Part shown: positions 1 through 64,000 of the stretch, piece after piece
How the letters are laid out: each line of letters opens with the position of its first letter
Numbering within the stretch: position 1 is the first letter of the stretch
Source of the DNA: an uncultured Actinomycetota bacterium
Lineage (GTDB): Bacteria > Actinomycetota > Actinomycetes > JAHEKZ01
Length of the DNA stretch: 64,000 bases
Reading direction: 5' to 3'
Assembly: GCA_963743915.1 (NCBI GenBank)
Contig: CAVURN010000002.1
Span: forward strand, 288,001-352,000
Made by a program: the position numbers and the translations under genes
Notes under the pieces: model-generated
What the model was told of the DNA's origin: nothing
What the model saw: only the letters and a program-made list of their open reading frames with translations
Databases searched by the model: none

Positions 1-812
1 ATCGCGTGCCTGGCCAGGAAGCCGTCGACGAACGGACGCAGCTCGCTGCGCACGAGGTCAGGCACCGTCGGTGCGAGGACGACGCGCAGACCGGTCGCGC
101 CGACGTCCCATCCCATGACGCGTTCGCTGTCGGGGAACTGCACCGACGCAGTGTCGACCACGCGGGCGACCGGTCCCCGCAGCTGGCGCGCCCTCCGGGC
201 GCCGACAAGCACGACCGCGGCTGCGCCGTCACCGAAGAGGCCAGACGCCACGATGTTGGCCATCGATGCGTCTGCGCCCTGCAGCGTCAACGAGCACAGC
301 TCGACGCACACGAGCACCGCGACGCCGTCCGGGTCACCCCTGAGGTAGTCGGAGACCCGGGCCACCCCCGCCGCGCCGGCCACGCAGCCGAGTCCGGCCA
401 AGGGCAGCCGTTTGAGGTTGCTGCGCATCCCGAGCAGCGGTGCGATGCGCGCGTCCAGAGTGGGCACGGCGATCCCCGTCACCGTGGCGGCCGCCAACAG
501 GTCGACGTCACTGGCGAGGAGTCCGGCAGCTCTCAGCGCCTCCGCCACAGCGCGCGCGGCGAGCGGCGGCGCCTCGCGCAGGAACACGTCGTTCGCCTCG
601 CCGAAGTCGGCGAGCTTCTCGTACCCGTCGAGCTCCAGCGTCAGATGCCGGGCGTCGACACCGGTCGCCTCGTGCGTGCGACTGACCAGGCGGCGCAGCG
701 CCTCGGGGTCGTCGTCAACGCCCGCGAGTAGCCCTGCGAACGCCTCCGTGATCTCACGCTGCGGGTAGCGGTGCTCCGGGAACGCGGCGGCGGCGCTGAC
801 CAGGAGCGGCAT
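1..812 (-). CDS. Type III polyketide synthase (chalcone/stilbene synthase family), 3' end beyond window
   Basis: Not in the ORF track; translated by hand from ATG 812: MPLLVSAAAAFPEHRYPQREIT...ATVTGIAVPTLDAR...KRLPLAGLGCVAGAAG...VELCSL...SGLFGDGAAAV. Has the catalytic GC motif and the LFGDGAAA motif; CAGGAT-N6-ATG leaderless -10. Confidence 0.9.
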   Translation of the reverse strand, partial: MPLLVSAAAAFPEHRYPQREITEAFAGLLAGVDDDPEALRRLVSRTHEATGVDARHLTLELDGYEKLADFGEANDVFLREAPPLAARAVAEALRAAGLLASDVDLLAAATVTGIAVPTLDARIAPLLGMRSNLKRLPLAGLGCVAGAAGVARVSDYLRGDPDGVAVLVCVELCSLTLQGADASMANIVASGLFGDGAAAVVLVGARRARQLRGPVARVVDTASVQFPDSERVMGWDVGATGLRVVLAPTVPDLVRSELRPFVDGFLARHA

Positions 813-866
813 CTCCGCATCCTGTCACGGACCCGCCACGCGCGCCCACAGCGCGACGCGCCCGGT

Positions 867-3806
867 TCACGTGGACAGGTCGAAGGCCTCCGGCGGCGGA
901 CACGAGCAGACCAGATGGCGGTCGCCGTAGGCACCGTCGATCCGACGCACGGGCGGCCAGTACTTGTCCTGGCGCAGGGACGCCACCGGATAGATGGCCG
1001 TCTCTCGCGAGTAGGGGGCCGTCCACTCCTCGGTGATCGCGGCCGCCGTGTGAGGTGCTGCCCTCAGCGGAGAGGACTCGACGGTCCACTCCCCTGCCAC
1101 CACCTGGTCGATCTCCCCGCGGATCGCGATCATTGCCTCGATGAACCGGTCCAGCTCCCGCAGTCCTTCACTCTCGGTCGGTTCGACCATGAGGGTGCCT
1201 GCGACGGGGAACGACATCGTGGGCGCGTGGAACCCGTAGTCGATCAGCCGCTTGGCGACGTCGTCGACGGTGACACCCGACTGCTTGGTGATCTCGCGCA
1301 GGTCCAGGATGCACTCGTGCGCGACCAGGCCGGTGTCACCGGTGTAGAGCACCGGGTAGTACGACGCGAGCTGGCTGGCGATGTAGTTGGCCGACAGCAC
1401 GGCCGACTTGGTCGCCTGCGTGAGCCCGTCCGGCCCCATCAGGCGCACGTACGCCCACGAGATCGGCAGGATGCCGGCCGACCCCCAGGGTGCGGCCGAC
1501 ACCGGCCCGACCCCGGACTCCGGACCCGCCTCGGCGACGAGCGGGTGGTTGGGCAGGAACGGCGCGAGGTGGGCGCGGACGCCGATCGGCCCGACGCCCG
1601 GGCCGCCACCGCCGTGCGGGATGCAGAACGTCTTGTGCAGGTTGAGGTGCGAGACGTCGGCGCCGAACTTGCCCGGCTGCGCCAGGCCCACCAGCGCGTT
1701 GAGGTTGGCGCCGTCGACATAGACCTGGCCACCGGCGTCGTGGATCAGTCCGCAGACGTCCCTGACCTCCGACTCGAAGACGCCATGCGTCGACGGGTAG
1801 GTGATCATCAGGGCTGCGAGCTGGTCGCGGTGCTGCTCGATCTTCGCATTGAGGTCGTCCAGGTCGAGGCCACCGTCCTCACCGGTCTTGACCACCACGA
1901 CCTTCATCCCTGCCATGACGGCGGACGCGGCATTGGTGCCGTGTGCGGAGGCCGGTACCAGACACACCCGTCGCTCCTGGTCGCCGCGTGAGTCGTGGTA
2001 CGCGCGGATGGCGAGCAGACCGGAGAACTCGCCCTGGCTGCCGGCGTTCGGCTGCAGGGAGACGGCGTCGTACCCGGTGATCTCGACCAGCCACTCCTCG
2101 AGCTGGTCGATGAGCTCGAGGTAGCCCTGTGCCTGCTCGAGCGGCGCGAACGGATGGATGTTGGAGAACTCCGGCCAGGTGATGGCCTCCATCTCGGTGG
2201 TGGCGTTCAGCTTCATCGTGCAGGAGCCGAGCGGGATCATCGAGCGGTCCAGCGCGACGTCCTTGTCCTGCAGCCGACGCAGGTAGCGCAGCATCTCGGT
2301 CTCGCTGCGGTACCGCCCGAACACCGGGTGCGTGAGGAAGTCCGACGTGCGCACGAGCGCGTCCGGGACGCCGACCTCCCCCTGGGCGATCAGCAGCGCG
2401 TCGAGCGCGTCGATGTCGACGCCCTCGACGCCGAACGAGGCCCACACGTCCTCGACGTTGGAGCGGAGGGTGACCTCGTCGGTGCTGATGCCGATCGTGT
2501 CGCCGTCGACGTGCCGCAGATTGATACCGCGTCCGCGAGCGGCACGCAGGACCTTGTCGGCGCGGCCGGGGACGCGCACGAGCACGGTGTCGAAGAAGTG
2601 CTCGTGGACGACGTGGATGCCCGCGCTCTCCAGCCCGGCGGCGATCAGTCGGGCGAAGCGGTGCGTGCGGTGCGCGATCCCCCGCAGACCGTCCGGGCCG
2701 TGGTAGACGGCGTACATGCTGGCCATCACGGCGAGCAGCACCTGGGCCGTGCAGATGTTGCTCGTCGCCTTCTCCCGACGGATGTGCTGCTCACGCGTCT
2801 GGAGCGCCAGTCGATAGGCCGGCGAGCCGTCGGCGTCGATGGACACCCCGACCAGGCGGCCGGGGAGCTGCCGCTCCAGCCCCTCGCGCACCGCCATGTA
2901 CCCCGCGTGCGGACCGCCGAAGGCGAGCGGGACACCGAACCGCTGCGAGGTGCCGACCACGATGTCGGCGCCCATCTCGCCCGGAGGTTTGAGGATCGTC
3001 AGCGCCAGCAGGTCGGCCGCGACGATGGCCAGGGCGCCACGGGCGTGGGCCGCCTCGATGACCGGCGTGGGATCGACGATGACGCCGCTGGCCGCCGGGT
3101 ACTGGACGACGACACCGGCGAGGTCACCGTCGGGCAGTCCGTCGGCGACGAGGTCACGGACCTCGATGGTGATCCCCAGCGGGCGCGCCCTGGTCTGCAG
3201 CACGGCGATCGTCTGCGGGAAGGTGTCGGCGTCGACGACGACGGTGTGCGAGCCCTTGGCCGAGCGCACCGCCAGCGTCATGGCCTCCGCCACCGCCGTG
3301 CCCTCGTCGAGCAGCGACGCGTTGGCCGTGGGCAGACCGGTGAGGTCCTCGACCATGGTCTGGAAGTTCAGCAGCGCCTCGAGACGTCCTTGGCTGATCT
3401 CGGGCTGGTAGGGCGTGTACGCGGTGTACCAGCCGGGGTTCTCCAGCACCCGCCGCTCGATGACGGCCGGCGTGAAGGTGTCGTAGTAGCCCATGCCGAT
3501 CATCTGCACCATCGGCTGGTTCTTGGCAGCGATCGCCCGCAGCTCGTCGACGACCTCGACCTCGGACAGCGCGGGCGGCAGGTTCAGCCGCTCCTGCATC
3601 CGGATGACCGACGGCACCGCCTCGTCGATGACGGCGTCCAGGCTGCTGCGTCCCAGCGCCTTGACCATCTGGTCGGTCTGCGACTCCCCTGGTCCGACGT
3701 GCCGCCGCACGAAGGGCATGTGCGCCTCGAGCGAGGCGAGGGGCGCCGTGGCGGGATCGGGACTGGTGAGGACGGGACGGTCGACGGTCTCGGTGGAGTC
3801 ACCCAT
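867..3806 (-). CDS. gcvP: Glycine dehydrogenase (decarboxylating), P protein
   Basis: 979 aa; [53 protein letters not shown] (PLP lysine). Confidence 0.98.
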
Positions 3807-3845
3807 GGGGAGCCTTCCTCGGTGCGGTGGACGGATGTCCTGGCT

Positions 3846-4035
3846 CCCCCTCTGTCATCGGTACCTGAGAGGTTCGCAGCCCGGTATGGGTCCCGGGGCT
3901 GCTTGCACCGTCGGTGGGGCTGGCGCCCGCTTTCCAGAGGTGCCTCGCCCAAGCGGTCCGGGTGCCTGAGAGTTTCTGGGGAGAATTGCTCCTTCGGCGT
4001 CCCCGCTGGCTGCGAGGAACTCTTCCGCCGGGGTC
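3846..4035 (-). ncRNA. Tandem glycine riboswitch
   Basis: Minus strand: GGAAGAG...CGCCGAAGGAGCAA...CTCTCAGG...CTCTGGAAAG...CACCGACGGTGCAA...CTCTCAGGT..GACAGAG; two aptamers directly upstream of gcvP. Confidence 0.92.
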
Positions 4036-4078
4036 GTCGGCGAGCGAAAGTCTACTCTCCGCCGGTGCTGCGGGCGCC

Positions 4079-4675
4079 TCAGCCGGTGCTGCGGGCGCGG
4101 CGTCGGGCGGCCAGCTCGTCGGAGGGGTCCGCGCCGTCGGCGCTGTCACTGGGACGCTCCCACGGCAGCTCGGCGAGGGAGCCCTCGACCTCGCGCCAGA
4201 CGCGTCCGACGGCGATGCCGAAGACGCCCTGCCCGCCCTGGACCAGGTCGATGACCTCGTCGGCGCTGGTGCACTCGTAGACCGAGGCGCCGTCGCTCAT
4301 GATGGTGATCTGCGCGAGGTCGTCGATGCCGCGCTCGCGCAGGTGCTGCACGGCTGTCCGGATCTGCTGCAGCGAGACGCCGGTGTCGAGCAGCCGCTTG
4401 ACGATCTTCAGCACCAGGACGTCGCGGAAGCTGTAGAGCCGCTGGGTTCCAGAGCCCGCCGCGCCGCGGATGCTGGGCTCGACCAGACCGGTGCGCGCCC
4501 AGTAGTCGAGCTGGCGATAGGTGATGCCGGCGGCGCTGCAGACGGTGGGACCGCGGTAGCCGATGTCCTCCGGCAGCGCGCGCACCTCGTCGGTGAACAG
4601 CAGGCCCTGCTGACCGGCCAGCGCTGCGGCCCGCGCTGCGGGCGGCCTCGTCCTGCTGGCCTCGTGGGTCTCCAC
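4079..4675 (-). CDS. MerR-family regulator (Rv1830-like)
   Basis: GYRGPTVCSAAGITYRQLDYWARTGLVEPS...QRLYSFRD; conserved position between nuclease and gcvP; start uncertain. Confidence 0.92.
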   Translation of the reverse strand: METHEASRTRPPAARAAALAGQQGLLFTDEVRALPEDIGYRGPTVCSAAGITYRQLDYWARTGLVEPSIRGAAGSGTQRLYSFRDVLVLKIVKRLLDTGVSLQQIRTAVQHLRERGIDDLAQITIMSDGASVYECTSADEVIDLVQGGQGVFGIAVGRVWREVEGSLAELPWERPSDSADGADPSDELAARRRARSTG

Positions 4676-4781
4676 CAGTGGTCACGCCGACCTCCACTCG
4701 CCCGCGTCCTGCCCTCGAGGCGGTCGAGCCGGATGGCTCGGGGGGAAAGTACACGCCTGGAGTTACCGCGGTGTGGGATGC

Positions 4782-4810
4782 ACGCTAGGTCGCCGCCCCG
4801 CCCCGGTCAA
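4782..4810 (-). promoter_or_regulatory. SigA-type promoter of Rv1830-like merR
   Basis: TTGACC (4805-4810) - 17 nt - TAGCGT (4782-4787) on minus strand. Confidence 0.7.
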
Positions 4811-4837
4811 TGCACGGGGACGCGACACGCCGGACGG

Positions 4838-4890
4838 AAGTCTCGACCACCAGTGGAGTCTTCGCAACCCTCAGGTGAAGGTTGAGGGTC
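4838..4890. promoter_or_regulatory. Two tandem 25-bp inverted-repeat sites (motif A, FtsR-box-like)
   Basis: AAGTCTCGACCACCAGTGGAGTCTT (4838-4862) and AACCCTCAGGTGAAGGTTGAGGGTC (4866-4890). Confidence 0.75.
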
Positions 4891-5434
4891 AGGAGGTGCT
4901 CTCCGGCCCGGTGGTGGGTCCGGCGCCGGGGTCCGGTGTGCCGAAGTCCTCCGGGGAGATCTCGTCGAGGAACTCACGGAACTTCTCGACCTCCCCGAGG
5001 TCGGCGCCCTCCGAGGCCTCCTCGTCTTCCTCGTCGCTCTCCTCCGGCATGGGGATGCCGGCCTCGTCCAGGACGTCCGGCGAGGCCACCACCGGGGCGT
5101 CCACCCGCAGGGCGAGCGCGATGGCGTCGGAGGGCCGCGCGCTGACCGTCACTCCCCCGTCGAAGACCAGCTCGGCGAAGAACACCCCGTCGTCGAGGTC
5201 GGTGATCTGCACCTCCTGGAGCCGACGTCCGAGCCCGGCGATGACGTCGGCGAGCAGGTCGTGAGTCAGGGGTCGCGCCGGCTCGACGCCCTGCTGGGCG
5301 TAGGCGATGGCGGTGGCCTCGACCGCGCCGATCCAGATGGGCAGGTAGCGCTCACCGTCGCGCTCGCGGAGCAGCACGATGGGCTGGTTCGTCGGCATCT
5401 CGACCCGGACGCCGACCACGTCGACCGGCTTCAT
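4889..5434 (-). CDS. Bifunctional nuclease family protein (DUF151)
   Basis: VVGVRVEMPTNQPIVLL...LPIWIGAVEA...RPLTHDL...SARPSDAIALA; TAGGCT-N6-ATG leaderless start. Confidence 0.95.
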   Translation of the reverse strand: MKPVDVVGVRVEMPTNQPIVLLRERDGERYLPIWIGAVEATAIAYAQQGVEPARPLTHDLLADVIAGLGRRLQEVQITDLDDGVFFAELVFDGGVTVSARPSDAIALALRVDAPVVASPDVLDEAGIPMPEESDEEDEEASEGADLGEVEKFREFLDEISPEDFGTPDPGAGPTTGPESTS

Positions 5435-5438
5435 GACG

Positions 5439-6236
5439 TCAGCCTACTCCGCACGCGCGGAGGCGGCCGCCCGTCAGCTGCGATCGGTCCGGTCCGAGCT
5501 GAGCCTTCACGAGCGCGGCGTGCAGCCGCACGCTCAGCGCGGCCAGCGCTCGGGTCGTCTCCTCGGCCCGGCCCTGGGCGTCGGCCCCCCGTCCGCGCTG
5601 CAACGGGGTCACCACCTGCTCGATGAGCCCGGCCTCCCGGTCGGCCGCCGACTTGAAGGCACGCAGGTGCCGCGGCTCGATGCCGTAGGCCGCGAGCTCG
5701 CCGGCGGCCGTCGGCGATGACCACGCGCGTCACCGTCGAAGTGCTCGCCCGTGCGGCCGGGGCCGACCAGCCCGTAGCTCTCCAGCGCGGACAGCAGGTC
5801 GTCGTCGATCTCGGCCGCGGCGAGCAGCTCGTCGCGGGACAGCCGGAGCTCGGACCCGTCGCGGGCGAAGTCGTCGGCCTCGGGGTAGCGGCTCCCCGGA
5901 CGACGGACACCGGGACCCGGGGGCTGGCGCCGGGCGCCGACGGTGGTTCGAGACCGCGGTCGATCGCCTCGAGGTGCTCGCGGATCACCTTCAGCGGCAG
6001 GTAGTGGTCACGTTGGGCGCCGAGGATGTAGCGGAGGCGGCTGAGTCCTCGGAGGTGAACTTGCGGTAGCCCGAGGGCGTCCGCTGCGGCTCGACCAGCC
6101 CCTCGGACTCCAGGAACCGGATCTTGGAGATCGTGACGTCGGGGAAGTCCGGCCGGAGCTTGCCGAGGACCTCGCCGATGCTCATGTAGGCGCTGGCCGG
6201 GATCGCGGTGCTGCGCTGACCGGCAGCGGGGCTCAT
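5439..6236 (-). CDS. ftsR: MerR-family regulator, FtsR/Rv1828-like (about 3 apparent frameshifts, probably assembly indels)
   Basis: [43 protein letters not shown], then [23 protein letters not shown], then [24 protein letters not shown] in shifting frames; directly after the garA/odhI homolog. Confidence 0.8.
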
Positions 6237-6753
6237 GCGGCGTCCCCGTCGGTGCGCGGGCGGGCCAGGAAGAGCATCCGGTACTTGCCGATCTGCACCT
6301 CGTCCCCGCCGACGCAGCAGCGCCTCGTCGATGCGGTCGCGGTTGACGTAGGTGCCGTTGAGGCTGCCGACGTCGCGCAACGGTGAAGCCGTCCGGGCCG
6401 CGACGGAACTCCGCGTGGTGCCGCGACACCGTGATGTCGTCGAGGAAGATGTCGCTGTCGGGGTGCCGACCGGCCGAGGTCACGTCGGCGTCCAGCAGGA
6501 AGCGCGCCCCCGACGCCGGACCGCGCCGCACGACCAGCAGTGCGGTCCCCTCGACCAGCCGCTCCACCATCGCGACGTCGGGGTCGGGCTCGGCGGTCTC
6601 CGCCTCGGCCTCGTGCGCGCTCTCGCCGGCACCGAGGTGCAGGACCGACGTGGTCTCCCCCGAGGACTCGCCCCCCAGGGGCTTGCCGCAGGCGGCGCAG
6701 AAGCGCGCGCCCGGGTCCTGCGTGTCGTGCCCGCAGTGGGGACAGACCGGCAT
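6233..6753 (-). CDS. garA: FHA-domain protein GarA/OdhI with N-terminal zinc ribbon (2 apparent frameshifts)
   Basis: CPHCG..CAACG, ETTS phosphorylation motif, [33 protein letters not shown]; TGA overlaps next ATG. Confidence 0.85.
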
Positions 6754-6787
6754 GCCGCCTCCCGGCGTCCGACGTGGTGCTCCACCC

Positions 6788-6843
6788 AAGGCTCAGGTGA
6801 AGGTTGAGAGTCCAACCTAAGCCGCGTCCAACCAGCCGGTCAA
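6788..6843 (-). promoter_or_regulatory. garA-ftsR promoter with motif A operator over the start site
   Basis: TTGACC (6838-6843)-N18-TAGGTT (6814-6819); AAGGCTCAGGTGAAGGTTGAGAGTC at 6788-6812 shares an identical 17-bp core with 4870-4886. Confidence 0.75.
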
Positions 6844-6850
6844 CTGCGGG

Positions 6851-7237
6851 TCACGAGGCGGAGGCGACGTGCTGGGCGTATCCCGCCGAGTCGAGCAGCG
6901 ACTCGAGCTGACCGGGGTCGGCGAGCTCGACCTCGACCATCCACCCCTCGCCGTACGCGTCGGCGTTGACGACCTCGGGGGTCGCCCCGAGCGAGTCGTT
7001 GCGCGCGGTGACGGTGCCGCTCACCGGGGCGTAGATGTCGCTGACGCTCTTGGTGGACTCGACCTCACCCACGGCGTCGCCGGACTCGATGACCGCGCCG
7101 ACCTCCGGCAGGGAGACATAGACGATGTCGCCGAGCGCGTCCTGCGCGTAGTCGGTGATCCCGAAGCGCACCGTTCGGTCGGACACCGCTCGTACCCACT
7201 CGTGGTCGGTCGTGTACTTCAGATCCTCGGGATACAC
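6851..7237 (-). CDS. gcvH: Glycine cleavage system H protein
   Basis: YTTDHEW, GITDYAQDALGDIVYV, VESTKSVSD lipoyl lysine. Confidence 0.97.
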   Translation of the reverse strand: MYPEDLKYTTDHEWVRAVSDRTVRFGITDYAQDALGDIVYVSLPEVGAVIESGDAVGEVESTKSVSDIYAPVSGTVTARNDSLGATPEVVNADAYGEGWMVEVELADPGQLESLLDSAGYAQHVASAS

Positions 7238-7330
7238 CGCACTCCTTAGGGTCAGGGCCTGCAGCCGCGTCGTCGCCGGGCCCGATGCAGGCTGAGCGTA
7301 ACCGAGGAGTGGCTTTCGCGGCCCGCCCCG

Positions 7331-8071
7331 TCAGGGCACCGCCTTGATCACCACGACGTCACGCTGGCTGATGGCGGTGGACGCCCCCGCCTCGCGCACC
7401 GACTCGACCACGCCGCCGGGGAAGGACAGCCCCGCCTCCAGGATCCCCGCGTCACCGATCGCGGCGATCTCGTACGGCGCCGACACCACCTCTCCCCCCA
7501 CCGCGATCCCCTCGGGGGTGTCGGTGATCGCGGTGGTCGCCACGACCCGTACCCCGTCGATCGCGATCGCCTCGGCACCGGAGTCGCGCAGCTCCTGGAC
7601 CGCGTCGAGCAGGTCGCTGGAGTCCAGGACGCCGTCCGGGTCGTTCACCGTGACCACGACCCCCGGGCCGTGCACGGGCACGGTGCCGGCGAGGACGCGC
7701 AGGCTCTCCAACCGCTCACGGGTCGACTCGCGTGCCGCCTGTGCCTGATTGACCCCGGAGACGAGCGCGGCCAGGTTCGCGCGGAGCCGTGCCTCCTCGG
7801 CGGCGAGCCGTTCTCGTTGGGCGGAGATGTCGTCGAGGATGCGCACCAGGTCGGAGGTGCGGGCCGAGCCGAGGGCGTCCTGCTGCGTCGTCTGCACCTG
7901 GACGGCGAGGACGAACCCGAGCAGGAACAGCAGCGCCGCCACCACCCACTGTCCGCGTGACGGCGTCCGGGTGAGTGCAGCACGAAGGGCCGCCCAGTCG
8001 CGCGGGCTCTCGGTGGCGTCCGGAGCCGCGGGTGTCTCCGACGGCGACCCGGTGTCCTGCTGCTCGCTCAT
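7331..8071 (-). CDS. DUF881 membrane protein
   Basis: TM helix, coiled coil, LAGTVPVHGPGV, ELRDSGAEAIAI. Confidence 0.88.
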   Translation of the reverse strand: MSEQQDTGSPSETPAAPDATESPRDWAALRAALTRTPSRGQWVVAALLFLLGFVLAVQVQTTQQDALGSARTSDLVRILDDISAQRERLAAEEARLRANLAALVSGVNQAQAARESTRERLESLRVLAGTVPVHGPGVVVTVNDPDGVLDSSDLLDAVQELRDSGAEAIAIDGVRVVATTAITDTPEGIAVGGEVVSAPYEIAAIGDAGILEAGLSFPGGVVESVREAGASTAISQRDVVVIKAVP

Positions 8072-8072
8072 C

Positions 8073-8405
8073 TCAGGCCTTGAAGAGGTGGCGACGGATC
8101 GCGGCAGCGTTGGCGAAGATGCGGATCGAGAAGACGACGACGACTCCCGTGGACAGCTGCGCACCGACGCCGAGCTGGTCCCCGAGGAAGACCACCAGAG
8201 CAGCGACGAGGACGTTGCCGATGAACGAGATGACGAAGACCCGGTCGTTGAAGATGCCCTCGAGCAGTGCGCGGCTGGCGCCGAAGACCGCGTCGAGTGC
8301 GGCGACGACGGCGATCGGCAGGTAGGGCTGCAGTCCCGCCGGGATCGTCGGCTCCAGTACGAGGCCGAGCACGATCCCCGCGATCAGGGCGAGCAAGGCG
8401 ATCAC
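8073..8405 (-). CDS. Small basic protein family (DUF1290)
   Basis: 110 aa hydrophobic; YLPIAVVAALDAVFG...RIFANAAAIRRHLF; lies between two DUF881 genes. Confidence 0.9.
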   Translation of the reverse strand: MIALLALIAGIVLGLVLEPTIPAGLQPYLPIAVVAALDAVFGASRALLEGIFNDRVFVISFIGNVLVAALVVFLGDQLGVGAQLSTGVVVVFSIRIFANAAAIRRHLFKA

Positions 8406-9223
8406 GAGCCCTCTCCCTTCCGGAGGTAGCGCACCTGCAGGTCCGAGCGCCCCGGCACGGTCAGGTCGGACCGAGCGTCGACGTCGACCTGCATGCCGTA
8501 GCTCGCCTCCAGCTCTGCGAGCTGGGCCCGTGCCGAACCCTGTGCGAAGGCGTCCGCCAGCCCGTCCGGCCCCACAGCGGTCACCCGGTAAGGGGGAACC
8601 AGCGGCCGGAATCCGACGAGGACAGCAGATCCGGCAGAGCGGATCGGCGACAGCGAGGTGATCCGCTGGTCGTTGACGGCGACCGCGGTGGCACCGGCCG
8701 CGAACAGGCCGTTGACCGCCAGCTGCACGTCGGTGTCGAGGACCCGGGCCAGGTCGGGGCCCCCCTCCCCCGCCGGCGCGGGCGGACCGTCGTCGAGAAC
8801 GACCTCGACGCCGCTGCCGCTCACCGGGGCCAGACCGACGGCGGCGGACAACGCGTCGGCCTCCGCGCTCAGCGCGCGGTCGGCCTCCGTGCCCCCGAGC
8901 GCCTTGGTCTGCAGTGACTCCACGCGGGAGTAGAGCGTGCTGACCCGCGTCTCTGTCGTGTCGAGCGCCTGCGACTCGGCGACGACGCGGTCGGCCAGCT
9001 CCGCGCGCGTCTGGTTGGCACTCGGCGCACCCTGACGCACCTGCAGCACGGCCGCGACGACCAGCGTGGCCAGCAGTCCGATGGCCGCGGCGAAGACCAG
9101 CGAGTGACGCCAGTCCAGGGGTCGGTGCGGACCGCGTGCGGCTGCCTCCTGGTAGCCGGGGTCGAGTGCGTCGGCGACGATCCGGTTGAGCAGCGAGAGC
9201 GAGGCGTCCCCGTGACCCGTCAT
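8402..9223 (-). CDS. DUF881 membrane protein
   Basis: LDPGY, TM, V.G.GV.V.LDD, VNGLFAAGATAVAVNDQR. Confidence 0.88.
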   Translation of the reverse strand: MTGHGDASLSLLNRIVADALDPGYQEAAARGPHRPLDWRHSLVFAAAIGLLATLVVAAVLQVRQGAPSANQTRAELADRVVAESQALDTTETRVSTLYSRVESLQTKALGGTEADRALSAEADALSAAVGLAPVSGSGVEVVLDDGPPAPAGEGGPDLARVLDTDVQLAVNGLFAAGATAVAVNDQRITSLSPIRSAGSAVLVGFRPLVPPYRVTAVGPDGLADAFAQGSARAQLAELEASYGMQVDVDARSDLTVPGRSDLQVRYLRKGEGS

Positions 9224-9840
9224 GCGTCGACCTCGAGGCGACGGCCCCCGAGGACGGCAGACGCCTGCTCCGCGTAGAGGACCGCCGACCACCAGTAGAT
9301 GCCCAGCCCCCAGATGACGAACGCCCACGCCAGTGGCTTGGCGACGTCGCTGATGGGGTCGTCGGACGTGGTGAGGAAGAGGAGGGGCATGCCGTAGAGG
9401 AGACAGAGGGTGGCGGCCTTGCCCACATAGTGCACGGGCAGCGGATCGAGTCCGCGTCGGTGCACCACCAGCTGCACTCCCCCCATGAACACGTCCCGCA
9501 GGACCAGCAGGACGACCACCCACCACGGCACGATGTCGCGGATCGCCAGGACGACCACAGTGGACGCCACGAAGAGGCGGTCCGCGATGGGATCCAGCAG
9601 CTGTCCCACCCGCGAGACGAGGTGGTAGCGCCGGGCGATCACGCCGTCCAACCAGTCGGTGACGGCGCTGACCGCCAGGATCGCGAAGGCCCAACGATCT
9701 GCCTCCGGGCCCAGTGCGACCCAGACGAAGAGCGGGATGAGCAGCAGCCGCATCAGCGACAGGAGGTTGGGGACGGTGAGGATGCGGTCGGAGACCTCGT
9801 CGGACTCGGGCGTCACGACGGCACCTCCCTCCACCTCCAC
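9220..9840 (-). CDS. CDP-alcohol phosphatidyltransferase (PgsA-like)
   Basis: TVPNLLSLMR, DWLDGVIAR...GQLLDPIAD motif. Confidence 0.93.
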   Translation of the reverse strand: MEVEGGAVVTPESDEVSDRILTVPNLLSLMRLLLIPLFVWVALGPEADRWAFAILAVSAVTDWLDGVIARRYHLVSRVGQLLDPIADRLFVASTVVVLAIRDIVPWWVVVLLVLRDVFMGGVQLVVHRRGLDPLPVHYVGKAATLCLLYGMPLLFLTTSDDPISDVAKPLAWAFVIWGLGIYWWSAVLYAEQASAVLGGRRLEVDA

Positions 9841-9945
9841 GTCGCAGCGACCCGACCGCTCACGTTCCTGCTGCGTGGACCGAGCCTAACCGGCGGACTC
9901 GGCGCCGCAGATGCCGTCGGCACCCGGCTCGTCTAGCGTTCGACC

Positions 9946-10641
9946 ATGGCATCCGACGATCCCGACAGCCGACCCTCGATCGCTGCCACCCGGAACGGTC
10001 CGTACCGCGTCCGCGGGGTGAGCCGCATCGTCTGGCGCGAGCCGGTCAAGACCGAGGCCGGCGAACCCATCGCCTGGCGGACCGGCGAGATCGTGGCCGA
10101 CGAGGAGAAGGAGTACTGGCTCTGTCGCTGCGGGAACTCGCAGAACAAGCCGTTCTGCGACAGCAGTCACCGACGGGTCGGCTTCGAGGCGAAGGACATG
10201 GCCGACACCGCGCCGAGAGCGGACCGTCTCGCGTCCTACGGCGAGGAGCCGAGCCTCGACGACGACCGCAGCCTCTGCTCACACGCCGGGTTCTGCGCCA
10301 CCACGGCGACCAATGCGTGGAAGGTCGCGGCCCGCAAGGATCTCGACACCGAGGGTCGTTCCCAGCTGATCGCGATGGGACAACGGTGCCCCTCAGGGGC
10401 GCTCACCGTACGCATGGATGAAGACGTCCTCGAGCCGGCGCTGCCCGTCGAGATCGCTCTGGTTCCCGATGGACCGCTCTGGGTGACGGGTGGCGTCCAG
10501 GTGGAGCGCTCGGACGGAGCGGAGCTCGAGGTGCGCAACCGCATGACGCTGTGTCGATGCGGGGCCTCGAAGAACAAGCCGCTGTGTGACGGCTCCCACG
10601 CCGACGTCGGCTTCGCGCACCGCCCGAGCCGGCCCGAGTAG
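9946..10641 (+). CDS. CDGSH iron-sulfur domain protein (two CDGSH domains around a divergent 4Fe-4S domain)
   Basis: CRCGNSQNKPFCDSSH, CSHAGFC...CPSGAL, CRCGASKNKPLCDGSH; TAGCGT-N6-ATG. Confidence 0.9.
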   Translation: MASDDPDSRPSIAATRNGPYRVRGVSRIVWREPVKTEAGEPIAWRTGEIVADEEKEYWLCRCGNSQNKPFCDSSHRRVGFEAKDMADTAPRADRLASYGEEPSLDDDRSLCSHAGFCATTATNAWKVAARKDLDTEGRSQLIAMGQRCPSGALTVRMDEDVLEPALPVEIALVPDGPLWVTGGVQVERSDGAELEVRNRMTLCRCGASKNKPLCDGSHADVGFAHRPSRPE

Positions 10642-10703
10642 CCGGCGAGCAGGGTCACCCCGTAGGCCCCGCAGAGCGACACCCATGCCAGAGTGACCCT
10701 GCT

Positions 10704-11802
10704 ATGACCACGGTGATCCTGCACATCGGCGCCTTCAAGACCGGCACCAGCTACCTCCAGACCGTCCTCGCGGGCGGACGGGACCGTCTGGCCGCCCTGG
10801 GGGTGCTCTGGCCCGGCGTCAACTGGCTGGCGCAAGTGGCCGCCGCTCGGGGTCTGATCAAGCTGCGCCCCGCCCAGCTCACCGCCTGGGACGACCTGGT
10901 CGGCGAGATCGATCAGTGGTCCGGATCCCGAGCGATCCTGTCGATCGAGACGCTGTCCCTGGTGGGACCACGAGGTGTCGAGATGGCGCGAGCCTCACTC
11001 GCCGGGCACCGCGTGCAGGTCGTTCTCACGGCGCGCGATCTCGGACGCGTGATACCGGCCCAGTGGCAGGAGTCGGTGCAGAACGGCAAGACCTGGTCGT
11101 ACCGCGACTACCTGGAGGGCGTCACGACCGGCGACGAGTCGTCACCCGCCTTCACGCACTTCTGGTCCAAGCACGACTGGGGTCAGATCCTGCGCACTTG
11201 GTCCGCTGTGTCGGACGACGTCGAGCTCACGGTCGTCACGGTTCCCCCTTCCGGCGCTCCCAGAGATCTCCTCTGGCGACGATTCTGCGAGGCCACCGAT
11301 CTCGACGCTGACGACTTCGACCACGGCATCCGCGTCAACGAGTCGCTGGGTGCGGCGTCAGCGGAAGTGGTGCGCTACGTCTCGATGGAGAAGGAGGGGT
11401 CGGCGTCCCCGCTGCAACGCACGAAGGTCGTGAAGGATGCACTGGCGCAAGGCGTCCTCATCCCCCACAAGGCAGACGAACCGCGGCTCGTGCTGCCGGA
11501 GAGCCTTCGACCGTGGGCGACTCGAGGCGAGTGACGCGCTCATCGAGGATTTGATGACGGTGCAGCCACGGATCGTCGGTGACCTCGACGACCTGCGTCC
11601 GACCTTCCATACGCTGCGCGAGCACGAGACGGACGACCCGAGCGCTCTTCCGAGCCCGGTGCTGCTGAAAAGCGCAGGAGTCGGACTATTGGGACTTCTC
11701 GAGCTGCTCGTCGCAGAGCGGCGCTGTGGCGCCGGATCGGGACGACGCCCCTGGTCACAGGCGTGCGACGAGCGATCACTCCTGATCCGACGACGGCGGT
11801 GA
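10704..11802 (+). CDS. Sulfotransferase-like / P-loop hypothetical protein, probable frameshift near 11525
   Basis: ILHIGAFKTGTSYLQ, LSIETLS, ARDLGRVIPAQWQE, NESLG; C-terminal part (IVGDLDDLRP) continues in another frame. Confidence 0.65.
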
Positions 11803-11895
11803 TGACTCCCTCACGACTCACCGCGACATGCCGCAGATTTCAGGTCGCGTGATCAAACCGTTACTCTCGCTGAAACCTCAAGCAGGGAGAACATC

Positions 11896-12703
11896 TTGAT
11901 CGCACGTACCAAGAAGCCCATCACCGTCCTCCTGGCGGCACTGGCCGTCGTCGCTGTGAACCAAGTGGCCGCATCGGCCACCGCATCGCAGCAGTCGGGT
12001 CGGGACGCGACGGTGACGGCCGATGGCACTCGTGCAGCGCGCTTCGAGCGTTGGGCGACGATCACGAAGATCCCCGGCGGTTACTACTACGACGCGGGTC
12101 AGCAGGACACCAACCTCGTCATCACGCGGGTGAACGGCGGTGTGCGCTTCGCCGACAGTCGCACCGACGTCGTCCGGTCGAAGCCGGACTCCTGCCGCAA
12201 GAAGCACGGCTGACCGCGGTGTCGTGGTGGTCTGCCGCGTTCCCGGAACGGTCAGCCCCCGCAATCCGATGACCATCAAGGTCTTCACCCGCCTGGGCAA
12301 CGACACGGTGGACGCCTCTGCGCTCCCCGCATCCTTGGAGCTCTACGGCCTGGCCGATGCCGGTCGGGACACGTTCAAGGGTGGGGCGGGCAACGACTTC
12401 GTCAACGGCGCGCAGAACCGGGATCGCATCTGGGGTGGTCCAGGCAACGACTGGCTCCGGGGCAACCTCGGCGATGACGACCTTTACGGCGGCGCCGGCC
12501 ACGACCAGCTCGTCGGTGTCTACGGTCACGACCTGATCATCGGCGGACGCGGTAACGACCGAGTGGGTGGCGGCCCCGCCAACGACCGGCTCTTCGCCGG
12601 CCCTGGCGACGACTTCGTCCTCTGTGGCACGGGAAGCGACAACGTCAGCGCCGAGCGTCTTGACCGCATCCTGCAGGACTGCGAGTCGATCTCCCGCTCG
12701 TGA
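11896..12703 (+). CDS. Secreted hemolysin-type (RTX) calcium-binding repeat protein, frameshift near 12207
   Basis: Signal peptide in 11896..12213; GGxGxD nonapeptides (GGAGNDFVN, GGPGNDWLR, GGAGHDQLV, GGRGNDRVG) in 12140..12703. Confidence 0.8.
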
Positions 12704-12724
12704 GCTGAGCAGGTCTGGCTGGCG

Positions 12725-13546
12725 CTAGCCGTCAGCGCTTCGTGGCTCGGTTTCGACGGGACCGATCCAGTCGTCCGTCGCGACCTCGATGGCGTCGATC
12801 GAGAAGTCCACGGTGACGAGGTTGAGCACCCCGAACGCCGCCGTGGTCACAGGGTTGGCGGGTGAGTCGACGTGATCGACCGTGACCGTCTCGACTGGCT
12901 GGCTGCCGGCGAGCCCGGCGCCGGTGAAGACGCGCAGCACGCTGCGACCGTGGGGCTGCTGCGACTGGTCGAAGGCGACCTCCAGGCGGATCCACTCCTG
13001 GAGCGGGAGTGGTGCCGCCGACTGGTGCGCCGCATCGAACCTCGAACCGTCATGGAGCGTGACGTATCCGGCCTCGTCCATCCGCAGTGCGAGCACGTCT
13101 TCGCCGGGCGGTGTCACGCTGGGCGACGTCTCGAGCGTGAGGAACCGCATCACGTCACTCGGGTACTGATCGATCCACAGGTAGACGCGCTCGAAGATGC
13201 GTGACGTTCCCCTCGAGTCGGTGAACTCGACCTTCGTCCGGATGTACTGGCCACTGGACGCGTAGCGGCCAACGAACGCGCCATCAATTGGCAACGGAGT
13301 CGACGCGAATGTCGCTGGTTCGTTGACGACGACGTTGAAGATCGAGTTGCCCGTGGTGACGTTCTCGCCTTCGGATCCTCCTTCGAAGGACTCAGTCACC
13401 GGGAGGTCAAAGGGTGTGACACCTCCGCTCCCGTCTTCGCTGTCAGAGGTGCAGCCCCCCACGACGACGGCAAGACCCAGAGCGAGGACGCCGGCCGACG
13501 CTCGGAATCTCACGACGCCCCCCTGCGGTCCACTGCGGACGTCCAT
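12725..13546 (-). CDS. Putative lipoprotein with beta-sandwich (LamG/lyase-like) domain
   Basis: VLALGLAVVVGGC lipobox; W.RLEV and F.ID.I.V...WIGP beta-rich pattern; start uncertain. Confidence 0.6.
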   Translation of the reverse strand: MDVRSGPQGGVVRFRASAGVLALGLAVVVGGCTSDSEDGSGGVTPFDLPVTESFEGGSEGENVTTGNSIFNVVVNEPATFASTPLPIDGAFVGRYASSGQYIRTKVEFTDSRGTSRIFERVYLWIDQYPSDVMRFLTLETSPSVTPPGEDVLALRMDEAGYVTLHDGSRFDAAHQSAAPLPLQEWIRLEVAFDQSQQPHGRSVLRVFTGAGLAGSQPVETVTVDHVDSPANPVTTAAFGVLNLVTVDFSIDAIEVATDDWIGPVETEPRSADG

Positions 13547-13590
13547 GGTCTCATCCGAGATCGGCACTGGCGCAGAGGCCGAGCATGCGC

Positions 13591-14697
13591 CTAGGACGCA
13601 GCGAGCGTCAGCTTCAGTTCCTGCCCACGAAGCTGCGCGAGCCGCAGCACCTCCTGCTCCAGGGCGGGAGTGGGCACGCGACCAGCCTCTTCGAACCACG
13701 AGACCACCACATCGTTCCCGCGGACGCGCCACGTGCCGGACACGCGTCCACCACGGATAGCCAAGTTCGAGCCCTTGGTCGCCAATCCCCGTCGGGTCGG
13801 GTCGAGCAGGAGCTCGTCGGCGGTTCCCGGCCCGAGTATCCACGGGTCGTACCCCGGCAGCAGGCGGACGCTGTTGGACGGTTCGGCGTCCGTCAGCTGG
13901 TCCAGGTCTGAGGTCAGGGCATAGGCACTCACGCCGTCGACGCTGACGGAGGTGATGGTGTCGCCGAGATCGGCCAGCCACTCCCCCAGTCGGCGTCGCG
14001 GAACGCTGAGTCCCGCGCAAAGCCAGTACTCGAGGTTGTCGAGCGTCGCTGGGCCATAGCTGCCCAGGTACAACGCGACCGCACGCCGTCCGGCGTCGTC
14101 GATCTCCGGCAACCCTGGCCAACGCGGGTCACCGTCGAGAAGCCGGAACGTCGCGTGCCCCCCTCTGCTGGGTCCGAAACAGATGTCACCCCACCAGAAG
14201 AGCGGCTTGTACAGGGTGTCCGAGCCGTATCCCGTCGCCCCTTCGGCCAGGTGCCGCAAGGCGGGGATACCCGCGATGTGACGTCCGATCTCGGCCCGTG
14301 TCGCCGGCCCGCGCGAAAGCAGCTCCCGCACGGCGTCCCGCCAGGGCTGCCAGTCATCCAGCCTGAAGTGGCCCTGCTTCTGATAGCGGTTCGTCTCCCA
14401 GACACGGGTTGTGGTGCGGCAGGCGAGCAGCACCGAAGCGACCTCTGGGGTGAACACGTAGGAGCCGCCTCGGAAGGCGTAGCTGCGGATGACCTCCCCG
14501 GTCTCCAGAGCTCGATCGAGCGCGCCAGCATCGGGCGCCGTCATCCGCATGCGGACCATGAGGTCTGCGAGGTCGAAGGGCCAACCACGGAACGCAACTA
14601 CGCGTTCAGCCACATCCGTGACCCTGGTTCCCGCCACCGGCTCCAGCGCGTGCCTCTGGAGGCGCCACGCAAGCGCCCTGGATCCACCGAGCTTCAC
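13591..14697 (-). CDS. AlkZ/HTH_42 winged-helix DNA glycosylase-like protein
   Basis: R...H.L N-terminus, GPATRAEI, YLGSYGPAT, LLPGYDPWILG, GRVSGTW. Confidence 0.8.
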   Translation of the reverse strand: MKLGGSRALAWRLQRHALEPVAGTRVTDVAERVVAFRGWPFDLADLMVRMRMTAPDAGALDRALETGEVIRSYAFRGGSYVFTPEVASVLLACRTTTRVWETNRYQKQGHFRLDDWQPWRDAVRELLSRGPATRAEIGRHIAGIPALRHLAEGATGYGSDTLYKPLFWWGDICFGPSRGGHATFRLLDGDPRWPGLPEIDDAGRRAVALYLGSYGPATLDNLEYWLCAGLSVPRRRLGEWLADLGDTITSVSVDGVSAYALTSDLDQLTDAEPSNSVRLLPGYDPWILGPGTADELLLDPTRRGLATKGSNLAIRGGRVSGTWRVRGNDVVVSWFEEAGRVPTPALEQEVLRLAQLRGQELKLTLAAS

Positions 14698-14893
14698 CGC
14701 AGTCAGCCTAACTGCGTTGGGTGATATCACGCTGACGCACGGCATCAGCCTCGTCGGACGCGCTCGGCGGGCTGGGCCCATGGACCCTGTGCCCACAATG
14801 GAGCCGTCACTACGGTGAGTGCGAGGACGTGAACCGTACACCTACCGGCCCGACGCGGCTGTCGTGCTCCACTGCCTGAGTGGGAGGGGAACC

Positions 14894-15775
14894 ATGAGCC
14901 TTCCTGTGCAGCCGCTCGTCGACTTCATCCCGCCGAGTCGTGTCCTCGCTCCCCCGCGCTTGACCGAGCGTTATCCGGCCCTGTTCCCTCTCGCCGTCCG
15001 GGTCCACCGAGCACGACGTCGGCTGGCCTGGATGCGGTCCACGACACCGTGGAGCAGGAGACGATCCGACGTACCCCTTGATTTTCGCGTCAAGAAGCAC
15101 AACTCTCTGCTGCTTCGCCAGCTCGGTGACAGCGACATGCAGCTGCAGCACAACAAGGTGACGAACCTCAGGCTGGCCTCGGATCGCATGGACGGTCTCC
15201 TGATACGTCCCGGGGAGACATTCTCCTTCAACAAGGTGGTGGGCAACTGCACCCGCAGAAAGGGGTACCTCGAAGGCATGCGGCTGTCCAACGGGGCGGC
15301 GCACGCGGGAGTCGGCAGCGGCATCTGCCAGCTGGCCAACCTGCTGCACTGGATGTTCTTGCACTCGCCCCTCACCATCGTGGAACGTTCCGAGCACAGC
15401 TTCGACCCCTTCCCCGACAACGAGCGAGTGCTCCCTTGGGGCGTCGGCTGTTCCATCGTCTACAACTACGTGGACCTAGTGGTTCGCAATGACACGGCCG
15501 TCACTTTTCAGATCCTCGTCCGCGTGGGTGAGCGATATCTGGAGGGTGAGTTGAGAGCGGACCAGCCGACTGACGTCTCTTACCGGGTGTTCGGGCAGAA
15601 CGAGCACTTCATGAGGCACAACTGGGAGTACTTCCGCAGCAACGAGATCTGGCGCACCGTCATCGACAAGAGAACGGGCGACGCGCTGCGCTCGGAACAC
15701 GTCAAGAGCAACTGTGCGAAGGTGATGTACACACCCACGGGGGTACCCGTCGTCGACGTACTCGATCGGGTCTAG
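14894..15775 (+). CDS. VanW family protein
   Basis: NKVTNLRLA...I.PGETFSFN..VG, GSGICQLAN, ERSEHS, YNYVDL; GGAGG RBS. Confidence 0.9.
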   Translation: MSLPVQPLVDFIPPSRVLAPPRLTERYPALFPLAVRVHRARRRLAWMRSTTPWSRRRSDVPLDFRVKKHNSLLLRQLGDSDMQLQHNKVTNLRLASDRMDGLLIRPGETFSFNKVVGNCTRRKGYLEGMRLSNGAAHAGVGSGICQLANLLHWMFLHSPLTIVERSEHSFDPFPDNERVLPWGVGCSIVYNYVDLVVRNDTAVTFQILVRVGERYLEGELRADQPTDVSYRVFGQNEHFMRHNWEYFRSNEIWRTVIDKRTGDALRSEHVKSNCAKVMYTPTGVPVVDVLDRV

Positions 15776-15897
15776 ACGCATCCAAATGCTTGAGCACCGC
15801 CCACGCCCGATCCGGCGCTGGGACACGCTCGCCGACACGGAATCCTATTGACCGGAACTGACTAGCGCTTCGATCCGACGCGTCGTACCGTCGACGG

Positions 15898-16090
15898 ATA
15901 CGAGAAGGGAGGTGGTCCAAGCTTGATAAGCCATAGGACACGTGAGGTGGCTGCCAGCTAGCCGCCGACTGACGGCCCACCGGTGCGCCATGAGGCGGCC
16001 GGCGAGTCCAAGGCAGTCACCCGACCCGCGGGCGCCGAGACATGTCCCTCGGTCCACCGGCAGCAACGCCGGGCCCGCGGGTCGTCCTTG
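15898..16090 (+). ncRNA. Candidate small structured RNA with 12-codon ORF
   Basis: TACCGT -10 (15886-91); AGAAGGGAGGTGGTCCA (15903-19); ORF TTG..TAG 15923-15961 (MISHRTREVAAS); 12-bp stem 16022-33/16073-84 enclosing two hairpins. Confidence 0.5.
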
Positions 16091-16455
16091 TCCACTCCGG
16101 AACCCAGCCGTCGTCGTGGCGGGATCGGCAGGGCCGAAGGGCTCGCGCGGGCGGGCGAGGCAGACAGCTGAGGGGAATGGACAGCCGCCCTCTCCGGCAT
16201 CGTGAAGTACCCCCTCAAGGGGCCCGAAGAAGTCGTCTACACCGGAGAGGGATGGGAGCTCCTTGTCGATGATCGCGTCAAGGGACGACACGTCTACTTC
16301 CGAGACTCCCTGAACCAGGGTGCGGAGGGCATCTACAAGATCATCGATCCCCTACTCTGACCCGCGCAACGACACGGCCGACTCTGGATTCCGGAGCCAC
16401 GCGCGGGGCGAGGCGGCACGGGTGCAGACTGACTGCACAGGGACCGAGCTGCGAG

Positions 16456-17619
16456 GTGGTCGGGATGGGTCGTCTGGGACGAGCAAGCGTCGGGACTTTG
16501 CTCTTGGCCATGGTGGGGGCGGTGGCCACTCTGCCGGCGGACGCCGCCGGCCCTGGGACACCGGTGACCTTCGGCACCAACACCTTCGGGCAGTTCGGTG
16601 ACGGGTCGCCCATCTCCTCGGTGCGGACGACGCCGCGCGCCGTCACTGGCCTGACGGACGTGATTCAGCTGCACGGGGGTCGGGAGCATGTCCTCGCGCT
16701 CCGAGCGAACGGGACCGTGGCCGCGTGGGGCAGCAACGCAAAAGGCCAGATCGGCGACGGAACGACGGTCTCGGTCCGATCAACCCCTGTCCAAGTTCCG
16801 GGCCTTTCCTCGATAGCCGAGGTCTCGACTGGTCACTACCACTCCCTGGCGCGGAGGAGTGATGGAACCGCCTGGGTCTGGGGATTCAACGCACTCGGCC
16901 AGCTCGGTGATGGGACGAGGACCAACCGACGCTCCCCCAAGCGGTACGGGACTTTCACGAACGTCGAGCACGTGGCCGGCGGCCGCGACATGAGCTACGT
17001 CGTCCTGGCCGACGGAACCGTGTGGTGCTCCGGGGGCAACTCCTACGGCGAGTGCGGTGACGCCACCCTGACTCAACGACGCACCCCGGTGCGGGTGAGC
17101 GGGCTCACGGACGTCGTCCAGGTTGCCGGTGGGCGCAACCATGGGCTCGCTCTCCGTTCGGATGGCACGGTCTGGGCTTGGGGACGCAACACGTCAGGCC
17201 AGCTCGGAGACGGGACGCTCACCAACCGGACTCGGCCGGTGCGCATCACCGGGCTCACCGATGTGATCGGTATCGCGGCGGGGGCTACCCACAGTGTCGC
17301 GGTGCTCGCCAACGGGACGGTCCGAGCGTGGGGCGAGAACTCGCGGGGCAACCTCGGGCTCGGCGACACCGCAGACCGCCGCACCCCCACCGTGGTTCCA
17401 GGAATCACGACCGCGAGGAGCGTCGGGGCCGGACGCGACCACACCTTTGTGGTCACCGAGGCAGGCGCTGTCTATATCTGGGGCTGGAACATCTACGGCC
17501 AGGTCGGTGACCCGTCATTGCAGAACGTCCGGACGCCTCGACGCATGCCGGGTGTCAGCGGGGTGACGTCGGTTGGTGGTGGGCAGGCCTACTCAGTCCT
17601 GCTGACCACGGGCGGCTGA
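16456..17619 (+). CDS. Secreted RCC1-repeat beta-propeller (BLIP-II-like)
   Basis: Signal peptide; 7 repeats of G..H.LAL..DGTVW.WG.N..GQLGDG. Confidence 0.92.
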   Translation: MVGMGRLGRASVGTLLLAMVGAVATLPADAAGPGTPVTFGTNTFGQFGDGSPISSVRTTPRAVTGLTDVIQLHGGREHVLALRANGTVAAWGSNAKGQIGDGTTVSVRSTPVQVPGLSSIAEVSTGHYHSLARRSDGTAWVWGFNALGQLGDGTRTNRRSPKRYGTFTNVEHVAGGRDMSYVVLADGTVWCSGGNSYGECGDATLTQRRTPVRVSGLTDVVQVAGGRNHGLALRSDGTVWAWGRNTSGQLGDGTLTNRTRPVRITGLTDVIGIAAGATHSVAVLANGTVRAWGENSRGNLGLGDTADRRTPTVVPGITTARSVGAGRDHTFVVTEAGAVYIWGWNIYGQVGDPSLQNVRTPRRMPGVSGVTSVGGGQAYSVLLTTGG

Positions 17620-18275
17620 TGAGTCATCGGGGCCCACGACAAGATCCCCCAGCAGGGGGTATGAAGTGCGCGCTTCCACGGGTATCCCGATAGCCCCTAT
17701 TCCGTACTCTCTCACCATCCGCATGACCATCCCCGCCCCTCATAGCTGGCCCCGTGACAACCACACCGATGCCTAGTAGCCCAAAGACTCGAGGGCTCGC
17801 ACACGGGCGAATGCCGTCCGACCCTTGCAGAATAGGCCCGAGGCAGACGCTCAAAGGACGACTCGAGGTGACTGCAATCGGCCGCTCCCATTCCTCCGCG
17901 GAGCGCCGCACCGCGCGAAGTCGTAGTCCTCGGTTACGGCAGGGGCTTCGCCCACGCACGTGGAGGCATAGGGCCTCGGGGCAAGCGCAGGGAGACACCG
18001 AAACGTGCTGCGCGGTGACTCTATTCAGAGATCATCTTCGACGGTAGGTCCTGAAACTGGCGCCGCACCTGTGACGAAGAGAGGTCCAAGATGCTCGTAG
18101 GTAATCACGCACCGCCGACCTCTGCGAAGTAGAAATGCTCCCTGTCGCAGGACATGGCCTTGTGTGACGTCGCCCGGCGCCCCGGAGCCCGCCCCTCGCA
18201 GGGCCACACACGCTGAGTCGGGGCGGCTCACGGGGTGAAGTCGAAATCATCCCTGGAGATGATGAGGGAAACGTA

Positions 18276-18419
18276 GTGCCCCCCCACTACCGCGGGGCCT
18301 GCATCCCCATCCGCAACGACGTCGACTGCTCAGAGATCCCGGACCGCAACTTCCACGTCTTCGACATCGACGTCTACGGACTGGACAGTGATGGTGATGG
18401 GGTCGCCTGCGAATCGTAG
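18276..18419 (+). pseudogene. Excalibur-like calcium-binding domain fragment / micro-ORF
   Basis: HYRGACIPIRNDVDCSEIPDRNFHVFDIDVYGLDSDGDGVACES*; DxDxDGxACE motif. Confidence 0.55.
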
Positions 18420-18453
18420 GAGCAGCGATCAGGCTCGGACCGAACTCGAGGCT

Positions 18454-19804
18454 TCAGTGCAGCGGACCACGGGCGAACACATCCCAGGCATTGTTCGTGT
18501 CGGCGGGGACCAGGTTCCTTGCGGAAGACTGGAAGGCTACGAACCGTCCGTCCCCGGAGATCGACGGTATGTCGCTCATCCCGTTGGCCTGTGCTCCGGT
18601 GGAGCTGACGCTGACCCGCTGAGTCTCCTGCGTGGTCCGGTCATGGACGAACACATCCGGCTGACCGTTGGTGTCGTCGCGGACCAGCTGCCTCGCGAAA
18701 GAGAAGAAGGACACGAACTGTCCGTCCGCCGAGATCGACGGCTCGCCGCTCATGTTCTTGGCCTGGACTCCGGTGGAGCTGACGCTGACCCGCTCAGTCT
18801 TGTGCGTGGCGCGGTCATGCACGAACACATCGTTCTCACCGTTGGTGTCGGCACGGACTAGCCTAGAGAGGGACTCGAACGCTACGAAACGCCCGTCCGC
18901 CGAGATCGACGGTTCACGGCCTCCCCACTTGCCCTGTGCTCCGTTCGAGCTGACGCTCACTCGCCGAGTCTTGAGTGTCGCGCGGTCATACGCGAACACA
19001 TCCGTGTAACCGTTAGTGTCGACGCGGACCAAGTTCGTAGCCGCGGACTGGAAGGCCACGAAACGCCCGTCCGTCGAGATCGACGGCTGGCCGCTGCCGC
19101 GGTTGGCCTGTGCTCCGTTCGAGCGGAGGCTCACCCTCTTAGTCTTCTGCGTGGCTCGGTCATACACGAACACGTCATGCACCCCGTTGGTGTCGGCGCG
19201 GACCAAGTTCGTAGCGCTAGACCTGAAGGTGACGAAGCGTCCGTCCGCCGAGATCGAAGGCTGGTCACTGGTGTGATTGCCCTGGGCTCCCGGTCGATCT
19301 GACGCTGACCCGCTCAGTCTCCTGCGTGGCACGGTCATACACGAACACATCCATCTCACGGTTGGTGTCGGCATCGACCAGGTTCCTCGCGACGGACTCG
19401 AAGGCCACGAAGCGTCCGTCCGCCGAGATCGACGGCGAGTCGCTCCAGGCCTTGGCCTGTGCTCCGGTGGAGCTGACGCTAACCCGCTGAGTCTCCTGCG
19501 TGGCACGGTCATACACGAACACATCCGCCTCACCGTTGGTGTCCGCTTCGACCAGGTTCGACGCCGAGACGAAGGCCACAAACCATCCGTCCGCCGAGAC
19601 CGAGGGACTTCCGCCGCCATAGTTGGCCTGGGCTCCGGTCGAGCTGACACTGACACGTTCGGTCTGCGGCTCGACCGCCGCACTCACCGGACTTAGACCA
19701 AAGCCCAGAGCGGTTAGGGCAACTAGTAAGGCGAGCAGCCCCCGTCGAGCTTGATGCTCAGCTTCTCTTGACGTAGCCATCACGATCCCCGTCCCTCGCT
19801 TCAC
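18454..19804 (-). CDS. Secreted TolB-like PD40/WD40 beta-propeller, frameshift near 19290
   Basis: Signal peptide; 7 repeats PSISADGRFVAF.S.A.NLV..DTNG..DVFV.DR...T.RVSV. Confidence 0.88.
18480..19660. repeat. Intragenic tandem repeat, ~170-174 bp unit (propeller blades)
   Basis: CCGTCCGCCGAGATCGACGG-like core recurs near 18545, 18722, 18893, 19067, 19241, 19414, 19587. Confidence 0.85.
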
Positions 19805-20307
19805 TCGCTAAGGCACGCTCGACAACGCCGCGGGGGAAGTGGTCAGGCACCATGACCGACAGGCTCTCTGGCCACAGCCGAGGGCATCTACGGTCATCGT
19901 CCGCACCGGGATCGTTGAACACCAGGGGCCAACGACCCAGACCGCGCGGACATCTCCCTGGACACCCTCTGCCCCGCGTGAGATGAGCTTCCACGGCTTC
20001 GGTTCACCGGTTGACCTAGGAGGGCTGCTGGCCTACTGGCCGCGTCGACGTCCATTCGTCGTCGGGCCAGTACATCGCGTCAGGGCAGCGGGTCGACGAG
20101 GACGACGTCTGTCCACCGCAAACCCAACGCCTCACCACGCCGCAGCACCCGCAGATATACATCCCGTCACGCTGGTCGAGACCGAATTTCAACTGCTGAG
20201 TCAGCCCAAGAGCGCAGGTCGCTTGTGTCATTGGCGGAGCCTGGCAGACGGCCGCGCATCAACCTCAGCCCACAGTCCGCGGGGCCGGCCAACCCGCTGG
20301 CCACGTT

Positions 20308-20375
20308 GTTGTTCCACTCGTTGCTCCACACACGTCAGAGCGGGCACCAGCACCTCTGCTGACACACGCTCTGAC
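20308..20375. mobile_element. att-like scar next to tRNA-Pro 3' end
   Basis: Direct repeat GTTGTTCCAC/GTTGCTCCAC (20308, 20320; 12-bp period) plus inverted repeat GTCAGAGCG...CGCTCTGAC (20334-20375). Confidence 0.4.
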
Positions 20376-20389
20376 CTGCACAAACACCG

Positions 20390-20463
<74 letters not shown>

Positions 20464-20525
20464 GCGCCCTTCGGAAAGGGCCTGCCAACATTAACGCACC
20501 TCCGACGTCCCCCGTGATTCGGGCG

Positions 20526-21473
20526 TCAGCGCACTCCTGGCTCGTCGATCGTCAGGGTGCGTGCATCGGCGTCCACGGTGGCCATGACGCCGAACGGCAC
20601 CGACGCCAGATGGGGGCCGTGGCCCATCGGGAGCCCGTAGATGACGGGGACGCCGAGACCGGCCAAGTGGATCTCGAGGACGTCCTCCAAGGAGCGGTCA
20701 GCGACAACATCCGGATCCGGCTTTCCGCAGCCGTGCAACTCGCTCACGACGATGCCGACCACGTCGTCGAAGACTCCGGCCATGCGCATCTGCCAGAAGA
20801 TGACGTCGAAGTCGATCGCGCGCAGGTCCACCTCTTCGATGAGCACGATCGAACCGGCGAGGTCCAGCTCGTACGGAGTGCCCATCAGGTGGTTGATCGT
20901 CCAGAGGTTGCCGCCGACCAGCGGTCCGCTCGCACGTCCTGGCGCGATCGGCCGGATGTAGTTGTCGTCCGGACGCCGGGGGACGTCGCCGACGCCGCCC
21001 TTGGTGAGGGCATGCAGAGCTGAGTCCCAGGTGAATGCGGTGCGGTCACTCGCGCCGAAGGAGCCGAAGCCAGGACCGTGAAAGGTGCTGAGCCCGGAGT
21101 GCTTGAGCATGGCCGCGTGCAGGTTCGTGATGTCGCTGAACCCCATGATCGCCTTGGGCTTGTCTGCCACCAGGTCGTAGTCGATCAGCGGCAGCATCTC
21201 GATCGCTCCGGTGCCACCCCACAGACAGAGGATGACGTCGACATCGTCGTCGAGCAGCAGGGCGTGCAGATCGTCCACGCGGCCTTGCGCCGGACCGGCC
21301 ACGTAGTCGTGCCGTGCCCAGACGCTGTCGCTGAGCCGAACGTCGTAGCCGCGCGACTGCCACCACTCGATGGGACGCAGCACGTCGCTGCGGTTCTCGT
21401 AGGGGCCGGACGGGGCGAAGACTCCGATGGTCCCGCCCTCGGGCAACGGTTTGCCGAACCGAGTGGCCTTCAC
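20526..21473 (-). CDS. S66 peptidase (LD-carboxypeptidase/MccF family)
   Basis: IGVFAPSGP, GFSDIT (Ser), GPLVGGNL, LIEE (Glu), GHG (His). Confidence 0.9.
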   Translation of the reverse strand: MKATRFGKPLPEGGTIGVFAPSGPYENRSDVLRPIEWWQSRGYDVRLSDSVWARHDYVAGPAQGRVDDLHALLLDDDVDVILCLWGGTGAIEMLPLIDYDLVADKPKAIMGFSDITNLHAAMLKHSGLSTFHGPGFGSFGASDRTAFTWDSALHALTKGGVGDVPRRPDDNYIRPIAPGRASGPLVGGNLWTINHLMGTPYELDLAGSIVLIEEVDLRAIDFDVIFWQMRMAGVFDDVVGIVVSELHGCGKPDPDVVADRSLEDVLEIHLAGLGVPVIYGLPMGHGPHLASVPFGVMATVDADARTLTIDEPGVR

Positions 21474-21484
21474 GCCTCTCCCTC

Positions 21485-22843
21485 TCATTTCCTGGAGCGC
21501 TTCTCGCGCACCTTCATCGTGATGTGCAGTGGCGTCCCGACGAATCCGTACTCCTCGCGGAGCCGACGCTCGATGAAGCGTCGGTAGCCGGACTCGAGAA
21601 ACCCGGAAGTGAAGAGTGCGAAGGTCGGTGGCTGGGTACCGGCCTGCGTGGCGAAGAGGACGCGTGGCTGCTTGCCGCCCCGGACGGGATGAGGATGCTC
21701 GGCGATGAGCCTGCCGAGGAACGCGTTGAGCTGCGCAGTCGGAATGCGGGTCGACCAGCCTTCGAGTGCGGCGTGGATGGCCGGCACCAGCTTCTCCATG
21801 TGGCGCCCGGTGGACGCCGACACGTTCACCCGCGGTGCCCACGGCACCCGGACCAGCTCGCGTTCGATCTCCTTGTCGAGGTAGTACCTGCGTTCGTCGT
21901 CGAGCAGGTCCCACTTGTTGTACGCCAGCACCAGGGCTCGGCCCGCCTCGACCACCATCGAGATGATCCGCGTGTCCTGCTCGCTGATCGGCTCGCTCGC
22001 ATCGATCAGGACCACCGCCACCTCGGCTTTCGCCAGGGCGGCCTTGGTGCGGAGGCTGGCGAAGTACTCACTGCCACTGGCCTCGTGCACGCGCCGTCGG
22101 ATCCCGGCGGTGTCGACGAACCGCCACTCCTCTCCCCCGAGCTCGATGAGCTCGTCGACCGGGTCGACCGTCGTGCCGGCGACGGAGTCGACCACGACCC
22201 GGCTCTCCCCCGCCAGGCGGTTCAGCAGGCTCGACTTGCCCACGTTCGGGCGTCCGAGCAGTGCCACGCGGTGCGGGCCGCCCGCCGCTGACTCGGCCGG
22301 CTCGACAGGCGGCATCGCCGCCAGCAACGCGTCCAGCAGGTCACCGGACCCTCGTCCGTGCAAGGCAGACACCGGCATGGGCTCGCCCAGCCCGAGCGAC
22401 CACAGGGAGGCGGCCTCGAGCTCGGAGCGGTGGCTGTCGACCTTGTTCGCCGCCAGGACCACGGGCTTCTTCGCGCGACGCAGCACCTGGACGACTGCCT
22501 CGTCCGTGTCGGTGATCCCGACCTCGGCGTCCACCACGAGAAGCACGACGTCAGCAGCCTCGACGGCGAGCTCGGCCTGCGCCGCCACTCTCGCCGACAA
22601 CCCCTGAGCATCCGGCTCCCAGCCTCCGGTGTCGACGACGATGAAGTCGCGGCCGGACCAGCTGGCGTCGTAGGCGACCCGGTCACGGGTGACGCCGGGA
22701 CGGTCCTCGACCACGGCCTCGCGACGTCCGAGGATGCGGTTGACGAGCGTGGACTTGCCCACGTTGGGCCGACCCACGACAGCCACCACAGGAAGGGCCG
22801 CATAGGTACGGCCCGTCTCGACGGTGTCGTCGGCCTCGGTCAC
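21485..22843 (-). CDS. der: Ribosome biogenesis GTPase Der
   Basis: Two G domains (GRPNVGKS x2, DTGG/DTAG, NKVD/NKWD) and KH-like C-terminus. Confidence 0.98.
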
Positions 22844-22858
22844 GATGACAGTCTCTCG

Positions 22859-23560
22859 TCAGGACGCGGCGACGCTCGGGACGCGCTCGCGCACGAGCCC
22901 CACCACGTGGTCCACGACCTCGTCGAGGCTCATCCGGGTGGAGTCGATGAGCACCGCGTCCTCTGCCTGGGTGAGTGGTGACAGCTCGCGCGTGCTGTCC
23001 AGATGGTCGCGTTGGTCGAGCATGGCGGCGGTGTGCTCGACGGTGAGCCCGTGCTCCTCGGCCCACTCAGCAGCACGCCGTTCGGCCCGGGCCTCGGTGG
23101 ACGCCACCAGGAAGACCTTGACCGCGGCGTCGGGCGCCACGACCGTGCCGATGTCACGGCCCTCGACGACGACCGGTCCGCGCTCCATGATCTCCCGCTG
23201 CACGGCGACCAGCCTGGCCCGGACCTCCGGCACGGCGCTCACGGCGCTCACCGAGGAGGTGACGTGGGGGTCGCGGATCTCGTCACTGACCTCGCGGCCG
23301 TCGACGAAGACGGCTGGGGCGCGGGGATCCACGGAGATGTCCAGGAGCGGCTCCTCGACCCGACCGGCCACGGCAGCGGGGTCATCGACGTCGACACCTT
23401 GGTCGATGAGCCACCAGGTCAGAGCCCGGTACATGGCACCGGTGTCCACGTAGTTCCAGCCCAGCCGCACCGCCACTCCTCGTGCGGTGCTCGACTTCCC
23501 CGAGCCAGAAGGGCCGTCGACGGCGACCGCGATGAGGGCGCCCGAGGCGTCGTGCACCAT
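22859..23560 (-). CDS. cmk: Cytidylate kinase
   Basis: DGPSGSGKSS, DTGAMYRA, EGRDIGTVV. Confidence 0.97.
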   Translation of the reverse strand: MVHDASGALIAVAVDGPSGSGKSSTARGVAVRLGWNYVDTGAMYRALTWWLIDQGVDVDDPAAVAGRVEEPLLDISVDPRAPAVFVDGREVSDEIRDPHVTSSVSAVSAVPEVRARLVAVQREIMERGPVVVEGRDIGTVVAPDAAVKVFLVASTEARAERRAAEWAEEHGLTVEHTAAMLDQRDHLDSTRELSPLTQAEDAVLIDSTRMSLDEVVDHVVGLVRERVPSVAAS

Positions 23561-23680
23561 GGCTCCTCCTTCAGGTCGGGCCGTGCGGTTCCTCCACCGG
23601 TGGTGGGTACGGGCGGTTGTGCAGTCGGCAGAGAGTATCGGGTGAGGGGAGACAGCCGCGCGGGCGTCGACGGGTCCCGG

Positions 23681-24772
23681 TCAGTGGGCCGACCAGCCGG
23701 CGGCGCGCAGCGCCTCGGTCAGCGGGGCCGCCTGGTCCGGGGACACCGACAGCTCGACCAGCCCGACCGGGTGCCCGGCCGAGTGCTCGAGCCGGATGTC
23801 CTCCACGCTGGCCCCGGCGTCCGCCACCGCGACGAAGAGAGCCGCCAGCGCTCCGGGCTCGTCCGGGATCACCACGGGGACGACCGCGTAGTCGGTGGCC
23901 GGCGTCCCATGCTTGCCGGGGATCCGGGCGTATCCCTCCTGACCTGCAGCGATCAGACGCTTGATGGCTTCATCGACTTCACGTCTTGTCGACTTGTCTG
24001 CAGCATGATCCGCCAGTGCGGCCCCGACGTCGGTGATCTCCTGGCCCAGGCTCCGCAGCAGGGGACCCACGACGGCGGCGTTCGCGGCCAGGATGTCGCT
24101 CCACATCGTGGCGTCGCTGGCGGCGATCCGGACGGTGTCCCGCAACCCCTGTCCGGCGAGCACCATGGCCTCTGCGCTCGCCTGCCGAAGCTCACCCGCC
24201 AGCGCGCTGGCCACCACCTGAGGGAGGTGCGAGACCAGCCCGACCGCCTGGTCGTGCTCCTCCGCCGACATCCGCACCGGATCGGCCCCGCAGTCCCGCA
24301 CCAGACGCTCCACCAGAGCCACCCGATGGTCCGGGACGCTGCTCGCCGCGCACACCGCCCACGGCCGGGCCTCGAAGAGGTCGGCTCGAGCCGCCGTCGC
24401 CCCGCTGCGTTCCCGCCCCGCCATCGGATGACCCCCGACAAAGCGCTCGGAAACCCCTAATCTCTGCGCCTCCAGTTGAGGGTCATACTTGATGCTCGAA
24501 ACATCACTAACCGTCGCCGAAGGATACAGACGGATGCACTCCTCCATGACCAGTCCCACCGCAGAGGGTGGCACGGCCAGCAGGATGAGCTCAGGGGCGT
24601 CCTCACACCAGCCCGCCTTCCCTGCTCCCAGGTCGGCCGCGACACGTTCCGCGCGGGGATCGGTGTCGTGGATCCACACCTGCCAGGGACGGTCCGAGAG
24701 GGCGAGACCCACCGAGGTCCCCAGAAGGCCGGCCCCCACGATCTGGAGCACAGCCTCCTCAGACCGGCTCAT
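23681..24772 (-). CDS. tyrA: Prephenate dehydrogenase with ACT domain
   Basis: GAGLLGTS, DVSSIK, GGHPMAGRE, HD.AV.LVSHLP, C-terminal ACT (IPDEPGALA). Confidence 0.95.
   Translation of the reverse strand: MSRSEEAVLQIVGAGLLGTSVGLALSDRPWQVWIHDTDPRAERVAADLGAGKAGWCEDAPELILLAVPPSAVGLVMEECIRLYPSATVSDVSSIKYDPQLEAQRLGVSERFVGGHPMAGRERSGATAARADLFEARPWAVCAASSVPDHRVALVERLVRDCGADPVRMSAEEHDQAVGLVSHLPQVVASALAGELRQASAEAMVLAGQGLRDTVRIAASDATMWSDILAANAAVVGPLLRSLGQEITDVGAALADHAADKSTRREVDEAIKRLIAAGQEGYARIPGKHGTPATDYAVVPVVIPDEPGALAALFVAVADAGASVEDIRLEHSAGHPVGLVELSVSPDQAAPLTEALRAAGWSAH
23974..23998. repeat. Motif B array inside tyrA (3 x 8 bp)
   Basis: CGACTTCA CGTCTTGT CGACTTGT; surrounding codons A/T-ending (GAT CAT GCT GCA, ACA AGA CGT GAA). 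Confidence 0.65.
24460..24484. promoter_or_regulatory. Degenerate motif A site inside tyrA
   Basis: ATCTCTGCGCCTCCAGTTGAGGGTC; codons GAC CCT CAA CTG GAG, AGA TTA, GTT AGT GAT GTT break the GC3 bias. Confidence 0.55.
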
Positions 24773-25128
24773 TGCGCGAGATCCTGTCGCAGCACCTCGG
24801 CGCCCCTCAGGTAGACGTGCACGATCTCGCCCCGGGGGCGGTCCAAGGCAGCGTGGGCCATGACCCGCACGACGCGCGGGAGGGCACCGACCACGTCGAG
24901 CTCCTGGGCACAGATCAGGGGCACGTCACCGATCCCCAGCGTGCGGGCCGCGGCGGCCGGGAAGGCGCTCCGGAGGTCGGGCGTGCTCGTGAAGATCACA
25001 CTGATCAGGTCGTCCGTGGTCAGGTCGTTCCGGGCTAGCAGCTCCCCCATCAGCTCGACCACGGCGTCGGCCATCTCGGTGGCGTCGTCGGCCCGCAGCT
25101 GGGTGGCTCCGCGGAGTGCTCTGATCAC
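24769..25128 (-). CDS. aroH: AroH-type chorismate mutase
   Basis: RALRGAT, FTSTPDL, FPA.AAR, CAQE, YLRGAEVLRQDL; TAGGGT-N6-GTG leaderless. Confidence 0.95.
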   Translation of the reverse strand: MIRALRGATQLRADDATEMADAVVELMGELLARNDLTTDDLISVIFTSTPDLRSAFPAAAARTLGIGDVPLICAQELDVVGALPRVVRVMAHAALDRPRGEIVHVYLRGAEVLRQDLAQ

Positions 25129-25177
25129 GGCGTCACCCTATCGGCCCCTCGATGAGCAGAGAACACGCCACATCGTC

Positions 25178-25440
25178 ATGTCGACTTCGTGTCTCGCCAA
25201 GTCGACAAAGTTCCTTTCGGAGAATCCCCTCCGCGCACGGACTCCAGGGGGTCCGGATCCCCCACCGACTTGTCGACATGCGGCGTTTCGTGGGGACTCT
25301 CCCTGCAGGTCAGGACCGCATCGCCCGGCTGGGCGATTCACGGGCAGCAGATCGGTCTGCCCCTCCGACTTGTCGACAAGCCGATGGCGGCGCCATGCCA
25401 GCGCCTCGCCTCACTATTTACCGACTAACCGACAAGTCGA
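25178..25440. repeat. Motif B cluster in rluB-aroH gap
   Basis: ATGTCGACTT-N11-AAGTCGACAA (25178-25208), CCGACTTGTCGACATG (25265), CCGACTTGTCGACAAG (25365), CCGACTAACCGACAAGTCGA (25421-40). Confidence 0.8.
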
Positions 25441-26176
25441 GAAGGTCCATCAGCTCACCCTGCTCATGACGGGTGAGCAGTCGGACCCCTCCGGGCCGGA
25501 GTCGACCGAGGCGGATGGGGCCGAACTGCAGCCGCACGAGGCGTCTCACCGGGAGTCCCACCTCGTCGAGCAGCCGGCGCACGATCCGGGTGCGGCCCAG
25601 GTGCACGGTGACCTCCACCTGGGCCTCGCCACCGGACTGGGCGACCAGCCGGAAGGCATCCACCGCGGCCGGTCCGTCCTCGAGCTCCACCCCTGCCCGC
25701 AGGCGACGGCCGACGTCCTTGGCGACCGGCCCGGAGACGACCGCCCGGTAGACCTTGGGCACCTCGAAGGACGGGTGGGCCAGCCGGTGGGCCGCCTCCC
25801 CGTCGTTGGTCACCAGGAGCAGCCCCTCGGTGTCGATGTCCAGCCGTCCGACGTGGAAGAGCCGTTCCGGACGGTCGGCCACCATGTCCCCCACGCACGG
25901 GCGCCCCTCGGGGTCCTGCATGGTGCTGACGGTCCCCAAGGGCTTGTTCAGCGCCAGGTACACGACGCCGGGAGCCGTGGGGATGCGCTCTCCGTCCACC
26001 CGGACCACCGCACGGGTCGGATCCACCCGCATCCCCTGCGTCCGGACGACCGTGCCGTCCACCGAGACCCGACCGGACGCGATCAGCTCCTCAGCGGCCC
26101 GACGGCTGGCGATACCAGCGGCCGCCAGGACTTTCTGGAGGCGAATACCCTCAGGCTTTGATTGAGGGTTAGTCAT
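25418..26176 (-). CDS. rluB: 23S rRNA pseudouridine synthase (RluB/RsuA family)
   Basis: RLQKVLAAAGIASRR S4 domain, LNKP, GRLDIDTEGLL. Confidence 0.93.
   Translation of the reverse strand: MTNPQSKPEGIRLQKVLAAAGIASRRAAEELIASGRVSVDGTVVRTQGMRVDPTRAVVRVDGERIPTAPGVVYLALNKPLGTVSTMQDPEGRPCVGDMVADRPERLFHVGRLDIDTEGLLLVTNDGEAAHRLAHPSFEVPKVYRAVVSGPVAKDVGRRLRAGVELEDGPAAVDAFRLVAQSGGEAQVEVTVHLGRTRIVRRLLDEVGLPVRRLVRLQFGPIRLGRLRPGGVRLLTRHEQGELMDLLDLSVSR
26146..26170. promoter_or_regulatory. Motif A site in first codons of rluB
   Basis: TACCCTCAGGCTTTGATTGAGGGTT; perfect ACCCTCA-N9-TGAGGGT. Confidence 0.75.
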
Positions 26177-26790
26177 AATTCGGCTTCAAGCGTCTCAAGA
26201 TCGGGGAGATAGGGCGCGATCTCTGGTAGCTCGTCGACGGAGGCGAGCCCGAGTCGCTCGAGGAAGTAGCTGGTGGTCCGGTAGAGGTGGGCGCCGGTTT
26301 CTCCGTCCGTCCCACACTCCTCGACCAGGCCCCGCGCCAGGAGTGTCCGCATCACCGCGTCCACGTTGACGCCCCGCACCGCCGAGATGCGGGCCCGGGA
26401 GACGGGCTGGCGGTAGGCCACCACGGCCAGGGTCTCCAGGGCGGCCTGAGTCAGTCGGGCGTGCTGGCCGTCGAGGACGAACCGTTCGACCGCCGTGGCG
26501 TATGCCGGGCTGCTGTAGTAGCGCCAGCCGCCTGCCACCTCACGCAGCACGAACCCGCGCCCCTGCTCGGCGTACTCCCCCGCGAGCTGCACGCAGGCCG
26601 CTGCGACCTCGGCCTCGGGGCGTTGCAGCACCTGCGCCAGCGTGACCGGGGCCACGGGCTCGTCCACCACCATCAGGATGGCCTCCAGGGCCGGGGCCAA
26701 CGCCAGCTCCTCGGCAGCCTGCTCGGTCTCAGCAGAAGGGTCGGTGTCGAGCGCCTCGTCAGGTGGCAGGTCCTCGGTCACGTCACTCAC
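26173..26790 (-). CDS. scpB: SMC-Scp complex subunit ScpB
   Basis: LEAILMV, LTQAALETLAVVAYRQPVSR..I..VRGV, Y.TT..FL. Confidence 0.96.
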   Translation of the reverse strand: MSDVTEDLPPDEALDTDPSAETEQAAEELALAPALEAILMVVDEPVAPVTLAQVLQRPEAEVAAACVQLAGEYAEQGRGFVLREVAGGWRYYSSPAYATAVERFVLDGQHARLTQAALETLAVVAYRQPVSRARISAVRGVNVDAVMRTLLARGLVEECGTDGETGAHLYRTTSYFLERLGLASVDELPEIAPYLPDLETLEAEL

Positions 26791-27664
26791 GGGTGTCCTC
26801 TCCGGCCGGCGGGACCGACGGCAGGTCGCGGGCATCGTCTTCGTCGAACTCGTCGTGGAGGTCGAGGTCGCCCTCGTCCGCGCCCGTCCACCGGACGGTC
26901 AGCTCCGCCAGCGGCTGGACCTGGTCGAAGGCCACGGCACCCTCACGGAAGAGCTCCAGCAGCGCCAGGAAACGGGCGATCACCGTCGTCGTGTCGCCGG
27001 CATCCCCCACCAGGGCACGGAAAGTGGCGGTCCGGCTGCGCCGCAGGCGGCTCACGAGCAGGGTCGCCTGCTCCTTGACGCTCACCGCCGGCGCGTGCAC
27101 GTGGCCGAGCGACACCTCGGGCACCGGCTTGGGCGTGAGCGCCTTGGCCGCCAGCGCGGCGAAGCCGTCCGGACCCACCCCGATCAGCACCTCCGGCAGC
27201 AGCGAGGCGAACTCCGGTTCCAGGCCCACTGCACGCGGGTAGCTCCGACCCGCGTGCGCCATGATCGAGGCCAGCTCGGCGGCCACCGTCTTGTAGGCGC
27301 GGTACTGCAGCAGCCGCGCGAAGAGCAGGTCGCGCGCCTCCAGGAGGGCGAGGTCGTCCTCGTCCTCGACCTCCGCCGAGGGCAGCAGGCGGGCGGTCTT
27401 GAGGTCCAGCAGGGTGGCCGCGACGACCAGGAAGTGCGTGGTCTGCTCGAGGTCCCAGGCGTCGCCGGCCGCCTTGATGTGGGCGATGAACTCGTCGGTC
27501 ACGACGCCGAGGGCCACCTCGGTGACGTCCAGCTTGTGCTTGGCGATCAGCCCCAGCAGCAGGTCGAACGGCCCCTCGAAGACCGGCAGGTGGACGTGGA
27601 ACGCCGCAGCCCCGGACTCCTGCGATGCATCGGGCACCGCAGGCTCGGTCGTGGTCGAGGTCAC
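26783..27664 (-). CDS. scpA: Segregation and condensation protein ScpA
   Basis: FEGPFDLLL.LI, FLVVAATLLDLK, FLALLEL; TACGGT-N6-GTG. Confidence 0.96.
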   Translation of the reverse strand: MTSTTTEPAVPDASQESGAAAFHVHLPVFEGPFDLLLGLIAKHKLDVTEVALGVVTDEFIAHIKAAGDAWDLEQTTHFLVVAATLLDLKTARLLPSAEVEDEDDLALLEARDLLFARLLQYRAYKTVAAELASIMAHAGRSYPRAVGLEPEFASLLPEVLIGVGPDGFAALAAKALTPKPVPEVSLGHVHAPAVSVKEQATLLVSRLRRSRTATFRALVGDAGDTTTVIARFLALLELFREGAVAFDQVQPLAELTVRWTGADEGDLDLHDEFDEDDARDLPSVPPAGEDTRE

Positions 27665-27718
27665 GGCGGAACCGTAGCCCAGGCGCCTGCCCGCCGGGCG
27701 ACCGGCGGGGCAGCCGGG

Positions 27719-28126
27719 TCAGCCCTCGCGCAGCCGACGGGCCACGATGCTCGCCTCGCCCTTGGCCGCGAGGTCGGCGACGACCACGGCCACCGCCTCA
27801 CGCACGATCCGGCCGCGGTCCACCTTCAGGCCCAGGTCGCGGTAGAGGGTCGACTTGGCCTCGTCGAGCGCGACCAGCTCGTCCGACGACAGGTAGACGG
27901 TGATCTTCTCGTCGTGCCGCTGGCGGCCCGACGGACGGCCCGCTCCCCGCTGCGCGCGCGAGGCAGGGGGTGCGATCTCTCGATCTTTAGGTGAGGTAGA
28001 GACTGTTTCCCCATCTGGGGATCGGGGCTGTGGAGGGCTGGTCTCGACCGCCTCGGCGAGAGCGGACGCCGACGAGGTGGTGCGGAAGAGCTCGGAAGCC
28101 CCTGGGAGGGCGGCGCGGCGACTCAT
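27719..28126 (-). CDS. Small ParA-associated protein, predicted C-terminal ribbon-helix-helix DNA-binding domain
   Basis: N-terminal MSRRAALPGASELF peptide, disordered linker, EKITVYLS (beta) - helix - VDRGRIVREAV (helix); start overlaps parA stop. Confidence 0.75.
   Translation of the reverse strand: MSRRAALPGASELFRTTSSASALAEAVETSPPQPRSPDGETVSTSPKDREIAPPASRAQRGAGRPSGRQRHDEKITVYLSSDELVALDEAKSTLYRDLGLKVDRGRIVREAVAVVVADLAAKGEASIVARRLREG
27975..28004. promoter_or_regulatory. Degenerate motif A site inside the RHH-like gene linker
   Basis: CTCGAT CTTTAG GTGAGG TAGAGA CT; codons GAA ACA GTC TCT ACC TCA CCT AAA GAT CGA are atypical. Confidence 0.45.
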
Positions 28127-29034
28127 CGGGCGAGCACCTCCTGCGCCAGCTGACGATAGGCGGCGGCTCCTGGCGACTTCGACGCGTAGCTGGTGATGGG
28201 CTCCCCCGCCACCGTCGTCTCCGGGAACCGGACGGTCCGGTTGATCACCGTGTGGTACACCCGGTCGCCGAACGCCTCCACCACCCGGGTGAGCACCTCG
28301 CGGCCGTGAGTCGTGCGGCTGTCGTACATGGTGGCGAGAATGCCATCAAGCTCTAGTTGAGGGTTAAGCCTTTCGGTCACCTTTGAGATGGTGTCCATCA
28401 GCAGAGCGACCCCTCGGAGGGCGAAGAACTCGCACTCCAGCGGGATGATCACCCCGTGCGCGGCCGTCAGTGCGTTCACCGTCAAGAGGCCCAGCGAGGG
28501 CTGACAGTCGATGAGGACGTAGTCGTAGTCGTCGGCGATGGTGGCCAGCCCGCGCCCGAGGGTCTGCTCCCGCGCGACCTCACCGACCAGCTGCACCTCG
28601 GCGGCTGACAGGTCGATGTTGCTCGGCAGCAGGTCCATGCCGGCCGTGTTGGTCTTCAGCAGGATGTCCTCCGCCTCGACCCCGCGGTCCATCAGCAGGT
28701 TGTAGACCGTGCGGTCGAGCTCGTGCGGGTTCACCCCGAGCCCGACCGACAGCGCCCCCTGGGGGTCGAAGTCGACGAGCAGCACCCGGCGCCCGAACTC
28801 GGCCAGAGCAGCGCCCAGGTTGATGGTCGTGGTGGTCTTCCCGACGCCGCCCTTCTGGTTGCACATGGCGATGATCCGCGCCGGACCGTGCTCGACGAGC
28901 GGTTCGGGCACCGGAAAGACCGGCAAGGGGCGCTGCGTGGGGCCCAGGGCACCCACCTGACCTGCGGAGATGCCGTCGTCGGCGACGTCCGGTGGGACCT
29001 CTGCGGCATCGGGGGTATTTGTCGACTTAACCAC
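28123..29034 (-). CDS. ParA/Soj-family ATPase (second ParA; Rv1708/PldP-like)
   Basis: NQKGGVGKTTT deviant Walker A, VDFDPQG, IDCQPSLG; upstream of scpAB. Confidence 0.95.
   Translation of the reverse strand: MVKSTNTPDAAEVPPDVADDGISAGQVGALGPTQRPLPVFPVPEPLVEHGPARIIAMCNQKGGVGKTTTTINLGAALAEFGRRVLLVDFDPQGALSVGLGVNPHELDRTVYNLLMDRGVEAEDILLKTNTAGMDLLPSNIDLSAAEVQLVGEVAREQTLGRGLATIADDYDYVLIDCQPSLGLLTVNALTAAHGVIIPLECEFFALRGVALLMDTISKVTERLNPQLELDGILATMYDSRTTHGREVLTRVVEAFGDRVYHTVINRTVRFPETTVAGEPITSYASKSPGAAAYRQLAQEVLAR
28341..28365. promoter_or_regulatory. Motif A site inside parA
   Basis: TGCCATCAAGCTCTAGTTGAGGGTT; codons GAA AGG CTT AAC CCT CAA CTA GAG CTT GAT GGC ATT are atypical. Confidence 0.7.
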
Positions 29035-29083
29035 GAATCTCTAAACCTCTCGGCAGACTTCACGACAAACCGTTCGCAGCCTA
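29019..29083 (-). promoter_or_regulatory. parA promoter with interleaved B-A-B sites
   Basis: -10 TAGGCT (29078-83); GACTTCACGACAA (29056-68), A half-site ATCTCTAAACCTC (~29037-49), TTGTCGACTT (29019-28). Confidence 0.6.
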
Positions 29084-29137
29084 GGCGGCGGTGACCGTGG
29101 GTGGCAACCCTGGTCGACTCCGGGTGGGTGCTGCCGG

Positions 29138-30118
29138 TCAGCCTCTGGCCCGTGGATGGGCCGCGGCGTAGACCTCGCGCAGCTTGTCCACCGTGACCAG
29201 CGTGTAGATCTGCGTGGTCGTCACGGAGGCGTGGCCGAGCAGCTCTTGCACCACGCGCACGTCGGCTCCGCCGTCGAGCAGGTGGGTCGCGAAGCTGTGG
29301 CGGAGGGTGTGGGGCGAGACGTCCTCGGTGATGCCGGCGTGCTCGGCGGCCGCCCGGAGCACGGTCCAGGCGCTCTGCCGGCTCAGCCGACCGCCCCTGC
29401 TGTTGAGGAACAGAGCGGGGACCCCGGAACCACGCTCGGCCAGGGGTGGGCGTCCACGGACCAGATAGGCCTCGAGCGCCTCGGTCGCGTACCGGCCGAC
29501 GGGGACCACCCGCTCCTTGCCCCCCTTCCCGGCCAGCCGCAGGACCGCCGACTCCCGGTCGAGATCGTCGACGTCGAGGCCCACCACCTCCGAGATCCGC
29601 GCACCCGTGCCGTAGAGCAGCTCCAGCAGCGCCCGGTCCCTCAGCTCCTTGGGAGTCCGGCCCTCGCCGGCGGCCGCGAGCAGGGCCTCGACCTGGTCGT
29701 ACCGCAGCGCCTTCGGCAGCCGCCGGGGTGGCGCCGGGGGCCGGACGTCCGCCGCCGGGTCCGTGGGAGTCAGCCCCTCCAACGCCGCGAACCGGTGGAA
29801 CCCGCGGACGGCCACCACGGTGCGGGCTGCTGAGGAGGCCGCGAGCGGTGGATGCTCCACGTCGCCCTCGCGCAGCCGGCCGAGGAAGGCGAGCACGTGC
29901 CCCTCGGTGACCTCGTCCGGTGCATGGACCCCGACCTCGCGCAGGAAGGTGAGGTAGCGCGCCAGGTCACGCCGGTAGGACGTCATCGAGTTGCGGGCCA
30001 GACCTCGCTCGAAGGTCAGGTGGTCGAGGTACTGGCGGACCGCCACCGACACCGGCGTGTCGCCGTCGGCGGGCCGCTCACCTGGCTCCGACTGCGGAGC
30101 TCCGGCGGTGCTGGGCAT
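29138..30118 (-). CDS. xerD: Tyrosine recombinase XerD
   Basis: [58 protein letters not shown]. Confidence 0.95.
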
Positions 30119-30152
30119 GCGGCGACCCTAGACTGCGCCACCCCCGAAAGGA

Positions 30153-30180
30153 CGAAGCCCCCGCCGCGGCGGGGGCTTCG
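30153..30180. terminator. Intrinsic hairpin after ald
   Basis: CGAAGCCCCCGCCGCGGCGGGGGCTTCG palindrome followed by TCCTTT on minus strand. Confidence 0.8.
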
Positions 30181-30191
30181 TGAGAGCAGGC

Positions 30192-31307
30192 TCAGACGAG
30201 GAGCTCGTCGACCGCGACGGTCGGCAGCCCGAACGCCTCGGCCACGGCCTCGTAGGTGATCTGTCCCTCGTGGGTGTTCAGTCCCGGGCGCAGGGCGGCG
30301 TTGCCCTTGAGCGCCTCACGCCACCCGAGGTTGGCCAGCTGCACGGCGTACGGCAGCGTGACGTTGGTGAGGGCGTACGTCGAGGTGTGCGGGACGGCGC
30401 CCGGCATGTTGGCCACGCAGTAGAAGACCGTGTCGTGCACCTTGAAGGTCGGGTCTGCGTGCGTGGTCGGGCGGGAGCCCTCGAAGCAGCCGCCCTGGTC
30501 GATGGCGATGTCGACGAGCACGGCGCCGGGCTTCATGCGCGCCACGAGCTCGTTGGTGACCAGCTTGGGTGCCTTGGCACCAGGGATGAGCACCGCGCCG
30601 ATGACGAGGTCGGCCTCGATGACGTCCTGCTCGATCGCGTACGAGCTCGACATCAGCGTCTGCAGGCGTCCCCGGTAGATCCGGTCGATCTCGGCGAGAC
30701 GCTTGGCGTTGATGTCGAGGATCGTGACGTGAGCCCCCATGCCGACCGCGATCTGCGCGGCATTCAGACCGGAGACCCCGCCCCCGAGGACGACCACCTT
30801 GCTGGCCTTGACCCCAGGCACACCGCCGAGCAGCGTGCCCCGCCCGCCGTTGGCGCGCTGCAGCGTGGCGGCGCCCACCTGCGGTGCCATCCGGCCGGCG
30901 ACCTCGGACATCGGCGCGAGCAGCGGCAACGAACGGTCGGGCAGCTCGACGGTCTCGTAGGCGATCGCCGTGGTGCCCGACGCCAGCAGCGCGTCCGTGC
31001 ACTCCTTGGACGCCGCGAGGTGCAGGTAGGTGAAGAGCACCTGCTCCTTGCGCATCCGGTGGTACTCCTCAGCGATGGGCTCCTTGACCTTGAGGATGAG
31101 GTCGCCGGTCTGCCAGACGTCGTCGGCGGTCGGCAGGATGGTGGCCCCGGCCGCGACATACTCGTCGTTGGAGATGGAGGAGCCGACGCCGGCGTCGGTC
31201 TCGAGGTAGACGTCGTGACCGTGGCGGGTGAGCTCGTGCACACCGGCCGGAGTGATGGCCACCCGGTACTCGTGGTTCTTGACCTCGCGAGGGATGCCGA
31301 CCTTCAC
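30192..31307 (-). CDS. ald: Alanine dehydrogenase
   Basis: [43 protein letters not shown]; 371 aa. Confidence 0.97.
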
Positions 31308-31387
31308 AGCAATGTCCTTTGTGAATCGAGAGCAGCTCGCCAGCCGCACCCCCTCGGGGCGAGGGGCGCACGGAGTCTATCTGAGGT

Positions 31388-32058
31388 CTAGGAGAGGCCC
31401 CAGTCAGGTCCGGGCCAGGGATCGTCGGGCGGACGAAGGCCACGCCAGCCGCGCTGACGCGCCTGCTCGGCCGCCAGGATGCCCGCCACGGCGAGGGCGT
31501 TGTGCAGCCGACCGCGTCCGATCTGCTCCACCACGGCATCGAGCGCGACCCTGGTGACCACCATGTCCCGCTCCTCGTCCTTGGGCGCCGGTCGCTCCGC
31601 TTCGGGCACTACGGACAGGCCCCGTGCCAGGAAAACACGCAGCGTCTCGCTGCTCATGCCCGGTGAGGAGTAGAGGTCCAGGACCGTGTCCCAGCGCTCC
31701 GCCCGCAGACCGGCCTCCTCGACCAGCTCCCGGACCGCGGTCTGCCACGGGGACTCGCCCGGATCGTCGAGCAGTCCCGCCGGGATCTCCCACAGCAGGG
31801 AGGCGACGGGGTGGCGGTACTGACGCACCAGGACGACGCGGTCGAGGTCGTCGAGGGCGACGATGCCCACGGCTCCGGGGTGCAGGACGACATCCCGGTC
31901 GACGACGGTGTCGGCGTCCAGCTCCACGCGGTCGGTGACGACGTCCCACTTGGCCCCTGCGAACCGCTGGCGTCGCCCGTGGACCGGCCTCGGCTGCCCA
32001 ACATCGGTGAGCGGGGCGTCGGCGAGCTGTGCGTGCTCGGAGGTGCCGGCGTCTTCGC

Positions 32059-32062
<4 letters not shown>
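31388..32062 (-). CDS. NUDIX hydrolase (ADP-ribose pyrophosphatase-like)
   Basis: [19 protein letters not shown]...[12 protein letters not shown]. Confidence 0.93.
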
Positions 32063-33756
<1,694 letters not shown>

Positions 33757-33913
33757 GGAGGGCTCCCGTGGTCGTTCCCGATGTTGTGCGGGCTCGGCCT
33801 TGAGCACCGATCCACGGGAGACCAGGCTATCAGCCGACCTGTTCAGGTTCTGCGGTGACGCGCGGCAGGTTTTGTGCGTCGGCCCCCGTTCCGGCGGATG
33901 AGGCGAGGGCCGA

Positions 33914-34684
33914 CTACGGAGTCACTGAAGGCTTGGGCGGGATCGGGAGCAGCGGGCCCACTCCCCGTGCCCGTAGGGCGCGCCACACCGCCCAGAACTG
34001 CCGTGCGCGGTGGCGCTGGGCTCGCCAGCCTCGTCCGGTGACGCGATGGCGCAGGTCGACCGGCACCTCCTTGACCACGAACCCTGCGCGCAGCAGGTCG
34101 ATCGTCAGCCCGACCTCGACACCGAAGCCGGGTGCGAGCGGTCGACCGGCCTCGAACGCATCGCGGGTGAGCGCCCGTTGGCCCGACAGAGGCTGCGTCG
34201 GTGCCCATCCCGTGGCGTCGCGAACACCCTGGCGGGCGAGATTCACCACGAATCCGTGCCCGCCGCCAGGCTGCGGTGGCAGCTGCGCGATCGCCATGTC
34301 AGCGTCACCGGACACCACAGAACGGATCAGCGGCTCTGCGCGTGCGGCGCTGGCTTCGAGATCCGCGTCCAGGAACAGCAGGGGTCGGCGTCCCGCCCCA
34401 GCTGCCATCTCCAGCTGCAGCACGGCGTCGGCCCCGCGCTCCATCGCGGCCGCCTTTCCCTCGTTCGTCGGCGATGAGACCACGTGTGCTCCGGCCCCCT
34501 CCGCGATCTCAGCAGTTTCGTCGCTGGACCCGTCATCCACCACGACGACCAGGTCCACCGCGGGCACGGAGAGAGCAGCCCGGACGGTCGCGGCGATCCT
34601 CTGGCTCTCCTGATAGGCCGGGATGACGACTGCAGCCCGAGTACCCGTGACGGAGTTCTCACGGTCGACGTGCGGTGTGTCCAC
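33914..34684 (-). CDS. Glycosyltransferase family 2
   Basis: [30 protein letters not shown]. Confidence 0.9.
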
Positions 34685-34761
34685 GCGGCGATCCTTCCAC
34701 GGTGTCGCCCCCTAGGTGAGACGCCGGTCGAGCACGCCGGTCGTGCACACGGCCACACGGT

Positions 34762-36417
34762 TCATCCCTCGTCGAGCCCCGCCCGCGACCGCAGCCGCAC
34801 GAGCCCTCGAGCCGACTGTGGATCGACCAGTAGGGCCACACCACCGACGGCGGCCAGCGAGACCACGCCGATACCCAGCAGCTGGAGCAGCGCTGCACCG
34901 ACCGAACCGGTCGAGGGGATGGCGAGATGGCCGAGCCATCCGACGACAAGCGCGGTCATGCTGACGGCCACCGTCATGCGGAGAACCCCGCGGAGGGCGC
35001 GACGACCGTCCCGCAGCCTGACCAGGACAGCGAGAAGGAGCGCGGCGACCGTCACCCCGACGCTGAACCCGATACCGATGGCTCGCGCCACCTCTGTCGC
35101 TCCCTCGGCTGCGCGCACACCCGTTCCGGCAGCCACAAGCGCAACCGCCCAGCCGACCACCGTGCCGGCGGCAGCGCTCGGCGAACGATGTCCTGCGGCC
35201 AGCACGCGGACGAGATGGCCATGTGCTCCGTACGCGATCACGCCCGGTGCCAGCGCCACCAGCATTCCGGCCAACATCGGCACGGCATCGGTACCGGGAG
35301 CACCCTGGACCATCAACACCGCCAGTGGCTGCCCGGCAGCCGCAAGGCCGGCTGCGCCCACCGCAGAAGCCGCAATGATCGTCCGCAGACTGAGCGCGAT
35401 GGTCTCCGTCACTTCGTCCCGGTCCCCGCGGGCATAGAGGGACGAGAGCCGAGGAAAGGTGGCGGTCGCGATCGGGAACGCCAGCACCGCCCACGGCAGG
35501 AGAAAGACCGTCCACGCCAGCACGAAGACCAACGCGCTGCCTTCACCGCCGTAGACGTTGCTCCACCGGATGGCCAGCGCGTAGGCCACCCACTGGGAAC
35601 CCACGACCACCGCACCGCTCCACGCGAGCGTGAGCGCCTGCCGGGAACGACCCTCCGGAAAACGCAACGAGGGCCACACGACGAGGTCTGCGCGGCGAAG
35701 CGCCGGTATCTGCACCACGAGCAGGGCGAACACGGCAGCGGTGGTGCCACCGGCCAGGATCCAGAACTCCGCCGTCGTCAGATCCTCCAGTGATCCGCGG
35801 TGGTCGCCTGCGAGTACCGCGTAGGCCCCATAGCTGGCGATCATCAGGACGCTCGAGACGGCCGGCGCTACAGCCGGAGCCAGGAATCGGTGGTGCGACT
35901 GCAGCGCGCCCTGCGCGATGACGGTGGCGCCGTACACAGGGATCTGCAGCAGGAAGACCCAGAGCATCTCGACCGATGTCTGGTCCGCCGCGCTGCCGCA
36001 GGCGCTGGTCGATCCGAGGAGCAGCTCGATCACCCACCCGGAAGCGAGGTAGATCACCGCCGTCACGGGAACGAGCAGGAGCAGCGACCACCCATGGAGG
36101 GCCGCGACCACGGCGCGCACCTTGTCGGGATCAGAGGCACGCGCACCCGCGACCAACGGAACGACCAACGCCACCAGTGCGCCACCCACCACGAGCTCGT
36201 AGACGATGTTCGGCACGGCGTTTGCGGTGGCGTAGACGTCGCCCAGGCATGTCGTCCCCACCGTCCGAGCGAGAACGAGGTAGCGGACGAAGCCGATCAC
36301 CCGGGCGACGACGGTCACGCCCGCGATGAGCAGTGCGGCGGTCACCCACTCCGGCTGCGCGCCGTGCGGATGAGGCGTGTCCTCGCCCCTGCTTCCGCTT
36401 GGCGCTCCGCTGCTCAT
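34762..36417 (-). CDS. murJ: MurJ/MviN-family lipid-linked precursor flippase
   Basis: RVIGFVR, Y.TAN.VPNIVYELVVGGAL; many TM helices. Confidence 0.85.
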   Translation of the reverse strand: MSSGAPSGSRGEDTPHPHGAQPEWVTAALLIAGVTVVARVIGFVRYLVLARTVGTTCLGDVYATANAVPNIVYELVVGGALVALVVPLVAGARASDPDKVRAVVAALHGWSLLLLVPVTAVIYLASGWVIELLLGSTSACGSAADQTSVEMLWVFLLQIPVYGATVIAQGALQSHHRFLAPAVAPAVSSVLMIASYGAYAVLAGDHRGSLEDLTTAEFWILAGGTTAAVFALLVVQIPALRRADLVVWPSLRFPEGRSRQALTLAWSGAVVVGSQWVAYALAIRWSNVYGGEGSALVFVLAWTVFLLPWAVLAFPIATATFPRLSSLYARGDRDEVTETIALSLRTIIAASAVGAAGLAAAGQPLAVLMVQGAPGTDAVPMLAGMLVALAPGVIAYGAHGHLVRVLAAGHRSPSAAAGTVVGWAVALVAAGTGVRAAEGATEVARAIGIGFSVGVTVAALLLAVLVRLRDGRRALRGVLRMTVAVSMTALVVGWLGHLAIPSTGSVGAALLQLLGIGVVSLAAVGGVALLVDPQSARGLVRLRSRAGLDEG

Positions 36418-37238
36418 GGCGCCGGACGGCGGCCGAGCGCGTCGAGGGTGCGCAGGGCCGGCGTCGACTCGATCACCCTCGAGAAGCTGATCTTCTCGCT
36501 GGCGAGCGTGAGGGCGACGACGGCGATGGTGGCCGCGAGCAGACCGCGTCGGCCCAGTGCGGACGCCGCCGAGACCCCCCACGCCGCGCCCAACGCATTG
36601 GCCCCGGTGTCGCCCAGCATCGCGCGCTCGCCGAGGTCCTCCGGCAGGAGGGACGTGACGGCTCCGGTGGGACCGGCGAGGACGGCACCGGGCTCTCCGC
36701 GTGACAGCAGTGCAGGAGCCGACGCCGCGAGGTAGACCTTGGCGGCGCGACCGGGACGCAGGTCGAACAGGTTGGCGAGGTTGGCGCCGCCGGCCACGAG
36801 AGCACCTGCGAGAACCGCGTCCACCACCCCGCCCCTCCCCCGCCGCGCGAGGGCGCCGGTCACGACCCCCAGGGCCCCCAGCCCGCCGAGCTTGAGCGCT
36901 CCGGTGGTCACCTCGCCCTCGCGGAGCGCTCCGAGGTGTCCCCGCAGTCCCTTGACGTCGGTCGCCCCGACGAGGTCGTCCCAGGCGCCGAGCGCGGCCG
37001 CTCCCCCGACCGCCAGCGTCGCGGCTGCGCGCGTCGTCGCCGGCAGGTCCGGTGTCACCAGCAGTCCTACGACGGCCCCGGCCGCAGCCGCCGGACCTTC
37101 GGCGAGGGTGACCGGCTCGCCCCGGTGGTTCGTGCGCGCCCACCGGTCGGCCTGCCCTCCGTCCAGAAGCGCCCGGTGGACACCGCGCGCCACCGTTGCC
37201 CCGACGACGGCCCCTACGGCCCGCCCCAGGAGACCCAC
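36414..37238 (-). CDS. Membrane protein with MraY/WecA (GT4)-like motifs
   Basis: GAWDD, NLANLFDLRPG, MLGDTGANALG. Confidence 0.7.
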   Translation of the reverse strand: MGLLGRAVGAVVGATVARGVHRALLDGGQADRWARTNHRGEPVTLAEGPAAAAGAVVGLLVTPDLPATTRAAATLAVGGAAALGAWDDLVGATDVKGLRGHLGALREGEVTTGALKLGGLGALGVVTGALARRGRGGVVDAVLAGALVAGGANLANLFDLRPGRAAKVYLAASAPALLSRGEPGAVLAGPTGAVTSLLPEDLGERAMLGDTGANALGAAWGVSAASALGRRGLLAATIAVVALTLASEKISFSRVIESTPALRTLDALGRRPAP

Positions 37239-37239
37239 C

Positions 37240-38157
37240 TCAGCCTCGAGGCAGCGGGTCGGGGGCCGGCCCGTCGACGTCCGCTCCGGTGCCGTAGTGA
37301 CCCACCCCGCCGGAGAGCTGCTCGGCGAGGGCCAGCACGGTGACGGTCACACCGGACACGGTTTCGAGCCGGTCCACGCTGGAGACCAGACCATCGACGT
37401 CGGACCCCCTCAGCACCCCCACCGCCCCTCCTGGGCGATCGCTGCCGACAGGGGCCGCCAGCACGGTGCCGAGGCCGACGTCGTCGAGCGCTGCCAGCAG
37501 CGGGACCAGCGTCAGGTCACCGTCGACCACCTGACGATCGGATCCGACGACGACGGCGATGTCGCCACGGATCACCTCGTCCTCGTCGGCGGAGAGGAAC
37601 TCCTCCTGCTCCAACGCGGCGAGCACCGAGATCGAGTCGACGTACGGCTCCCCCACGAACCGTCCGCCCGGCGTCAGCAGGGCCTCGGCGAGCACGCGGC
37701 TGGCCAGCGTGTACGGGTCCTGGTCCCCGCCCCCGCGGGCGAGTCCCTCCGCCACGCGTCCGAGCACGTCGCTCTGCTCGGGGTCGCTCCAGGCGTCCTC
37801 GAGGGTGACCCGTTCCCCCACACTCGCTCCGGCACCGTCGATGGCCTGCTCGACCGCATCGACCTGGTCTCCCGAGGCGCCCGGCAGCACGATGATGGTG
37901 GCGACGTGGTCGTTGAGCAGGTCCTCGGTGAGCACCGGTTGCGTCAGCTGCGCGAGCTCCTCGTTGGCCTCGAGGTCCCCACGGAGCGCCGACACCTCGT
38001 CCTGCAGGTCGACCTTCTCCTGCGCCAGCTGCTCGGTGCGCGCCTCGAGGAAACCGCTGATGTCGTCCTTCAGCGGTCCGGACCCCAGCACGATGCCGAC
38101 CGCGAGGGCCAGGAAGATCCCGACGATCGACACGACGTGGTAGCGGAAGTCGATCAC
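37240..38157 (-). CDS. steB: SteB/MctB (DUF3186) membrane-anchored protein
   Basis: MIDFRYHVVSIVGIFLALAVGIVLG, coiled coil, SSVD, GHYG. Confidence 0.88.
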   Translation of the reverse strand: MIDFRYHVVSIVGIFLALAVGIVLGSGPLKDDISGFLEARTEQLAQEKVDLQDEVSALRGDLEANEELAQLTQPVLTEDLLNDHVATIIVLPGASGDQVDAVEQAIDGAGASVGERVTLEDAWSDPEQSDVLGRVAEGLARGGGDQDPYTLASRVLAEALLTPGGRFVGEPYVDSISVLAALEQEEFLSADEDEVIRGDIAVVVGSDRQVVDGDLTLVPLLAALDDVGLGTVLAAPVGSDRPGGAVGVLRGSDVDGLVSSVDRLETVSGVTVTVLALAEQLSGGVGHYGTGADVDGPAPDPLPRG

Positions 38158-38209
38158 GGTGCGGTCCTTCCACGGACGGTCGGGCCAGGTGTGGGGAGGG
38201 CGAACGCGT

Positions 38210-39382
38210 TCACCCGGTGGCCCAGAAGACGAGGTCGTGCCACCACGACTCGAGCAGGTCGAAGAGGCTACGCCCGGCCGCCGTCGAGACCAGCGCCGCG
38301 ACCATGGCGGCCAGGCCGGACGAGACGAGCAGCACCAGCTGCCAGGTGGAGATACGGCTCCGGTAGAGGCGGCTCACGCCTTTGGCGTCGACCAGCTTGC
38401 CGCCGACCCGCAGCCGGGTCAGGAAGGTGCTGGCCATGCCCGCCCGACCCTTGTCGAGGAACTCCACGAGCGTCACGTGCGTGCCCACCGCCACGATCAG
38501 GCTCGCCCCCTTGTCGTCGGCGAGCAGCATCGCGACATCCTCACTCGTCCCGGTGGCGGGGAACACCACCGGGTCGACACCCAGCGCCTCGACCCGCTCC
38601 AGACCCGGTGCCCGACCGTCCCGGTAGGCGTGCACCACCACCTCTGCGCCGGCACTCAGCGCCTCGTCCGAGACCGAGTCCATGTCGCCCACGATCAGGT
38701 CCGGGCGGTACCCCATCTCCAGCAGCGCGTCGGCGCCGCCGTCCACGCCGATCAGCACCGGCCGGTACTCGCGGATGTAGGGGCGAAGGGTCTGCAGGTC
38801 CTCCTTGTACGAGTAGCCCCGCACCACGATCAGCACGTGCCGGCCATCGATCGGGGTGCTGATGTCGGGCACGCCGACGCCATCGATGAGCAGGTCGCGC
38901 TCCTGGCGCAGGTACTCCATGGTGTTGCTGGCGAACGCCTCGAGCTGCACCGACAGCCCGGCCCGCGCCTCCTCCATCGCGTCCTCGACGGCGGCGGTGT
39001 CCAGCAGCAGTCCCTTGGCGACGACCGCGCCGTCCCTGAGCAGGACGTCACCGTCCAGCACCACGTGGTCACCTTCGTGGATCCGGCCGAAGACCTCGGG
39101 GCCGACCGCGTCCAGCAACGGGACCCCGGCGTCCACGAGGATCCCCGGACCCAGGTTGGGGTAACGACCACTGATGCTCGACGAGGCGTTCACCACTGCC
39201 GCCGGCCGGCACGCCACGAGGCCCTCGGCCGCCACGCGGTCGATGTCGAGGTGGTCGATCACCGCGACGTCCCCCGGACGCAGCCGTTTCGTCAGGTTCT
39301 TGGTGCGCTTGTCCATGCGGACCGAGCCCGCCGGCTCAGGCCCGAGGGCCTGGCTGGAGCGGCGGAGCAGGGGCAGACGCAT
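38210..39382 (-). CDS. steA: Cytokinetic ring protein SteA (thiamine pyrophosphokinase-like domain)
   Basis: DKRTKNL.KRL.PGD.AVIDH.D.D, GRYPNLGP, GVDGGADAL, STFLTRLRVG. Confidence 0.92.
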   Translation of the reverse strand: MRLPLLRRSSQALGPEPAGSVRMDKRTKNLTKRLRPGDVAVIDHLDIDRVAAEGLVACRPAAVVNASSSISGRYPNLGPGILVDAGVPLLDAVGPEVFGRIHEGDHVVLDGDVLLRDGAVVAKGLLLDTAAVEDAMEEARAGLSVQLEAFASNTMEYLRQERDLLIDGVGVPDISTPIDGRHVLIVVRGYSYKEDLQTLRPYIREYRPVLIGVDGGADALLEMGYRPDLIVGDMDSVSDEALSAGAEVVVHAYRDGRAPGLERVEALGVDPVVFPATGTSEDVAMLLADDKGASLIVAVGTHVTLVEFLDKGRAGMASTFLTRLRVGGKLVDAKGVSRLYRSRISTWQLVLLVSSGLAAMVAALVSTAAGRSLFDLLESWWHDLVFWATG

Positions 39383-39418
39383 ACCGGTCATCCTGCCAGA
39401 GCGTGCGGTCCGGAACGG

Positions 39419-40480
39419 TCAGCGTTGCAGCAGGAGGGCGTCCACACCGACCTGTGAGCGCCGGTCCGAGGACCGATTCACCACGGTCACCCGGGTCGCC
39501 TCGGCCCTGGTCACCGGTGCCGTCCACACCACCCGGGCCGGTCTCCGCTGCGGCGAGTGGAGGTCGACGGTGGCGACGACGACGCCGTCCATGAGCACCT
39601 TCGCCGACCCCTTGCGCGGCCCGGTGGTCGCGACCCAGGCCACTGACCGTCCCTTGACCGTGGCACTGAAGCGGTCGCCTGCTGTGCGACTCACCCACTC
39701 CGAGCCACCCAGGACGCCCGGGGCCGGGACGACGGACCAGCCTGACGAGCGGCGCGTCTCCGACCAGTCCACCGGAGCCACGTACCCGTCCCGACCCACG
39801 CGGGTCACTCGCCCGACACCGTCGTACAACCAGATGCGCCATGCGGTCGACGACCGGGGTCGGACGGTGAAGTCGTACTGGTCCAGTGTCGGGTCGAACG
39901 AGTAGCAGCAGGTCGCGTTGGGTCCGATGCGACCCAGCGCCAGACCGGTTCCCTCGTCCTTGCCGGACCACGTGAACCGGAGCGGGTATCCGGCGTCAGT
40001 GACGCGTCCGGTGCGCAGCAACAGCCGCGGACCGGAGGTGAACACAGGCGCGACGGTGTCGACGACGACGTCCAACGCGTGCGTCGCCAGCCGCTCGTTG
40101 CCCGCTTGGTCGTACGCCGCAACGGTCACGACATGCTGGCCGTCCGGCACGTCGATCCGCTTGGTCACTGTGCTCCCGGCCACATCGGTGAGCTGGCGGA
40201 CGACCTCGCCGTCGACGCGGATGCGGTAGGTCACCGCGCTGGTCTCGTCGGTCGTGACCTGCCACGTGACGTAGACATTGCTGTACGGCGACAGCACCGA
40301 CCACCCCGTCTGGAACTCGCCGTCGGGGACGACGTCGAAGGCCGCCGGCGGCGTCGTGTCCCCCTGGCCGGCAGCGGCAGTGGTGGCCGGAAGCAGGCCC
40401 AACACCCCGGGCAGCGACAGGGCGACCACCAGGAGGGCACGACGACGCGCCGTCAGTGCGCGCCGGCATGGTCGCCCCAC
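39419..40480 (-). CDS. Secreted Ig/Fn3-like and carbohydrate-binding-like protein
   Basis: RRR plus hydrophobic signal; DTTPP, V.AYDQAGN, VDTVAP, G.A.V..DG, VGVDALL; start uncertain. Confidence 0.6.
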   Translation of the reverse strand: MGRPCRRALTARRRALLVVALSLPGVLGLLPATTAAAGQGDTTPPAAFDVVPDGEFQTGWSVLSPYSNVYVTWQVTTDETSAVTYRIRVDGEVVRQLTDVAGSTVTKRIDVPDGQHVVTVAAYDQAGNERLATHALDVVVDTVAPVFTSGPRLLLRTGRVTDAGYPLRFTWSGKDEGTGLALGRIGPNATCCYSFDPTLDQYDFTVRPRSSTAWRIWLYDGVGRVTRVGRDGYVAPVDWSETRRSSGWSVVPAPGVLGGSEWVSRTAGDRFSATVKGRSVAWVATTGPRKGSAKVLMDGVVVATVDLHSPQRRPARVVWTAPVTRAEATRVTVVNRSSDRRSQVGVDALLLQR

Positions 40481-40611
40481 GGAAGACCCCCCTCGGTCCG
40501 TCCGGGCCACTCGACCCCGACCCCAGCATGATGCGGGCCCGGCGGTGGACGCCGTGGGCGTAGTCGAGGGGCATCCACCCAGATGGACCAACCGATGCCG
40601 GCACGGACGGG

Positions 40612-42330
40612 TCAGCGGGACGTCCGGGCGACCTCGAGCAGCTCCTCGGCATGTGCCTGTCCGGTGCTCGAGTCGGCGAGACCGGCGAGCATGCGGGTCA
40701 GCTCACGGACCCGGCCGGCGTCGTCGAGCAGGTGCACGTCGCTGGCCGTGACCTCGCCGGAGGTGGCCTTGCTCACCACCCAGTGACGGTCGGCGAACGC
40801 GGCGACCTGGGGCAGGTGGGTCACCACCAGCACCTGACGGCTGTGGGCCAGCCGCGCGAGACGTCGCCCCACCTCGACCGCGGCCGCTCCTCCGACCCCG
40901 GCATCGACCTCGTCGAAGACCAGGGTGGGCACCGGGTCGGCGTCGGCCAGCACGACCTCGAGCGCCAGCATCACCCGCGAGAGCTCGCCGCCGCTGGCCC
41001 CCTTCTGCAGCGGCAAGGGGCTCGACCCGGAGTGCGGCTTGAGCTGGAAGCTGACCTCGTCCACGCCGCTCGGGCCGCTCTGCACCCGACGACCGTCCGG
41101 CAGGGTGAGGCCGGCGACATCCCCGTCGTCGACCTCACGTTGCCCCACCGCGACCACGAGCTCGGCGTCCGGCATCGACAGCGCACCCAGCTCGGCGGTG
41201 ACCGCGGCCGCAAGGCGGTCGGCGTACTCCTGGCGCGCACGGGACAGGGCGCCCGCACGTTCACCGAGCCGGCGTTCGGTCTCGGTGATCTGCTCGCCCA
41301 GGGAGGCCAAGCGCCCATCGGTGCCGTCCACGTCCACGACGCGGCGATCGGCGTCCTCGACCCAGCGCAGGACGTCGGCGAGCTCGGGCCCGTACTTGCG
41401 CTGCAGACCGGTGAGCGCGGCCCGGCGTTCCTGGACCGCGGCGAGCCGGACCGGGTCGGCCTCCACCTCGGAGGCGTACGCATGGAGCTCGCCGACGACG
41501 TCGTTCAGCAGGTAAGCGAGCTCGCCGATGCGCCCCGCGAGCTCGGCGAGGACGCCGTCGTGGGCGCCGACCGCTTCGAGCGTGCGGCGAGCGGTCGACA
41601 GGTCGGTCAGGGCCGAGCGTTCGTCGTCGGAGAGCTGTTCCGCCACCGATCCCGCAGCGGTGGTCAGTTCGACCGCATGGGCCAGACGCTCCTCCTCCGC
41701 CCGCAGGGCGACGTCCTCGCCGGGTTGGGGCTCGACCGCGGCGATCTCGGCCAGGCCGGCCCGGAGCAGCTCCGCCTCCTGCATCCGCTGCTGGCGGTGG
41801 CTCTTGAGGTGCTCCCACTCCTGCCGCAGGTGGGACAGCTCGGCGTGCTCGGAGGCCACCGCCTCGCGGGCGGGCAGCAACGCTCCGTAGCGGTCGAGCA
41901 GATCGCGCTGGCGGGCCGGTGCCACCAGGTGGACCTGCTCGCTCTGACCGTGGATGGCCGCCACCGCGGCGCCCAGCTCGGCCAGTGTGCCGACCGGGAC
42001 CGCCGCCCCGCCAGCAGCTGCACGGGACCGACCGCCCGCGAGGACGGTCCGGACCAACGTCAAGGACCCGTCGTCGACGGCGCCCCCGATCTCGCCCACC
42101 CGGTCAGCCAGCGCCGCAGGACACGTGACAGCGGCAGTCACCTGGGCGGCGGCAGCGCCGGACCGGACGAGGTCGGCGCCCCCACGCCCCCCGAGCAGCA
42201 GACCGAGCCCGGTCACCACCATCGTCTTGCCGGCGCCCGTCTCCCCGGTCAGCACCGTCAGACCAGGGCCTAGCTCCAGCTCAGCGGAGTCGATGACCCC
42301 GAGCCCCGTCAGGCGCAGGTACTCGATCAC
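40612..42330 (-). CDS. recN: DNA repair protein RecN
   Basis: TGETGAGKT, IHGQ, ASGGELSRVML, FDEVDAGVGG, VTHLPQVA. Confidence 0.97.
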   Translation of the reverse strand: MIEYLRLTGLGVIDSAELELGPGLTVLTGETGAGKTMVVTGLGLLLGGRGGADLVRSGAAAAQVTAAVTCPAALADRVGEIGGAVDDGSLTLVRTVLAGGRSRAAAGGAAVPVGTLAELGAAVAAIHGQSEQVHLVAPARQRDLLDRYGALLPAREAVASEHAELSHLRQEWEHLKSHRQQRMQEAELLRAGLAEIAAVEPQPGEDVALRAEEERLAHAVELTTAAGSVAEQLSDDERSALTDLSTARRTLEAVGAHDGVLAELAGRIGELAYLLNDVVGELHAYASEVEADPVRLAAVQERRAALTGLQRKYGPELADVLRWVEDADRRVVDVDGTDGRLASLGEQITETERRLGERAGALSRARQEYADRLAAAVTAELGALSMPDAELVVAVGQREVDDGDVAGLTLPDGRRVQSGPSGVDEVSFQLKPHSGSSPLPLQKGASGGELSRVMLALEVVLADADPVPTLVFDEVDAGVGGAAAVEVGRRLARLAHSRQVLVVTHLPQVAAFADRHWVVSKATSGEVTASDVHLLDDAGRVRELTRMLAGLADSSTGQAHAEELLEVARTSR

Positions 42331-43262
42331 GCCCGGTCGCCCCGCCCCGTCGCCTCGTCCGCCTCGCTGTACGGGCGAGTGCGGCCTCGCTCCACGGTCC
42401 AGCCCTGGACCGGCAGCGCGAACTTCGCCACCAGCCGCTCGGTGAAGGGCGTCTGGTGGAGGCGTGCCAGCAGCACCGGCTCCGCACTGCTGCGCACAGC
42501 GACGCAGGCGCCGGGCACGAGCTCGGTGCCGCGACGTCCGTCCGCGGACAGGACCGCGGGTGCGCTCATCGGCAGCAGGTCGATCCGGATGACCGACGTG
42601 GGGGCGATGACCAGTGGTCGCGCGAAGAGCGCGTGGGCGGACAGCGGCACCACCAGCAGGGCATCGACCTCCGGCCACACGACCGGACCTCCCGCGGAGA
42701 AGGCGTAGGCGGTCGAGCCGGTCGGCGTCGCACACACCACACCGTCGCACCCCCAGCGAGACAGCCGCAGGCCGTCCACCTCGACCCCGACCTCGATCAT
42801 CCGGGCGCGGGCCGCCTTCTCGACGGCGATCTCGTTCAGGGCCCAGTGCCGTTCGACGACCTCACCGTCGACCTCGATCGCGACCTCGACCGTGGCTCGT
42901 GGCTCCACGACGTAGTCGCGGGCCACGACCTGGGCGGCGACCCGGTCGAGGTCGTGCTCCTCGGCCTCGGCGAGGAAGCCGACCCGCCCGAGGTTGATGC
43001 CGAGCAGCGGGGTGCCGCCGGTGCGGGCCAGCTCGGCACCGCGCAGGATCGTGCCGTCCCCGCCGAGCACCAGCACCAGCTCGACCGGCTGACCAGGCGT
43101 CCAGCGCGCAAGGTGCGGCAGAGCCAGCTCGTCGGACTCCTCAGCGGGTGCCACCACCTCGATGTCCGCCGCGTGCCAGCGCTCGACGAGCCGGGCCGCA
43201 CTGGCGGCGGCGCCCTCGCGACCCGTGTGCGTGACCAGGAGGATGCGGCGGGCGCTGCTCAC
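42327..43262 (-). CDS. nadK: NAD kinase
   Basis: GGDGT, GINLGRVGFL, ALNE, TPTGSTAY. Confidence 0.96.
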   Translation of the reverse strand: MSSARRILLVTHTGREGAAASAARLVERWHAADIEVVAPAEESDELALPHLARWTPGQPVELVLVLGGDGTILRGAELARTGGTPLLGINLGRVGFLAEAEEHDLDRVAAQVVARDYVVEPRATVEVAIEVDGEVVERHWALNEIAVEKAARARMIEVGVEVDGLRLSRWGCDGVVCATPTGSTAYAFSAGGPVVWPEVDALLVVPLSAHALFARPLVIAPTSVIRIDLLPMSAPAVLSADGRRGTELVPGACVAVRSSAEPVLLARLHQTPFTERLVAKFALPVQGWTVERGRTRPYSEADEATGRGDRA

Positions 43263-44062
43263 GTCGGACCCTCCTCGATCGCTCGTTGCACCGCTGCGGC
43301 GTCCAGCGGACCGCTCCCCTGGCGCAGCCAGAGGAAGTACTCGACGTTGCCGGCAGGGCCGGGCAACGGGCTGGCGGTGACGCCCGCCGCGCCCCAGCCC
43401 AGCTCGGCCGCCGCTGCCCCGATCCTAAGCACCGCGTCGCGCCGGAGCCTCGGGTCGCGAACCACGCCACCGTCCGGGAGGTGCTGACGCCCGACCTCGA
43501 ACTGCGGCTTGACCATGAGCAGCAGGTCGCCTGAGGGTGCGCACACCCCGGCCAGTGCCGGCAGCACCAGCCGCAGCGAGATGAAGGAGAGGTCGGCGAC
43601 CACGAGATCGACCGGTCCTCCGACCAGGTCGAGCGTGAGGTCACGGACGTTGGTCCTGTCACGGACCTGGACGCGGGGATCCTGCTGCAGCCGCCATGCG
43701 AGCTGGCCGTACCCGACGTCCACCGCGACCACCTCGCGGGCTCCCTCGCGCAGCAGGACGTCGGTGAACCCGCCCGTGCTCGCGCCGGCGTCCAGGCAGC
43801 GTCGTCCGCGCACGACGAGACCGTGTCGCGTGAAGGCGGCCAGCGCTCCCAGCAGCTTGGTGGCGCCGCGGGAGGCGAAGGGCTGCTCGGCGTCCGCGGC
43901 GACCACGACGATCGCTGCGCCCTCGTCGACCTGCGTGGCCACCTTGCGAGCGGCGATGCCCCCGACCGTCACCTCACCGGCCTCCACCAGGTCGGCGGCG
44001 TGCTGCCGGGACCGCGCCAGGCCACGACGGACCAGCTCGGCGTCGAGCCGTCGGCGGGCCAT
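43259..44062 (-). CDS. tlyA: TlyA rRNA 2'-O-methyltransferase
   Basis: RRLDAELVRRGL, SRG..KL, LDAGASTGGFT, DLSFIS, KPQFE, GNVEYF. Confidence 0.96.
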   Translation of the reverse strand: MARRRLDAELVRRGLARSRQHAADLVEAGEVTVGGIAARKVATQVDEGAAIVVVAADAEQPFASRGATKLLGALAAFTRHGLVVRGRRCLDAGASTGGFTDVLLREGAREVVAVDVGYGQLAWRLQQDPRVQVRDRTNVRDLTLDLVGGPVDLVVADLSFISLRLVLPALAGVCAPSGDLLLMVKPQFEVGRQHLPDGGVVRDPRLRRDAVLRIGAAAAELGWGAAGVTASPLPGPAGNVEYFLWLRQGSGPLDAAAVQRAIEEGPT

Positions 44063-44089
44063 CGGGGGCGGTCTCGACCGTCGCGGCGG

Positions 44090-44377
44090 TCAGCCGTCGC
44101 CCCCGGCGATCGGCGTACCCGCCGATTCCACCGGGGCGGCCATCGTCGACGCCAGTGACTCGAGCACCTGCTCGTAGACCTCGGCGTGCTCGCTCACCGG
44201 ACGCTCCGTGAGCGCCTCGAGTGGACGGAGCGCGGCGTCGACGTCCGCTGCGCCGGTCGACACGACCCCGAGGTCGAGCTCGGACTGGCCGTCGGCTCGC
44301 GGACCGACGCGCGGGGTCTCGTCCGGCGTGTCCTGCTCTGCGACGCTCTCGGGGACCTCGGCCCTGTCTTCGGTCAC
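44090..44377 (-). CDS. Small acidic hypothetical protein
   Basis: TG...VD.AL..L....P..EH..VYE pattern seen upstream of tlyA in actinobacteria. Confidence 0.65.
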   Translation of the reverse strand: MTEDRAEVPESVAEQDTPDETPRVGPRADGQSELDLGVVSTGAADVDAALRPLEALTERPVSEHAEVYEQVLESLASTMAAPVESAGTPIAGGDG

Positions 44378-44440
44378 GACGCCGGCTCCTCCTGGTCCAC
44401 CCGCTGTTGCCCTGCCCGGAAGGCCCCGGGCGGTCTCACG

Positions 44441-44836
44441 CTAGCGGCTCGACGCCCGTGCCTTCAGCGTGGCCCGCACCTGACGCAGCTGCTCGACGTA
44501 GTCGTCCCGGTCCGGACGCATGGCGACGGCCAGCGCCAGGTGCTCGGCCGCGGCAGCGAAGCGTCCCTGCCGGGCGAGAGCCAGACCGAGCCCGAGGTGG
44601 GCGTAGTCGTCGTCCGGCTGCTGCTGCACCAGCTGGCTGAAGTCCGCCTCGGCGGCGGCGTACTGCCGGGCCGCGAGCCGGGCGCGGCCGAGGGTCTCCC
44701 GCACGTGGCGGGCCTGCGGCTCTGCGTCCGCGACGCGTTCCAGGAGTGTCACGGCTGCCATGGGATGGCCGTCGTCGAGCAGCCGGCACCCGCGTCGGTA
44801 CCAGTCGTAGACGTCCCCGGTCGGCTCGCCTTCCAT
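44441..44836 (-). CDS. TPR-repeat protein
   Basis: Helical TPR pattern (E.LGRA, P.DDYAH.GLG.AL); TACCCT-N6-ATG. Confidence 0.85.
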   Translation of the reverse strand: MEGEPTGDVYDWYRRGCRLLDDGHPMAAVTLLERVADAEPQARHVRETLGRARLAARQYAAAEADFSQLVQQQPDDDYAHLGLGLALARQGRFAAAAEHLALAVAMRPDRDDYVEQLRQVRATLKARASSR

Positions 44837-44866
44837 CCCTCGAGGGTACGTCGCCCCGCCCGCGGG

Positions 44867-45223
44867 TCAGCGGAGGCGCCGGGCCTGGGCCACCTCCACG
44901 TCGTAGCGGCTCCGGGCACCCGCGGGGGTGCGCCAGAACCGCCGTCTGAGGCAGCCGCTCAGGCTGACCACGTCCCCGGGTTGCCAGCGCTCCACGCGTC
45001 GCGCGAGTCCGGCGGTCCACACCGAGCACTCGATGGTGTCGACCGTGGGTGCCGATCCGGCAGCGTGCCTGCGCGCGGGACGGTCCACCACCACGCGAAG
45101 GCTGACGAGCTCGTCGCCACTGGGCAGGGTGATGCGACGCGGGGCCGCGGCCAGTCGACCCGTCAGGCGAATCTCGTTCTCGGGAGGGGGCACAGCTGAC
45201 GGCTGCTTCGGCGACGGTGGCAT
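44867..45223 (-). CDS. Short single-stranded DNA-binding (OB-fold) protein, SsbB-like
   Basis: NEIRLTGRL, LPSGD, VD.I.C..W, G.LRRRFW; no acidic tail. Confidence 0.8.
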   Translation of the reverse strand: MPPSPKQPSAVPPPENEIRLTGRLAAAPRRITLPSGDELVSLRVVVDRPARRHAAGSAPTVDTIECSVWTAGLARRVERWQPGDVVSLSGCLRRRFWRTPAGARSRYDVEVAQARRLR

Positions 45224-45461
45224 GGAGTCCTCCTCGGACGTGCGGAACGTGCGGGATCCCAGGCTCCTCACCGCAGGGGACGTCCGACACCGCATGCCTG
45301 CCGACCTGGGGACGACCAAGGGGTGAGCGCACTGGGGACAGACGCCGGCTGATGGCGCGGTTCGCCGTGATCCGTGCCGGCCATCGAGTACGGTATTTCC
45401 CACTTGCTGGGCGGGAATTCCCCCGCTCGCTGCGGAAAAGCCGAGCACGGAGGGGACGCGG

Positions 45462-46535
45462 GTGGACACCACCGTCGATCTCGGGGCCTTCGACCTCGAC
45501 CTCGGGCTCGTGGTCGCCGGTGTCGTCGTCGGGTTCGTCGTCGGGCTGACCGGCATGGGCGGCGGCGCCTTGATGACGCCGTTGCTGATCCTCTTCTTCG
45601 GGATCGACCCCGTCACCGCGGTGAGCAGCGACCTGATCGTCTCGCTCTTCATGAAGCCGGTCGGCGCCGCCGTGCACCTCCGCCGCGGCACGGTGAACCT
45701 TGTCCTGGTCCGCTGGCTGGTGATCGGCTCGGTGCCGGCCGCGATCGGTGGCGTCCTGATCATCACCTCGATCGGCGAGAGCGCCAGTGTCGAGACCTTC
45801 ATCAAGGTCGCGCTGGGCGTGGCCCTGCTGCTGTCGGTGGCGACGATGGTCGGCAAGGCTTTGGTGTCGCTGCGCCAGCACTACCGCGACCAGGCGGCGG
45901 GCATCATCGGCCAGAGTGGCGACTCGGTGTTCGGGATCACCGTCAAGCCGGTCCCCACGATGATCGTCGGGATCCTCGGGGGCGTCGTGGTCGGCATGAC
46001 GTCGGTCGGGTCGGGATCGCTCATCATCGTCGGGTTGCTGCTGCTCTACCCGACGCTCCGCGCCGGCGGACTGGTCGGCACCGACCTGGTGCAGGCGGTG
46101 CCCCTGGTCGGGGCCGCGGCGCTGACGTACATCGTGCTCGGCGAGTTCCACGCCGACGTGACCCTCGCCCTGCTCATCGGTGCGCTGCCCGGCGTGTACC
46201 TGGGGGCCCGCGTCTCGTCGCGCGGCCAGGCGGGGATCATCCGACGGGCGCTCGTGCTGGTGCTCTTCGCGAGCGGCCTGAAGCTGGTCGGTCTCAGTCC
46301 AGAGGCCGTGGGGATCGCGGCGTTGGCGCTGGTGCTCGTCGGGCCCGTCCTGTGGGCGGTGGTCCGCAGCACCCAAGGGTTCCAGCGTGCACCGTCGCGC
46401 AACCCCGACGTCCCGCTGTGGCGGTTGGTGTGGGCCGCGGCCAGCGGTGTCCCACCGCGCTACCAGGGTGAGTCGATCACCGACGAGCCGAAGCCGGAGT
46501 GGGACCCCGAGCGGTCGGCCTCCGACCCGCTCTAG
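45462..46535 (+). CDS. TauE/SafE (TSUP) transporter
   Basis: GLTGMGGGALMTP, GMTSVGSGS, VGTDL; multi-TM. Confidence 0.9.
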   Translation: MDTTVDLGAFDLDLGLVVAGVVVGFVVGLTGMGGGALMTPLLILFFGIDPVTAVSSDLIVSLFMKPVGAAVHLRRGTVNLVLVRWLVIGSVPAAIGGVLIITSIGESASVETFIKVALGVALLLSVATMVGKALVSLRQHYRDQAAGIIGQSGDSVFGITVKPVPTMIVGILGGVVVGMTSVGSGSLIIVGLLLLYPTLRAGGLVGTDLVQAVPLVGAAALTYIVLGEFHADVTLALLIGALPGVYLGARVSSRGQAGIIRRALVLVLFASGLKLVGLSPEAVGIAALALVLVGPVLWAVVRSTQGFQRAPSRNPDVPLWRLVWAAASGVPPRYQGESITDEPKPEWDPERSASDPL

Positions 46536-46550
46536 CCCTCGACGCGTCTC

Positions 46551-47274
46551 TCAGCCCTCGACGCGCTCGGCGGCGTCCGTGACACCGTCGACGTCCGCCT
46601 CCGCCACCTGCCGGAACCATCGGGCCGCCTCTTCGCCCCGACCCACCCGCGAGAGCGTCTCGGCGTAGGCGTACCGGAGGCGCAGTGCCGAGACGCTCGG
46701 CGCGGCACGTAAGGACCCTTCGGGACGTTGCAGTGCAGGATCCTGCTCGAGCAGGTGCAGCGCGGCCTCGTCCTGACCCAGGTCACTCCGCGCACCTGCG
46801 GCGACGATCCGCAGCTCCCGCTGGACGTCCGGAGGCAGGGTCGAGGCCTCGGGCGAGGCCACGAGCTCGAGAGCACGCTCCGGGCGGCCGAGCCCGCGCT
46901 CGCAGTCGGCCATGAGCGGAAGGTGCGACTGGTCGCCGCTGAGCCGGCGGTAGGCCCGCAGCTCGGCCAGTGCCGTCTCGAAGTCTCCGCAGGCATAGGC
47001 GGTCAGCGCCATCGCCTCGCGCACGACCGCGACCCGCGAGGCGAGTCGCCGTGCGACCTGTGGCATGCTCCCGAGCCTGCTCCGGATCCTCGTCGACGAG
47101 CAGTCCGGCCATCGCCAGGTGCCCTCCGACTCGCTCGGCCATCTCCTTGGGGAGCGAGCGCAGCGCGGCTCGCGCGTCGCGGTCGAGAGCGAACCAGGTG
47201 ACGTCTTCGGGGACCTCCGGCTCACGGGGGCGCTCCTCGCGGCTGCGCGGCCGGCCGTGCGGGGTCTGAGCCAT
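46551..47274 (-). CDS. Conserved TPR-like protein downstream of rrn, frameshift near 47063
   Basis: LRSLPKEMAERVGGHLAMAG..D.DPE then ASRVAVVREA..AY..G, MADCERGLGRPERAL, RLRYAYA. Confidence 0.75.
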
Positions 47275-47332
47275 GGTCGCTCCTGGCGGTTGCGGGGTCG
47301 TGAGGGGGCGTGGCGAACAGGGTCCTGACATG

Positions 47333-47365
47333 CGACGAGGGGCCACCGGTGGTGGCCCCTCGTCG
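47333..47365. terminator. rrn operon terminator hairpin
   Basis: CGACGAGGGGCCACC-ggt-GGTGGCCCCTCGTCG right after 5S. Confidence 0.85.
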
Positions 47366-47373
47366 AGAAGAAT

Positions 47374-47492
47374 GTTCGGCGGCGTCCTACTCTCCCACGC
47401 AGTCTCCCACGCAGTACCATCGGCGCTGAAGGGCTTAGCTTCCGGGTTCGGAATGGGACCGGGCGTTTCCCCTTCGCTATGGCCACCGAAAC
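47374..47492 (-). rRNA. rrf: 5S rRNA
   Basis: GTTTCGGTGGCCATAGCGAAGGGGAAACGCCCGGTCCCATTCCGAACCCGGAAGCTAAG... Confidence 0.97.
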
Positions 47493-47595
47493 TCTATGGA
47501 GTTGTCCGGGCCGACGACCGGTGAAGGTCGAGGGCGGCCGACCGCAACTCGGGAACCGCACAGTGGACGCTTGAATACACGCAAATCTTGGTAAG

Positions 47596-50717
<3,122 letters not shown>

Positions 50718-51153
50718 CATTGACCACAAATTGATTTGTTTGGATGCTCGCGTCCACTGTGCAGTTCTCAAGGTACGGGCGGCGCGCAGTCCGTCGATCT
50801 CCCGGGTGCCGTGACGCGCACGGTCCTGCGGAAAGCGACTGCGGCCCACCGGTCCAGCGCCCCGAGGGGCGCCGGCCGGTCTGAAGGAGAGACACCGCGA
50901 GCACCTGCGCCGCCACCCGGAGGTGGAGCGAGGTGCTCGAAGCGGCCCGAACCCTCAGGACCCAACAGTGTGTCGGATGGCGTTCTCCACCTCGAGGTTC
51001 CACACGGCCGGCGAACCGGACGCAGTACTGACGAGGCGGGTGCAGCCACCCACTCAGCGATGTTCCACCCATGAGCAACCTCGGTGGGACGTGTGCCCAC
51101 TCAAAAGGCTCTGGACAGTCCGGACGCGCGACGGCGCCGAGCTGCCAGGTGCT

Positions 51154-52680
<1,527 letters not shown>

Positions 52681-52899
52681 AAACTTTGAGTTGCTGCGGA
52701 CCGGTCGAGACCGGGCGCAGTGATCCCGCGACCATCGCACGCGATGGTCGGTTCTCGTTTTGCTCGCATCCACCCGGACGGGGCCGGATGTCACGAGCGC
52801 CAAATGCTTGGCATCGCTGTTTGACACACTGTTGAGTTCTCAAGGTTCGAGCGCGCACTGAGCCAGGCCGTTTCCGGCCGTTTTCAGGGCAACCCAGTC

Positions 52900-52928
52900 A
52901 GGCTACCACCCTTGGCAGGGCGGTCCAA
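52900..52928 (-). promoter_or_regulatory. rrn promoter
   Basis: TTGGAC-N17-TAGCCT; boxA-like TTGAGAACTCAAC downstream (~52831-43). Confidence 0.65.
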
Positions 52929-53242
52929 ATCGGGTCCGACGGTGCAGGAGCAGCTCTCGTGAGCGCGCACCTCGCGACGTCGGGACCCGAACGCTAGCAC
53001 GCGACGCGTGCTGCTCCCCTCGCGGGGTCGGGTCGTTGCTGAGGACCACCGACAGTGGTCGTTGTGGTGCTGTGTCACCCGCACGAACCCGCACGATCCA
53101 GGGCGCTCGGCGGGGGACGGTGACCGCTCCAGACCGGCCGCACCCGAGGGGCGTCCGTTCCTCATGGAGGGCGTCGCAGACCCTATGTCGCTGGGGGTGG
53201 AGCGTCAAATGCGTTTTCCGGCGCCGCTCGGGGGGCCGGTGG

Positions 53243-54534
53243 TCAGACGACCTCGACGCCTGCCACGGCGCGCTTGCCCCGGCGCAGCACCAGCCAGCGG
53301 CCGTGGACGAGGTCGCCGGCCGCCGGCCGGTGGTCGGGGTCGGACTGCCGGACGTTGTTCAGGTACGCCCCGCCCTCGCTCACCGCACGGCGGGCGGCGG
53401 ACTTGCTCGGCGAGAGCTCGGTGGCGACCAGCAGGTCCACCAAGGGCGGCAGCTCACCGGCCGGCACCCGCACGTGTGGCGTCTCGAGAAGTGCAGCACC
53501 CAGGGTCTCCGCGTCGAGGCCGGCGAGATCGCCCTTGCCGAACAGGGCAGCGCTCGCAGCCTCCACCCGTGCCGTGTGGTCTGCGCCGTGCACCAAGGTG
53601 GTGAGTTCCTGGGCCAGCGCCCTCTGGCCCGCCCGCAGATGGGGACGCTCCCGCGTGTCGCTGTCGAGGCCCTCGATCTGCTCGTGCGGCAGGAAGGTGA
53701 ACATGCGCAGCAGCCCGGGCACGTCACGGTCGTCGGCGTTGATCCAGAACTGGTAGAAGGCGTACGGGCTGGTCAGCGCCGGATCGAGCCAGATCGCCCC
53801 TCCCTCGGTCTTGCCGAACTTGGTTCCGTCGGACTTGGTGAACAGGGTCGTGGTCAGCGCGTGCACGCGCTCTCCGGTGACCCGACGGATGAGGTCGACC
53901 CCGGCGGTGATGTTGCCCCACTGGTCCGAGCCGCCGGTCTGCAGCACGCAATGGTGACGACGGAACAGCTCGAGGTAGTCGTACGACTGAAGCAGCTGGT
54001 AGCTGAACTCGGTGTAGCTGATGCCCGCACCGGTCAGGCGCGCGGCCACCGCCTCCCGGTCGAGCATCCGGTTGACGCTGAAGTGCTTGCCGACGTCACG
54101 CAGGAAGTCGAGTGCGGAGAGGGTGGACGTCCACTCGTAGTTGTCGACGACGATCGCGCCGGTCACGGCGTCGTCGACGTCGAGGTAGCGCGCCACCTGT
54201 CGGCGGATCCGCGTCGACCCACTCCCCGACCACGTCGGCGTCGTTCAGGGTGCGCTCGGCGGTCATCTTGGGGTCGCCGATCAACCCGGTCGCCCCGCCG
54301 ACCAAGGCCAAGCGGCCGGTGACCGGAGAGCTGGAACCTGCGCAGGGTGATCAGCTGCACGAGGTTGCCCAGGTGCAGGCTCGGTCCGGTCGGATCGACT
54401 CCGCAGTACAGGGTGAGGGGTCCCTCGTCGAGGGCGGAGCGCAGGGCGCCGAGGTCGGTGGAGTCGGCGATCAGGCCACGCCAGGTGAGGTCCTCGAGGA
54501 CGCCGGAGGATGCAGGTGCGGTCACGGGGGTCAT
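53243..54534 (-). CDS. tyrS: Tyrosyl-tRNA synthetase (2 apparent frameshifts near 54310 and 54210)
   Basis: [54 protein letters not shown]4 domain. Confidence 0.95.
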
Positions 54535-55139
54535 CTTGGCGCATCGGCGCTCACGACCCGGGGGCGGCTGACGGACGGCGCGTCCTGGACCCACCACCGC
54601 CACGGCCGGTCGAGCGCCTCCCGGATGCCGATGCGAGGTCCGGAGGCGACACGCGCAGGGGACACACGTCTGCCGGTCTCCAGCCGCACGGATCCCCCGG
54701 CGTCCAGCAGGTCAGATCCGTCGAGGGCCCCGTCGAGGCCGAGGCACTTCGCCAGGTTCGCCGGCCCCCGGGCGAGTGCGGCGTCCGAGGCGGCGGTCGG
54801 TCGCCGGCTGCGCGCAAGCTCCAGACCCTCGACCACGGCTCCGGCGCGCAGCAGCACCGCGGACGCCGCACCTGCCGGCCCGGTCACGACGTTGGCGCAC
54901 CAGTGCATGCCGTACGTGAAGTACACGTACAGCGTGCCGGCCTGCGCGAACATCGAGGCGTTCCGCCGAGTCGCTCCGCGGTGTGCATGGGAGGCAGGGT
55001 CTTCACCTGTCCCGCCATACGCCTCCACCTCGGTCAGCCGGACCGTCACGGTCCCGTCGTCAGTGGTGTGGGTCAGCAGCGCTCCCAGCAGCCGGGGTGC
55101 GACGTCCTCCGCGGGCCTGTTCAGCGCTGAGCGACGCAC
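54531..55139 (-). CDS. 3-methyladenine DNA glycosylase (MPG/AAG)
   Basis: [37 protein letters not shown]. Confidence 0.94.
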
Positions 55140-55143
55140 GGCA

Positions 55144-57798
<2,655 letters not shown>

Positions 57799-57799
<1 letters not shown>

Positions 57800-58386
57800 C
57801 AGGTTCTCCCTTTGCTGGAGGGCTCTGTTGCGAGCCCGACGGTGACAGCCCCGACGGTGACAGCGGAGTGCGGCTCGAGCCCGGTGCGGGCACGCTCCGC
57901 GGCGGCGAGCAGCTCGTCGGCGACGTTGGCGCCGCCGTCCGGCTCTCGCGTCACGAGCAGGACGGTGTCGTCACCGGCGATGGTGCCGATCACCGAGCTG
58001 AGCAGGCTGTGGTCGATCGAGGACGCCAGGAAGTGGGCCCCTCCCGGGGGTGTCCGCAGGACCACGAGGTTCCCGGAGTGGTCGGCGGACACCAGGAGCT
58101 CCGCCAGTCGACGCACCATGCGTTCCATGGCGGCGTGCTCCTCCTCCGACGCCACCGAGGCGCGCGCGCCACCCTCCGGTGGCACCGCGTAGACCAGGTG
58201 CCCGTCGGACGTGCGGACACGAACGGCGCCGAGCTCGTCGAGGTCGCGGGACAAGGTCGCCTGTGTCACGGCCACGCCGTCGTCGGCCAGCAGTCGCGCG
58301 AGCTCGGACTGCGAGCGGATCTCGTGACGACCCAGGAGCTCGACGACCCGCTGCTGACGCGCGGCCTTGGTGCGGGGCAGGGTCAT
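57799..58386 (-). CDS. argR: Arginine repressor
   Basis: [26 protein letters not shown]; C-terminal extension with AVTVG x2. Confidence 0.95.
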
Positions 58387-59280
58387 CGGCTGACCTCCTC
58401 GAGCGGGTCCGCCAGCACGAGGGTGCCGATCCCCTCGTCGGTGAAGACCTCGAGCAGCAGGGCGTGCGGCGACCCGCCCGTCGAGGACGTGCGCCCGCTC
58501 CACCCCCCCATCGACTGCAGACAGGCACGCTGTCATCTTCGGGATCATCCCGGCCTGGAGGGTAGGGACCATCGTCCGCAGCTCCGAGGCGCTGATCTCG
58601 CTGATCAGCGACGACTCGTCGGGCCAGTCGGCGTACAGCCCGGGCACGTCGGTGAGCACCACGAGCTTGTCCGCGGCCAGCTGCACGGCCAGCGCGGCTG
58701 CGGCGGTGTCGGCATTGAGGTTGTACGTGAGCCCGTCCTCACCCCGGGCCACGCTCGAGACCACGGGGACCAGGCCGTCGTCGAGGACGGTGCGCACGAA
58801 CCCGTCGTCGACCGCCACGAGCTCTCCCACGTGGCCGAGGTCCACTTCTTCCCCGTCGTCGGCGACGACACGCCTGCGCGCCGTGAACAGGTGGGCGTCC
58901 TCACCCGACATGCCGACGGCAAGCGGCCCGTGCTGGTTGATGAGCCCGACCACCTGCCGCTGCACCTGGCCGGTGAGCACCATCCGCACGACGTCCATCG
59001 CCTCGGGGGTGGTGACCCGGAGCCCACCGACGAACTCCGACGGGACGCCCAGCGTGTCGAGCATGGCCGAGATCTGCGGCCCGCCGCCGTGCACGACCAC
59101 CGGTCGCAGGCCCACCCGGCGCAGGAACACGACGTCCGCAGCGAAGGACGCCTGCAGCTCGGGATCGACCATCGCGTGGCCGCCGTACTTCACGACAACC
59201 GTCGCGCCGCTGTACCGCTCGAGCCAGGGCAGGGCCTCGGCGAGGGTGGCGGCCTTCACGGCGAGCGAGGGCGTGGTCAT
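58383..59280 (-). CDS. argB: Acetylglutamate kinase (frameshift near 58470)
   Basis: [29 protein letters not shown]; C-terminal [13 protein letters not shown] in shifted frame. Confidence 0.93.
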
Positions 59281-60506
59281 GACGAGTACGCCGAGTTCTC
59301 GTGCACGTAGGCAGCGGTCAGGTCGTTGGTCCAGACGTGCCCCTCGGCGTCCCCCGCCCCGAGGTCCACGTCGACCGTGACCCAGGCGTCGCGCATGTCC
59401 ACCTGGGGCAGCGTCCCGGAGGCCGCCGCACCTCCCGCGGCGACGGTGACACCGTTGATCGCCACGTCGACCTGGTGAGGATCGAACTCCGCCTCCGTGG
59501 TGCCGACCGCAGCCAGCACCCGGCCCCAGTTCGGATCCTCTCCGTGGACCGCGCACTTGAACAGGTTGCTGCGCGCCACCGACCGGGCCACCGTGACCGC
59601 ATCGTCGCGTGACACCGCGCCGCGCACCCGGATCTCGATCTGCTTGGTGGCGCCCTCGGCATCGGCGAGAAGCTGCAGCGCGAGGTCACCGCACACAGCG
59701 GCCAAGGCCTCGGTGAACGCTGCTTCGTCGAGGTCGCGCCCGACCAGGCTCCCGGACGCGCCGCTGGCGAGGACGAGCACGGTGTCGTTCGTCGACATGC
59801 ACCCGTCGGAGTCCAGACGGTCGAACGTCCCGGAGACGGCCGACCGGAGCGCGGCGTCCAGCGTGGCCGGCGCCGCGTCGGCGTCGGTGGTGATCACGGC
59901 GAGCATCGTGGCCAGCCCGGGGGCCAGCATCCCTGCTCCCTTGGCCATGCCGCTGACCGTGACTCCTTGCACCGAGACGGTCGCGGTCTTCGGGCGGGTG
60001 TCGGTCGTCAGGATCGCGCCCGCGGCGTCGGCACCTCCCGCGGGCCGCAGGGCGGCAGCCGCAGCGGCGACACCGGCACTGAGGCGCTGCACCGGGAGCC
60101 GCACCCCGATGAGCCCGGTCGAGCACACGGCGACGTCCTGCGCATCGCACCCGAGCTGCGCAGCGACGGCGTGCGCCGTCATGACGACGTCCGCCTCGCC
60201 GGCAGCGCCCGTGCATGCGTTGGCGCCCCCGGAGTTCAGGACCACCGCGCGCAGTCTCCCGTCGGCCACCACGCGACGCGTCCAGACGACCGGTGCCGCC
60301 TGGACCCGGTTGCGCGTCAGCACGGCAGCAGCGGCATGCACCGGCCCGTCGTTGACCACCAGGGCGACATCCAGCGCACCCGACTGCTTGAGGCCGGCGG
60401 CCACGCCGGCGGCCCGGAACCCGGACGGCTCGGTGACCCCTGCGGTGTCCCGGGCGACGGGGACCCCGGCGACGGTGAACGGTGTCGGCGGCCTCGTCTT
60501 GTTCAT
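59277..60506 (-). CDS. argJ: Ornithine acetyltransferase
   Basis: [42 protein letters not shown]. Confidence 0.96.
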
Positions 60507-61537
60507 GGCGCCACCCCCTCGACGGACAGACCCGAGCCCTCCGGAAGGCCGAGGGCGAGGTTGGCGTTCTGCACCGCCTGCCCAGCGGCCCCCTTGACCA
60601 AGTTGTCGATGGCCGACACCACGACGACGCGGCCGGCGACCTCGTCGACCGCCACCTGCAGGTGGACCGCGTTGCTGCCCACCACGTCCGCGGTCCGCGG
60701 CCACGATCCCTCAGGCAGCAGGTGCACGAAGCGCTCGTCGTCGTACGCGGCGTGCAGCGCGTCCCGGACCTGCGCGGTCGTGACGCCCGGCACGGCCGGC
60801 GCCGAAGTGGTGGCCAGGATCCCGCGCGGCATCGGAGCCAGCACAGGGGTGAAGGAGACCGTCACCGGGCGGTCGGCCGCGGCGCTGAGCGTCTGCGCCA
60901 TCTCCGGTGTGTGCTGGTGGGCGCCCCCCGCCTTGTAGGCGGACAGAGAACCCATCACCTCGCTGCCGAGCAGGTGGGCGGAGGCGCTGCGGCCGGCGCC
61001 CGAGGTGCCGGAGGCGGCCACGACCACGACGTCCCGGGGCTCGGCCAGGCCGGCCGCCAGCACCGGACTCATGCCGAGCGCCACACCCGTGGGGTAGCAG
61101 CCCGGGTTGGCGATCTGCCGGGACGAGGCGATGGCCGCCCGGGCACCCGGGAGCTCCGGCAGACCGTACGTCCAGGCCCCCGCGTAGGGACCCCCGTAGT
61201 AGCCGGCCCAGGCGTCGGCGTCGGTGAGGCGGTGGTCGGCCCCGAGGTCCACCACCAACGGAGCGTCCGGCGGCAACCCGGCCGTGAGGGCACCGGAGTG
61301 GCCGTGCGGCAGCGCGAGGAAGAGCACGTCGACGTCGTGCGGCAACCCGTCGTCGATCGGCGTGATGGGCCGATCGGCCAGCGACGGCAGATGGCGGTGC
61401 ACCGCGCCGACCGCCTGACCCGCCGACGACGCCCCGAGGAGCGGCCCGACCTCCAGGGCGGGGTGGCCGACGAGCAGCCGCAGCAGCTCGCCTCCGGCAT
61501 AGCCGGAGGCGCCCGCAACGGCCGCCGTGAGAGTCAC
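60503..61537 (-). CDS. argC: N-acetyl-gamma-glutamyl-phosphate reductase
   Basis: [37 protein letters not shown]. Confidence 0.97.
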
Positions 61538-61538
61538 C

Positions 61539-61572
61539 TGCAGAACTATACAGATGGCTGCATGATACTGCG
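61539..61572. promoter_or_regulatory. Tandem ARG boxes (ArgR operator) over argC promoter
   Basis: TGCAGAACTATACA and TGCATGATACTGCG, 20 bp apart; -10 TATAGT 7 nt before GTG. Confidence 0.85.
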
Positions 61573-61583
61573 AAGGGAGGTCG

Positions 61584-62174
61584 TCACCGAGCGTCCGGGA
61601 GTCGCTCTTCGATGGAGACCTCGACCACCCAGACCCCTGTCGCCCGGTCCCACAGCGTCCTGCGCCCGGGTGCGACGACCACGAGCCAACCGACGAGTAC
61701 CGCCAGAGGCGCGCCCAGCCCGGCCACAGTCCACGAGCCGACGAACGCGAGCAGACCGACCAGCCACCACCGCAGTACCAGGCGAAGTCGCGCCACGGTC
61801 GCATCCGGGTCATCGCCGTCGGACACGCGCCGGGGCAGCAGGTTCATGATGCGCATCCCAACGGTCCTGCCCTCGCTGTCGAGCGCACCCGACATCAGCG
61901 CCAGGGCCACCAGGGCGACCGCCAGCACGAGCAGCCCGTACCAGAGGGGCACGGGATTCGTCGACTCCTCCAACCGCGTCTCGCACAGCCGGTAGGCCGA
62001 GCAGGCTCCCGACCGGTACTGCCTGACGCTGAGGTCGAGGGGGAACAGCAGTGTCAGCCAGGCGAAGATCGCGAACACCGCGAAGATCAGGACGCCGCCG
62101 ACCAGCAGGTCAATGAGGGTCTGCAGCCCCCTCACCCGCACCGATGCCGCCCGGTACGTCCTGACCAGTGACAT
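61584..62174 (-). CDS. RDD family membrane protein
   Basis: R....LID, G.TVGMR, R.LWDR.TG. Confidence 0.8.
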
Positions 62175-62209
62175 GCACGGACGCTAGCAGCGCTGCACCT
62201 GGCTCGATG

Positions 62210-64000
62210 TCAGGCGCGGAGGACCGCTCCGGTGCTCCGCGCCGCCTCAGCGAGGGCGTCGGCGCGCACCTGCGCGACCTCGTCGGGCGTCAGCGTGCGG
62301 TCCGGTGCGCGCAGGCGCAGCGCGAACGCCAACGACCGGTGACCGGTCGGCACCTGCTCGCCCTCGTAGACGTCGAAGAGGCGCACGGACTCCACGAGCT
62401 CGCCTCCCCCTCGCCGCAGGGCGGTCGCGACGTCGACGGACAGGACGTCCTCGGGCACGACCAGCGCCAGGTCCTCCTTGGCCACCGGGAAGGTCGAGAA
62501 CCGCGGTGCCGGGAGCACGACCTCCTCGTCCGTGGCCAGAAGGTCCAGCTCGACCTCCATCGCGCACGTGCGCTCCGGGAGGCTGAAGGCGTTCACGACG
62601 TGCGGGTGCAGCTCGCCGGCGTGACCGACCACCCGTCCGTCGACGCTCAGCGCGGCGCAACGCCCGGGATGCCAGGGCGCGTGGGCGTCCGGTGCGACGG
62701 TGAGCTCGACGCCGCACGCCTCGGCGACGAGGTGCGCCGCGTCCACCGCGTCACCCCAGGCGACGGGACGCCCCGCGCCCCACCATCCCGAGGTCTCGCG
62801 CTCGCCGGCGAGCAGCACCGCGACGCGGCGTGGCTGCCGCGGGAGCAGGGCCTCGACCGCCGCGAGCTCGTCGGCGTTGGGACGGCGGTCGACGACAGGA
62901 CGCGGCGGTGCCCCGTCTGCGCCCGCGGCGTCCGGTCGGAACACCAGGCCGGTCTCGAAGAGCGCGAGGCTGTCGGTGCCGCGGCCCAGGTTGCGTCGTG
63001 CGACGCCGAAGAGCCCCGGCAGCAGGGTCGTGCGCAGCTCCGGCTCCTCCTCCGACAGCGGGTTGGCCAGGCGCAACACGCGACGTCGGGCGTCGTCGTC
63101 CGGCAGTCCCATCTGGTCGAGCACCTCAGGAGCCAGAAACGGGTACGCCTGCACCTCCACGTACCCGGCGCCGGCGAGGGCCAGGCCCACCCGGCGGCGC
63201 AGCCGTTGCTGCAGCGTGAGCCCCGAGCTGACAGGCGCGGGCGGCAGCTCGGACGGAATGTGCTGGTACCCGTGCAGCCGGGCGACCTCCTCGATGAGGT
63301 CCGCGGGGACCGACAGGTCCGGCCGCCACGTGGGCGGAGTCACCGTGAGCAGCTCGTCCCCCTGGCGCTCGACGGCGCACCCCACGGCCGTCAGGTGGTG
63401 GACCACCTCGTCGTCGCTGAAGGGAATCCCCACCAGCGCGCCGACCTGCACCGAGGTGATCGGCACCCGTTCCGGCGCCGAGACGGCGCCGACGACGGTG
63501 CGTCCCGGCACCACATGGGCACCGCCGAGCTCGCGGAGCAGCGTCGCCACCCGTTCTGCGGCCGCCTCCTGCAGCGCGGTGTCCACGCCTCGGGCGAAGC
63601 GTCGGGACGCCTCGCTCGGCAGCTTGTGGCGGCGCGCGCTGCGGGAGATGCCCGCCGGCTCGAAGTGCGCGGCCTCGATGACCACGTCGGTGCTGGTGGC
63701 GTCGATCTCGGTGGACGCGCCGCCCATCACCCCCGCGATGCCGATGGGGCCGGAGTCGTCGGTGATGAGCAGGTCGTCGGCGTCCAGCGTGCGGACGACG
63801 TCGTCGAGCGTGCGCAGCTTCTCCCCGGCGGCGGCGCGGCGCACCACGATCGCGCCGGACAACCGGCTGCGGTCGTAGGCGTGCAGCGGCTGGCCGGTCT
63901 CCAGCATCACGTAGTTCGTGACGTCGACGGGCAGCGAGATCGGTCGCATGCCGCAGAGCCGGAGCCGCTGCTGCATCCAGTGCGGGGTGGGAGCGGTCGC
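62210..64000 (-). CDS. pheT: Phenylalanyl-tRNA synthetase beta subunit, 5' part beyond window
   Basis: VDVTNYVMLETGQPLHAYD, PTWRPDL...DLIEEVAR, LFDVY.G...SLA..L FDX-ACB domain. Confidence 0.97.
   Translation of the reverse strand, partial: ATAPTPHWMQQRLRLCGMRPISLPVDVTNYVMLETGQPLHAYDRSRLSGAIVVRRAAAGEKLRTLDDVVRTLDADDLLITDDSGPIGIAGVMGGASTEIDATSTDVVIEAAHFEPAGISRSARRHKLPSEASRRFARGVDTALQEAAAERVATLLRELGGAHVVPGRTVVGAVSAPERVPITSVQVGALVGIPFSDDEVVHHLTAVGCAVERQGDELLTVTPPTWRPDLSVPADLIEEVARLHGYQHIPSELPPAPVSSGLTLQQRLRRRVGLALAGAGYVEVQAYPFLAPEVLDQMGLPDDDARRRVLRLANPLSEEEPELRTTLLPGLFGVARRNLGRGTDSLALFETGLVFRPDAAGADGAPPRPVVDRRPNADELAAVEALLPRQPRRVAVLLAGERETSGWWGAGRPVAWGDAVDAAHLVAEACGVELTVAPDAHAPWHPGRCAALSVDGRVVGHAGELHPHVVNAFSLPERTCAMEVELDLLATDEEVVLPAPRFSTFPVAKEDLALVVPEDVLSVDVATALRRGGGELVESVRLFDVYEGEQVPTGHRSLAFALRLRAPDRTLTPDEVAQVRADALAEAARSTGAVLRA

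Follow-up and report, generated by a model that had tools for sequence, protein, structure and literature searches.

Two families of short DNA sites at a terminus-proximal parA2-scpAB cluster encoding a predicted ribbon-helix-helix protein in an uncultured actinobacterium

In type Ib partition systems, operator and centromere are often identical sites, and partners that stimulate ParA ATPases carry an N-terminal peptide separate from their DNA-binding domain. MatP of E. coli has about two dozen sites spread over a macrodomain. The "second ParA" of actinobacteria is described as adjoining scpAB (PMC4255298), and one such protein, PldP, is an orphan whose function was stated to have "remained enigmatic" (2025 preprint). 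ZapT of Caulobacter belongs to the MerR family; its few sites are, according to the description in PMC7188993, largely intragenic and close to the terminus. For the MerR regulator FtsR of C. glutamicum, a box was published based on ChAP-seq and EMSA (AACCCTAAAGTAAAGGTTGAGGGTA; PMC6683498).

The window analysed here (a 64,000-nucleotide stretch of the genome of an uncultured Actinomycetota bacterium) contains a conserved, terminus-proximal actinobacterial cluster in the order xerD / parA2 - small RHH (ribbon-helix-helix) gene - scpA - scpB - rluB / chorismate mutase - tyrA - cmk - der. The genes, which are encoded on the minus strand, are xerD (29138..30118; tyrosine recombinase, Pfam Phage_integrase at 1.5e-48 plus Phage_int_SAM_1), parA2 (28123..29034; PldP/Rv1708-type ParA-like ATPase of 303 aa, AAA_31 at 2.1e-61), an ORF of 135 aa (27719..28126) whose start overlaps the parA stop (ATGA), scpA (26783..27664; SMC_ScpA, 3.8e-54), scpB (26173..26835; SMC_ScpB, 1.2e-48), rluB (25418..26176; pseudouridine synthase, PseudoU_synth_2 plus S4), the chorismate mutase gene (24769..25128; CM_1, 5.7e-41), and tyrA (23681..24772; prephenate dehydrogenase with ACT domain, PDH_N, PDH_C, ACT). 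Orthologs of parA2 were present in 31/31 relatives, and many loci have xerD upstream of parA, whether or not they carry the RHH gene. A scan of 23600-30300 for E. coli-type promoters found none. A putative parA promoter (29078..29107, minus strand) comprises a -35 TTGCCA (29107..29102), an 18-nt spacer, and a -10 TAGGCT (29083..29078), its TTGCC and CCTAGAGT blocks being kept in 14 aligned family loci; for the chorismate mutase gene, a putative leaderless promoter (25126..25140, minus strand; -10 TAGGGT at 25140..25135, GTG start at 25128) is based on GCTAGGGTG, which is kept in the 14-locus alignment.

The parA2 locus and a unique dif-like site (C2:284,938) are 31 kb apart, and the GC-skew maximum was found at C2 ~216-297 kb. 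The dif-like 21-mer occurs as one exact copy each in the relatives G006, G003, and G010 and with one change in G018; its distance to parA is 28-33 kb in G006, G003, and G018, and in G006 it misses the point opposite dnaA by ~0.4 kb. This proximity to the terminus fits the analogy to ZapT drawn in a preliminary description of the stretch, for which PMC7188993 likewise reports ChIP peaks that are mainly intragenic and close to the terminus.

The 135-aa protein consists of a conserved N-terminal peptide (MSRRAALPGAxELFR), a variable linker, and a C-terminal domain formed by a KITVYLS strand and two helices. It has 7439 homologs without a name, and searches against Pfam and NCBIfam gave zero matches. 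The AF2 model reached pLDDT 81-94 across the C-terminal domain (~residues 71-120), and an unbiased fold search over 48,161 chains returned mostly RHH proteins in its top rows (Z 3.4-5.3, where values below 8 may reflect a common arrangement), with the centromere binders omega, ParG, and pCXC100 ParB among the top matches. Foldseek returned nothing at E ≤ 0.001. Judged from the modelled domain and these fold matches, the C-terminal fold is RHH-like, as had been suggested for the product encoded after parA. The strand EKITVY is near-invariant across families of the protein, and the ORF was found directly 3' of parA in 30/30 fetched loci from ~17 families. In the class as sampled, 134/251 genomes carry the ORF family, nearly all of them as a single copy.

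Both motifs were defined anew from the DNA; the preliminary description supplied no motif sequences. Motif B is a 10-bp palindrome (WWGTCGACWW) whose flanks give an 8-bp TCGAYAAG rhythm. Of its 19 copies in the 2.92-Mb genome, six fall in the window, all within 5 kb at the parA2 locus (starts 23986, 25178, 25199, 25270, 25370, and 29019), far above chance (0.30 expected in the window; six reached in 0/100 shuffles). Three degenerate copies were read by eye, yielding nine units in total and thereby bearing out the claim of at least eight. One of these (29059..29068, TTGTCGTGAA on the coding strand) lies in the parA leader, upstream of the Shine-Dalgarno sequence GAGAGG (29051..29046), and CGACTTGTCGTGAAGTC is kept there in the family alignment. 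The exact box TTGTCGACTT at 29019..29028 covers parA codons 3-5 (AAG TCG ACA). In several families, GTCGAYAW near the parA 5' end is situated within the untranslated leader; hence, amino-acid constraint is not its cause. Four exact boxes (25178..25379) occupy the 289-bp rluB-chorismate mutase spacer (25129-25417), dispersed at 21, 71, and 100 bp from each other, and make it the densest cluster of the genome (six TCGAYAWR per 300 bp versus at most three elsewhere). They form conserved islands in an otherwise poorly conserved spacer, which also has B boxes in other families. The second degenerate copy (AAGTCGAGAA, 25434..25443) is located in the last codons of rluB, where the TCGAnnnn rhythm is seen in the family alignment. 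Inside tyrA, the third (23970-23979) adjoins an exact TTGTCGACTT box (23986-23995; together 23970..23995), and ATGTCGAYAA is kept at the box position among family relatives. B boxes occur in coding and non-coding DNA alike.

Motif A is a 25-bp inverted repeat, AACCCTCAA-N7-TTGAGGGTT. Only three sites in the genome score at least 15/18, all of them in the window (0.00 expected), and these match the published C. glutamicum ftsZ-promoter box at 19-21/25 positions. The best (4866..4890; 16/18, 21/25) lies between a BFN-nuclease gene and a second MerR gene (4079-4675), another (26146..26170; 16/18, 20/25) covers rluB codons 3-10 directly past the scpB stop/rluB start overlap, and the third (28341..28365; 15/18, 19/25; coding strand AACCCTCAACTAGAGCTTGATGGCA, peptide LNPQLELDG) is inside parA. 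The rluB-start box is semi-conserved among relatives, with spacing differing in some. A weaker box (6788..6812; 13/18, 18/25) lies upstream of the FHA-ftsR genes. Two further sites were counted by hand: one in the stretch of the 135-aa ORF that codes for the linker (27975..27999; 11/18), whose equivalents reach 13-14/18 in some genus relatives, and a half-site in a low-GC patch of tyrA (24460..24484, GACCCTCAA...; 12/18, good in its left half only). The ftsR ortholog (approximately 5431..6236, minus strand, ATG at 6236) was identified with the NCBIfam model TF_FtsR_Actino (164.6 bits summed, cut-off 150) and is encoded 20 kb from the parA2 locus. With this and matches of 18-21/25, the suggested link of motif A to an FtsR-like MerR protein is supported. 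The second MerR gene, presumably the positional counterpart of Rv1830 in the mycobacterial cluster, encodes a paralog with a MerR_1 domain and just 19 bits on the FtsR model. Upstream of ftsZ in the host genome, the best motif A match is 12/18.

The preliminary observation could be reproduced in part. Both motifs do occur inside tyrA (B as an exact box, A as a half-site), and the intragenic sites lie in patches of A/T-ending codons. Of five motif A copies claimed for the span from tyrA to xerD, we recovered two strong (16/18, 15/18) and two weak ones (12/18, 11/18), and the B-A-B arrangement at the parA promoter was not found: between the B boxes lies a conserved Shine-Dalgarno stretch (GAGAGG...), in which no 25-mer reaches 13/18. 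The fraction of A/T-ending codons was 7/15, 9/18, 10/15, and 9/21 in intragenic motif patches and 7/11 at the rluB start, whereas gene-wide GC3 was 0.82-0.93. Windows of 30 nt with at most 47% GC make up ~1.3% of the genome, and eight such patches fall within 23952-29069. All three coding copies of motif A use the frame xAC CCT CAA. The sites are conserved at synonymous positions, as the parA peptide LNPxLELxG has 5-8/9 A/T-ending codons at site-bearing loci versus 0-2 at loci lacking the 135-aa ORF.

The sites also co-occur with the 135-aa ORF. In the 700 nt preceding the ParA Walker motif, GTCGAYAW was found in 40/46 loci with the ORF versus 2/17 without it, and a parA-internal A site (at least 13/18) in 30/46 versus 0/17, counts that overstate the evidence because the genomes are related and hence dependent. 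For motif B, the co-occurrence spans ~20 families. Since 6/46 and 16/46 loci with the ORF are without the core B box near parA and the parA A site, respectively, neither site type is obligatory for the 135-aa protein.

On the best reading, the locus is a ParA-RHH module in the style of type Ib systems, chromosomal and close to the terminus, that would be autoregulated and tied to FtsR. That both families are functional, one as boxes of the RHH protein and the other as boxes of FtsR-branch MerR regulators, is to us evenly balanced. The WWGTCGACWW palindromes would be bound by the 135-aa protein, a dimer of its C-terminal domain reading the GTCGAC core. The two B boxes flanking the parA2 ribosome-binding site and start codon have, going by sequence, the layout of an autoregulatory operator, and we propose from this position that the 135-aa protein may autoregulate its operon, with additional boxes upstream of the putative chorismate mutase promoter and within tyrA. 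Its conserved arginine-rich N-terminal peptide would likely contact ParA2. The 25-bp repeats, written via rare codons into parA2 and the rluB start, may tie the operon to the regulator of ftsZ. A centromere-like role of the module in positioning the terminus region, as put forward earlier, is plausible. The part in it that was also proposed for SMC-ScpAB is not supported, its one link to the sites being the conserved operon.

The RHH protein could instead be a plain autorepressor with a second target in the chorismate mutase-tyrA-cmk-der promoter, with the MerR boxes tuning internal or downstream promoters and ParA2, without DNA cargo at the locus, serving as, e.g., a MinD-like division-site or Tat-positioning factor. 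This is possible, albeit less probable than the module described above: the boxes around the parA Shine-Dalgarno sequence and start codon stand where an operator classically would, the putative promoter follows the spacer array, FtsR is a documented transcription factor, and PldP and Rv1708 have been tied to division-site choice and TatA dynamics, with no centromere reported (2025 preprint; PMC10482377). However, the boxes in tyrA, deep in parA, and over rluB codons 3-10 are oddly placed for simple operators and are still kept through rare codons in many families, the N-terminal peptide of the RHH protein is set apart from the DNA-binding domain as in partners that stimulate ParA, and the distance to dif is conserved in four genomes of the family.

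Motif A might be bound by the second MerR protein (4079-4675) instead of FtsR, or by both, which we consider somewhat doubtful. The genome's best box is directly upstream of the paralog gene, the paralog has a MerR_1 domain, and the ftsZ upstream match is weak; yet this same box is 21/25 identical to a site bound by purified C. glutamicum FtsR, and the paralog scores poorly on the FtsR model. It is improbable that motif B represents dif-like half-sites of XerD/XerC, comparable to the SMC-unloading XerD sites at the B. subtilis terminus (XerD release of SMC is cited in PMC11898615), with the RHH protein not being the binder. Such a role would suit the surroundings, with xerD immediately upstream, scpAB on the downstream side, and dif at a distance of 31 kb, and the dif-like site has TTATGTC in its XerD arm, as does the parA start of genus relatives (TTATGTCGACA). 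But the presence of the box goes with that of the RHH gene (40/46 versus 2/17 loci), whereas xerD is upstream of parA with or without it, the boxes of the host genome lack TTATGTC, and a perfect 10-bp palindrome is unlike the 11-6-11 layout of dif. Least probable, and by a wide measure unlikely, is an action in RNA, as mRNA hairpins or rare-codon pauses: although motif A can be folded into a 7-9 bp hairpin, the rluB start of some relatives keeps complementarity with differing loop length, and the coding copies have a common frame, of 30 parA sites, 16 have lost pair 5-21 and 11 pair 7-19, with zero compensatory changes, the best copies (4866 and 6788) are intergenic and in promoter regions, and B boxes occur in non-coding DNA as well.

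Compared with MatP-matS, the ParA-RHH module has in common an RHH element (weak fold match, 3vea, Z 3.4), but the B boxes fill one 5-kb locus. ZapT is without a defined motif and acts with ZapA/ZauP, whereas FtsR has a clear motif and is documented as an ftsZ activator. With the FtsR regulon (C. glutamicum; Rv1828 of M. tuberculosis), the host shares the kind of 25-bp imperfect inverted repeat and an ftsR ortholog in the same FHA-ftsR-BFN-MerR-gcvP neighbourhood; however, its strongest boxes are found away from ftsZ, namely within parA2, where rluB begins, and in the ftsR cluster, while none of the nine strongest C. glutamicum ChAP-seq peaks given in PMC6683498 is at pldP, scpAB, rluB, or tyrA. 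Possibly, neither the RHH gene nor the embedded site exists in C. glutamicum. Owing to its ParA2/RHH pair and boxes, the module resembles type Ib systems (TP228 ParF-ParG-parH, pSM19035 delta-omega, pCXC100 ParA-ParB), in which a ParA ATPase is likewise followed by a small RHH protein with flexible N-terminus and the operon promoter itself carries short repeated sites; the fold matches include omega, ParG, and pCXC100 ParB, and sequence similarity of the 135-aa protein to type Ib partners was looked for and not detected. In contrast to these, the host module is chromosomal, single-copy, vertically conserved across roughly half the class, and near dif, its ParA2 has a ~50-residue N-terminal extension, and its 10-bp palindromic sites are scattered across 5 kb, with some inside genes and those upstream of chorismate mutase not forming the contiguous repeat array of classic type Ib centromeres. 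Judged by gene order, its ATPase is the same "second ParA" as PldP of C. glutamicum, Rv1708 and MSMEG_3743 of mycobacteria, and ParA2 (SCO1772) of Streptomyces. Whereas PldP is described as an orphan, a dedicated RHH gene follows parA2 here and in 134/251 sampled genomes. The product is a small, undescribed protein, predicted to bind DNA and to partner a ParA-like ATPase previously taken for an orphan.

The window covers positions 288001–352000 of contig C2 in a 2.92-Mb actinobacterial assembly (70% GC, 5 contigs), and all genes of the locus are encoded on the minus strand. xerD (29138–30118) is followed by a gene for a ParA-like ATPase (parA2, 28123–29034; AAA_31, 2.1e-61) and by a 135-aa ORF (27719–28126), the ATG of which overlaps the parA stop. 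Downstream of this ORF are scpA, scpB, and rluB, then a 289-bp spacer (25129–25417), and beyond the spacer the chorismate mutase gene, tyrA, cmk, and der. ParA2 carries the deviant Walker A motif of ParA-type ATPases, and KGGVGKT was invariant in 29 orthologs. The arrangement is that of the “second parA” cluster of actinobacteria, which is described for PldP of Corynebacterium, Rv1708 of M. tuberculosis, and ParA2/SCO1772 of Streptomyces (PMC4255298; 2025 PldP preprint); PldP is still termed an orphan of unclear function in the preprint. The parA/ORF and ORF/scpA junctions were bridged by pieces of metatranscriptome contigs from relatives with 90–99% identity, although such contigs are blind to starts, strand, and the existence of a single transcript, and DNA carry-over is possible. 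With Rfam at gathering thresholds, zero RNA families were detected in the 23–30 kb region. Elsewhere, the window carries a tandem glycine riboswitch before gcvP (3842–4037), an Ms_IGR-5 sRNA match (15898–16090), a tRNA-Pro(GGG) (20389–20463), and a complete rRNA operon (47374–52679). A perfect palindrome with 19-nt arms, ACGAAGCCCCCGCCGCGGCGGGGGCTTCGT, is located between ald and xerD (30152–30181) and, although it lacks a T-run, probably serves as a bidirectional terminator. In two fetched loci from genomes of 1.4–1.5 Mb and 50% GC (L055 and L056), the parA-RHH pair is retained, with scpAB and xerD on the opposite strand.

Homologs of the 135-aa ORF, the putative RHH gene, numbered 7439 at E ≤ 0.001 in a large protein collection, and nearly all of the named ones are called “hypothetical.” In a profile search, the family was recovered from 134 of the 251 genomes sampled in the class and from 61 of 124 genera (G039 and G044, both unpublished, are counted in), nearly always as a single copy; it was present in 15/15 genomes of one genus (7–10 Mb) and in an Embleya record. 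The ORF directly follows parA in all 30 of 30 fetched loci from about 17 families, often with overlapping stop and start, and wherever the RHH gene is present, it is paired with parA2 without exception. The protein begins with the invariant peptide MSRRAALPGAxELFR, including invariant R3, R4, and R15, continues with a variable, indel-rich linker, and ends in a conserved C-terminal domain (EKITVYLSxDEL...DRGRIVREAVAVVVADL). AlphaFold2 modelled residues ~71–120 with pLDDT values of 81–94 as an extended strand-like segment, two helices, and a short third helix. Among 48,161 representative chains, the top matches of this model were TraM (Z 5.3), ParD2, pCXC100 ParB, PrpA, PutA, CopA, and TacA, and further RHH proteins at the top of the same list were NikR, MazE, AmrZ, omega, ParG, and MatP; Z values of 3.4–5.3 are low, which is expected for a domain of only 50 residues. 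Based on the model, we call the C-terminal fold RHH-like and not a proven RHH. Foldseek returned zero matches of the model to the PDB at E ≤ 0.001, a profile search of PDB sequences with the family gave 0 matches, Pfam at E ≤ 10 gave chance families only for 30 members, NCBIfam gave no match to the ORF, and the ESM Atlas contained unnamed actinobacterial clusters only. A limited literature search retrieved no description of the partner gene or its sites.

The preliminary description gave no motif sequences, and both motifs were derived from the DNA. Motif B is WWGTCGACWW, a 10-bp perfect palindrome, the flanks of which extend to an 8-bp TCGAYAAG rhythm. Six exact boxes are present in the window (23986, 25178, 25199, 25270, 25370, and 29019) versus 0.30 expected, and none of 100 shuffles reached six; genome-wide there are 19, so that 6/19 fall within 0.17% of the genome. 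Together with three degenerate copies read by eye from the DNA (29059–29068, 25434–25443, and 23970–23979), this bears out the count of at least eight units, all six exact and three degenerate boxes falling within 5 kb and two lying at the parA start. The spacer between rluB and the chorismate mutase gene is the genome's densest cluster of B-type units. Across loci, 40 of 46 ORF-positive ones had the core GTCGAYAW within the 700 nt preceding the ParA Walker motif, versus 2 of 17 ORF-negative ones, a comparison of related and hence non-independent genomes that spans about 20 families. Locus L045 was scored as ORF-negative but kept out of the 17, as a weak profile match hints at a divergent copy of the 135-aa ORF. 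Totals per locus ranged from 1 to 13 in ORF-positive and from 0 to 4 in ORF-negative loci. In several families, the box at the parA start falls in the untranslated leader; amino-acid constraint is thus not its cause. The decoration recurs in other families with B at the parA start, A in parA, an A-like site at the scpB/rluB junction, and B after rluB. Repeated sites at or next to the operon are also a feature of type Ib systems, with binding by the partner being predicted here.

Upstream of parA, two conserved blocks, TTGCC and a TAGAGT-like one, are separated by 18 nt and resemble a promoter. They precede a leader in which a degenerate B box, the Shine-Dalgarno sequence GAGAGG, the GTG start, and an exact B box over codons 3–5 follow one another, the two boxes being spaced by ~41 bp, a geometry that suggests an autoregulatory operator. 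Between both boxes lies the conserved Shine-Dalgarno region and no motif A, and the B-A-B interleaving reported for the parA promoter is not supported. The chorismate mutase gene is preceded, 6 nt ahead of its GTG, by a conserved TAGGGT, and a leaderless start is likely; the four exact B boxes of the rluB spacer are located ~50 to 250 bp further upstream of this TAGGGT. A scan for E. coli-type promoters and terminators found none in 23600–30300, so the promoters of parA and of the chorismate mutase gene are proposed from conservation only. The parA-start box of the family of L055 and L056 reads AAATCGACATTT.

Motif A is a 25-bp inverted repeat, AACCCTCAA-N7-TTGAGGGTT, against which every genomic 25-mer was scored out of 18. 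Only three sites scored at least 15, all of them in the window (4866 with 16, 26146 with 16, and 28341 with 15), and shuffles gave an expectation of 0.00 for such strong sites; 20 further sites in the genome, including window position 6788, scored 13/18. Within 23974–30118, two strong and two weak copies (24460–24484, 12/18; 27975–27999, 11/18) were found, and not the five copies previously reported. The FtsR box of the C. glutamicum ftsZ promoter, AACCCTAAAGTAAAGGTTGAGGGTA, was obtained by ChAP-seq and MEME analysis, and purified FtsR binds to it; a similar sequence is reported for the M. tuberculosis ftsZ promoter (PMC6683498). Identity to this box is 21/25 at 4866, 20/25 at 26146, 19/25 at 28341, and 18/25 at 6788. 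The genome has an ftsR ortholog (~5431–6236; NF050798 match at 293496–294185 of contig C2, which carries the window, with 164.6 bits summed versus a cut-off of 150) in its usual neighbourhood of FHA gene, ftsR, BFN nuclease, second MerR gene, glycine riboswitch, and gcvP; the box at 6788 is located upstream of the FHA-ftsR pair and the box at 4866 upstream of the second MerR gene. Upstream of the genome's own ftsZ, the best motif A match scores 12/18 at an estimated ~95 bp before the ATG. The nine top FtsR peaks listed for C. glutamicum include none at pldP, scpAB, rluB, or tyrA, weaker peaks being outside this set (PMC6683498). Both the weak ftsZ match and these peaks argue against a simple carry-over of the C. 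glutamicum picture, and motif A is, as judged by sequence, a predicted FtsR box, i.e., a site of known kind, at new targets. In the zinc-ribbon/FHA gene upstream of ftsR, an apparent 1-nt frameshift near 6378 (6350–6400, minus strand; GTT G CGC GAC), which may be an assembly error, yields a single 452-aa ORF (5431–6789) continuing into ftsR. Locus L055 has two FtsR-type boxes of 16/18, 36 bp apart, upstream of scpA.

The intragenic copies coincide with unusual codon usage. Low-GC patches (30-nt windows with ≤ 47% GC) make up ~1.3% of the genome, and eight of them fall within 23952–29069; the patches of A/T-ending codons noted in the preliminary description were recovered with AT3 values of 7/15 to 10/15 versus a gene-wide GC3 of 0.82–0.93. 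In 13 of 14 aligned same-family loci (65–74% nucleotide identity), the parA site reads CTT AAC CCT SAA CTA GAR CTT GAY GG. Among 63 fetched loci, a motif A of at least 13/18 was found at this place in 30 of 46 ORF-positive versus 0 of 17 ORF-negative loci. The encoded peptide, LNPxLELxG, is a general ParA motif and identical everywhere, and its codons vary: 5–8 of 9 are A/T-ending in site-bearing loci (gene-wide AT3 0.05–0.27) versus 0–2 in loci without the ORF, with 8 loci lacking a regular-expression match excluded. Synonymous-site conservation, proposed earlier as a check, thus speaks for the parA site, where A/T-ending codons are held for a fixed peptide if the site exists, and the intragenic site appears to be under DNA-level selection. 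Third-codon conservation alone was uninformative for intragenic sites, because under so strong a GC3 bias many windows stay conserved anyway. In tyrA (24495–24520), a third conserved element of low GC content, TTAGTGATGT..AGC.TCAAG, lies over the peptide SDVSSIK; its A/T-ending codons are kept in the family and in G023, a 5.2-Mb relative, and it fits neither of the two motifs. Where the 135-aa ORF encodes its linker, the weak A-like site is adjoined by a small palindrome (28009–28020), CCCCATCTGGGG, which reads CCCCAGCGGGGG in genus relatives.

Other readings of both motifs were considered. The consensus of the DnaA box is TTGTCCACA, and TTGTCGACA could be taken for a variant of it; this was dropped as the boxes are palindromic, locus-specific, and track the RHH gene. 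The neighbouring xerD invites a reading of the B boxes as dif/XerD-type sites, which have an 11-6-11 architecture; the boxes are 10-bp perfect palindromes, and a dif-like site is located at C2:284,938 instead. Moreover, many loci have xerD upstream of parA whether or not they carry the 135-aa ORF, which counts against XerD as the binder of motif B. MetJ, Arc, and CopG-type RHH proteins are symmetric dimers, and by analogy the symmetric 10-bp palindrome would suit a symmetric RHH dimer. For the A site in parA, the inverted repeat could form an RNA hairpin; across 30 sites, pairs 5–21 and 7–19 are unpaired in 16 and 11, respectively, and compensatory changes were absent, so a hairpin does not account for the codon pattern. 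Both site families are real, locus-specific, conserved against codon bias, and co-occurring with the RHH gene.

In this genome's family, the locus is close to dif. Contig C3 carries dnaA and the minimum of the GC skew, and the cumulative skew of C2 peaks with a plateau at ~216–297 kb. On this plateau, ~3 kb before the start of the window (L098:1938), lies the genome's sole ATTATGTNAA, at C2:284,938 inside CCGCCGATAATCGACATTATGTCAATAC, which appears dif-like in its 11-6-11 look when compared with the dif consensus. The pattern GATAATN6TTATGTCAA with two mismatches gave no plausible site in five genomes; a looser pattern succeeded. The dif-like site is 31 kb from parA and 8–10 kb from the ftsR cluster. 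Its 21-mer, CGATAATCGACATTATGTCAA, has one exact copy each in the relatives G006, G003, and G010 and one change in G018; its distance to parA is 28.5 kb in G006, 33 kb in G003, and 28.6 kb in G018; the G010 copy and parA are on different contigs. The copy of G006, whose contig measures 2.94 Mb, is ~0.4 kb away from the position opposite dnaA. For other families, complete or near-complete genomes place the locus at a distance from dnaA of 0.28–0.49 of the chromosome, whether or not they have the RHH gene; proximity to the terminus is thus a common but not a universal property of the cluster. The genome-wide scan of motif A relative to dif, suggested in the preliminary description, agreed with a terminus link, as the three sites of at least 15/18 all lie at distances of 8–32 kb from the dif-like site, two of them within ORFs. 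Genomes have few predicted FtsR-type boxes, and these are concentrated near the terminus; those within ~31 kb of dif amount to 3/4 in G018, 2/2 in G003, and 1/3 in G006. The four FtsR-type sites of G023 are in parA, 12 kb away, 112 kb away, and 7 kb from dnaA. At G023:C1:1,500,953, ~7 kb from dnaA, the FtsR-type box is near-perfect (1 mismatch of 18).

The comparative evidence is strong, and from it we infer binding and function. An RHH dimer would bind the GTCGAC boxes and autoregulate the operon, and the arginine-rich N-terminal peptide would contact ParA2. The tails of ParG, omega, and ParB contact ParA, and the 135-aa protein's peptide with R3, R4, and R15 is suggestive of a ParA contact and ATPase stimulator. 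FtsR or its paralog would bind the embedded boxes and tie the operon to division control. SMC-ScpAB is tied to the ParA2-RHH locus by gene order and nothing further. That the box cluster is a centromere-like cargo positioned by ParA2 is a tentative and rather unlikely proposal. Improbable, too, is the broader idea that many Actinomycetota have a chromosomal, terminus-linked partition-like machine, in which RHH on GTCGAC boxes ~30 kb from dif would be cargo and activator of ParA2 (PldP family) and an FtsR-family MerR on boxes in the same genes would be ZapT-like, together holding the terminus at the future division site and coupling ftsZ expression, SMC-ScpAB supply, and terminus position. If the RHH protein and the boxes are ParA2's partner and sites, an orphan ParA gains a defined cargo and a place beside dif. 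The predicted FtsR-type boxes in coding sequences would stretch the FtsR regulon beyond ftsZ and offer a clear example of a DNA-binding code that overlaps a protein-coding one and is maintained across many families.

As predicted from sequence, the ParA2-RHH-box module resembles the partition and autoregulation layout of type Ib cassettes; in contrast to these, it is inherited vertically on the chromosome, near the terminus, and has scattered palindromes as sites, some of them within genes. For the MerR-family protein ZapT of Caulobacter, about ten ChIP peaks are described, mostly inside ORFs around the terminus (PMC7188993). These measured peaks and the FtsR-type boxes predicted here have in common that they are near the terminus and inside ORFs.

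Follow-up and report, generated by a model that had tools for sequence, protein, structure and literature searches.

The locus considered here raises the question of what an iterated 8-bp palindrome, TGTCGACA, is doing in the gap between rluB and aroH, within neighbouring coding sequence and at the start of a parA-type gene. An earlier note on this DNA had proposed that the gap is a centromere analogue for a small ribbon-helix-helix (RHH) protein, and had offered an operator for the aroH promoter as the alternative. The window, throughout, is the whole stretch analysed: 64 kb of the forward strand of a 2.9-Mb genome (GCA_963743915.1, contig CAVURN010000002.1, 288,001-352,000). The genes and the promoter on which the question turns are these:

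28123..29034, minus strand: second ParA-type ATPase, 303 aa (Pfam AAA_31, 2e-61; CbiA)
27719..28126, minus strand: 135-aa candidate box-binding protein, its start overlapping the parA stop (ATGA)
29078..29107, minus strand: predicted parA-rhh promoter (-35 TTGCCA at 29102-29107, 18-nt spacer, -10 TAGGCT at 29078-29083)
24769..25128, minus strand: aroH, chorismate mutase type I (Pfam CM_1, 6e-41)
25418..26176, minus strand: rluB-type pseudouridine synthase (Pfam PseudoU_synth_2 and S4), its 3' end carrying the last array

The repeat unit is iterated in 8-bp register, with boxes mostly in tandem, two or three per array. Scores are from a 20-column matrix trained on 28 boxes from the gaps of 8 other species, with this genome left out of training. 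The predicted boxes at the locus are as follows:

25173..25213, no strand: proximal box pair, cores TGTCGACT and AGTCGACA, 21 bp apart (15.9 and 15.4 bits)
25265..25284, no strand: box array centred on TGTCGACA, made up of CCGACTTGTCGACA and its flank (20.3 bits)
25365..25384, no strand: strongest array in the genome, three boxes CCGA / TCGA / CCGA in 8-bp register
25413..25440, no strand: phased run of three CGA-cored boxes over the rluB stop (25418-25420) and last codons (14.8 and 16.6 bits)
23974..24000, no strand: tyrA-internal box array, codons ~258-266 (18.7 bits)
29014..29033, no strand: box over parA codons 1-7 (GTG GTT AAG TCG ACA AAT; 15.8 bits)
29056..29071, minus strand: degenerate box TTTGTCGTGAAGTC, where parA transcription is predicted to start and the leader begins

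Eight matrix matches of at least 13 bits fall at the locus, six in the rluB-aroH gap, one within tyrA and one on the parA start; the gap is the densest of several arrays, the others lying in tyrA and at the parA start and leader. The array at 25365..25384, a near-perfect 18-bp palindrome, scores 25.3 bits, the top match of the 2.9-Mb genome for a matrix trained on other species, and that at 25265..25284 has a weaker CGA box 8 bp to the left of its central TGTCGACA. The repeats that the earlier note had reported were all recovered: the inverted pair TGTCGACTT-N11-AAGTCGACA in the gap (25179-25207), formed by the proximal box pair, the two copies of CCGACTTGTCGACA exactly 100 bp apart (25265 and 25365), the 8-bp-phased run at the rluB stop (a CGA-cored run at 25421-25440 in the last rluB codons, the stop itself being 25418-25420), the phased triple in tyrA (23974-23998), the unit in parA codons 3-5 (AAG TCG ACA) and, as a degenerate copy at 29056-29071, the unit in the parA leader. 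The left half of this last copy equals the gap box; it lies 48 bp from the start-codon box, within a stretch of ~60 nt that is almost invariant in 7 genus genomes, and in this genome it falls short of the matrix threshold. Phasing is general: with a 10-column core matrix applied to 17 loci, 26 of the 50 core pairs no more than 40 bp apart are spaced by exactly 8 bp, 6 by 16 bp and 3 by 24 bp. In other species the box core is also TATCGATA besides TGTCGACA, and in other families the arrays are dispersed over ~5-15 kb, against the neighbouring 5 kb here.

Given that blastn of the gap against 40 relatives aligns the aroH end only and that the gap is otherwise unalignable, box conservation was judged by position and matrix. 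The tyrA array, which lies between the dehydrogenase domains and the ACT domain, is kept at the same place in 7/7 genus genomes, and the array over the rluB stop is found in the other genus genomes as well. Likewise, the box on the parA start codon is conserved in 7/7 genus genomes, although the ParA N-terminus is otherwise variable. GC3 in tyrA is 0.36-0.57 for the 14 codons at the array versus 0.65-0.83 for the whole gene. As an aside, the locus offers clean examples of predicted binding sites embedded in coding sequence, at a cost in codon usage.

Coincidence deserves consideration, as GTCGAC alone, a SalI-like sequence, is common (5216 copies in the genome) and the simplest test, that of the 64-kb window alone, is borderline: GACTTGTCGAC with at most one mismatch is found 5 times where 1.98 matches are expected, a count that 5 of 100 shuffles also attain. 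The flanked box behaves differently. In the 2.9-Mb genome the matrix finds 17 matches of at least 13 bits, of which 8 lie in window positions 23981-29033, as do all 4 of the genome's matches above 16 bits; the probability of at least 8 of 17 matches falling within 20 kb is 1e-13. Five Markov-3 simulated genomes are richer, with means of 31 matches of at least 13 bits and 7.2 above 16 bits, and the box is therefore depleted outside the locus and concentrated inside it. The 14-mer CCGACTTGTCGACA similarly has two copies genome-wide, both in the gap, where an order-3 Markov model expects 0.06. Counted genome-wide against such a background, as the earlier note had suggested, the motif is not at background frequency. 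Specificity for the locus also emerges from a two-box pattern, CGAYWWRTCGAYW, both matches of which in this genome fall in the gap; across 5 other genomes from 4 families 24 of its 25 matches lie no more than 14 kb from the small gene, and its reversed control yields one match in those 5 genomes. The exact 10-mer TTRTCGAYAA proved too strict a pattern, with 0-7 sites in each of 5 genomes and only some of them at the locus. Because the matrix was trained on genus gaps, scores in loci L002-L009 are circular, and the independent matrix tests are the scans of this genome and of other families only. Arrays moreover hold their positions in 9 genus genomes while the rest of the gap cannot be aligned, and a chance cluster, a small-repeat remnant or an RNA structure is a vanishingly improbable account of them. 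An Rfam scan of 24500-26000 gave no match at E up to 1. An RNA hairpin was also considered and dropped, the inverted box pair folding at -15 kcal/mol with an ordinary z of -1.06.

The boxes track the 135-aa gene after parA, not aroH. Among 35 genomes with the small gene, 31 show a box scoring 12 bits or more in the 400 nt preceding the ParA Walker-A region, a score attained by only 6.9% of 1176 other 400-nt windows of the same loci; the other 4 show no box of that strength in the 400 nt upstream of parA. Similarly, when 20 loci of 20 kb that include the small gene are compared, 16 contain three or more matches of at least 13 bits, and the remaining four (L048, L049, L057, L066) have one box or none at 13 bits. 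Four genomes without the small gene keep the same synteny, xerD-parA-scpA-scpB-rluB(-aroH-tyrA)-cmk-der, and the matrix finds a box of at least 13 bits in none of them (0/4). In other families arrays are found 25-50 nt upstream of the scpA start, immediately ahead of aroH and, within coding sequence, in the rhh linker and in cmk. Of 201 genomes sampled from the phylum, 52 have the small gene, a tally that takes in six unpublished genomes (46 of 195 without them), and several whole families in the sample are without it. Since in whole lineages the ATPase and the gene order are retained although small gene and boxes are both missing, the ATPase does not depend on the system everywhere. Genomes of one family are not independent, and consequently all these counts overstate their statistical weight.

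These comparisons bear on the possibility that the boxes are an operator of the aroH-tyrA promoter for an aromatic amino-acid regulator. The proximal pair lies ~51-79 nt upstream of the aroH start here and at a fixed ~50-66 nt from it in 9 genus genomes, the box array keeping an equal offset from aroH in 9/9, which is what an operator would lead one to expect. The leaderless aroH promoter described in the earlier note also looks correct: aroH is probably leaderless, with a -10 TAGGGT at 25135-25140, judging from a TANNNT hexamer 6-7 nt before the GTG in 9/9 genus genomes that is kept even in a genus genome in which the Shine-Dalgarno-like bases are lost. A consensus scan of 25050-25500 returned no promoter-like and no terminator-like site. 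The boxes nearest aroH lie upstream of the likely -35 region, and an added regulatory effect on aroH is possible. As the reason for the boxes, an aroH operator is nonetheless disfavoured and very improbable, given that the same box sits on the parA promoter, that G136, a genome without the small gene, has no such box in its rluB-aroH gap, that the box occurs around parA-rhh in two loci (L051 and L052) without any aroH within 20 kb, and that this genome has no copy above 16 bits outside the locus, where a regulon would need further copies. The motif thus follows the pair of parA and the small-protein gene, as the earlier note had anticipated, and not aromatic amino-acid genes: it is missing without the small gene and present without aroH. 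A cluster of DnaA boxes (a second origin, or datA/DARS-like) was rejected separately. The actinobacterial DnaA box has the consensus TTGTCCACA, and the gap boxes have G, not C, at position 6; TTRTCCACA is found neither in the gap nor in the 10-kb region, the genome's only pair of such boxes being on contig C1; and the boxes track the small gene, not dnaA.

In light of this co-occurrence, the 135-aa protein is very likely the protein that binds the boxes. Its predicted architecture is an N-terminal peptide (MSRRAALPGAxELFR), a disordered linker and a C-terminal strand (KITVYLS) followed by two helices, and the model of the C-terminal domain has an extended segment and two helices at pLDDT ~90, the linker being of low confidence. 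The earlier note had guessed that this protein is of the RHH type. The guess fits the model and a fold search independent of Foldseek, the top rows of which are RHH proteins (TraM, Z 4.5; pCXC100 ParB, Z 4.3, 20% identity), followed by weak matches to YiiF, ParD2, TacA, PutA, NikR, omega (Z 3.1) and SegB (Z 3.2), although Z-scores of 3-4.5 are low and may reflect merely a common arrangement of elements. Foldseek against the PDB gave no match at E up to 0.001, the single sequence gave nothing meaningful against Pfam, NCBIfam and PDB sequences, and profiles of 30 and 61 homologues reached no curated RHH family; the only near row of the profile search, a designed TIM barrel at E 0.0011 against a threshold of 0.001, was taken as spurious. 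Sub-threshold Pfam RHH_3 matches occur in 4 of the 61 members, an ESM Atlas search with residues 62-135 returned only hypothetical actinobacterial clusters, and all 7439 clustered homologues are named hypothetical. Within the strand, the alternate residues K74, T76 and Y78 are invariant in 61 diverse homologues, which matches a box unchanged across the phylum. Two other identities for the binder were tried and set aside: a MetJ homologue, as neither the protein nor its 61 homologues have a Pfam MetJ match, and a type Ia ParB acting on parS, as Pfam finds in the protein neither a ParB_N (CTPase) nor a helix-turn-helix domain.

The gene immediately upstream suggests what such a binder may be for. 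The ATPase matches Pfam ParA-type families only, is a small Walker-type ParA without an N-terminal helix-turn-helix domain, and is matched by NCBIfam ParA-type models below their cut-offs; 26 orthologues all share its deviant Walker A motif, KGGVGKT. It is the second chromosomal ParA paralogue, in a xerD-parA-scpA-scpB neighbourhood, the canonical parA-parB pair adjoining dnaA on contig C3 together with the sole ParB_N match of the genome. From reviews and neighbourhood, orthology with actinobacterial ParA2 / PldP is presumed. The tblastn coordinates of parA and the small gene abut or overlap by 1-2 bases in most loci across the phylum, and the hexamers of the predicted parA-rhh promoter are conserved in 7 genus genomes (-10 TAGAGT in the others). 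The N-terminal peptide of the small protein keeps its two arginines (R3/R4) among homologues at 35-45% overall identity, and in an ungapped comparison with the N-terminus of the genome's own ParB a basic pair, a glycine and a hydrophobic pair line up. A predicted complex of two ATPase copies, ATP and residues 1-40 of the small protein scored 0.00 in a run without controls, and speaks neither for nor against an interaction. On gene order and sequence features, the small protein probably partners the ATPase.

Comparison with known systems is instructive. parH of TP228 has an 8-bp period, the omega repeats of pSM19035 are non-palindromic 7-bp units, and the contiguous short-repeat arrays of pSM19035, set in several promoters, are operators and centromeres together. 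TP228 ParF-ParG-parH resembles the present module, as predicted, in pairing a Walker-type ATPase with a small protein, encoded next, that combines a flexible N-terminal tail and an RHH domain, and its site is described as a series of short, degenerate boxes set apart by A/T-rich spacers (PMC3130281); unlike the palindromic 8-mers here, spread over 5-15 kb of chromosome near the terminus, it is a single ~100-bp site on a plasmid, and there is no detectable sequence similarity to the small protein. The omega protein of pSM19035 is likewise described as an RHH protein with an N-terminal tail that stimulates its ATPase (PMC3074162), whereas the plasmid is from a Firmicute and its proteins are unrelated in sequence to the module here. 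The best centromere-binding fold match, at a low Z of 4.3, is ParB of the Leifsonia xyli plasmid pCXC100 (3no7_B, rmsd 3.5 over 55 residues, 20% identity), which is reported to have a flexible N-terminal domain of ~65 residues and a C-terminal RHH unpredicted by sequence searches, and to bind a centromere of unspaced short repeats cooperatively (PMC3074162); that system differs in being plasmid-borne and in having nine 9-bp non-palindromic direct repeats in a single block. More generally, type Ib centromere-binding proteins are characterized by a flexible N-terminal tail, which stimulates the ATPase, and a dimeric RHH domain (PMC3074162). Their iterated short repeats at the operon and on the par promoter are present here, binding being predicted. 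The earlier note had pointed out that RHH centromere-binding proteins bind both their own promoter and a separate array, and the same box does lie on the parA promoter and leader in 7/7 genus genomes.

Outside plasmids, the metboxes of MetJ have the same geometry as the boxes here, tandem and palindromic with 8 bp each, one dimer binding per box and at least two adjacent boxes being needed (PMC3228920), but MetJ is a repressor under metabolite control, its regulon is dispersed and it does not work with an ATPase. Archaeal SegAB is described as a chromosomal ParA-type ATPase with a small site-specific DNA-binding protein and sites next to the operon (PMC8682754, PMC12139799). It is similar as a chromosomal ATPase/small-protein pair, and a SegB-DNA complex is in the fold list at a weak Z of 3.2; it differs in being archaeal, without sequence similarity, with other sites and spacing, and is not described as terminus-side. 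Canonical ParABS (type Ia) shares the combination of a ParA ATPase, a site-specific adaptor and clustered sites, the adaptor role being a predicted one here, and its adaptor too begins with a basic peptide followed by a G...L(I/F) pattern; unlike it, the present adaptor candidate is without ParB_N or helix-turn-helix, and the sites are near the terminus, not oriC. PldP/ParA2 (Cg1610 of C. glutamicum, SCO1772 of S. coelicolor, Rv1708 of M. tuberculosis) is the product of a second parA-like gene that all actinobacteria are said to have (PMC4255298), and is described as an orphan, its ATPase not stimulated by ParB and its partner yet unidentified (bioRxiv 10.1101/2025.07.02.662783). The window ATPase is likewise its genome's second ParA, adjoining xerD and scpAB, but here a candidate partner gene follows parA.

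The position of the module is also informative. In the 4/4 genomes of the sample with near-complete replicons (G006, G091, G136, G178) the gene cluster lies opposite dnaA, at 49.1%, 49.8%, 53.4% and 48.0% of the replicon from it, and in the present genome the GC skew of contig C2 flips sign ~30-110 kb away from the locus. In every genome examined the module is on the chromosome, and tblastn of the small protein against 72,556 plasmid records found no homologue. Known replication-fork traps have polarity. With xerD at the flank of the cluster and scpA and scpB inside it, a terminus-side location might suggest that the boxes, bound by the small protein or by a co-occurring factor, serve another terminus task, such as a fork barrier, loading or unloading of SMC-ScpAB, or a landmark for Xer/FtsK. 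This is improbable: palindromic boxes have no polarity and therefore differ from fork traps, the same position and the same xerD and scpAB neighbours are found in genomes without boxes and small gene, and no feature ties the boxes specifically to SMC or Xer.

Taken together, the sequence comparisons and the parallels with plasmid systems make it somewhat likelier than an even bet that the locus is the counterpart, on a chromosome and on its terminus side, of type Ib plasmid partition modules, with arrays doubling as operators. The tail, linker and predicted C-terminal RHH, as in type Ib proteins, are the reason for reading the module as a chromosomal type Ib-like system. Because it is chromosomal, and the replicon-stabilising context of a plasmid is not found, we place it as working like those modules and not as a member of the plasmid family. 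The gap would be the densest of the locus-restricted candidate arrays for the 135-aa protein, the gene of which immediately follows that of the second ParA-type ATPase. One RHH dimer would occupy each 8-bp box, with adjacent dimers binding cooperatively, an arrangement for which tandem boxes in 8-bp register are the expected layout. By coating the arrays at its own promoter the protein would autoregulate; by coating those across the neighbouring 5 kb (up to ~15 kb in other families) it would form a nucleoprotein patch near the terminus, a cargo or docking site that would stimulate the ParA-type ATPase and be positioned by it. Given that most arrays lie in promoter regions, parA-rhh, aroH and, elsewhere, scpA are probably tuned too. 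The proposal that the gap is the centromere analogue is supported in part: there is a locus-restricted array tied to parA-rhh, but the gap is not the only site.

The small protein might alternatively be a local transcription factor only, for parA-rhh, aroH-tyrA and, in other families, scpA, its arrays having no functional contact with the ATPase. Most arrays are in promoter, leader or intergenic DNA, which a purely regulatory protein explains equally well; the array at parA extends over both the start codon and the predicted start of transcription, and the arrays of other families before scpA and aroH are similarly placed. RHH proteins are moreover described as classic repressors on tandem boxes (PMC3228920), and the ATPase is retained in lineages without the small gene. 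Regulation alone nevertheless sits poorly with arrays that lie within coding sequence, distorting codon use in tyrA and occurring in the rhh linker and cmk of other families, with the stop/start overlap that couples the small gene to parA across the phylum, and with a conserved basic N-terminal peptide on a variable disordered linker, which a plain repressor would not need. Both roles, further, are described as coexisting in known plasmid systems (PMC3074162). A role in regulation alone is thus doubtful, if far from negligible. A function of the complex in positioning or segregation, going beyond regulation, has about an even chance. Under the type Ib-like reading the two functions would reside in the same arrays.

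A literature search of main texts found no described partner or site of ParA2/PldP and no published description of the module. The present analysis adds a concrete candidate partner for the second actinobacterial ParA (PldP/ParA2, studied since 2010), together with a definition of the DNA box, a map of its arrays and their confinement to one terminus-side region. If the broader reading set out last is true, the 135-aa protein would be the first of RHH type to serve as centromere-binding protein on a bacterial chromosome, and it would supply the missing partner of the PldP family in lineages with the small gene. Should the protein prove to bind the boxes and to activate the ATPase, it would break the stated rule by which the centromere-binding proteins of chromosomes are ParB proteins of the helix-turn-helix type, and terminus positioning in actinobacteria would be open to direct tests. 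To our knowledge, these bacteria are without Min, Noc and MatP. More broadly, and tentatively, many Actinomycetota may possess a dedicated terminus-side partition-type system, composed of the 'orphan' ParA2/PldP, an unannotated RHH adaptor and a 5-15-kb box domain opposite oriC, in which the ATPase might hold the coated domain at mid-nucleoid and part its copies after the terminus has been replicated, clearing the closing septum and coupling division-site choice to the state of the terminus.

In this genome (2.9 Mb, 70% GC, five contigs), all of the genes around the rluB-aroH gap lie on the minus strand and are arranged as follows, in positions of the window, which spans 288001-352000 of contig C2.

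21485-22843, minus strand: der
22859-23560, minus strand: cmk
23681-24772, minus strand: tyrA, prephenate dehydrogenase
24769-25128, minus strand: aroH, chorismate mutase
Between aroH and rluB: the rluB-aroH gap, 289 bp
25418-26176, minus strand: rluB
26173-26835, minus strand: scpB
26783-27664, minus strand: scpA
27719-28126, minus strand: small gene, 135 amino acids, without any Pfam match
28123-29034, minus strand: ParA-type ATPase
29138-30118, minus strand: XerD-type recombinase

Given that the canonical parA-parB pair sits beside dnaA on a different contig, the ATPase encoded here is a second ParA paralogue, and the start of the small gene overlaps its stop. The neighboring aroH appears to be leaderless, with a TANNNT hexamer 6-7 nt ahead of its GTG in all nine genus genomes (25128-25140 here; loci L002-L009 in relatives); in L009 the Shine-Dalgarno-like bases are gone and the hexamer is still kept.

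The earlier note had described a repeat cluster of 8-bp period in the gap, and every string that it named was located where it had been placed. Of the 14-mer CCGACTTGTCGACA the genome has two copies, both within the gap, against a Markov-3 expectation of 0.06; allowing one mismatch within the window gave five matches against 1.98 expected, a count reached by 5 of 100 shuffles and thus borderline taken alone. An Rfam scan of 24500-26000 returned no match. Alignment of all TCGA-centered sites in the gaps of nine congeneric species defined the unit as an 8-bp palindromic core, T-R-T-C-G-A-Y-A, flanked on each side, at 8 bp, by weaker CGA boxes; the idealized site is an 18-bp palindrome or, read alternatively, GTCGAC hexamers spaced by two A/T bases. 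The period is likewise correct: with a 10-column core matrix carrying no flank information, applied over 17 loci, 26 of the 50 pairs of core matches no more than 40 bp apart were separated by exactly 8 bp, six by 16 bp and three by 24 bp.

Within the genus, arrays occupy matching offsets in each of the nine gaps (about 45, 115-135 and 210-235 nt before aroH begins, plus an array over the rluB stop), though only the aroH end is aligned when the gap is compared with 40 relatives by blastn; matrix scores are circular for the eight relatives that form the training set, their array positions are not. In one species the gap is 100 bp long and carries two arrays. The region upstream of parA is conserved far above its surroundings in 7/7 genus genomes, with a -35/-10 pair of TTGCC. 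and TAGAGT across the genus (-10 TAGGCT in this genome). The predicted parA transcription start carries a box with a perfect left half, and a second box lies 48 bp on, over the start codon; because the ParA N-terminus is variable (tblastn alignments begin at residue 20-30 in most relatives), the start-codon box is a DNA-level feature. An array within tyrA (23974-24000; same place in L010-L015) is similarly kept in 7/7 genus genomes and is spelled with codons ending in A or T, which these genomes seldom use; GC3 over its 14 codons is 0.36-0.57, as against 0.65-0.83 for the whole gene. The tyrA array is thus a putative binding site bought with codon usage.

A 20-column matrix trained on 28 boxes from the eight relatives, this genome excluded, was used to scan all 2.9 Mb. 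Eight of the 14 matches above 14 bits fall in C2:311981-317014 (window 23981-29014): six in the gap or at its edge, a seventh in tyrA and an eighth over the start of parA, and the genome's four best matches are all among them. The locus accounts for 8/17 matches at 13 bits and 4/4 above 16 bits; that 8 or more of the 17 should fall within 20 kb has a probability of 1e-13. Counted against a Markov background, as the earlier note had proposed, the box is therefore concentrated at the locus and does not occur at background frequency. Five simulated Markov-3 genomes averaged 31.2 matches at 13 bits, 19.2 at 14 and 7.2 at 16; outside the locus this genome has 9 against about 31 at 13 bits and none against about 7 above 16, and the box is consequently under-represented there. 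That rarity could reflect selection against stray sites or weakness of the model. The plain 8-mer TGTCGACA has 42 copies in the genome, 65 being expected. Both matches to a two-box pattern, CGAYWWRTCGAYW, lie inside the gap.

Across the phylum, a profile search found the small protein in 52 of 201 sampled genomes (46/195 without six unpublished genomes), with a family-wise distribution: 4/4, 14/14, 12/13 and 13/14 in positive families, 0/6, 0/10, 0/14 and 0/13 in negative ones. The genus-trained matrix was applied to 35 published genomes with the small gene, in which protein identity is only 35-66%. In the 400 nt preceding the ParA Walker-A region, a box reaches at least 12 bits in 31/35 and at least 14 bits in 26/35, as against 6.9% of 1176 other 400-nt windows in the same loci that reach 12 bits. 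Among 20 small-gene loci of 20 kb, 16 have at least three matches of at least 13 bits and four have one or none; further sites lie in the rluB-aroH gap (10/20), after tyrA, near cmk and der, and between the small gene and scpA. Four control genomes without the small gene retain the order xerD-parA-scpA-scpB-rluB(-aroH-tyrA)-cmk-der, parA being directly adjacent to scpA; none of them shows a match of 13 bits or more over 19 kb, and upstream of parA the top score is 5.6 bits. The two-box pattern has 25 matches in five further genomes from four families, all but one of them no more than 14 kb from the small gene; a reversed control pattern gives one match. These independent comparative tests give good support to the earlier note in tying the gap to both the parA leader and the small protein.

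Several observations concern the reach of the arrays. Single two-box sites lie 13-14 kb past the small gene, beyond der, at G072:C21:172818 and G173:C3:47537, and the box domain may consequently be wider than the 20 kb inspected. The linker of the small gene in other families contains two or three phased boxes (about 9946 in L053, 9936-9944 in L056, 9955-9963 in L063, 9947-9955 in L067, and others), where they encode K-S-T-(K/N)-L-Q-V; part of the "disordered linker" sequence is therefore dictated by a DNA site. In one family (L053-L056, L062, L063, L067), the small gene and scpA are separated by an insert of 2-4 kb with unidentified gene(s); box arrays flank this insert, and one of them lies 25-50 nt ahead of the scpA start. 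At other loci with the small gene (L049 in G093, L019-L022, L048, L057, L066), there are only one or two weak boxes, well upstream of parA, and secondary arrays are absent; genome size in one family of this kind is 7.5-9.2 Mb. Secondary arrays may have been elaborated in particular lineages; drift of the box in the lineages without them is the alternative.

The small protein has 7439 homologues at E <= 0.001 in a 90%-clustered collection (464 representatives at 50%), none with a Pfam domain and all of those named being "hypothetical protein." A conserved N-terminal peptide, MSRRAALPGAxELFR, is followed by a variable linker of low model confidence and a conserved C-terminal domain, and H71, K74, T76, Y78, E83, L84, D103, R104, G105, R106 and R109 are invariant in 61 diverse members. 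In longer members (P0122, 1514 aa; P0150, 303 aa; P0126, P0142 and P0145, 227-250 aa) this domain is likewise terminal; fused proteins, extended linkers or wrongly called starts are possible explanations. AlphaFold2 models the domain (block pLDDT 78-93) as an extended segment, 73-80, and helices 81-98, 104-121 and 127-134. Foldseek gave no match to this model. Aligned to all 48,161 representative chains, the model ranked ribbon-helix-helix proteins first to fourth, namely TraM (Z 4.5), TraM (Z 4.4), pCXC100 ParB (Z 4.3, 20% identity) and YiiF, scores that are low, as expected at 50 residues, and that the aligner itself cautions against over-reading. XACb0070, ParD2, TacA, CopA, PutA, MazE6, NikR, omega and SegB, ribbon-helix-helix too, follow at lower ranks, and Pfam RHH_3, matched sub-threshold by 4/61 homologues, is the sole family matched by more than one member. 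The modeled fold is thus probably ribbon-helix-helix. The strand residues K-x-T-x-Y are constant across all pattern-tested families, which fits a constant box. In the tail, a basic pair, a glycine and a hydrophobic pair are spaced equally to those of this genome's ParB N-terminus, a sequence resemblance that is only a lead.

Box geometry here is that of the tandem boxes of MetJ, described as binding cooperatively with one dimer per 8-bp palindrome (PMC3228920), and ParG is described on a similar array of short boxes at parH (PMC3130281). The layout of the small protein is that of type Ib centromere-binding proteins, whose N-terminal tails are described as stimulating the partner ATPase (PMC3074162). 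Taken with the parA overlap and the tail likeness, these features lead us to read the arrays as small-protein sites. Each 8-bp palindrome would take one ribbon-helix-helix dimer, with neighboring dimers cooperating, and the bound arrays would jointly make a terminus-side nucleoprotein patch. Such a patch would act as operator for the small protein's own promoter, and probably for neighboring promoters too, and the second ParA would dock on it or carry it as cargo; box binding, ATPase contact and any positioning role are what we infer. The locus lies 49.1 and 49.8% of the replicon from dnaA in two genomes with the small gene (G006, G091) and 53.4 and 48.0% in two without it (G136, G178; loci L078, L080). 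Since these distances are alike, the terminus side belongs to the xerD-parA2-scpAB cluster and not to the boxes. In this genome, GC skew on contig C2 changes sign, from positive to negative, at about 200-280 kb; the locus is at 313 kb. The earlier note singled out the gap as the centromere analogue: it is the densest array among several, and the centromere label is a hypothetical one.

ATPases of this type are named ParA2 (SCO1772) or PldP in reviews and are said to be present in all actinobacteria (PMC4255298); the ATPase of the window is presumed orthologous to them from gene order and reviews. A 2025 preprint states that PldP is not stimulated by ParB and that its partner is still sought (10.1101/2025.07.02.662783). 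In the literature, supplements aside, we found no published ribbon-helix-helix partner or box cluster for ParA2/PldP. The module would be a chromosomal form, so far undescribed, of an already known type of system, and with it the identity of the PldP/ParA2 partner becomes directly testable.
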